A stretch of DNA of 64,000 nt from Tubulanus polymorphus. Its lineage: Eukaryota > Animalia > Nemertea. Every line of letters begins with the position of its first letter. Position 1 is the stretch's first letter. Both the position numbers and the translations under genes were made by a program. Of this stretch, positions 1 through 64,000 are shown piece by piece. The stretch lies in contig NC_134025.1 of NCBI RefSeq assembly GCF_964204645.1, forward strand, positions 31,700,788-31,764,787. The letters run 5' to 3'. Below the pieces are notes generated by a model, which was given only the letters and a program-made list of their open reading frames with translations, was not told the origin of the DNA and made no database searches.

Positions 1-539
1 ATTTCTGAGAAAAAATTGTGTGAAATATGAAACTAAACGGATTATGATAAATATTATGATAATCTGATAATCTTAATACGTTTGATAAAATGAGGATTGA
101 TTTGTGATGTCAATCAAACATTGTACGCCATCTATCAATTGGATATAACACTAAACTAACATCACTAATAGATGTGGGGGTCCCCTCTCTCTGACTCTCT
201 GTATTCCTCTAACTGTGTGTAGGGCTTTAGTTGAAATTCCTGTAGTGCCTGGTGTGAGTCAGTGTTTAACTGTCACTGATCAAACAATCACCTGAATCCC
301 GACACTCTCACGCGAACACTCTCACGCGAACACTCTCACACTGTATGAATTTGTTCTATTTGTGAGTTCATCATTGACTCTTGATTAACAAATCAACATT
401 GAATCATTGAGCACCAGTTCCATCAGCAGCAGCAGCAGCAGCAGCAGCAGCTGCAAGAACCTGTACACGTTCATTCATTAAGTTTTATACACATCCGCAG
501 GTGTCCAGTAGTTATAATTATGATGTATATATATTGCAG

Positions 540-3500
540 GTGTCCGGCTCTTGTAGACGACAATAAGAAAACTCTATCATTCCCAGAATGCAGTGTTGAA
601 GCATTTCAAGATGTTCTCAATTATATTTATCTCGGAAAAGTAAGTAATTAAACGACCTCAGATATATCCTTATAGCCCCTGAACCCTGGGAGTAACGAGG
701 CTGTCTGGAGCACTCCTCTCTCTCTCCTCACTCTCTCCTCTCTCTCCTCTCTCTCCTCTCCTCTCTCTCCTCTCTCTCTCTCCTCTCTCTCTCCCTCCTC
801 TCTCTCTCCCTCTCTCCCTCTCTCCTCTCTCTCCTCTCTCCTCTCCCTCTCCTCTCCCTCTCCTCTCTCCCTCTCTCCTCTCTCTCCTCTCTCTCTCTCT
901 CTCCTCTCTCTCCCTCTCTCCTCTCTCTCCTCTCTCCTCTCCCTCTCCTCTCCCTCTCCTCTCTCCCTCTCTCCTCTCTCTCCTCTCTCTCTCTCTCTCC
1001 TCTCCTCTCTCTCTCCTCTCTCTCTCCTCTCCTCTCTCTCTCTCTCTCCTCTCTCTCTCCTCTCTCTCCTCTCTCTTTTTCTGTGATTCATAACGTATTG
1101 TTGAAAATAACAGGTAATTCTTACTGAAATAATATCACTATTATTACTGTATGCTCCTCGTGGTGTATGATGTTATTCTTATGGATTTAGTATTAGGATT
1201 AGTGTAATTGAATTCTTCAGGGATATGATGTGGGGGGAGGGGGGGTGCTGCTACCTGGGGGGTACCGGTATTGAGGTCATTCGGTACAATCATTCACGTG
1301 TGATACTTATTACAATGTTGTATTTTTTTAAACCTGGTTTAGTGTTATCAGTGTTTAGTAATTCATGCTATGTATTCTTATTGATGCTTGATATACGTGA
1401 ATCAATAATCAATATTATTGATTAGATAGAAAGCAGCTCTGGCTATTGAGTAATCAATTTAGGATACATGTAGTGTCTATGTGCCGAGTCTGATTTCATA
1501 TTAATTGGAATTGGAAAAATAGAAAATTGTCGTTCGGTTCAGAGAGTGATAAAACATCAATATCATGTCTCTCCTCGGGGTGCAGCCCAACATCAGGTAG
1601 AGGGAGGGCTCAATCTACTCCAGGGGGTAGGGTAGTGATGGGAGCAGCCCTACGCCGGGTGAAGGGAGGCTGAATCTACTCCAGGGGGTAGGGTAGTGAT
1701 GGGAGCAGCCCTACGCCGGGTAGAGGGAGGCTCAATCTACTCCAGGGGGTAGGGTAGTGATGGGAGCAGCCCTACGCCGGGTAGAGGGAGGCTGAATCTA
1801 CTCCAGGGGGTAGGGTAGTGATGGGAGCAGCCCTACACCGGGTGAAGGGAGGCTGAATCTACTCCAGGGGGTAGGGTAGTGATGGGAGCAGCCCTACGCC
1901 GGGTAAAGGGAGGCTGAATCTACTCCAGGGGGTAGGGTAGTGATGGGAGCAGCCCTACGCCGGGTAAAGGGAGGCTGAATCTACTCCAGGGGGTAGGGTA
2001 GTGATGGGAGCTGCCCTACGCCGGGTAAAGGGAGGCTGAATCTACTCCAGGGGATAGGGTAGTGATGGGAGCAGCCCTACATGGGGGTAAAGGGAGGCTG
2101 AATCTACTCCAGGGGGTAGGGTAGTGATGGGAGCAGCCCTACGCCGGGTAGAGGGAGGCTGAATCTACTCCAGGGGGTAGGGTAGTGATGGGAGCAGCCC
2201 TACGCCGGGTAAAGGGAGGCTGAATCTACTCCAGGGGGTAGGGTAGTGATGGGAGCAGCCCTACGCCGGGTGAAGGGAGGCTGAATCTACTCCAGGGGGT
2301 AGGGTAGTTACTGGAGCAGTCCCACACTGATCCTGCGGAGCAGGGTAGTTACTGGAGCAGTCCCACACCGATCCGGCGGAGCAGTGTAGTAATATATGAC
2401 CAGCAAGGTGTGGTTGAAGCTATCTATGTCAGTAAAAATGTGGTAAATTTTGAAGTCATCACAGATTGATTGACTATGATGTGATGATTCATTGTGCTGC
2501 TGCTGCTGCTGCTGCTGTGCTGGTATGCTGAGTATGTGCCGGTATTCACAGACCCTCTAGGCTCAAACCCCTCACTCACTCACTCAGTCACTCACTGATT
2601 ATATAATATACATGACTCAGCTATATCTGTGCGTAGTGCATCTTCAGGTCAACCCCCCCCTCTCTCCTCAGCACCACTAACACAAAATTCATTGATTCCT
2701 GTTGTTGTAGGGGTCAGTAGTTTGTTCAGAAGTTGCTCAGGATCCAATTCCACACGTTGTGAATCAGAGTTAAAATTTGTTCCTATTTTCAATGTGTCAA
2801 ATCTCAACTCACAAATGTGGAACTGGATCCTTGTCGTTATCAGTGTAGGGGATTATCCTGTGGGATTATCTCTCTCATAGATTTAAACCTATTAAACTCA
2901 GTGGACCAGCAGCAGCAGCAGCAGCAGCAGTGCATCCTGGGGAGGGAGGGGTGGAGTCAGTCGACCACAAATCACTGATAAACAGATTATAAAATTATTT
3001 ACAGTCAATAATTTAAACTCAAATCACAAACTGTCAATTTATCAAAGTCGATGAAAATAGAAATTCTTAAATCATAGTTTTGGAGGAGGGAGGACAGGGC
3101 ATGTGGAACGTGGGCTGTGAGGACAGGGCATGTGGAACGTGGGCTGTGAGGACAGGGCATGTGGAACGTGGGCTGTGAGGACAGGGCATGTGGAACTTGG
3201 GCTGTGAGGACAGGGAGGACAGGGCATGTGGAACGTGGGCTGTGAGGACAGGGCATGTGGAACGTGGGCTGTGAGGACAGGGCATGTGGAACGTGGGCTG
3301 TGAGGACAGGGCATGTGGAACGTGGGCTGGGAGGACAGGGCATGTGGAACGTGGGCTGTGAGGACAGGGCATGTGGAACGTGGGCTGTGAGGACAGGGCA
3401 TGTGGAACTTGGGCTGTGAGGACAGGGAGGACAGGGCATGTGGAACGTGGGCTGTGAGGACAGGGCATGTGGAACGTGGGCTGTGAGGACAGGGCATGTG

Positions 3501-3999
3501 GAACGTGGGCTGTGAGGACAGGGCATGTGGAACGTGGGCAGTCTCACTTCAAGTTTATTAGTTATCGAAACGTAGAATTGATTTTTAGTCCTCCGGTCAC
3601 ACACAAGGGGTCCCTCTTTTCCCTTCCTCCCCCTCCCTCCCCTCCCTCCCCCTCCCTCGACTGTAAGCAACAGTCAACAGTATAAATCTATGAGAGGAAA
3701 TCATCTCGCTCAAGGACGAGTTTGTAAAATTGTGTCTTCATCAGTCGATTGTTAGTTGATGTGTCATGTCATTTATTGTATGAGTCATAGAGTCTCTCAT
3801 CGACTCAGTCAGTCAACGACTCAGTCAGTCGACTCCAGTCGTAGTCACATTCCAATCTGGAAATAGTTGCAACTTGATGATCATTTATAGAAACATCGTT
3901 TTACATAATTTCATTGAACGCTTGAGACTCACCGCGGAGTAAGTGAGACACAGAGAGTGAGACAGACTCACCGTGGAGTAAGAGAGAGAGAGAGAGAGA

Positions 4000-4034
<35 letters not shown>

Positions 4035-7000
4035 ACAGACTCACCGTGGAGTAAGAGAGAGAGAGAGTGAGTGAGACTCACCGCAGAGTAAGTGAGACAC
4101 AGAGAGTGAGAGACAGACTCACCGCGGAGTAAGAGAGAGAGAGAGAGTGAGAGTGAGAGAGTGAGACGGACTCACCGCGGAGTAAGAGAGTGAGACGGAC
4201 TCACCGCGGAGTAAGAGAGTGAGACGGACTCACCGCGGAGTAAGAGAGTGAGACAGACTCACCGCGGAGTAAGAGAGAGAGAGAGAGTGAGAGTGAGAGA
4301 GTGAGACGGACTCACCGCGGAGTAAGAGAGTGAGACGGACTCACCGCGGAGTAAGAGAGTGAGACAGACTCACCGCGGAGACACAGTGAGACACAGAGAG
4401 TGAGAGACAGACTCACCGCAGAGTAAGAGAGAGAGAGAGTGAGAGACAGACTCACCGCGGAGACACAGTGAGACACAGAGAGTGAGAGACAGACTCACCG
4501 CAGAGTAAGAGAGAGAGAGAGTGAGAGACAGACTCACCGCGGAGTAAGAGTGAGAGAGTAGACGGACTCACCGCGGAGTAAGAGAGACACAGAGAGTGAG
4601 AGACAGACTCACCGTGGAGTAAGTGAGACAGAGAGAGAGAAAGGGAGAGGGAGAGGGAGAGTCCTAGCCCTCACTCATGTCCTAGCCCTCACCCCTGTCC
4701 CAGCTCCATGGCCCACTCCTGTCCTAGCCCTTCCTTGTTTCTTCTTGTAACCTGTCAAGATGAAACTAAATATCTAGAACCCTCAGGATACTGAGATACT
4801 GTCTCTCCCAGTACCCACCTTACTCAATCCCACATTGAACAGTTCTCATTTTAAGACATAGAAATCATGTTTCTGATAAAAATTTGCAAGAAAGCAATTT
4901 CATGTAGAGATTGATGATTTGTACATCTCATATTGATCATCAGTGTCAACTCTATTTACAGCTTCTCAATTTACAATTTTGTGTGGGTTTTACATTTCCA
5001 CGTAGGAAGCATTCGTATGGTTTCAGTCCATGACATTTACTCCTAAAACTGTTTGATTGATTCAATATTCTGGTTTTCAGAAATTGTGTAAAATAGAATT
5101 AAAACCCACTTCATAAACGTGTTCAAAAACGAATGAGTGGTTTCTGAAACACCGAGTCAAAAACTAAAGTCAGTCTGAAACATTCAATTAATTTTCAATT
5201 CTTAATTCTTCTGGGACTGGTTCCATAGTCATGGCTTAGACTTAAGACCAGTGTAAGACCATGTTAGTTCTATAGCCAATCTAACAACTTAAGATGAGTC
5301 TTAAGATTTATGACCACTTTTGGACTTAAGCCCTGTCTATGGAACCGGACCCTGGTCTATTCTCCACGTCTGAATGAACAGGAACTGATGAATATTTTGT
5401 TTTTATTTTCAGGTAACGTTAAAGACCGATAATATTCTCGATATTTTAATGGTCGCCAGTGAACTGAGGTTAGATAAACTGAAACAAAATGCTGAGAGTT
5501 TCGTTTATGACGCAATGACCGTTGACAACGCCTGTAACATGATGGATAAAGCTATGAAAATTACAGGTCAGTTTCATTTATTAGAAAGAGGTTTGGGGGG
5601 AGAGGGATGAGAGGGAGGTGGGGAGAGGGAGAGAGGGGATGAGAGTGAGGTGGGGAGAGGAGGGGGGAGGGAGGGGGAGAGAGTGATGGTGTATGAGAGA
5701 GAGATATCAAATTTCAGGTCAAAATTCATAAAATCTGTTCATTATTTTGAATGCTAGTTTTCTGTGTGATTATATTTCAGGACCTGATGGAGATCTGTTT
5801 AATCAATGTATGGAGTTTGTTGAAGAACACGCTGAAGATTGTATTGATTCAGATGGATGGTTACAGATCTCTAAACAAACTCTTTGTAAACTCATTTCAT
5901 CTGATCATGTGAGTTCAAAAAACTCTACAATCACAAACTCTTTGAGTTCGCTTTATAGTTTTTACTTCGGCCAGTAGGTGTCAGCACGTGATGGATGGTT
6001 TCTATTTAATTTCTAGTTTTCTGTTGAGGAAGATTTGATTTGGCAATCAGTTTTATCCTGGGCGAAATATCAGGTTGGAATCTCTGAGGAGAGTAAACCT
6101 GTCGATTGGAGCGAGGAAGAGAAGGAGAAAATCAAACAGGTAATTATTGTCATCATTCCTTTCCTCTTCACTTTTGGGTCACTAATCAGGTGACGCAACA
6201 CCCTCGGTATTTTGTGGTGCCCAAAAGAAATTGCACTCAAAACTCAATACAATTAAGTCAACTAATTTTGCCCTCAGATATTGCCCGTGAAGTCCTCAGA
6301 TATTGCCCGTGAAGTCCTCAGATATTGCCCTCAGATATTGCCCGTGAAGTCCTCAGATATTGCCCGTGAAGCCCTCAGATATTGCCCTCAGATATTGCCC
6401 GTGAAGTCCTCAGATATTGCCCGTGAAGCCCTCAGATATTGCCCTCAGATATTGCCCGTGAAGTCCTCAGATATTGCCCGTGAAGTCCTCAGATATTGCC
6501 CTCAGATATTGCCCGTGAAGTCCTCAGATATTGCCCGTGAAGCCCTCAGATATTGCCCTCAGATATTGCCCGTGAAGTCCTCAGATATTGCCCTCAGATA
6601 TTGCCCGTGAAGTCCTCAGATATTGCCCGTGAAGCCCTCAGATATTGCCCTCAGATATTGCCCGTGAAGTCCTCAGATATTGCCCTCAGATATTGCCCGT
6701 GAAGTCCTCAGATATTGCCCTCAGATATTGCCCGTGAAGTCCTCAGATATTGCCCGTGAAGTCCTCAGATATTGCCCGTGAAGTCCTCAGATATTGCCCG
6801 TGAAGCCCTCAGATATTGCCCATGGATTATAATGGTGTTTATAATGTATATGTTACTCTTGGTTTAAGGTTATGGAAGGAGTTCCGGAACATATTCGATT
6901 GTTACAATTAACGAGTAGTACGTTTGCTGAAGAGGTCGAACCTACCGGACTTATACCCATAGAAACGGCGTTAAAATAGTGAGTAGCTCCCTCTATACTA

Positions 7001-9562
7001 GTCTCACACTCCCTCTACTGGTGAAACTAAACACTAAACAGGTAAAATGATGTTTTGTAGTTACAGATGCGCAGCTGTACCGCATAAATTCCGTAACCTA
7101 GACGACCCATTGTTGATACCACGTACGCCGTTGAATCTGTTTCAAGGAACTCAAATACTGAATAAAAACAATCGCGGTTTACAGAAAAAACTCAATGAAT
7201 GGTAAAATATCTTCACCCGATCAGATATTAATGATGTTTTAAAAGATTATAAGATACACAATCCAGAATTAAGAGACTGATTAGGATTAAAAACTCAAGG
7301 AAACATTTTCAAATTATTTTTATGGGATATTATCTGACTATATTGTGTGTAGGCATGGTAAACTATCGACTAAATGGGAATTATTGTACCGAGCTTCACG
7401 AGATGGTTCAACTGCTGATAGATTTCATCATTTCTGTGATGGATATGCTCCGACTTATATCATCATGAAGGTAAGAATGAAAGTTTTATTTCAATTTTAT
7501 TGCTATTTGCAAATTTTGGGGTTAGTAATCAAAATTTCTAAATTTTAATACAAAAACAGCTTCCGCCATCTATCCATAATAAACGGTACTAAATGTTGTA
7601 ATACCGATGACTGTACAGTGCTGCCACGTGGTGGTCAGGTTGTGAACCTAGAACATAACTATAAAACTTTCCTTAAGATATGAAATTTAACCCAATACTG
7701 CTGCAAATGCAGAGAAACATGTTTTATTTGGGGCCTTGTTCTAATTGTTTATAACTACTGGTAATGCACCAGTTAATGCAGATACCAACATCAGCTGCAA
7801 AAATCCCACAAATTCAAACATTAGGAGCCAGCTCCACAGTCCTGGATCCAGCTCCACAGTCCTGGATCCAGTTCCACAGTCCTGAGTTAAAATCGGTTTT
7901 CAGTGTTTAAATTCCAGAGTCAAATCTTAACTCACAGTTGTGGATTTGGGTCGATGTTAACAACCTGTAATTGAATAAGGTGTGATGTATTATATTTTGT
8001 AGGGTAAGAATGGAAATGTTGCTGGTGGTTTTAGTGATGTCCCGTGGACTAGTTGTGCTCCGGCTAAAGGACTTTATAGATCTTCCTATCAGTAAGTACT
8101 CTCTCCTTCTGCAGTGGAACCACAGTCTCTCATTTACTCTCCTTCTGCAGTGGAACCACAGTCTCTCATTTACTCTCCTTCTGCAGTGGAACCACAGTCT
8201 CTCATTTACTCTCCTTCTGCAGTGGAACCACAGTCTCTCATTTACTCTCCTTCTGCAGTGGAACCACGGTCTCTCATTTACTCTCCTTCTGCAGTGGAAC
8301 CACAGTCTCTCATTTACTCTCCTTCTGCAGTGGAACCACAGTCTCTCATTTACTCTCCTTCTGCAGTGGAACCACAGTCTCTCATTTACTCTCCTTCTGC
8401 AGTGGAACCATGGTCTCTCATTTACTCTCCTTCTGCAGTGGAACCACGGTCTCTCATTTACTCACCTTCTGCAGTGGAACCACAGTCTCTCATTTACTCA
8501 CCTTCTGCAGTGGAACCACAGTCTCTCATTTACTCTCCTTCTGCAGTGGAACCACAGTCTCTCATTTACTCTCCTTCTGCAGTGGAACCACGGTCTCTCA
8601 TTTACTCTCCTTCTGCAGTGGAACCACAGTCTCTCATTTACTCTCCTTCTGCAGTGGAACCACAGTCTCTCATTTACTCTCCTTCCGCAGTGGAACCACA
8701 GTCTCTCATTTACTCTCCTTTTGCAGTGGAACCACAGTCTCTCATTTACTCTCCTTCTGCAGTGGAACCACAGTCTCTCATTTACTCTCCTTCTGCAGTG
8801 GAACCACAGTCTCTCATTTACTCTCCTTCTGCAGTGGAACCACAGTCTCTCATTTACTCTCCTTCTGCAGTGGTCGTTAGTTAACTCAATAATTGATACG
8901 TATTATTTTTTAGAGCGTTTCTATTTACACTGATAAATAAACAAGACGTCCCTCCGTCGAAATTCAGAGTTTTACATCATAATTTCGCGACAGTTCATCA
9001 TCCCAGGTACGTTTCAGTTAGCCATCAAATAGTGTTAGCCATCAAATAGTGTGAGACATCAAATAGTGTTAGCCATCAAATAGTGTTAGCCATCAAATAA
9101 TGTTAGCCATCAAATAGTGTTAGCCATCAAATGGTAGCTATCAAATGAAATGTTGATTCAAACTAGATTTTGATCAGTATTAGAAATCAGAAATAGAAGA
9201 TCCATGTCACAGTCGGTACGATTTCTATCAGAAAGTCAAGACATCATTTAATCTTGTAACTTAAGGCTCTGACACCAATTTATTCAAGTTAGCAAAATTT
9301 GTGACTGAATTTATTCTTGTTTTGTATTTGTTGAATGTTTATTGTAAATTTTAGATTATTTTTGATTGAATCTAATTGTAGTTATGGACCGATATTTGGA
9401 GCTGGTGCCGATTTATCGATATCTGGTAATTGTTTTACTGGTTGTGAATGTTACACTAATCTACCCCACAGTTACCTCGGAGATCAAGCATCTAATAAAC
9501 TATTAATGGATTCGTATTATTTCGATTTGGCCGATTACGAAGTGTTTACCCCGATACGTTGA
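540..9562 (+). CDS. BTB/POZ-BACK-TLDc domain protein (5' partial; 10 exons in window)
   Basis: Phase-consistent GT-AG exons 540-639, 5413-5566, 5781-5908, 6017-6139, 6869-6978, 7061-7201, 7353-7470, 8003-8091, 8914-9006, 9382-9562. They encode a BTB end (EAFQDVLNYIYLGKVTL), BACK (WLQISKQTLCKLISSD, EEDLIWQSVLSW, HIRL) and TLDc (WELLYRASRDG, FHHFCDG, GGFS, AFLFTL, YGPIFG, YEVF). Confidence 0.88.
714..1078. repeat. CT-rich low-complexity tract
   Basis: Irregular (CT)n/(CCT)n tract; source of the spurious E/R-rich ORF. Confidence 0.95.
1597..2310. repeat. ~61-bp G-rich minisatellite, ~12 copies
   Basis: Unit ggtagagggaggctgaatctactccagggggtagggtagtgatgggagcagccctacgccg, intronic. Confidence 0.93.
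2739..2830. mobile_element. Short MITE-like element (family B)
   Basis: Terminal inverted repeats GGATCCAATTCCACA ... TGTGGAACTGGATCC; related copy at ~7863-7952. Confidence 0.55.
3090..3539. repeat. 29-bp minisatellite, ~15 copies
   Basis: Unit gaggacagggcatgtggaacgtgggctgt. Confidence 0.95.
3924..4640. repeat. Compound repeat: conserved GACTCACCGCGGAGTAAG core with variable GA-rich spacers
   Basis: Core recurs more than 15 times, separated by (GA)n/GAGAGT tracts of varying length. Confidence 0.9.
5214..5352. mobile_element. MITE family A (PIF/Harbinger-like), copy 1
   Basis: TIRs GGTTCCATAG...CTATGGAACC flanked by CTG; homologous copies at 55315-55440 and 61987-62120, remnant near 42410-42495. 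Confidence 0.75.
6268..6820. repeat. Minisatellite of mixed long and short units
   Basis: cctcagatattgcccgtgaagt interspersed with cctcagatattgc. Confidence 0.93.
7863..7952. mobile_element. Short MITE-like element (family B), copy 2
   Basis: GGATCCAGTTCCACAG...CTCACAGTTGTGGATTTGGGTC, similar to 2739-2830; left end tandemly repeated. Confidence 0.5.
8099..8872. repeat. 33-bp intronic minisatellite, ~23 copies
   Basis: Unit ctctccttctgcagtggaaccacagtctctcattta-type, filling the intron between TLDc exons. Confidence 0.95.
9017..9145. repeat. 17-bp minisatellite
   Basis: tagccatcaaatagtgt, ~7 copies. Confidence 0.9.
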
Positions 9563-11188
9563 TCATGTGACCACCGACGATACCCCGTGGATCTCGCGAG
9601 GATGGCCCGCAGGCCCCGTAGACCGAGCTGCTCCAAACTGCTCGTCAGAATCTATCGTAAAACTTTTAGTCAAAATCTATCGAATTCTGTTATTTATTTA
9701 TTAATTTCTATGAGTGAAATCTTGTAGTATTTCTGTTTTTGTTTTCGATACACTGTATTGTATTGTATCTAATGTTTGATACATTGTAAACATTGTATTA
9801 AGTCTTGTACTTTCCGTCCACTGTTTGTTACATTGTATCCGATGTACATATTTTGTTGCTATGTAGAAATTTTTATATCATTTAATTTCTTTACACTATA
9901 AACATGATATGTTAAAGTGAATGGTGTTTACACAGACTACTCCGATAAAGTTCAAGTAATGTCTATTTATATAAAGACAATATTTGATTATATTTTATCT
10001 TATGGACATTTTTTTAATGAGTTGATAAAATCACTGTTTAAACTTCCTCATTCAAATAGATATCTCTGGTTTATGAGTTCTTTACAAACCAATAATTTAT
10101 CGATGATTTCAACTCTTTGGTTTTTGTTTCATATTGACAAGGAAAAATAGATGCAATTTATAATGAATCATTATCAGATGATATTCTATTGTCTGATGGG
10201 TGTAAAATGGAGCCCTAGATTTATCTGACTCATTCGCTGCTATTGTTGTTACATCCAAACGAGATCAATAATATTTTTACCCACGTTTTTCTGTACAATG
10301 CGTATAAATTATTAACGTCATCTCAAATATTGTAACGATGTAACTGAAATGTGAGATATCACACATTCGTTACATCGTTACGATCGCTATATCTCGATAT
10401 AACCGTGTGATATATCATATATCAGTACATTCATTCCAAACATTTTTGAGATATTACTCGTAGACATTATCATCAGTCGAGATATTATCATTATCGATAT
10501 CGATATTTTGTGTACATTCCAATGAGATTTATTATGAATATTTTATACACAGCTGAGCACATCTGACTGTATATATTTTCTATATATTTTGATAACTGCC
10601 TTTATTGGGCGCTGCTGTATATTTGATATAGGTGTATATATACACACACCATTTCGGTGATTATTATTAGTAAACCAGATTCTATTTAACCCAGTATTTA
10701 TTTATTATAAACTTTTTCCAACTATTTTGTTTCGTATTGAAAATAAACGTCTGATTTCTATAAAGTTGTTTTATTTATATATATTTCTCCTGGAAGTCTG
10801 TGACCTCTCCTGGTGAGACCTCTCTGTTGTTGAATTCGCAGTATTTTGACAGATCGTTAACTCCACGTGCTCGATGTTTACAACTACAGATATATTTAGT
10901 AACATTATGCCTGGGTCAATGTCTAATCCAATCAAAATTCACTTCCGTCGCACGCTTACGAGCTCGCTGATTGGCTATCGCGGATAGACCGGTATAGTAG
11001 ACGCGCTATGATTGGATGTTGTATGGTAGTAGTGTATGATACAGTAACGGGGTGCCCATGGCTGCCAGTACTGAATACCGGCACCTCTCACCGCGGTACT
11101 GTGGTGACTAGAGGTTGTATTACCGGTATTACAGGCTGATATATGTATGGATGATAAAACGGACTGCAACAGGCAGGACACCGCCGCC

Positions 11189-27616
<16,428 letters not shown>

Positions 27617-28399
27617 GAATAGGTTACTATTAGTTACATACTGTTTGCGTTGTTGCCGTCGTCGCTATAGGAACCGATCTGCGCTGTATCAGGTGCTCTG
27701 AAACCTGTGCCAAATATTGTTTAACGAATGATTATAATCCAGTCGCGTGGTGGCGCCACCTGTCACGATCGGACGAGTTCGGCCTTTCTACCATTCGGAT
27801 CGTATGATCACAGTTGAATTGTTGCCATAGCGATACAGAGTAATGAACTCATCAGCAACAATAGCACGTTTATCAGTGAATCAGTAACTGGGGGGGTGGG
27901 GAGTGGGGGGATGGGGGGGAGAGTGTGAGGGATGATGTGAGTGTATATGTATTAGATACAGTACTGTAAGTCTAGACTATTTTATTGATTTATTCCTCTC
28001 AGTCAGACGTACTCACCACCGCAGTACTCTGTATACCGGTACAATGAGAATTATCTCTAACCGGGTAACGGCTACAGGTATCGCTGGGTAAACCTGTTCT
28101 CTACGTCGGGTCGGGGCTACTGTCTGTGAGAATAGTATCCTAGAATGTGCAGCTATGTATCCATCAGAGACAGAGAGAGAGCGAGAGAGAGAGACAGTGA
28201 GACAGAGAGAGACAGAGAGAGAGACAGAGAGAGAGACAGTGAGAGAGCGCGAGCTCGGTATAAATCAATATCACTGACAACAGAGAGAGGACTCTATTAA
28301 TTTTCAGTTCTTGTTTATTGATTATTTATTTATAAAACAGACGTCAATTCAATCATTGCTATAAATAGAACTCAATCCACACCAGAAACTGTATACACC

Positions 28400-28925
28400 G
28401 ACATACAGACATACAATCATACAGACATACCATCATACACTCATACAGACATACAAACATACACTCATACAGACATACCATCATACACTCATACAGACAT
28501 ACAATCATACAGACATACACTCATACAGACATACCATCATACAGACATACCATCATACACTCATACAGACATACAAACATACACTCATACAGACATACCA
28601 TCATACACTCATACAGACATACAATCATACAGACATACAATCATACAGACATACACTCATACAGACATACAATCATACAGACATACCATCATACAGATGT
28701 ACAATCATACAGACATACTGCCATTAAAACATACAGACATACAATCATACAGACATACAATCATACAGACATACAATCATACAGACTTACACTCGTACAG
28801 ACATACCATCATACAGACATACACTCATACAGACTTACACTCGTACAGACATACAATCATACAGACATACTGCCATTAAAACATACAGACATACAAACAT
28901 ACAGACATACACTCATACAGACATT
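28400..28925. repeat. ACAT/ACAG-based short-unit satellite
   Basis: catacagacatacaat / catacact units. Confidence 0.92.
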
Positions 28926-29538
28926 TTTCAGACATTCATAAAGATATTCAGTCATACAACATTGAATGAGGTCTAGTAAGCCTGGTAATGTCCTCATGAG
29001 GATATTTAGTTGTACAAGGTCTGATTGTTGAGGGTTTTCAATATAAAACGTGTTTGGTTTAAATCTAAATCAATATTTCCTGAATCTTCAAATTACACGT
29101 ATATACATATAACAGCTTGTTTTAATTATATATATTGGATTCCGATAGAAACACTTTAACAGGACCCTGGTTTAGCAGGACCCTCGTTCACCAGTTCACC
29201 TAGCCCACACCGGTGATGACTATTAAGGATACTATTCTCAGAACCCGGATATTTCTAACAATTTAATTTGATTGTATTGTATTGATATCACATGTGGGTT
29301 CAATTGTGAAATTGTAATTCTCTGAATTCAATATTAATTTCATTATTAAACTAATTGTGAATGATTGGTGTTTTAGTTCACTCAGACTCAGACTCAATGG
29401 CAGCAGCACCAAATATTTTACTGTACTTAAATGTGCTTCGTTTTTATTTCTGTAAAAAGTTTATTTATCAAAATTTTTCTATATATTTTGATAAATAAAA
29501 TAAGACAATGATTTAGGGTCATGGACCCGGAGATAATG

Positions 29539-29845
29539 GTGGGGAATACCCCTCAGTGGGGAATACCCCTCAGTGGGGAATACCCATCAGTGGGGATACC
29601 CCTCAGTGGGGATATCTTAGCAGGGGATACCCCTCAGTGGGGGATACCCCTCAGTGGGATATGTCTTAGTAGGGGATACCCCTCAGTGGGGATATCTCTT
29701 AGTAGGGGCTACCCCTCAGTGGGATATCTCTTATTAGGAAATACCCCTTAGAGGGGATATCTTAGCAGGGGATACCCCTCAATGGGGATACCCCTCAGTG
29801 GGATATCTCCTTGTTGGGGATACCCCTCAGTGGGGGATACCCCTT
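29539..29845. repeat. Hairpin-forming GGGGATACCCC minisatellite
   Basis: ggggatacccctcagt units with an internal inverted repeat. Confidence 0.88.
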
Positions 29846-31599
29846 CATTTCCAGCTTAGAATAGCTTTAGGCTTTTCGTGTTACCTGATATACAAACATC
29901 AGGATTAGTTTTCCCTGTAGACATCCACAGTTAGGATTAGACTTACCGGCTGTAGAGTAAGCTACCCAGCTAACTATGGGTTAGCTATCGGCTAACTCTA
30001 CAGTAGGTCAGCTAACTTGAGCTGGCAGCTAACAGTTTGTCTTGTAATTCTTGTTTCTGCAGTCGATGATGATGTGAATTATGTGATATTTATTTTAATT
30101 CGAGGGTTTCGGTGCAATGCATGCATTTTACGCTCAATCGTTTTTTACTTCCAAAAATACGACTGGCTTCATCCTGTGGCAGGTGAGGGTGTCGTGGTAT
30201 TGTGATATGGTTATTTCTTATTTCATTATTTGGCATCAATATATAAATTAAAAGTCTGTCCATTAAGAATAAGGTGCACGCGCTACTATTATCATAATGT
30301 ATTGTTTTTACAAACTCTTTGTATTCAATTGTTATTATACAAGTGTAATTTCTAATTTCTGATTCTCTCTGATGATTCTACTGAAAACTCATTTTTATAA
30401 AAATGCAATAAATCTGTTATTATTAGTAATTATAATTATTGTTGGTGCCAATTCAGAAAATAAGGCTTCGTATAAATATGATAGATTTGTAACTAATTTT
30501 GTTGGCAGAATTCCGGTTTTATTTTTGTTTGATGAAACAACAACCAGTGAAAGTCTTTTATATTTCATTGACTTCAAAAAAACATTTGACTTAATTTCAT
30601 ATAATGAATCAAATGAATTTTGATTGAATTTGATAACTATGTAATATTCTACGGAATCTAGTGTATTTTTGTGTTGATAGGGGTCGCTGTAATCTGTAGT
30701 ATAATAATGCATGCTAATGGATGGTGCGTATTGACTAGAATTTAGCTTCTCCTCACCAGGGGGAGCTGTATTCGATGGTTTCTATGTCAGTTGCACTTTA
30801 TAGCGTAGTCAAGGTTACAATTAATGAAAATGTTTAGGTGTAGATATAACGAATATGTAAAACATAATGAATTGTTATATTTTGTTAAAATGTGCAAATT
30901 GTGTAAATTGTAATAATTCATTTGTTTGTAATCACGGTTATGATCCCGTTGCTATGGTAATACTGGATGTCTATTGTTGAATTATGAATTGTCTCTTAAC
31001 CGATAAGGATCAGTTATTGTCAACATTCTAAAGGTCATTGAGGGTTTTAGAGGTCACTGAAGGTTTTAGAGGTCAATAAGGGTTTTACTGGTTGATCTAT
31101 CACAACTAGTTTCAAGTCCAGTAAAAATCGTATCTACTTAATTAAAAGATGTTCACTCTAACCAATGCGCCCTCTACTGAGCTGTTGATGAATTAACTAC
31201 TCACTGAGTTGAGGCTTTTACTCTAGTCATTGGAATCAACAAATGAAAGCCCCCCTTACATAACTACTCAATACTCCCCTTACACGTTAATTTACATGTC
31301 ACATGTACATGTTTATATGTAAATGTACATGTTACTTGTACATGTTTGTATGTAAATGTACATGTTACATGTACATGTTTATTTTTCTACTGTTTGTCAG
31401 TCATCATTGATTGCAACAATTAACAATAGTCTTAATGATGTTAAATGTAATTAATAAATATATCTAATTAATATAATTAAACGTATTGATGTAAAACTAA
31501 AACCAGATGCTACTATAATTAATGATAATAATAATAATAACAATAATAATAATAATAATATATTTATGTGTTTAAAATTCAGTTTAAATGAACTGAAAG

Positions 31600-31840
31600 T
31601 GTCCGCAGTATCATTGCTAATAAGCTAGCGACCTGCTAGCTAAAGTCTGCGGTATCATCACTGTAAGCTAGCGACCTGCTAGCTAAAGTCTGCGGTATCG
31701 TCGCTGTAAGCTAGCGACCTGCTAGCTAAAGTCTGCGGTATCGTCACTGTAAGCTAGCGACCTGCTAGCTAAAGTCTGCGGTATCGTCACTGTAAGCTAG
31801 CGACCTGCTAGCTTATCCGCGGTATCATCACTGTAAGCTA
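31600..31840. repeat. ~43-bp minisatellite, ~5 copies
   Basis: gtctgcggtatcgtcactgtaagctagcgacctgctagctaaa, with hairpin AGCTAGC-GACCT-GCTAGCT. Confidence 0.9.
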
Positions 31841-32258
31841 CCTCAAATATAGCTTATATTCTTATCTAATCCAGCTGCATATTCACTGGCTATACAAGTG
31901 TAGTTTTAGCTACTATAGCTTCAGCTACCTACAGCTTATTGTATCATTGTCGTTGCTTACCAGGGCTCACTTCACTGGTTTATATCTCAGGAGTAATGAT
32001 TGTTGCTAGGTTACCATCTATAGCGTCCAAACATCTGATTTTATGCAAATTAAGCTCCTCCCCTTCAGCTTGACCGTAGTATTATTATTATTATTATTAT
32101 TCAAGAAGTTTAGAGTATTATTGGATGATGATGATGATGATAACAATGTGTAATACAATGTGTAATGTCTGTTTATACTGTGAGTATTCAAATAAAATCA
32201 ATACTCAAACATTTCTTATACATTTCAATCTTTACTTCTTTTATTTGTCAGCTTTCAA

Positions 32259-32525
32259 TCAGTGATTCGAACCCAGGTCCCCCGTATCAGTGATTCGAAC
32301 CCAGGTCCTCCGTATCAGTGATTCGAACCCAGGTCCTCCGTATCAGTGATTCGAACCCAGGTCCTCCGTATCAGTGATTCGAACCCAGGTCCTCCGTATC
32401 AGTGATTCGAACCCAGGTCCTCCGTATCAGTGATTCGAACCCAGGTCCTCCGTATCAGTGATTCGAACCCAGGTCCTCCGTATCAGTGATTCGAACCCAG
32501 GTCCTCCGTATCAGCTGTTCGAACT
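32259..32525 (-). repeat. 28-bp tandem array of a tRNA T-arm / B-box-like motif, ~9 copies
   Basis: Unit tcagtgattcgaacccaggtcctccgta; minus strand reads GGACCTGGGTTCGAATC (B-box consensus GGTTCGANNC). Confidence 0.85.
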
Positions 32526-32544
32526 CCTAGTGCAGGATTACAAT

Positions 32545-33860
32545 AAAACTGCCCCCTAGTGGAGGATTCCGACACTATAACCAAGAGATCTATATATGAA
32601 GATCAAAAACTGCCCCCTAGTGTGGGATTCTGACACTATAACCAGAGATTTATACATGAAGATCAAACACTGCCCCCTAGTGGTAGATTCCGACACTATA
32701 ACCAAGAGATCTATATATGAAGATCAAAAACTGCCCCCTAGTGTGGGATTCTGACACTATAACCAGAGATTTATACATGAAGATCAAACACTACCCCCTA
32801 GCGGAGGATTCCGCCACTATAACCAAGAGATTTATACATGAAGATCAAAAACTGCCCCCTAGCGGAGGATTCCGACACTATAACCAAGAGATTTATACAT
32901 GAAGATCAAAAACTGCCCCCTAGCGGAGGATTCCGACACTATAACTAGAGATTTATACATGAAGATCAAAAACTGCCCCCTAGCGGAGGATTTCGACACT
33001 ATAACCAAGAGATTTATACATGAAGATCAAAAACTGCCCCCTAGCGGAGGATTCCGACACTATAACTAGAGATTTATACATGAAGATCAAAAACTGCCCC
33101 CTAGTGTAGGATTCTGACACTATATCCAGAGATTTATACATGAAGATCAAAACTGCCCCCTAGTGTGGGATTCCGACACTATATCCAGAGATTTATACAT
33201 GAGATCAAAAACTGCCCTCTAGTGGAGGATTCCGACACTATAACCCAGAGATTTATACATGAAGATAAAAAACTGCCCTCTAGTGGAGGATTCCGACACT
33301 ATAACCAAGAGATTTATACATGAAGATCAAAACTGCCCCCTAGCGGAGGATTCCGACACTATAACCAAGAGATTTATACATGAAGATCACAAACTGCCCC
33401 CTAGCGGAGTATTCCGATACTATAACCAAGAGATTTATACATGATGATCAAAAACTGCCCCCTAGTGGAGGATTCCGACACTTTAACCAAGAGATTTATA
33501 CATGATGATCAAAAACTGCCCCCTAGCGGAGGATTCCGACACTATAACCAAGTGATTTATACATGATGATCAAAAACTGCCCCCTAGTGTGGGATTCCGA
33601 CACTATAACCAAGAGATTTATACATGATGATCAAAAACTGCCCCCTAGCGGAGGATTCCGACACTATAACCAAGAGATTTATACATGAAGATCAAAAACT
33701 GCCCCCTAGCGGAGGATTCCGACACTATAACCAAGAGATCTATACATGAAGATCAAAAACTGCCCCCTAGCGGAGGATTCCGACACTATAACCAACAACA
33801 CTACTCCAGAGATTTATACAGTGGCTATAACACTGCCCCCTAGTGTAGGATTCCAAACTA
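32545..33860 (-). promoter_or_regulatory. ~60-bp tandem array, ~22 units, most carrying a CTCF-consensus motif (putative insulator)
   Basis: Units contain CTGCCCCCTAG(C/T)GG, i.e. CC(G/A)CTAGGGGGCAG on the minus strand, all in one orientation; some units are variants. The repeat is certain; CTCF binding is inferred. Confidence 0.65.
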
Positions 33861-34316
33861 TTCTAGAGATTTACACACTTATAAGAAACGCTGATTCCGT
33901 CACAATTCTGAAGCCATTGCCACATTTCTGGGCCATGAACTGCAGTATTGGGTAATTTTGATTGGGACCCGGACCAGTGATCACCTCATGCTCTCATAGC
34001 TTTCCTACACAACCATGAGTAATTCCGCCCCCTAGTGGAGGTTATTCACACTATCTAACAAAGGTATTGACACAGAAAGGCGTACGATAGTGAAGGTTTT
34101 GCTGATACTGCTGATTCAGGGTCCTGGGTTCAAGTTTATAACTGGAGGCGAACTGATGTTACGGGAGTCCTGGGTTCGAATCTGAGAGAATGAAACACCT
34201 TTATCTCACAACAATCCATTAGTAATTACATAGTGAAATCAGTTTATTTACACAACTACAGCGCCATCTAACGGAAAATTAATCAACATTTTAAAACAAC
34301 GCCCCCTAGCGATGAG

Positions 34317-35276
34317 TCAAGTAACCATAGATCGACCCCATTTCATTCTCATCCAAGTTGAAGGCGCGAAACATCGAACGATGAATCTTCTAGAATAGGG
34401 ACCTTGAGTTTTAGGGGGTAAAGCAGCTACCTACAATTAGAATTAACAATCGAGATTATCACACGGGGTAGACTGCCACGCTGCCACTAGGGGGAGCTAG
34501 TTTGATCGGGCTCTTACCTGATGTGTATGTGATCTGGCAGCAGTAGGGGGAGGTATAGCTGCTGGTGAAGGGGGTAGTGGTGATGGATACGGTACTGTAG
34601 GACTCTTACTCATTCGTGGCGCCGCCCACTTCGCCATATTCGGCCGCTGATTGACATTCAATAACTGTCTATAAACAAAATATAGTGATGTAGATGTAAT
34701 AGTAGATGTAGATGTAACAGTGATGTAGATGTAACAGTAGATGTTGTAGATGTAGATGTAACAGTGATGTTGTAGATGTAGATGTAACATGGTAGAAGTA
34801 CCTATGTAGACGTACCTCTGATACCAGGATTTCGGAGTTGAATTCTCATACTGCGGTTCACATGTATTATTACGAACTGGAGCTATCACTGCTTGATCAA
34901 ATGTAGGTAAAAATATATTATGTCGTCTTTGATCAGCTGCGGTAGCTGCTACAGCCGGTACTAGTAGCTGTCTGGATGAGACACTCAACTCACTCGGCTC
35001 CCTAGAAAATAAATCATCTTACGAATTAACGAGAAAATAGAAAGAAACTGCTGAATTTGTGTGAACCTCTGATGCGAGAGAGGGCAAGTGCCCCTCTCCC
35101 CAGCCGAACTGCCGGTTGTTACTAGGGTATATGTAAAATGGTGTGGATGTGAGGTTGGTGTTGTCACCTGGCACTAATGAACCCATATCTAGTCCAGATT
35201 TCCTGGGTTTCTGTTTCTGCTGCTGGTGTTTTTGGTAATCTGAATGTAAGTGATGTGGCAGCAGCTTTAGGCTCAT
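34317..35276 (-). CDS. Putative orphan protein (~204 aa, 5 exons), Pro/Ser/Gln-rich
   Basis: Phase-consistent GT-AG model: 35276-35168, 35121-35067, 35001-34816, 34668-34518, 34430-34317; AATAAA on minus strand at ~34243-34248. No recognisable domain; first intron only 46 nt. Confidence 0.5.
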
Positions 35277-37046
35277 ATCGGTACTGCAGCTGCTGGTGCT
35301 GGTGCTGGTGCATCCTCTCTCCTAGTGCTGGTAACCCAGGAGGTCGCTGCTGCTGCTGCTGCTGTCTACTGCAATATATATTATATTCAATTATCTATGT
35401 TTGACAGCTCCCTCCCCGCTCCTGTCCGAACCCGCCCCTCCCTGGTCAGACTTTGTCTCCTGAATCAGGTAACAAATAATTCAGATTCAATAAAACTCTC
35501 TAAACTTCTCTTGACCCAGCTCCTCAAATCTCAGTTTTACCTCAGAGTTCTAGGTTAGTCCACTCTACAGACACTGATCGCTGCGTATGAACTAGAAGAC
35601 GATCTTTGCGCGAACACGTATTATTTTTATTGGAAACAAAGACGTTTTTATTTCTAAAGAAATAGCAGCCCACTTAACACACAACATACTATAACAGTAC
35701 CGCTATACGAGGTGGCAGGGGTAATCAGGTTTATTCGAGTTCATGTGAATTTCTTTTGAAATTCAACCAATTAATTCATACCTTCTTCGAAAAAACGGTG
35801 TTATTTTATCGTGGATTATTTAAAAAGAGAAATAAATGTTTGTTTATTTACCTGAAAGTGGGAAATTTAGTTTGTATTCCTGGGAAATTATTTGTGTCGA
35901 TAGTTTCCCACATAATGAGTGAATATACTGAGTGTTTATTGGTGAGGGGTATGCATGCATATATATATAGTGTGTAGTGTAGAAGTGAAGGTTGATCGGT
36001 AGAGCTGAAGATTATTAATTAAAGAATTCACCAACTGGGTTTTTATTTTCGTGGTCACAACGCGTATAAACTGGGTGTATACATTCAGAGACAATATCGT
36101 TAATTCCGTAACCTACGATTGAATTAGATTGTATTCGGCTTCGTTAAACTCTTTTGTGAAACTATACACCCAGCTAAGACTGTAGCCAATTACTAAGTGT
36201 CAGTTGACCACTCAATCCGGACCCTGGACCCTAGCCGGCCCCTGGAGTATGTCTGTCGGGCACCCTAATCTTCCAATTATCACTAACCACATGATACATA
36301 TTAAAATGTGGCTCTTGCGGCCTTTATCAAACGAATTCCATTAAATAAAACGCGTTGAGCTGGAGATTTGAAACAATATTCATCTTGTATTCGCCCGCGC
36401 AAAGAAGCGAGGGAGACAGATCTGTACCGTCTGGTGCTGCCCCTATACATAACGATAGCGGGAAAAACGTGAACTAATATAGCACTCGCTTGCCAGACAC
36501 TTTTAAGAAGCTGAGTGGACAAACTATTTACCGATTTGCGGGCCAGCCGGTCTAGCACAGTTGAAGGGCGACCTTTATTGCAGTTTTAAGACCCTACTTT
36601 TAATTGATATTCGGGGCCACAGGTTTCTAGTTGGAATTGGGCGATATCCTCCTAGCGGCATCGCTGCTAATCCAACCTTTTGTCTAACGTTGAACAAACA
36701 CAAAAATAGTGAATTGATTGTAAATAAATATTGGATTTATTATAAATACATAACTGTAACATGAATAGAAAATAAATTATCTTGCACAAAGAGTGTGAAT
36801 GACTGATTCAAATAAATGATCATATAATACTGATTAGTGTCGAATTATCAATAACATATATAATAAAATACTGTTGATTGGGGAGAATCTAGGGGTTGTT
36901 TTCAGGGGTCCGGACCCCTGCCTTAATACCCTTCTGAGCCGCTTTATTTGATTTAGAAATGCCTGACCGCCACTTCCCTGATTTCTCCTAGAACCCCCTG
37001 CCCCCGGGCACTGCCCCATCCCAGTTGATCGATATTTGTTAGTGTT

Positions 37047-40000
37047 TTATCTCTCAATGAAAGCGAATTTAGAAGTTTGATCTGGAACGAATAACATTTG
37101 ATACGACTGTTTCAACGGTTTCTCATTCCTCCATTCAATGCGATATTTCTGAACTAATTTCACCATCAAAATCTGCATATCCTGTTCAGCGAATCTACGA
37201 CCTGTAAATATATATATAATCAGTTATAGAGGCTCCCTATAACAACAGGGTCGGATCTAAGCACTTGTCCGATTGCCCGGGACAAGTTTATTCTCTTCAG
37301 GGCGAGTAGGTTATCATTATCACTTGTCCCCCGGGCTGGTGCAATTTTATGTCACAAAGCTTTTTCCCACTCGATACAACGGATGATAGTGCCACCAATC
37401 GGACTGCCTCTGTAGGGCAAGTAGATTTTTGAGGGGGCAAGTGAAATTTCAGATATGCTTGCCCTCGGGCAAGTGGCTTTCATTCCTTAGATTGGATCCT
37501 GTAACAGGGTCAGGAGGAGAATATTAAAACATCATTTTACTGCAAATAATCTTCTCATTCTGATGATTTGTTTCGTAAAACCGAAGCCAGATTAAAGTCT
37601 TATAAATGAAGACCTGTTTTTAGTGTAAACTTACCGACGCACATTCGAACTCCGTGTCCAAACGGAGTGAGTAGATAAGGATGTATATCGCGAGCCGAGC
37701 CTCCACGGAGCCATCGCTCTGGGAGAAACTCATCCGCATCTGTGAAATATTCAGCATCACGAAACTGAGCGAAATTATTCAATTCGATGTGAGTCTGAAA
37801 ATACAGTGAGAGGCTTAGATTATAGAATCACACAGCGTGTCCTCATAGTGGAACCTCATAGTGGAACCTCATAGTGGAACCTCATAGTGTCCTCATAGCG
37901 GAACCTCATTACAACGAACTTCAGAAGACCAAAGATGAAATTCTAGGATTGTTATAATTGATAAATTGTTTGATCTGAGGTCGTTATAAAGAGGTTAATT
38001 ACTTACTCCAGCGGGCATATGATATCCACCAATCACAGCATCCGATTTCAGAATTCGACTTACTTCGGACCCAACAGGAAAAAATCTGTAAGAAATAAAC
38101 ATAAATATTGAAGAATAATAGAATTGAATTGATAAATTGCCGGTGTAATATAGAATGAGTTATCACCTGAATGATTCTTTAATACAAGCTTTCAAATACG
38201 ACATTTCATTGATTTTCTGAGGCGTCAATTTCTCTGAACCAAGAACTCGATTTATTTCTGCGTAAAGTTTTTCTTGTTTATCCGGGTTTGTAGCGATGCA
38301 GTAAAGCTGCCCAACAAACACCGGCACTGTCTGAAATATCAACATCTCATATTGAGACCAGGTGGAGAGAGACAGGGTGAGAGGCTGGGACAAGAGAGGC
38401 CCTCTCTCTCAGGGGACCGGGCTGAGAAAGAAGAGAGAGGCCCTCTCCCTCAAGGGACCGGGCTGAGAAAGAAGAGAGAGGCCCTCTCTCTCAGAGGACC
38501 GGGCTGAGAAAGAAGAGTGGCCCTCTCCCTCAGGGGACCAGGCTGAAAGAAGAGAGGCCCTCTCTCTCAGGGGACCGGGCTGAGAAAGTTGAGAGGACCG
38601 GGCTGGGATCTCCCTCAGGGCACCGGGTCAGAGGCCCCCTCTCTCTCAGGGCACCAGGTGAGAGGCCCCCTCTCTCTCAGGGCACCGGGTGAGAGGCCCC
38701 CTCTCTCTCAGGGCACCGGGTGAGAGAGGCCCCCAGGGGACTGGTTACTTACCGTGCTGAGACCATCTCCAAATAAAGATAAAGCTATCACTGTTACATC
38801 TTTATAATCAATCTCTTCATTCGACAATAAATATCTTAAAAATGCGAATCTTTCTTCTTTTAATTCATCTTTTTCTGCCAATTGTTTCAACGTAGAAACT
38901 GCTTCTGACAACCATTGACGCCCTTTCCTTCAATTAATCAAATCATTAATCAATCAATTCATGAATGATAGGAGAGTTTTACAATTAATCCACTGAGTAT
39001 TACAATGTAGGCTTACTGAGTATTACAATGTAGGCTTACTGAGTATAACTGACTATTACAATGTAGGCTTACTGAGTATAACTGAGTATTACAATGTAGG
39101 CTTACTGAGTATAACTGAGTATTACAATGTAGGCTTACTGAGTATAAGAGAGTATTACTGACTATTAGTGAGTATTACTGACCCATAAAAGAAATCCTCG
39201 ACCTGAAGAAGTTTTCTCCAAGCTGGAGTCGGGAAATATCGATAAAATGGAAGTGAAAAATTCAACTTTCTCGATATTTTGAATAAAGTATCGTTAGCAT
39301 CGATCATCTTCTGGAAATCTGAATCACTGGCGGCGTTCAAACAGTTTAACCTCCTCTCAAAACATGTCATAGCAGCAGCTACAATATAATCATACAATAC
39401 ATGTCATAGCAGCAGCTACAATATAATCATACAATACATGTCATAGCAGCAGCTACAATATAATCATACAATACATGTCATAGCAGCAGCAGGAAGGCGA
39501 TTGTCTGACGGGGTACAGGAAGGGGATTGTCTGAGGGGGTGCTGGGAGGGTATTGTCTGAGGGGGTACAGGAAGGGGATTGTCTGAGGGGATGCTGGGAG
39601 GGGATTGTCTGAGGGGGTACAGGAAGGGGATTGTCTGAGGGTGTGCAGGAAGGGGATTGTCTGAGGGGTGCAGGAAGGGGATTTCCTACTTACATTCTAA
39701 AGTCCATCTTGAGAATATATTTTTAATATTTTCCACCTCATTATTTTTATCTCTGATGTTGTGAATGTGTTCGACTAAATCTTCTATTACTTCAAATGAA
39801 CGATTAAAAAATGCCGAAATTTCTTTTGGTCTCATCAATAATTTCTGTACAGCGCTTCTCAATCTGTACCATTCTTCTCCATTACTACAATCAAACATCA
39901 ATAAACATGCGTTAACAGGTGGCGCTGTCGTCTGTTTAGTGAATCTCGGAGAGAACTAACGTGTTTCCGATGCCTAGCGATAATTCACGTTTCGCTCGAT

Positions 40001-40544
40001 ACATCTTCAATGTTTCTAACAATGGCGGAATGTGAGGCTGTTTATCTTCAATTTGAAAATAATTCTTATAACATTCAGGATCGAAGATATGAATAACTGT
40101 TTTATCAGGTAAAGTTTCTCGAACGACGGCACCAAACTGTCTCTTATAATCTAACAATGCTTCGTGATACGTCTCTGGTCTCCACTTAGCTGTAATTACA
40201 AATATAACAACAATCATAGCATCTCAATTCCTCTCCCCCCCGAGCGAGTGTCAACTCTACAGCCCTCCCCCCTCCCCCCTCCCCCCTCCCTCCTATATAC
40301 AGTCTGATTACTTACCAAAGGGTCCTCTAAAATAAAGAGCTGATCCGAAGAGTGGAAATGGTTTCGGTCCTGGTATCTGATCGAATGATTTCACATGAGG
40401 ACGTGGGGAAAACCCGGCGGATGAGGCTGCATCATCGTCGACCACGCCGCTGTTGCTGTAACATGTTGTCGCTATAGAGAAGTTTAATTGTTGTAGTTCT
40501 CGGGAGCTACAGTGTATAGAACCAGTTCTTCTTATAAACAACAT
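37047..40544 (-). CDS. Cytochrome P450, mitochondrial clan, CYP44-like (525 aa, 9 coding exons)
   Basis: Exons 40544-40316, 40189-39961, 39884-39694, 39378-39183, 38927-38753, 38330-38167, 38085-38007, 37794-37635, 37201-37047 (1578 nt). Transit-peptide-like start MLFIRRTG, IPGPKPFP, WYRLR, I-helix LSLFGDGLSTT, KESFR, PERW, heme motif PFGHGVRMCVG. Confidence 0.92.
37246..37501. mobile_element. Non-autonomous TIR element (hAT-like ends) in the last CYP intron
   Basis: Imperfect TIRs CAGGGTCGGATCTAAG / CTTAGATTGGATCCTG and repeated subterminal GGGCAAGT / ACTTGTCC motifs; no clear TSD. Confidence 0.55.
38380..38735. repeat. Intronic minisatellite
   Basis: gagaggccctctctctcaggggaccgggctgagaaa units. 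Confidence 0.88.
39362..39682. repeat. 37-bp repeat spanning a CYP splice acceptor, followed by a G-rich minisatellite
   Basis: acatgtcatagcagcagctacaatataatcatacaat x~3.5, then ggaaggggattgtctgagggggt units. Confidence 0.9.
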
Positions 40545-40972
40545 TATCAGCAACTGACTGAAATTAAATATGTATCATCAATAAAATATAAATTGAATTG
40601 ACACTGGTCCTACTGACTGGCATGCGAGGGGGGATTTGGATTGTCTGGAATTAATTTTCACCTATTTGGACACTTTGAATCTCTGTCACTGGCTCAACGT
40701 CTAACACAAGTCGGAACTGATGGAAGGAAGGCTCAAGGTTAAGGACTGTTGTATATTTTTGCCATGTGATTAAGAAAGGAAGAGGCGACTTTTGTAACTT
40801 GGGTTTTACCCGAACGGTGAACTCTAAAACATGGTCTCGGACTCTTATGTGGACGAATATAATTTTTTTCATTTATTTAATAGATAATTATCATCTATAG
40901 ATAATTATCATCTATTATAAATCGGTTTTTAGAGATTTTAATTACTGAAATATTTCGTTCTATATGCGTAAA

Positions 40973-40982
40973 ATCACGTGAT
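40973..40982. promoter_or_regulatory. CLEAR/M-box-like E-box (ATCACGTGAT) in the divergent CYP / cathepsin F promoter region
   Basis: Palindromic TCACGTGA ~45 bp upstream of the cathepsin F ATG. Confidence 0.5.
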
Positions 40983-41026
40983 AATCCTGTCCGCAATTTA
41001 GTGATACCCAGCAGTAAAACCATCAC

Positions 41027-44000
41027 ATGATAAACAAAATGGCGGTGACTGCGATGAGATTGTTATTGTTGGGTTTGTGTGGTATATTAGGTGTTTGGGC
41101 GACTGGTTCACCCGAACCTGTCTCTACCAATGATCTCGATGTTGCGAATGTTGCTAAGTTTGCGCTGAATGAAATTGATCAACGAACGAACTCTAATTAC
41201 CGCTCCAGAGTCAAACAGATTGTGTCAGCTAAACGACAGGTAGGTGACGACAGTCCTTCTTATTACCGAACGAGATGACGGAGATGACGTAGTTTACCGA
41301 GATCAACAGAGATGACATGAAATATAACATATTTATTTATTCCTTCTTATCGATTTTAACACATGAAATCATGTTATATCAGTAATCGCTCCATAATTAG
41401 TTTGAAATGTCTTTTCATGGCTCGGTTGGAGTGCAAACAGAATGTGACCTGCTGCAGACCTAACCCCATACACCAATAAGAGTTCTTATTAAATTTGTAA
41501 ACATAATAATTGTGAGTTGTATTCTGATTTATTTACAGCTGGTGAATGGATTCAATTGGTTTATCACATTCGACAAAGAGAAAACAAATTGTTTGATCAC
41601 TGATGATTTGAAACTCCTCAAGAACTGTATTCCTAATGGACCTGTAAGTGTTTAAACCCCTCACATACACCTCACATACACCTCATATACCCCTCACATA
41701 CCCCTCACATACCCCTCACATACCCCTCACATACACCTCATATACCCCTCACATACCCCTCACATACACCTCACATACACCTCACGTACACATCACATAC
41801 ACCTCACATACACATCACATACACCTCACATACACCCCCACATACCCCTCACATACACCTCACATACCCCTCACGTACCCCTCACATACACCTCACATAC
41901 ACCTCACAGTTTCTGAGTGTCTATATTTCTATATTTACAGGTCGCTCGCTGTGACATTAAAGTCTATTCCACATTTCACAATGAATACACTTTGAATCAG
42001 TATAAATGTAATTCACCCGGTTCGCTGTTAGGTGGCATTACTGAGGAAGATATTGAAGATCCATTGGTTAAGAAAGCTGCGGAGTTTGCTACCGTTCAGG
42101 CGAATAATGCCGTTAATAGTTTATTCTTTCATAAACTAGTAACAGTTAAATCAGTTACAAAACAGGTAACAATTCATTCAAATATGTTTGAATTACTTTC
42201 TATGAATGATGATAGAATTGTATCGTATCGTATCGTATCGTATCGTATTGTATTTTATTGTTTTTCAGGTTGTCGCTGGATTGAAATATAAAATCAAATT
42301 TACAATCGGTGAAACTGAATGTAGGAAAAACAGGAATCAATTGAATCATTGTCCATTGACTAATAATGCTGGGGTAAGAGTTCATGTCACCTCGGGACAG
42401 TTATAATACAGTCATAGCTTTAGATAAAACACCAGTCTTAGTCCATCTAAGTTCTGCAGCCGATCTAACATGTAAAAACTGATCTTAAGATTTAACTGTT
42501 GATAAATATCAATATGAATGTGTATTTGTAGAAAGTTCATGCGATGGATTGCGAAGCAGTTGTTATATTTAAAGCGTGGGAAACTCCTCAATACACAATG
42601 GATAAACCGGTCGAATGTAAAGATGTTGAAGGTGGAATTCAACTTAGAAAGAAGAGAAGTTTAACCGTTAATATGGACCAGGTAATCATTCTAATAATTC
42701 ATAATGTAAATATTCTAATTAATGGAACATCGCGCTAAATATGAATACATGTATTTTAGGAATCGAAAGATGAAATTTCACATAAAATTCTCTTCAAAGA
42801 TTTCAAGGCTCGATATAACAAGGTTTATAAATCTTCTCAAGGTTTGTTTCTAGTTTCAAAAGTTGTTTTTATTTGAGTGATTTTCACTGTTTGATATCGT
42901 GTTTGTGTTTGTATATGAATAGAGGAAGCAGATCGTTACGCCATCTTTAGGAAGAATATGGAAACAGTTCGTGTATTACAGGCTACAGAGAGGGGTTCAG
43001 GCCGATATGGCGCCACTCAATTTGCCGATTTATCAGGTGATTATCATTCACATGATTTCAGTCTCTTATCAGTTTTAAATGTGCCTCAAACTGATAAGAA
43101 TCAAGTGTTTTTTCGAGATAAATCGTTTTAGTACAAATGCACTGATTGTGATTTTAACAGAGGAAGAATTTCGCAAGAATTATTTGAGTCCAGTTTGGAA
43201 GAAAGATGACAGTTTACCCCGAGCTAAAATCCCGAACGCAGCGCCCCCTCCATCATTTGATTGGAGAAAATCTGGTGCGGTAACTGAAGTTAAAAACCAG
43301 GTATGAAAACTAAACAATACAATGTAACAATTTCTCATAGTGTAATAAATGTGTGAATACAATGTAATGATTATATTGTTGAAGGGATCATGTGGATCTT
43401 GTTGGGCGTTTTCTACGACTGGTAATATTGAAGGTCAATGGTTTATCAAAAAGAAACAGTTGGTTTCACTGTCAGAACAAGAGTTAGTCGATTGTGACAA
43501 GGTGGATCAGGGCTGTGGAGGTGGACTTCCATCTAACGCTTATAAAGAGATCATCCGTCTTGGTGAGTGTGGATAGAGTGTCCTGGAGGGTGGATAGAGT
43601 GTCCTTGAGGGTGGATAGAGTGTCCTGGAGTGTGGATAGAGTGTCCTGATGTGGATAGAGTGTCCTGGAGGGTGGATGGATAGAGTGTCCAGAAGGGTGG
43701 ATAGAGTGTCCTGGAGGGTGGATAAAGTGTCCAGGAGGGTGGATAGAATGTCCTGGAGGGTGGATAGAGTATCCTGGAGGGTGGATAGAGTGTCCAGGAG
43801 GATGGATAAAGTGTCCAGAAGGGTGGATGGATAGAGTATCCTGGAGGGTGGATAAAGTGTCCAGAAGGGTGGATAGAGTGTCCAGGAGGATGAATAAAGT
43901 GTCCAGGAGGGTGGATGGATAGAGTGTCCTGGAGGGTGGATGGATAGTGTCCTGAAGTGGATAAAGTGTCCAGGAGGGTGGATAGAGTGTCCTGAAGTGG

Positions 44001-45136
44001 ATAGAGTGTCCAGGAGGGTGGATAGAGTGTCCTGAAGTGGATAAAGTGTCCAGGAGGGTGGATAGAGTGTCCTGAAGTGGATAAAGTGTCCAGGAGGGTG
44101 GATAGAGTGTCCTGAAGTGGATAAAGTGTCCAGGAGGGTGGATAGAGTGTCCTGAAGTGGATAGAGTGTCCAGGAGGGTGGATAGAGTGTCCTGAAGTGG
44201 ATAAAGTGTCCAGGAGGGTGGATAGAGTGTCCTGAAGTGGATAAAGTGTCCAGGAGGGTGGATAGAGTGTCCTGAAGTGGATAAAGTGTCCAGGAGGGTG
44301 GATAGAGTGTCCTGAAGTGGATAGAGTGTCCAGGAAGGTGGATAGAGTGTCCTGAAGTGGATAAAGTGTCCAGGAGGGTGGATAGAGTGTCCTGGAGTTC
44401 AGATTTCGTCATATTCATAAATTTATTGCTGTTCCTTTCATTAATGTGTATTTAATGATAAACAGGTGGTTTGGAAGGTGAAAGTGATTATCCTTATCGA
44501 GGCAGTAATGATAAATGTACGTTGGATCGCAGTAAAATCAAAGTGTTTATAAATGGCTCAGTTTCGATATCTAAAGATGAGACAATGATGGCCGCCTGGT
44601 TGGCTCAAAACGGTCCGATATCTATCGGTATCAATGCATTCGCTATGCAGGTAAAATAGGTCGAATTTGTTTCTTTCTCAGATTTCTATTTATCTCTGAA
44701 ATTATTGAATCTAATGTTTGTTTGTTTTGTAGTTTTATTTCGGAGGGATTTCAAATCCATGGAAAGTTTTCTGTAACCCGGCGAAATTAGATCACGGCGT
44801 TTTAATTGTGGGATACGGCGTCAGTAAGTAAAACTCATTGTTGTAAAACTCATTGCTGTAAAACTCATTGTTGTAAAACTCATTGCTGTAAAACTCATTG
44901 TTGTAAAACTCATTGCTGTAAAACTCATTGTTGTAAAACTCATTGTTGTAAAACTCATTGTCATTCAACTGATAATTATGTTGTTATTTTCACTATTTGT
45001 AGAAGGTACTGAACCGTTTTGGATAGTAAAGAACTCTTGGGGTCCGAGCTGGGGTGAACAAGGTTACTATCTGGTGTACAGAGGAGATGGAGCTTGTGGA
45101 TTGAATACAATGTGTACATCAGCTGTCGTTAATTAA
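41027..45136 (+). CDS. CTSF: Cathepsin F-like cysteine protease with two N-terminal cystatin domains (12 exons)
   Basis: Exons 41027-41239, 41539-41643, 41941-42165, 42269-42373, 42532-42681, 42760-42841, 42923-43036, 43161-43300, 43385-43562, 44466-44650, 44733-44823, 45003-45136. Signal peptide, cystatins (QLVNG, QVVAG), RKKR, I29 propeptide with ERFNAQ-like motif, catalytic [21 protein letters not shown]. Confidence 0.95.
41655..41907. repeat. CCCCTCACATA short-unit satellite
   Basis: Intronic; source of the spurious H/T/P ORF. Confidence 0.9.
43567..44397. repeat. Intronic ~19-22-bp minisatellite
   Basis: gtggatagagtgtcctggagg / gtggataaagtgtcc units starting at the splice donor. Confidence 0.93.
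44828..44962. repeat. 15-bp minisatellite
   Basis: gtaaaactcattg(t/c)t units starting at the donor (KTHCC ORF artefact). Confidence 0.9.
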
Positions 45137-46098
45137 ACAACAGTAATTAACAGTTACTTATAATTAAACAGTAGTAATTAACATTTATAGCAGTAATTAA
45201 CAGTTACTTATAACTGACACGATGTTAATTAAGCAGCAATATTTAACATTTACCGGTACTTGAATTTGCTGAATCAAGTTTAAAGTTCAAATTGAAACAG
45301 ATTTCAGGGATACAAATTTTCGATATATTTTCATATTGATTTTAGAATGTATTGTGTACAGAATGATATTGTATTTGATTAATATATGATTTTACACGCG
45401 TGATGTAAACAGATTTATGTATATAATTGATATATTTGAAATGATTTGATAATAAATTTCTACTGAAGGTTGCAATAAAAATATTCATCAGTTCTCTGTC
45501 ATTTAGCTTCCATTTGTTCTTGCTTTCCAACTAGTGAAGAGACTCCTAGTTTACTATAGAGAATGTAGACTATTATTTCAACTTCTAATGGTAAAAGCAG
45601 AAAAGTGGTGAAAATATTCTGCGGGTTCCTCATTAAACACAGATGCCATTGGACAAAATACGGATATTTCCGGGAGACAGTTTATGGATGGCGGTTCGGG
45701 TTCTAGTGAATTGCGGATAGATTTTATATTAAAATCTTTAAGCATTATATTAGTTCTGAAGCCCTTAAAGGCCTGATAAAAAATTGCGTTTCGGGTGAGT
45801 GAGGAGCTAAATTCTGCGATGCCGTACCCGCACATAATCTAGAATAAACGTGAGGCGGCGTAAAAATATTCAATGCCAATGCACATACTCGAGAATGCAT
45901 AATCAATTCAAATTAATTACTTTATTGATGGCAGTGTCGATGCAATAGAAAGGAGATTTCTACAATCAAATATGCTTGAAATAAGTTTTAAGAGAGGATT
46001 ATTGGAAATAGAAGATAAAAAGTCCCAATAAAAGAAACAATCCTAGACCAGCTGGTGGCGCCACCAAATACCTCCACACTGAATTCCACACACTAATC

Positions 46099-49000
46099 AT
46101 GGCGTTGCACGTTCCTCGACCTCCCGGCTTCACTTCTATGCTGAAGGATGGCGCTAAGGTTAGTATTTATTCTTGATCAATCGTGTTTATTTAATAGTTT
46201 AAACTGAGATTGTTCGAATGTGATTTGAGTTGAATTCTGGAAGCTGTAACTGTAAAAACTACTGTCGAAACTAAAACTCTCGTCTCGGAAACATCTAGAA
46301 ACGCTCACTTGCCACAGCTGGCTACTGCTTGACTATGATTAATCCTAATTAGAATGATTTATGGATTCTTATCTAATGGAGGGAGGTCTGCAGTTAGGGA
46401 GTACAGGTCCTACAGCCACTGGATGAGACTGGGTACTCACTCTGAGTCTGAGTGGTCGGTGGGTTTGTTGATTATTTCCATTAATATCTAACTTAATGAA
46501 TTTTGTTGTTTATTTCAGAGTTTTAAAGGTTTGGAAGAAGCCGTTTACAGAAACATTGAAGCTTGTAAAGAACTCGCCAAAACAACACGTTCAGCTTATG
46601 GTCCTAATGGTATGTATCGGATTCAAACCCGGGACCTTCTCTCAACTAAACCTCTTACTATAAACTACTTTTCCCCGTTTTATTTCAGGGCAGAATAAAA
46701 TGGTTATCAATCATTTAGAGAAATTATTCGTTACGAATGACGCTGCAACAATACTACGTGAATTAGAGGTTCGTAGTCATGGTGATGATTATAGGTCGGA
46801 TATATCGGTAATGATATTAATAATGATGAAATGTTACATCGTTAGGTCCAGCATCCCGCTGCTAAGATGATAGTTCTAGCCTCTCAGCAGCAGGAACAGG
46901 AATGCGGAGATGGTACGAACTTTGTTCTGGTATTTGCCGGAGCTCTATTAGAACGAGCTGAAGAATTATTAAGGATGGGTTTATCGGTAACTGAAGTCAT
47001 CGATGGTTACGAAATAGCTTGTAAGAAAGCTCTAGAATTCTTAGCAGGTAAATTCACTAACCTAAAAATACCTTCCTCACTTGCCACAGATTGCCTCTGA
47101 TTATTTCCGACTCCACGTGACCTTCCGACTCCATGTGACCTTCCTACTCCAACCCATGTGATCAGGGGCAGGCGTTGAATCTACAGTCTGTGCGAGATGA
47201 TGAATGTGATTGTTTGTTTTTATAGATTTAGTTGTCGGTAAAGTCGATGATTTGAAGAATAAATCTCTAGTGAAGAAACTGATTAAAACATCAGTGATGA
47301 GCAAACAATACGGGAATGAGGAATTTCTTTCTGATATTCTTGTAGACGCTTGCTGTAAGTAATAAATACTCACTTTATATTGATTCAACTAACATTCGAT
47401 TGATTGATTGATTGATTGATTGATTAATTGATTGTATTTGTTTTTCAGTGTCTGCTTTACCTGAGAAAACAATGTTTAATGTTGACCATATCAGAGTGTC
47501 GAAGATACTGGTAAGTTGATCATCCTAACCTCCTCATTTTCCTCCTCCTCTGCTCTGTTTTCCTCCTCTACCCTACCCTCGTTGTAACTCACACAGTAAC
47601 TGTTGTCTATTGATTGTAGGGTTCTGGAATACACAGTAGTTCTATCATTCATGGTATGGTTTTTAAACGACAAGTTGAAGGAAATGTGAATAAAGCTGAA
47701 CATTGTAAAATAGCTGTGTTTACGTGCCCTGTAGATACCATACAAACTGAAACGAAGGTACGTATGTCATTTCACATACCTCACATACACTACTCTCACA
47801 TACACTTTCAGATGATTGATATTAAATGGTTTATATTTACAGGGAACTGTTCTTATCAAAACAGCTCAAGAATTGATGGATTTCAGCAAAGGAGAAGAGA
47901 ATCTTATGGAAGAGGTAAATAATTACTCAATAGAGGGCAGTACGGTGCTGGTTTATGCGTAGGGGGCAGCACGTGCTATTGATATATTTTATTGTATATA
48001 TTTTCAGCAAATCAAATCAATAGCTGATGCTGGTTGTAAAGTGATAGTATCCGGAGGTAAAGTCGGAGAATTAGCTTTACATTACGCCAATAAATATAAT
48101 CTATTGGTCGTTCGTCTTCTGTCGAAGTTTGATTTACGGAGATTGTGTAAAGCTATTAGCGCTACACCTCTACCTAGACTTGTGAGTAACCCCTACCTCT
48201 AACCTAATCATTAAAATGATTAAACAGCCTCCATCTCTAAACCTACCCACCCTATTATTGTTTTCAGACAGCGCCGACTGCTGAAGAGGCCGGTCATTGC
48301 GATTATGTAGCTATAGAAGAAATAGGTGAAACTCCAGTAATTATATTTAAACAAGAGAAAGAAGAGAGCGCTGTATCTACAATAGTTATACGTGGTTCTA
48401 CTGATAATATCATGGATGATATTGAAAGAGCTGTTGATGATGGGGTCAATACATTTAAAACTATCACTAAGGTTTGTAAAGATATCGGACCCCTCTCGAG
48501 GGCAGTCTGCTGGACATGAGTTACCCGTGACTCCTCGTGGGCAGTCTGCTGGACATGAGTTACCCGTGACTCCTCGTGGGCAGTCTGCTGGACATGAGTT
48601 ACCTGTGACTCCTCGTGGGCAGTCTGCTGGACATGAGTTACCCATGACTCCTGGTGGGCAGTCTGCTGGACATGAGTTACCTGTGACTCCTCGTGGGCAG
48701 TCTGCTGGACATGAGTTACCGGTGACTCCTCGTGGGCAGTCTGCTGGACATGAGTTACCCACGACTGGGCAATCAGTGTGAGTTAATGGTTAACTGTATT
48801 TATATTTGAAAGGATGGCCGATATATTCCCGGTGCTGGAGCGACTGAGATTGAATTAGCTAAACGTATCGCATCATACGGTGAAACCTGCGCAGGTTTAG
48901 AACAATACGCGATACAGAAATTCTCCGAGGCTTTCGAAGAAATTCCTAGAGCTTTAGCTGAAAATGCAGGAGTGAAGGTAGGAACCGCGGGTTAAAGTTA

Positions 49001-49480
49001 AACGCAACCCCCCTTAGGGTCTAGTATAAACCAGGTTGATTTGTATTGTTTCAGAGCAATGAACTCGTTTCTAAGATGTATTCCGCTCATCACGAAGGCA
49101 ACGCAAATATGGGATTCGATATTGAGGTATGAGATACTACTACCGTAAACCTTCTATTGAATAGAGCTGTAAATATTCTAATAATATATATGTATTTGCA
49201 GGCTGAAGGAACTGGATTATTAGACGCGGTCAAATCTGATATCCTAGAATTATACATCACCAAATATTGGGGAATTAAATTTGCATCGGCTGCAGCTAAT
49301 ACAGTACTGAGAGTTGATCAGGTAAAAATAGATACCCTCCCACCACCAACTGAGCACCTTCCCCTGATTTATGATGACATGTTCACCCTCCCCTGGATTG
49401 TTTTTGTATTTTAGATAATCATGGCTAAAGCCGCTGGAGGGCCGAAACCGAAGGAAAACAAGAACTGGGATGATGACTAA
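46099..49480 (+). CDS. CCT8: T-complex protein 1 subunit theta (chaperonin CCT8)
   Basis: MALHVPRPPGFTSMLKDGAK start; GLEEAVYRNIEACKEL, SAYGPNG, FVTNDAATILREL, QEQECGDGTNFV, RGSTDNIMDDIERAVDDGVN, PGAGATEIELA, VLRVDQIIMAKAAGGPKPK end. About 14 exons. Confidence 0.97.
48500..48770. repeat. 39-bp intronic minisatellite, ~7 copies
   Basis: gggcagtctgctggacatgagttacccgtgactcctcgt. Confidence 0.93.
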
Positions 49481-49879
49481 ACTAGAGTCTTCATGGTCAC
49501 AGTGAACGAGCACGCCACCTAGCGAACAAATATTGAATTATATTCCAACCATAATGTGCTAATTAGTGTGTTAATTTGATAATTGGTTAATGAATTTTGG
49601 TTGCTCTAATATAAAACAGTGTCTTCATTCTGTGCTTCACTAAAATCTTTTTTTTAGTAAATAAAAATCTTGTCAAAGCAGGAATAATGAGTTTATAGTA
49701 GGAATGTAACCCCCTAGTGGAGGTTTCCAACACTACCCTGAGAGATTTACCATGGCTTGTGGCAAGTCTTTGCGCTACCTTGATTTGTGTATGGTGTGAA
49801 TATCTTCGGTAATAAAATTCAATTTGCTCCGAGTCTTTCTGTGGCATGTGAGTCAACCGTTTTACCGACATTCGCTGAG

Positions 49880-50240
49880 TAAAAAGTTCTATTAAAAGTA
49901 GCTCGATAATCGTTTTAAAAAGCAAATTCCCCTAAAATAAAGTTTTAAATTGATCCAATTGATCGTTTTGAACAAACTATCGGTAGTGATGATTGCAATT
50001 TGACTCGATATTCCTCACATGCCGCAGTAGATCTCAACCGTTCAGTGCTGCCTCTAGGAATAAAAGTTCTATTAAACGTGGCTCAAAAACCGTTTTAAAA
50101 AGCAAATTCCCCTAAAATAAGGTTCTAAAATTGATCCAATTAATCGTTTTGAACAAACAATTGGTAACGACGATTGCTATCGATATTCCTCGCATGCCGC
50201 AGTAGAATGCGAGATCTCAACCGTTCAGTGCTGCCCCTAT
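49880..50240. repeat. Two diverged direct repeats of ~180 bp
   Basis: aaaagttctattaaa...gttttaaaaagcaaattcccctaaaataa...gatctcaaccgttcagtgctgcc present twice. Confidence 0.8.
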
Positions 50241-50537
50241 GAATAACGATAGCGGAATTTCTGTGAACTAAAATGATAGCGCGTACCGCCGGATTGGGGT
50301 ACAGTGCGGACCACGTGACGTTTATTCTGATCAGTCTCTTAAATTCTAGATTTTATTTCCATATTTTTGGGGGGGATTTACGAGTGTAGTTTCAGTGCTA
50401 GTCTAGTAGAGTCTTTCAGTCGCTAATTACATCTACGCTAATGCTTTATTCAATGAAATGTACTCGCATTTGATAAATGCTTTAAAATCTAGTTTCATTC
50501 TCAATTCATTTTATTCCATTTTAGATTTTTTACACGT

Positions 50538-50890
50538 CATGATTGAAGATGCCCCCTAGTGGAGGATTCCGACACGATTAAACGATAGATTTATGGCGAA
50601 AACTGCCCCCTATATTCCATCACGACTACTGAATTTGGATACGAATATTTATTACCCTCAAAAACCATTTCCATGGTGTAAGAGATGTATGATTAAAACT
50701 GCCCCCTAGATGTGGACTCCAAAAACAATGTTACCTAGAGATTTATTCATGTAGATCAATAACGCCCCCTATTGCAGGATTCCAACACTGTAACCATGAG
50801 AAATGCATGGGGATAAAAAGTACACCTAGCAAGGATTACGACACTACAGGATGATTGAGATTCACAAATTAGAACCGCCCCCTTGTGGTC
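50538..50890 (-). repeat. Degenerate relative of the 32.5-33.9 kb CTCF-motif repeat, ~5 units
   Basis: tgccccctagtggaggattccgacac, aaaactgccccc and agatttat...catg motifs are shared with the larger array. Confidence 0.75.
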
Positions 50891-51167
50891 GAAGCCAATA
50901 CCAATCCGAAACGGAAAAAAAAGAAAAAACAAAGATTGAAACTAACAAAATAATTATCATTTGTTAACAGAATAAATAATACAACAGCCTCACATGCCAG
51001 GGACAAATATTGCACTGTTCTGCCCCCTATCGGTGAATAAAATAACCACAAACAGCAGATGCTAGCCCTGTTTTTACCCGTTTTGATATCACTTACATTT
51101 GATTGTCAGATATTTCAAATTTATGTACATAAGATATTAATAGAACTTATAAAACAAATGAAGGAAA

Positions 51168-51420
51168 ACTACACTACATTGTATAGAAAACTACACTATA
51201 CATTGTATAGAAAACTACAATACATTGTACGTGTATTAACTACAATACATTGTATGTGTATTAACTACAATACATTGTATGTGTATAAACTACAATACAT
51301 TGTATGTGTATAAACTACAATACATTGTATGTGTATAAACTACAATACATTGTACGTGTATTAACTACAATACATTGTATGTGTATAAACTACAATACAT
51401 TGTATGTGTATAAACTACAC
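51168..51420. repeat. ~25-bp minisatellite
   Basis: aactacaatacattgtatgtgtata units just downstream of the 7TM-kinase stop codon. Confidence 0.9.
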
Positions 51421-51437
51421 TGCTATAGTCGTGTAGT

Positions 51438-54400
51438 TTAGACGTTGCTTGTAGGCAGTGATTGTAATAATTTCAGTACTAAATCCTGAGCACTTGGAGG
51501 ATTCTCCATAAACCAACAAACTCTCATCAAATTCAGCATCTGAAACGAAGAATTACGTGGAAAATAAAGACAATTAATTCATAGAAGAATTAAAACTAGT
51601 GAGAATATAGATGATCAATTCATAGATGAATTAAAGACTTACGTGATAACCGATAATTCCTATTTTACGAGTTTGTTTCATCTCTTCGATCAGACTGAGT
51701 ATTTTATTTATATCACCGCTTAGTAAAGAATCGAACGGAACTTTACTATAAGTGCTGCAGATATATCTACAATAAGCCACGTGATGTCCTGTTATACCGA
51801 TCTGTCTGTGACCCCGGTCTGTTTCACAGTACTGAAATATCGGGGAACTATTCAGTACGAATGAATTGTTAATAGATGGCGTTCTAGTCGATTTACTGAT
51901 AGTTGAAGCCGCTATTATCGACTCCTCATCGTCTGAAGTCCATGACGTCACCGCTTTAGAGTTTACCGATATCGTACTGCTGGGACTGGGGCGCCCCCTA
52001 GTGACCGGACTATTACGCACCTTAGTGACCGGACTGGTACGCCCCCTAGCGCGATTTTCAGTTGTTAATTTAGCTAATAAGACAGCCTGTCTGCCGGCGT
52101 TATCCGGATAAAGTCCAATAGCTTGTAATAAAACATCTTCGTCGCTTTCGTTAACAGGTGTCGCCTGTTGTCTCAATCTGTTCACTTTACCTTGTCTAAT
52201 AGGTGTCGCTATACGTACTGAACTAGTACCAGACCTGGCAGCAGCAGCTGTAGCAGCTGTAGCTGCTCGAGCAGGTGTATTAGATGTAACAGGACTGGTA
52301 TTTTCACTAGAGTCATTAACACACCCGCTATCCTCACTGAAATAAGCTGTATCTGACTGCAGTATTTCATCCTCTAATCGATACTGGGTCGTGTCTGGTA
52401 TATCACAGATATTAGCTGTAGTCGTTACAAGATGTTTCCTGCTGGTCACCTCAGCACCTGCAGTAGCTGCACCTGACTCATTCTCCTCAGCTGCAGCTGC
52501 TAACTCTCTCTCAGTCTCCTCGCAGATGCTACTTTCCTGTGAGTTCGTTCTACCGTTTTCTGTTGTTACAGATTTTTTATTACGTGAAGTTTCTCTTCGT
52601 AAATCAGTGGAGGCCGCGAATCTCGACAGAGATGAATCCATCGAATGATTCCCAGGACTATTCCTCAAATGTTTCGGATCCATCGTTAAATTCTGACAAC
52701 TTTGCGATAACGGTTTTGATTTGTTCGGATACGTGCTTCTGATTGGATTAGAGCGCGCTACGTTGGCTCTGATTGGTCGAACACGGTTGTTATTACCCAT
52801 GATTCTATCTCTCAAACTCTTCTGCTGATTCTGATACCTGTCGCGCATATTTTTAGTAAACGCCGAGTTTTTCTGTTTTTGTATAGATTTGTGTTCCTCA
52901 GCTGCCAGCTGCACCTGTAGCTGCTGCTGCTGCTGCTGTTCCTTACTCTGCCAGGCGTTTTTAACTATTGTCTCATTGTCTGTTATTTCTAACTCTTCTG
53001 ATAAATCCCACATACTCGCTGTCGCACCACCACCAGCGCCACCTTTACGAACTCGCTGTCTATGCGCCACACTAGTTGTACTAGGAGACGTTTGTTTTGG
53101 GGTTGAGCCAGGCTTGCTGGGGGTTGAGCTAGGCTTGCTGGGGGTTGAGCCAGGCTTGCTGGGGGTTGAGCTAGGCTTACTGGGGGTTGAGCTAGGTTGT
53201 CTAGGGGTTGAGCTAGGTTGTCTAGGGGTTGAGCTAGGTTGTCTAGGAGTAGAACCAGGCTGTCTATGGGTAGAACCAGGCTGTCTATGGTTAGGCTGTC
53301 TGGGGGTTGAGACAAGCTGTCCAGGGTTAAGGATCATGAGTTGGCCGGGTCTTGGCGTCCCGAGATGCCCAGGGTTGGTTGTAGGCTGTGTGTTCTCTAA
53401 TTTCATTCCAATCATCTCTTGTTCAATCAACTTGTCATCATCATCGATGCTGTTTATTCGCTGTTGAACTTTATTCTCCTCGTCAGCCTCCTCTAATATC
53501 GATTGTATGATCGCCTCTGATTCCGCGTCTATAACAGTACTGTGTACATCCAGTCTACTGACAGCACCGGTTCGGTTAATCTCTGCTGTACTGGGCCGGG
53601 AGCGGTCCACGGGCCCGGGGCCATTCACTGCTGTACTGGGCTGGGAGCGGTCCACGGGCCCGGGGCGATTCACTGCTGTACTGGGCCGGGAGCGGTCCAC
53701 GGGCCCGGGGCGATTCACTGCTAATTCTAACGGCTCACTCCTCGGACTCAGGTTTAATTTCTCACTGAAATCAACAGTTTGTCGTTTTGAAGCCGCTTTT
53801 ACTTCGTGTACGTTACTGGGTAGAGTTGGTACCAGATCGGGCTGCTGCCGTTTGGGTTTACTAACTGTAGGTAGCTGCTGCTGCTGCTGCTGCTGGTGCT
53901 GGTGCTGGTGCTGCTGGTGCTGCTGGTGCTGCTGCTGTTGAGTTGTTCTAACACGTTGTTCTGTACTATATCCTGAATCGAGTCGTCTGATCGGTTTGTT
54001 GTTACTGCTGTTATAATGATGTCCTGCACCACTCGATGACTCGCTCCCGTATGATCGCACTGTATTACTGGAACTAACGCTATCGTGACGCGGTTTCAGA
54101 ATTTTAATTTTCGGCGCATTCGATGACGTCACGACCTCGTGACTAGTTTTCTGTTGTTTATTCGACGACGGTTTGCGAGGAAGTTCAAGGTCAGATGAGT
54201 AATTATGATGCGAAATCGAGGCTTGTATGGGTTTACATTTTAAACGTCCTCTATTTTCCTCCTCAGCAGCACGTTTTGCCTCGTCATCGATTTGTGCTAC
54301 TTCTAAATCGGCTAATATATCCTCATCAGTTTCATCCTCAGTTTCCTCGCTCGCTGCTGCTGGTAAAGGATGTAAAACTAAAACTCTCGAGTCCTGCGCT

Positions 54401-57400
54401 GAATTAATTATATCGATTCTTCTCGGCGAATTCGAATTCTGAATCAACGGTTTTGATTGGATAACTTTTATACCAGTCGCTTTCTGATTGGCTCCGGAGT
54501 TAAAACTCAGCATCTGATTGGCTGCGGCGTTGTAACCCGGCTTCTGATTGGCTGTGACGTTGTAATTCGGATTCTGACTGGCCGAAGCGACGAAACTCTG
54601 CTTCTGATTGGTTAAACTATCAGTATCGCTGTGAGTTAAGGTACTTACAATGGATAACTGTTCGGGTGGAGGTCCTTCAACTGATAACTCACTTACCGCG
54701 CTTGCGCAGTTACCACGTGTTAAACCGTAACGATAATAAAACAGACACATGATCATTTCTAATAGAACTAATCCGTACGATCTGAGCTCGCCGATAAATA
54801 ACTCAATACTGAATTCATCACAGTTCGAGGAATCGTTTATAACCTGAGAATCTTCAAAATCCGCTAAAACAGCTTTCAATAACATATTCTGTAAAAACAA
54901 GAAATAAAATAAAACTGAATATCGTGAACATTTAGAGTTCTGAATTTCTGCATGTTGAACTAAGGAACTGTGTGGAACTGAGGAACTGTGGAATTGTGGA
55001 ACTAACATGTGGAACTGAGGAACTGTGGAACTGTAGAACTAACGTGTGGAACTGAGGAACTGTGGAACTGTAGAACTAACGTGTGGAACTGAGGAACTGT
55101 GGAACTGTAGAACTAACGTGTGGAACTGAGGAACTGTGGAACTGTAGAACTAACGTGTGGAACTGAGGAACTGTGGAACTGTAGAACTAACGTGTGGAAC
55201 TGAGGAACTGTGGAACTGTAGAACTAAGGGGCTAGTTGCATTTTCATTTAGACACCGTTAATCGAAATTGAAACATCAAGTAATGCTCAACGTCTGGAAG
55301 GGAGAAGGTTCCAGGGCTGGTTGCATAGTCATGGCTTAGACTTAAACCTAGTCTAAGGCCAACTTAGTTCTATAGCCAATCGTACAACTTAAGATTTTAG
55401 ACCACTTTTGGACTTAAGTCATGACTGTGCAACTGGCCCCTGGACTGTGGAACAGAATTTACACTAGAATAGCTTCCAATCATCCCTAGTTCTACAGCTG
55501 TAAGTTTCATTATCAATGAAGTGAAACAATATCAACAAACCTCAGTTGATCCAATAAGATAAATGTTTTTGCTCGAAATTCGACCGTGTACGAGATTTAA
55601 TGATCTTAAATGACCGATTCCTTTAGCTACATCAACGGCTAACATGTGTAAACATCCTTCCGTTAGTAGTTTTGGGGGATGTTGAAGCAATTTACGTAAA
55701 CTTCCGTGATCTAAAAACGCTCTACAAATCACCCTGAAATATAAAACACAGTAGTCTTATAGATCACTGAATAGTCAACAGACAAAGAGCTGGTCCGACA
55801 ACATGAGAGAGAGTGGTCCGGCCGTGGTCCGGCCGCAGACACTACGGGATGCCCTGCTGCCCAAACAACCGCGTCAGGATCGACGATTAGATTAAATAAA
55901 TTAAATTAACACAAAAATATATGATTCTGACCCTAATTTACCCTTCAGCAAACTTCCACACCCGAATGTGCACAAGAGTTAGACGAAATACCAGAATTCA
56001 TAGTGGTTGAATGAGGGATGTTTATTTCAACACGCTATATACGCGCTCAGATTTCAGGTCCAACTAAAACTGACCCCTAAAATCAATGTTGCCTAAAAAC
56101 GCATATCACGAGGTTTACAAGGATACTAGAATCTCTGCTGCTGGAATCAGTCAATGATTGTCGTTTATTTCAGGGAATTTGAAAATGGAAGCGCAATTAA
56201 TTGCGCTTCAATTAAACTTGTTTATGTTCAAATTTCATAGAAATGACCTCTTAAAACACATTGTGCCTGAACCACACCTGGCAAGGTGCCCGAGAATGAG
56301 TGAGTCACTACACCTGACTGGTCACCACACACCCACTAACCCTAAACCTAACTTAAAACATACTTCTTTGGCAATGTTTTTATGTAATTGTTCGTCAGAT
56401 GATTTCTATTTCTATGTATGAATAAAGATACGACCTTTATATAAATCGTTTCTGTTCTAATTGTTCTTACAAAATATGCAAATTGTCCAAATTCAATCTA
56501 ATTTCCTGGCAAATTAATTGAAGTGATACAAAAACCCCTTGTTTGGGGTATTGTAAAGTGAATATAGGGGTCGCTACGCATGACTGGTTATCACATAACA
56601 ATGGTCAACACACTGACAAATCAAAATGGGTTGACCACCAGAACTCTATGGTCTAGTGGTAGACACTCTGGTTTGGCAGGTGAGAGACCCGAGTTCGAGT
56701 CTCAGCCCAGCTAGGGTTAGGGTTACGGAGGATGGAACTAGGGTTAGGGTTACGGGTCACCTAGGGTTTGGCTAGACGTGTTTTCATCATTTTTTACGCT
56801 ATGATTTCCCCTTTAAAAAAAATTTTTACAAATATGTATATTTTGAAATAGAGAAAGGTTTCTAACGCTTTAGGATGAGATAGGAAAAGGCTCCAATTAT
56901 GAGAGAATTAGGTTTTTGTGTGGCAGAATTTGTCCAAATTCATGGCTAAAAGCTTGTTTATTTTATTAAACTGTAAATTGTTTGGGTTATTCAGGAATTT
57001 TAAAAGGTTTTCCTATCGAGTTGGCTGTTTGTTAAACTTATATATATTTGACTTTGATATGAACTAATTACACAACAACATTTACACACTGGACAGAACT
57101 GTACTACATGACTGTATAAACATGTCAGGTACTCGCAGGTACCCGAGACAGCACCAGGCACCCACAGGTACCAGAGACTGCACCAGGCACCCACAGGTAC
57201 CCGAGACTGTTCCAGGTACTCGCAGGTACCCAAGACGGCACCAGGTATCCACAGGTACCAGAGACTGTGCCAGGTATCCACAGGTACCCGAGGCTGTGCC
57301 AGGTACTCGCAGGTACCCGAGAATTCTCTAACCTACCTTGATTTACGATTAATTCCTATTTGTGATTGTGATATGATTCCTGTGTAGTATCGATTCTGAT

Positions 57401-58665
57401 TTGATGACCAGTAATATTTCACGATATTCTCATGCGGGGTTTTAGTAATTAAAGCCGCTGCTTGAACTTCATTTTGCCATCGATCTTTCATATTTACAGG
57501 AAACACTTTCATTACACCACTCACTACTACACCGTCTATCGGCCATTTCACTTGCATTAATAAAATATCCGTCTACAAATTCAGAAAAAAAGAAGGGAAA
57601 TGATTGTGAAATATCGAATTGAAGAATAAGAAAATAATAATAAAGAAATATCGAAATTAATTTATTATTGATATTTCAGAGAATTGAACTTACTTTAATT
57701 TGATTCGGCATCACTTTTATATCCTGAATTTCTAGCGGTACAATTGAGACATCTTTATAAATAATATCAGCAGTTTTACTGCGAGAAGAGTTTAATCCTA
57801 GTTTACCGCGATCGCGAAGATAACTGATTAACGGAACTAAAGTATGGATTAACATACATATACCCGATATATACCCGACCGGCCATTTCATCTTATCCTT
57901 ATCAGTGGTCGATCCGTTGAAAAATGCTGACGTCACAAAACACAATATAACGAAGTAAGAAACGACATCGATCAATAACCAGATGATCAACCTCTTTAAA
58001 GAGATCCAGTGATCATAGAATGTCGTTTCCGGATCAGTATCCAGTCTCAGGTTAAATTTAGGATAGGATTTCGCTAGAATATAAATACATAGCGCTACAG
58101 TACTGGTTATACCTAACCATAGAATAAACAGTTGAAAGAATGAGTATCCCCAGTCGTTCTCTCCGGGTATCCGTAACGGGATACACGAGTATCTGTAAGG
58201 TAGTCCAGTATCGAACATGTCTGTAGCTGCCATGGGTAAAAATGAGATAATTGCGGTAACGGTCCATTCTACTAAAACTATTGTCGTAAAAATACAAACG
58301 CAGAATCCACCTCTAGCCAGTTTACCCAGTTGCCATAGCAACATGGTAACTACGGTAGTGACGTGCATGAATATTGTTGTAGTGAACATGAATAATAATA
58401 TGAATCCAGCTCCGCGACACGACGACGAGGTGGAGGAGGAGGAATTATCAGATATATCATCAGCAGATATCACAACTATCAATAATCCGATACTAAATCC
58501 GATAGATCCGATATCCTGTAGAATATAACTCATCTTTATAACGATTAAAACATCTTTATGTTCCCGAATCGATCTCCATATCATCAATATCAGGTTAGCA
58601 ACGATCGCTATAGCAACTAGAATAGATAGAATGTATCCAGCAGCTTGTTCACCGGGTTCGAACAT
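51438..58665 (-). CDS. 7TM (LGR-like class A) receptor fused to a split pseudokinase domain with a ~1000-aa low-complexity insert (~1580 aa, 5 coding exons)
   Basis: Phase-consistent GT-AG exons 58665-57694, 57572-57337, 55733-55541, 54888-51643, 51539-51438. Seven hydrophobic segments, then kinase motifs VMKVF, NE, HENIVKY, GSL, VAKGIGHL, VHGRISSKNI, LADFE, ELRSYGLVLLEM, and after the insert KVPF...KILSLI and LMRVCW...PSAQDL. Confidence 0.8.
54964..55227. repeat. ~37-bp intronic minisatellite
   Basis: gtgtggaactgaggaactgtggaactgtagaactaac units. Confidence 0.92.
55315..55440. mobile_element. MITE family A, copy 2
   Basis: Homologous to 5214-5352; TIRs GGTTGCATAGTCATG ... CATGACTGTGCAAC. 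Confidence 0.75.
56643..56775 (+). mobile_element. Degenerate tRNA-derived (SINE-like) sequence with a TAGGGT-repeat tail
   Basis: A-box TGGTCTAGTGG, B-box GAGTTCGAGTC, imperfect cloverleaf, then TAGGGTTAGGGTTAC twice. Confidence 0.5.
57125..57322. repeat. ~30-bp degenerate minisatellite
   Basis: caggtactcgcaggtacccgagac / caggcacccacaggtacc units. Confidence 0.85.
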
Positions 58666-60928
58666 CGTACACCCCTCTACACGACCACTCTTAGTTACAT
58701 ATCTACAAATACAACGACGATACTCTTAGCGAGCAATTCGATCTGATTGGTTGAATAGTTACCTCTTAATGAGATTTATGAATAGTGAGTTGATTAAAGT
58801 GTAATAAAATTAGAATTAAATTGATTGTTTGGGGGGGGGGGTAGTCCGGGGGTAGTCCGGGGGATTAACTTTAATCGCTACTACAAGTTTAATCATGCAG
58901 GAACCGTAGTCAATTTATACACAAAATTAACTTCCGGTTATAGAAAATTGTCAAATGGAATGAAATTCATTTTGAACAATGAATTCATAGAAGCTTCAGT
59001 TATAAACTAAACTTTAAATCAAACTATAAACTTAACTTAAATTATAAACTAAACTTAAATTATAAACTTAACTTAAACTTAACTAAACTTCAACTCAACT
59101 AAACTAAGCTCAACTAAACTCAATAAACAAAGCCTGCGCATGATTTAAAAGGATTTTTGCATCAAATATAAATAGTTAAATTCAGCTGATTTATTGTTGT
59201 TAAACTTGTTGTTTATTCACTTGCCGATTTGAAATTCATTATAGATTATATTTGATGTAATTGCGAGGCAGACGTGGAACTATAATCACAAACTGTGGAA
59301 CCGTATCAAACACTTATAACTCACGACTGTGAAAGTGTCTTTGAAGATGAAATGAAATTTACCTTTTTAATTAAGAATAAAATTCGGCGCAGTAGTTATT
59401 GACGGACGGGATGAGTCTCGCGTACTGCGGCTCTCACTGTGAGTGTAATTAACCCGACAGTATAATATCTATGTGTACACACAGTTTAACCTAAGTTGTA
59501 TGTACTTTACCTGTGTATAAGACATTAGTTCTATTACTTTCACGCTCCATATAACTTATATACTAATAAATACCCGTGATTTTAAACAATTAGAAATAAT
59601 CCCTTAAAATATTCCAAGAATATTCATTTACCGAGGTATTCTAACGTCGATCAACAATTTACATTACTCCAAGGTTATGCGGAACATAGTCATTGTTCTA
59701 ACCGTTAGTACTCTGGTAACACGGAACCATCCGTTCATATTCAATCTGAGATTTTTCTATCAGATTTGTTTTGTTTACTTTTGTAAATCAAGATCTTAAA
59801 ACAGATTTAATAATCCCGGCCTACTCTGGATCCGACCTCACGGAGATGTCCCGCTGCTAGGGTACCTGGTTTCTAACACCCCGATCGCGGAGCAGTCCTA
59901 ACTCTTACCAGGGTTCGGGTTCACGCCCCCTCAGAATATAACTGGGTCTACTCAGTGATTTCCGTATCTGGATTCGAACCTGGTACGCCCTTGTTCATCC
60001 TCAATTCAACATCCGGCGTTGACCATGAATTTATTATCGGGTTCGAACCTGGGACTCCCGTTCCATTATCTCTTCAAATTTGTCACTAGCGTCAGTCAAA
60101 CAACCGGGTTCGAACCAGGGACCTACATTTCTAATCGATGGTACATGTTATACTTCATTTCCGATAGATGGCGCTTGTGAAATAAAGTGCAGCACTAATC
60201 TTGGATATAGTAGATTCAAGAAATTTGATAGTTCGACGAAATTCCAATAGATGGCGAACACGTAGGAAATTAACGAGTCGAATAAAAAATAGAACAATAA
60301 AACATTGGTTTTTATTGTGGTATTATTAGACTCAGGGATTGTTTCATCGTACAGATCAATCTCCATCCATCCTCGTAAAGGTCTCGGTGTGCTTGTATTG
60401 GGATTTCTACTCTTTCTTATACATATGTCTCCCTCTAGTGGTGAGTCCCAGCCCTACAACTTGTGTCCCTCTCTTTTTACTGGTGCCCAGACAATCCGCT
60501 TCAGAGTCTTAAACCCAAACATTAAAACAAAACATAAAACAAAGAATTAAATCACGCAGTTTTTTATTGAAAAATAATTCTATAAGATAAATATTATTTC
60601 ACTGTACAAACAATGTTTAACACTGAACATGATGGACTGTGGGGTTGTTACCGTGTGGAACGACGGCTAGGTACTAGGGTCTGATCTATATCCCCGGGCC
60701 TCCCTCTCCCTTCCCTCCCTCTCCCTTCCCTCACTCTCCCTTCCCCTGCCCTCCGGCCTCAGTTCCTTCCCCTGCCCTCCGGCCTCACTTCCTTCCCCTG
60801 CCCTCCGGCCTCACTCCCTTCCCCATTACCTTGTGAACTTAATTACTGATGAAATGTATTTACAACACAATCACAGAATAACAGCACCAAATACAGACAG
60901 TAGAGACCCCTAGTGAGCAGTATCTACA

Positions 60929-63393
60929 CTATATATCCTTTACATTATCTAACGAACCAATAGATGGCGTTAGTAGTGTTTGTTTATATTGATTCAATGC
61001 TTCTTGGTCTGCCGGGCATTCGAAATGAACACAATGGAAAACCTGTAATTTAAAACACAACAATCAATTCAGTTATATACACAGACACAGATAAACAATA
61101 GCTCGTTAGTTAATTACCTCGTTAGCAGTATTGTGCGTTCCAATTAATTTTACAAATGCCACGGGCCGTTTCGGAAACGTTAGGATTTCCCAAGATCTGA
61201 AAAGTTTAATAAACAAATAAATTGATATCAGTTTTCATCGGCTCTCTCCCATAAACACCCAGTGTCCCTCCCTCTAGTCTGGCCCCGCCCCCCCCCCCTG
61301 GCCCCCTGGCCCCCACCTCTCTCTCCTGTAAGGCTTACCTACAGTTTTCACGTTTAGCTACTGTTTCCCAGTTTTGTTGATTCACTGAAACTTCTATATT
61401 GTAACTATACCTTCGGTCATCGCAGTCCCATAGCAACAATCTGTTACAACAATATAATACACATAGCAACAATGGATGACAGCAGTCGCTATAGAAACGG
61501 AATAACGTCGTACAAACCTCATAGAATCTAACATGTACGGCTGAGCTAACTGTATAATAATACATCCACTACCTAACTGATGACATGTATATCCACTATC
61601 CCAGTCATAGTTCTTAGTATGACCATTAATGAGAGCATTACGACATCTACTGACACCTTCTAATACACACGCACTGCAGTCTAATGTAGCTACATTCTTA
61701 CTGGGTACTAAAACATATAAACACACTGATAATACACGTCATATACCGGTCTCTTAGAATAGAGTTTAACAGTTGGATGATACAGTAGACTCTGTTTGTA
61801 GAACCATGTTTTAACTTACCGATAATTCCATTGTCTAAAACAAATGTTGAATAAGTGAAATAACATTCAAATGCGATCGCGTGGAAAACTCTGTTGACAG
61901 TGTTGTGAGTCCCGACAATACGAAAATACCTACAAATATATAAAACAATAACTGAGCCCTGGCGAGTGAGTAAAACTGAGCCCCTGGGGCCGGTTCCATA
62001 GTCGAGATTTAAGTCCAAAAGTCACAAATCTTAAGACTGGTCTTAAGCTGTTAGATTAGCTATAGAACTAAGAGAGCCTTAGACTGGTCTTAAGTCTAAG
62101 CCATGACTATGGAATTTGCCCCTGGTGAGTGAGTAAAAACTAAGCCCTGGGAAGTGATTAAGCCATCTTTATTTTGTAAGTCCCAAGTTGTATTTCTAAT
62201 TCAATTTACTAAGCATAATTCATTATCATATTGATCACCACAAATATAATGAGGAGTTCTAGCTGTATTTATACTTACTTTGCGACGTGAATGAGTAGAA
62301 CTGAGCCCTGGCGAGTGAGTTATACTTACTTTGCGACGTGAGTGAGTAGAACTGAGCCCTGGCGAGTGAGTTATACTTACTTTGCGACGCGAATGAGTAG
62401 AACTGAGCCCTGGCGAGTGAGTTATACTTACTTTGCGACGCGAGTGAGTAGAACTGAGCCCTGGCGAGTGAGTTATACTTACTTTGCGACGCGAGTGAGT
62501 AGAACTGAGCCCTGGCGAGTGAGTTATACTTACTTTGCGACGCGAGTGAGTAGAACTGAGCCCTGGCGAGTGAGTTATACTTACTTTGCGACGCGAGTGA
62601 GTAGAACTGAGCCCTGGCGAGTGAGTTATACTTACTTTGCGACGCGAATGAGTAGAACTGAGCCCTGGCGAGTGAGTTATACTTACTTTGCGACGCGAGT
62701 GAGTAGAACTGAGCCCTGGCGAGTGAGTTATACTTACTTTGCGACGCGAGTGAGTAGAACTGAGCCCTGGCGAGTGAGTTATACTTACTTTGCGACGCGA
62801 ATGAGTAGAACTGAGCCCTGGCGAATGAGTTATACTTACTTTGCAACGCGAGTGAGTAGAACTGAGCCCTGGCGAGTGAGTTATACTTATTTTGCGACGC
62901 GAGTGAGTAGAACTGAGCCCTGGCGAGTGAGTTATACTTACTTTGCGACGCGAGTTGGAAAGTGTAATTTTTGCCAGGATCGACAGAAATATTTGGAATG
63001 ATCGACGATGCAAACCCAGTCTTTATTATCCATAGAACATTCAATATAATACGAGTAAGATCTGTAAAATATAAAACGCGTTCATCTAATTATTTCCTTT
63101 CAAATGAGTTAAATTCCCGGATCCAGTTGCACCGGGTGTAGGTTAACACTCAATGAGACTACTCACTGACCTCTGATCTCTATCCCACAATAACAATCTG
63201 ATAGTGTTTATAATATGTGGCTCCTTTAACTGAACGACTATTCCAGGATTAGCGCAAGATTCATCGATTAAATGTCGACTAAATCCCCGATCTAAATCAT
63301 ACGTCGTAACATCCTCGTCTAACAATGCAGATTTAATCTCACCGTGGATGACTTCAGCTCCGTGACGACTTGTGGCGACATTCTCATCACTTA
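60929..63393 (-). CDS. BTBD9: BTB/POZ domain-containing protein 9 (3' part, 7 exons; 5' end beyond window)
   Basis: Exons 63393-63171, 63061-62942, 61929-61820, 61707-61518, 61440-61339, 61196-61118, 61042-60929. Two discoidin-like repeats with ENVAT, IRLLLWDRD.RSYSYYIE, IVGTHNTVNRVFH, EGVSRCRNAL, YDWDSGYTCHQLGSG, IGTHNTANEVFHCVHFECP. Confidence 0.93.
61987..62120. mobile_element. MITE family A, copy 3 (inverted), CTG target duplication
   Basis: CTG-GGGCCGGTTCCATAG...CTATGGAATTTGCCC-CTG interrupts an actgagccctggcgagtgagt repeat unit. Confidence 0.8.
62268..62955. repeat. 51-bp minisatellite duplicating a BTBD9 exon end and splice donor, ~13 units
   Basis: Minus-strand unit CTCGCGTCGCAAA|GTAAGTATAACTCACTCGCCAGGGCTCAGTTCTACTCA. 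Confidence 0.95.
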
Positions 63394-63557
63394 CTGTAAA
63401 TACAACAATAAACATCTCACTGATCCTCTTAAACCTCCCTCATCCCCTCCCCTTCCCCTTCATCCCCTCCCCCTCCCCTTCATCCCCTCCCCCTCCCCTT
63501 TATCCCCTCCCCCTCTTCATCCCCTCCCCTCCCCTTCAGCTCCTCCTCCTCTCGTGT

Positions 63558-64000
63558 CTCGATTCTCCCTGGAACCCCTGTATCTCCAGATTCTCCCTGG
63601 AACCCCTGTATCTCCAGATTCTCCCTGGAACCCCTGTATCTCCAGATTCTCCCTGGAACCCCTGAATCTCCAGATTCTCCCTGGAACCCCTGTATCTCCA
63701 AATTCTCCCCGGAACCCCTGTATCTCCAGATTCTCCCTGGAACCCCTGTATCTCCAGATTCTCCCTGGAACCCCTGTATCTCCAGATTCTCCCTGGAACC
63801 CCTGAATCTCCAGATTCTCCCTGGAACCCCTGTATCTCCAGATTCTCCCCGGAGCCCCTATATCTCCAGATTCTCCCCGGAACCCCTGTATCTCCAGATT
63901 CTCCCTGAAACCCCTGTATCTCCAGATTCTCCCTGGAACCCCTGTATCTCCAGATTCTCCCTGGAACCCCTGTATCTCCAGATTCTCCCTGGAACCCCTG
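63558..64000. repeat. ~29-bp intronic minisatellite running off the window end
   Basis: gattctccctggaacccctgtatctcca units. Confidence 0.93.

Follow-up and report, generated by a model that had tools for sequence, protein, structure and literature searches.

The window, as we call the 64,000-nucleotide stretch of Tubulanus polymorphus DNA analysed here, contains a gene (positions 51438-58665) predicted to encode a seven-transmembrane (7TM) bundle and a kinase domain in one protein. The bundle appears to be derived from LGR receptors and lacks their ectodomain, while the kinase is predicted to be catalytically dead; on balance, the sequence favours a scaffold receptor that acts independently of G proteins. 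Joining the five minus-strand exons (Table 1) yields 1582 amino acids without an internal stop, and all four introns are bounded by GT..AG, with phases 0/2/0/0. This confirms the gene as encoding a single predicted 7TM-kinase protein, in line with the original prediction of five exons spliced in phase into a product of about 1580 residues. The 3' end of exon 1 reaches into the beginning of the kinase N-lobe. An upstream exon encoding an ectodomain was considered and rejected: the three minus-strand frames of 58601-64000 contain no LRR or LDLa pattern, and this region is occupied by another gene.

Table 1. Exons and motifs of the predicted 7TM-pseudokinase gene, in window coordinates.
Feature	Position	Strand	Length	Content
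Exon 1	58665-57694	-	972 nt	aa 1-324: initiator Met and seven TM helices in a predicted LGR-type class A fold, no ectodomain
Exon 2	57572-57337	-	236 nt	aa 325-403: predicted N-lobe of the pseudokinase, with the beta3 Lys in VMK (aa 344-346) and the alphaC Glu but lacking a Gly-rich loop
Exon 3	55733-55541	-	193 nt	aa 403-467: hinge, alphaD-E, catalytic loop HGR without catalytic Asp
Exon 4	54888-51643	-	3246 nt	aa 468-1549: DFE (aa 477), alphaF-like ELRSYG (aa 501)
Exon 4, rest		-		Low-complexity, non-conserved insert of ~950 aa, then first part of conserved C-terminal block (from ~aa 1495)
Exon 5	51539-51438	-	102 nt	aa 1550-1582 and stop: helices that contain CW, probably alphaH-alphaI of the kinase; -TSNV as PDZ-type end of class I
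DSGYST	53962-53979	-		aa 771-776: motif of the beta-TrCP degron type, within the insert

Full-length relatives, none carrying a family name, are found in bivalves, gastropods, Octopus and the annelid Owenia. A phmmer search returned 34 matches, four of which are proteins of 1559-1831 aa with an N-terminal 7TM region, three of them with Pfam kinase matches. A further search produced 38 relatives, of which the 29 named ones are all from molluscs; the Owenia protein came from a separate search. The carriers include experimentally tractable animals such as Aplysia, Biomphalaria, oysters, Octopus and Owenia, and the 7TM tree follows the classes among the sampled molluscs, as would be expected of a retained ortholog. 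Word-indexed searches, which are insensitive, found nothing with exon 1 and the Owenia protein itself when a diverse alignment was used; a metagenome scan with the query P0001 gave no match, and two candidates of a viral scan (L004 and L005) proved spurious.

It is scarcely credible that two different genes supply the 7TM exon and the kinase exons, the fusion being a splicing guess. The remaining 30 of the 34 phmmer matches are indeed 7TM-only pieces, but many of them end their alignment at the exon-1 donor of the window gene, as single-exon read-through would. Moreover, fused gene models exist in the databases for 28 mollusc species and Owenia, and Logan contigs of 5-7 kb carry unbroken open reading frames of 1393-1900 aa, so that the 7TM region and the kinase lie on one polypeptide in the relatives. 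Since the genomic gene has introns, whereas these contigs of about 6 kb are read without interruption, they imply that a spliced 7TM-kinase mRNA exists in relatives. An HMM built from relatives only covers the first three junctions of the joined window protein (245 bits, aa 7-517) and crosses the last one with 53.7 bits. In contig L001 from a relative, the intron phases are identical to those of the window gene; exons 3 (193 nt) and 5 (102 nt) have the same length in both, and the equivalent of exon 2 measures 242 nt instead of 236 nt, with the same phases.

The product of exon 1 is predicted to form a class A 7TM bundle, nearest to the LGR and glycoprotein-hormone receptors, an assignment supported by profile and model. 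With an alignment of 30 rows, AlphaFold2 returns seven long helices (pLDDT 85.6, pTM 0.84), as compared to a pLDDT of 49.1 without alignment. When a profile of the 30 exon-1 relatives is searched against the PDB, a C. elegans LGR (E 4e-11), LHCGR, RXFP1, TSHR and FSHR precede all other GPCRs and make up the best ten matches, with E-values from 4e-11 to 3e-5. The best structural match in VIA-align is likewise an LGR (8w1z; Z 23.4, rmsd 2.7, 248 aligned residues), although it lies within 1 Z of spider rhodopsin and thus ties with the rhodopsins. As a single sequence, exon 1 matches no Pfam family and no PDB entry, and in the ESM Atlas it reaches only generic 7TM clusters. The Pfam check envisaged at the outset gave a divided answer: PK_Tyr_Ser-Thr is matched by exon 3, but 7tm_1 does not detect exon 1.

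All seven helices persist throughout the family, as does the C-x-P-L-R pattern of ECL2, and the two cysteines of the TM3-ECL2 pair are present in 28 and 30 of the 30 exon-1 rows, respectively. The near absence of an N-terminal ectodomain, also anticipated, is borne out by the short stretch ahead of the TM1 Asn column, which measures 14-47 residues in 28 exon-1 rows and 21-68 in 30 full-length ones. The predicted loss of DRY and NPxxY extends to the whole family, because neither [DE]R[YWF] nor [ND]PxxY occurs in any of the 30 exon-1 or 34 full-length rows; R3.50 is replaced in 30/30 rows, by Leu in 21 and by Met in three. Profile and structure point to an LGR-type 7TM region, and the LGR-like landmarks initially listed need two small corrections. 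In a HMMER alignment to LGRs, D51, the Asp of TM2, precedes the LGR D2.50 column by three residues, and this column holds Ser in the window protein and Tyr in 19 of 30 rows; Trp occupies the TM4 column in just four of 30 rows. D233 of the window protein corresponds to the Asp that LGRs carry in TM6, a position at which six of the 30 rows have Asp. The protein thus combines the rhodopsin-type seven-helix fold and the Cys pair of class A receptors with the absence of D/E-R-Y/W and NPxxY, and the 7TM similarity of LGRs with the absence of their N-terminal LRR ectodomain and hinge.

Other GPCR classes couple to G proteins without DRY or NPxxY, and the loss of these motifs does therefore not exclude coupling. 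The 7TM region could engage G proteins non-canonically, possibly in a constitutive manner after loss of the ectodomain, with the pseudokinase and the tail regulating trafficking or desensitisation only. The clean class A fold and the retained D233 would agree with this, as would the desensitisation role proposed for oomycete GPCR-TKLs in the available part of PMC5784254. Yet the replacement of R3.50 in every row, the universal lack of NPxxY, a D2.50 column that is mostly Tyr and a kinase that starts close behind TM7 make such coupling unlikely. We consider it quite unlikely, too, that the 7TM region senses nothing and serves as a membrane anchor or as heterodimer partner of intact LGRs, which would turn the protein into a constitutive adaptor or decoy. 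This proposal draws on the fast divergence of the 7TM region (21-33% identity among phmmer matches) and on the absence of the LRR ectodomain, the seat of LGR ligand specificity according to the excerpted PMC4079206; the seven helices, Cys pair and ECL2 pattern nevertheless exceed the needs of an anchor.

Exons 2-4 are predicted to encode a TKL-like pseudokinase, which is supported by the match of exon 3 to Pfam PK_Tyr_Ser-Thr (PF07714; E 6.6e-8, above the curated cut-off). All kinase landmarks of the original prediction are present in the window protein, with VMK at aa 344, HENIV at aa 371, HGR at aa 452 and DFE at aa 477, besides the alphaC Glu and the missing Gly-loop, and the pseudokinase state is shared family-wide. 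An H-x-D loop occurs in none of 35 rows, all 35 lack the catalytic Asp and APE, DFE is found in 30 of 35, and GxGxxG is missing in the 31 rows in which beta3 was located. More than one catalytic motif is thus missing, where a single one suffices for classification as a pseudokinase. A kinase profile run against the PDB places LIMK, the pseudokinase MLKL and LRRK2, as well as ULK2, PLK4 and MAP4K1, among the nearest solved relatives; these matches are weak (best E 5e-8 over ~50 positions), and there are no tyrosine kinases among the best 60 of 74.

ATP-sensing or weak activity has been proposed for some pseudokinases. Residual activity or an ATP-sensing switch would be compatible with the conserved beta3 Lys, alphaC Glu and DF Asp, with the Asn that the window protein keeps in its catalytic loop, and with LIMK, MLKL and LRRK2 as nearest solved relatives. 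It is nonetheless very unlikely, given the family-wide loss of the catalytic Asp, APE and GxGxxG and mollusc members that lack the loop Asn as well.

The conserved kinase stretch ends after helix alphaF and is followed by an insert of 700-1300 residues in the family (~950 in the window protein). BLASTP matches this insert in none of 34 relatives, as opposed to 34/34 for both the N-terminal kinase part and the C-terminal block. Neither the end of the conserved stretch after alphaF nor this block figured in the original prediction. Beyond these ~950 non-conserved residues, the C-terminal block probably supplies the final kinase helices, for which support is modest. It was compared by hhalign with nine prokaryotic and viral kinases, using 40 column shuffles as control, and was placed on the last kinase helices with a score of 20.4 versus at most 17.8 in the shuffles, at a probability of only 5%. 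Appended to the N-terminal part, it extends the alignment from 168 to 221 columns and scores 142.2, compared to 135.7 for the natural continuation and 140.9 for the best shuffle. Searches of the block against PDB and Pfam found no kinase, and a per-sequence HMM put it at the expected place in two of 22 reference kinases, many of them distant, versus up to four in shuffles.

A PDZ-type C-terminal end is present in 34 of 35 family proteins. DSGxx[ST] occurs in 33 of 35, counts that are not independent because the members are related; in the window protein, Owenia and the molluscs, the motif lies in unalignable sequence and has a 3-15% chance of occurring in each by shuffling. The beta-TrCP degron consensus is given as DSGXXS in the part of PMC13097077 at hand.

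In the favoured scaffold reading, which the original prediction shares, the kinase C-lobe would be completed by the C-terminal block folding back, with 700-1300 disordered residues looped out in between, and the dead kinase, which starts ~30 residues past TM7, would sit beneath the bundle. A ligand would have to bind to the TM bundle and the extracellular loops, where the TM3-ECL2 Cys pair is kept. When the 7TM region switches state or pairs with another receptor, the shape of the kinase or its partner binding may shift, and output would arise from docking of partner proteins rather than from G proteins. Localisation may depend on the PDZ end, and turnover via SCF-beta-TrCP could be set off once the DSG motif is phosphorylated. 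A more far-reaching proposal portrays a conserved bilaterian receptor class, not found described, in which an LGR-derived 7TM region without ectodomain has dropped G-protein coupling and a split pseudokinase is completed by the protein's own C-terminus across a disordered loop of ~1000 residues, the output being switched by kinase folding together with docking to PDZ partners and phosphorylation of the degron; this is offered tentatively and is somewhat doubtful as a whole.

PTK7, ROR and RYK are receptor pseudokinases with a single membrane pass and ectodomains. Together with the receptor guanylyl cyclases and their kinase-homology domain (PMC4883820, as excerpted), they likewise use a dead kinase as intracellular receptor module and provide the closest functional model; in contrast, the window protein crosses the membrane with seven helices and possesses neither an ectodomain nor a cyclase domain. 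With LHCGR, TSHR, FSHR, RXFP1, 8w1z and GRL101 it shares the TM1 Asn, TM3 C-x-x-x-G-F, TM4 L-P and ECL2 C-x-P, but it lacks their LRR ectodomain and hinge, ERW/DRY and NPxxY, and its ~1250-aa cytoplasmic tail bears a pseudokinase.

GPCR-TKL bigrams of oomycetes and amoebozoans also join an N-terminal 7TM region to a C-terminal TKL-type kinase (PMC5784254, available part), and an ESM Atlas feature search with residues 1-520 of a relative ranks an oomycete kinase cluster first (0.91). The window family differs by its animal LGR-type 7TM region, the missing catalytic Asp, the apparent 700-1300-aa split and a PDZ-type motif in place of a DEP domain at the end. The original prediction, which placed GPCR-kinase fusions mainly in these two groups, was incomplete, as the consulted portion of PMC12716839 describes choanoflagellate and sponge GPCR-TKs and acanthoecid GPCR-TKL/Ks, all with 7TM and intracellular kinase in one chain. 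These fusions are described there as having arisen repeatedly and as functionally uncharacterised; the kinase domains of the GPCR-TKs strongly match curated tyrosine kinases, and sponges are the one metazoan lineage in which GPCR-TKs were found. By these descriptions, the window family is set apart as bilaterian, LGR-derived, catalytically dead and without strong tyrosine-kinase similarity. Because sponge GPCR-TKs are already published, GPCR-kinase fusions were known from animals before this one; what appears to be new is a bilaterian family with a kinase break after alphaF, a C-terminal block, a PDZ end and a DSG motif.

No bilaterian 7TM-kinase fusion family was found described in the literature searched. 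A term search of the oyster kinome paper (PMC4883820) found neither GPCR nor 7TM nor pseudokinase mentioned, although the oyster gene may appear under a different name in its supplements; kinase-bearing LGRs go unmentioned in the portion seen of PMC11863921. The family was probably overlooked because Pfam 7tm_1 misses the 7TM region and the kinase match is partial. Its occurrence in bilaterians contradicts surveys that, in the sections at hand, call GPCR-bigrams rare or nonexistent in metazoans (PMC5784254) or restrict GPCR-TKs to sponges among animals (PMC12716839). With this protein, it could be tested directly if signalling by a class A bundle can run via a pseudokinase covalently attached to it and, should the split hold, how an insertion of about a thousand residues is tolerated by a kinase fold.

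Chaperonin exons adjoin the fusion gene. The window has no synteny with contigs L001-L003 beyond the gene itself. Run X4 does not match the window's genome, because nothing aligns to the gene and the neighbouring chaperonin exons yield only pieces that are ~80% alike. Runs X1-X3 behave as DNA, since their contigs traverse introns and show no splice joints; of the eight listed coding substitutions that separate the window from the DNA runs, seven are silent.

The 7TM-pseudokinase gene is a real, conserved and unannotated feature of the window. Its five exons, separated by GT..AG introns of phases 0, 2, 0 and 0, join into a 1582-aa frame, in agreement with the single protein of ~1580 aa originally predicted. 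HMMs built from 34 relatives, with the window protein left out, cross all four junctions: a single domain spans junctions 1-3 (window aa 7-517, 245 bits), and a model of the relatives' last 95 residues matches aa 1495-1580 beyond the fourth (53.7 bits). Exons 2-5 of a relative lie on a 13.9-kb metagenome contig, with its exon 1 off the contig, and over these exons the intron phases are as in the window; exons 3 (193 nt) and 5 (102 nt) are of equal length in both, while exon 2 measures 242 nt versus 236 nt in the window. Logan contigs of 5.3-6.8 kb carry uninterrupted ORFs of 1393-1900 aa, one cluster comprising 489 member sequences, and because the genomic gene has introns, these ORFs can be read as spliced mRNAs of relatives containing both domains. 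Set beside these matches, two separate genes for the 7TM and kinase parts would be an extremely improbable arrangement. DNA runs differ from the window at 76 places; the 40 differences listed include 8 coding substitutions, 7 of them synonymous, and two coding indels, both multiples of three, which shows protein-level constraint on the long exon 4.

Searched as a single sequence, exon 1 alone matches neither Pfam nor PDB entries. With phmmer, it retrieves 34 relatives from 1.84 billion representatives, at 21-33% identity when a single short repetitive match at 47% is excluded. The profile of window exon 1 and 29 of these hits first matches a C. elegans LGR (E 4e-11), LHCGR, RXFP1, TSHR and FSHR, followed by NPY1R and LGR4. 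AlphaFold2 with the profile alignment predicts seven helices (pLDDT 85.6), for which all of the top 50 Foldseek matches are GPCRs, mostly of class A; the best VIA-align match is the LGR 8w1z (Z 23.4, rmsd 2.7, 248 aligned), though a spider rhodopsin scores within 1 Z of it, a tie. The LGR ectodomain is described, in the accessible text, as the source of ligand specificity (PMC4079206). In contrast to LGRs, the receptor lacks an ectodomain: family chains begin 14-47 residues ahead of the TM1 Asn column, and no LRR pattern lies upstream of exon 1, where a separate gene occupies the DNA. The domain is therefore an LGR-derived bundle outside the LGR family, and the predicted LGR-like exon with almost no ectodomain holds. 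Of the 30 exon-1 rows, 28 retain the TM3 cysteine and all 30 the ECL2 cysteine. The proposed loss of DRY and NPxxY extends to the family, with R3.50 changed in all 30 rows and NPxxY absent from these and from the 34 full-length proteins; non-canonical coupling to G proteins is unlikely.

Exon 3 matches Pfam PF07714, and the best solved matches of the kinase family profile are LIMK1/2, MLKL and LRRK2. The degenerate kinase described from the window protein proved to be family-wide: β3 Lys and αC Glu are conserved, GxGxxG precedes β3 in none of the 31 rows where β3 was located, and neither HxD nor APE occurs in any of 35 rows. DFE is found in 30/35 rows, the others being one DFD, one DFL and three not located. 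Residual kinase activity or an ATP-sensing role, to which the retained Lys and Glu might be related, is very unlikely.

Conservation of the kinase part ends after the αF-like motif at aa 501. The following ~950 residues match none of the 34 relatives, in which the final 90 residues are matched throughout; this insert spans 721-1334 aa across measured rows. In hhalign, the conserved C-terminal block aligns to the last kinase helices of nine prokaryotic and viral kinases above 40/40 shuffles, and its inclusion extends the alignment of the N-terminal part to the same kinases from 168 to 221 columns. By itself, the block reaches an hhalign probability of only 5% and matches no kinase in PDB or Pfam, and per-sequence scoring places it as expected in 2/22 reference kinases, a count within the shuffle range. 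The alignments suggest that the kinase is probably split, with the block forming its last helices. Mollusc inserts hold short conserved islands, e.g. SLTSGELTSLSSQA, RYREL...GVPLRVS and VDAEL.IDR, which have no match in the window protein and are possible binding motifs.

Full-length phmmer matches are Owenia fusiformis CAH1791883, Argopecten XP_069118501, Biomphalaria KAK0058480 and one unnamed Logan protein. The profile search yields 38 proteins, 9 unnamed and 29 named, the latter all from molluscs (bivalves, gastropods, Octopus) and labelled 'uncharacterized', 'hypothetical' or with automatic kinase names; the mollusc and Owenia range comes from low-sensitivity searches and may be wider. 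In a 43-row 7TM tree (5 short or repetitive hits of the 34 dropped, 13 profile-search relatives added), a starred clade of 17 mollusc-type rows branches by mollusc class, the N-terminally incomplete Sinanodonta row stands apart on a long branch, and the window protein groups with two unnamed proteins (97/98) outside the mollusc clade. The source of the window is thus probably a lophotrochozoan other than a mollusc. At about aa 405-410 the Owenia model P0023 is missing ~27 αD-αE residues that the window protein has, as does every other row shown; this is probably a gene-model error.

GPCR-kinase fusions have been described mainly from oomycetes and amoebozoans. The accessible text of PMC5784254 restricts GPCR-TKLs to these groups and terms metazoan GPCR-bigrams rare or nonexistent; that of PMC12716839 adds GPCR-TKL/Ks and GPCR-TKs from choanoflagellates and, among metazoans, GPCR-TKs from sponges and no other lineage, none of these fusions being characterised. 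Full-text literature searches, covering mainly open-access papers, gave no description of the present family among the matches listed.

The C-terminus reads [ST]-x-[VIL], the class I PDZ-binding pattern, in 34/35 family proteins, and DSGxx[ST] occurs in the tail of 33/35, both counts being inflated by kinship. DSGxx[ST] is present in 29/31 measurable inserts against 2.65 expected from shuffling, and in three lineages with mutually unalignable inserts. The β-TrCP degron consensus is given as DSGXXS in the accessible part of PMC13097077. The 7TM-pseudokinase architecture and its motif losses are demonstrated. We somewhat favour a scaffold receptor that would have exchanged ectodomain and G-protein switches for an attached pseudokinase, with PDZ proteins localising it and a phosphodegron mediating turnover. 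That the 7TM protein is an anchor or decoy is quite unlikely.

The upstream gene, presumably BTBD9, has its last recognisable exon ~2.3 kb ahead of the receptor ATG. The convergent chaperonin is probably CCT8, and the zinc-finger gene appears KLF-like from its motifs.

Features of the receptor locus and its surroundings
Feature	Window position	Strand	Remarks
Receptor exon 1	58665-57694	minus	joined reading frame
Receptor exon 2	57572-57337	minus	joined reading frame
Receptor exon 3	55733-55541	minus	joined reading frame
Receptor exon 4	54888-51643	minus	joined reading frame
Receptor exon 5	51539-51438	minus	joined reading frame
Multi-exon gene directly upstream of receptor	~61000-64000	minus	two GTHNT...EC repeats, weak F5/8-type Pfam match
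TCP-1/cpn60 chaperonin exons, convergent with receptor gene	~46500-49400	plus	PF00118
C2H2 zinc-finger gene, two exons	24143-27616	plus	
Cystatin-resembling exon	41917-42291	plus	by eye; no Pfam match at E 0.01

Receptor intron 3 contains a very high-copy short element (55314-55445; summed depth ~73,000 versus ~35 around it in X1, a sequencing run behaving as DNA) with many loose ends, probably a MITE or SINE. Minisatellites are numerous in the window; one of them, a long tandem array of 45-bp period at 21054-23985, is open in several frames.
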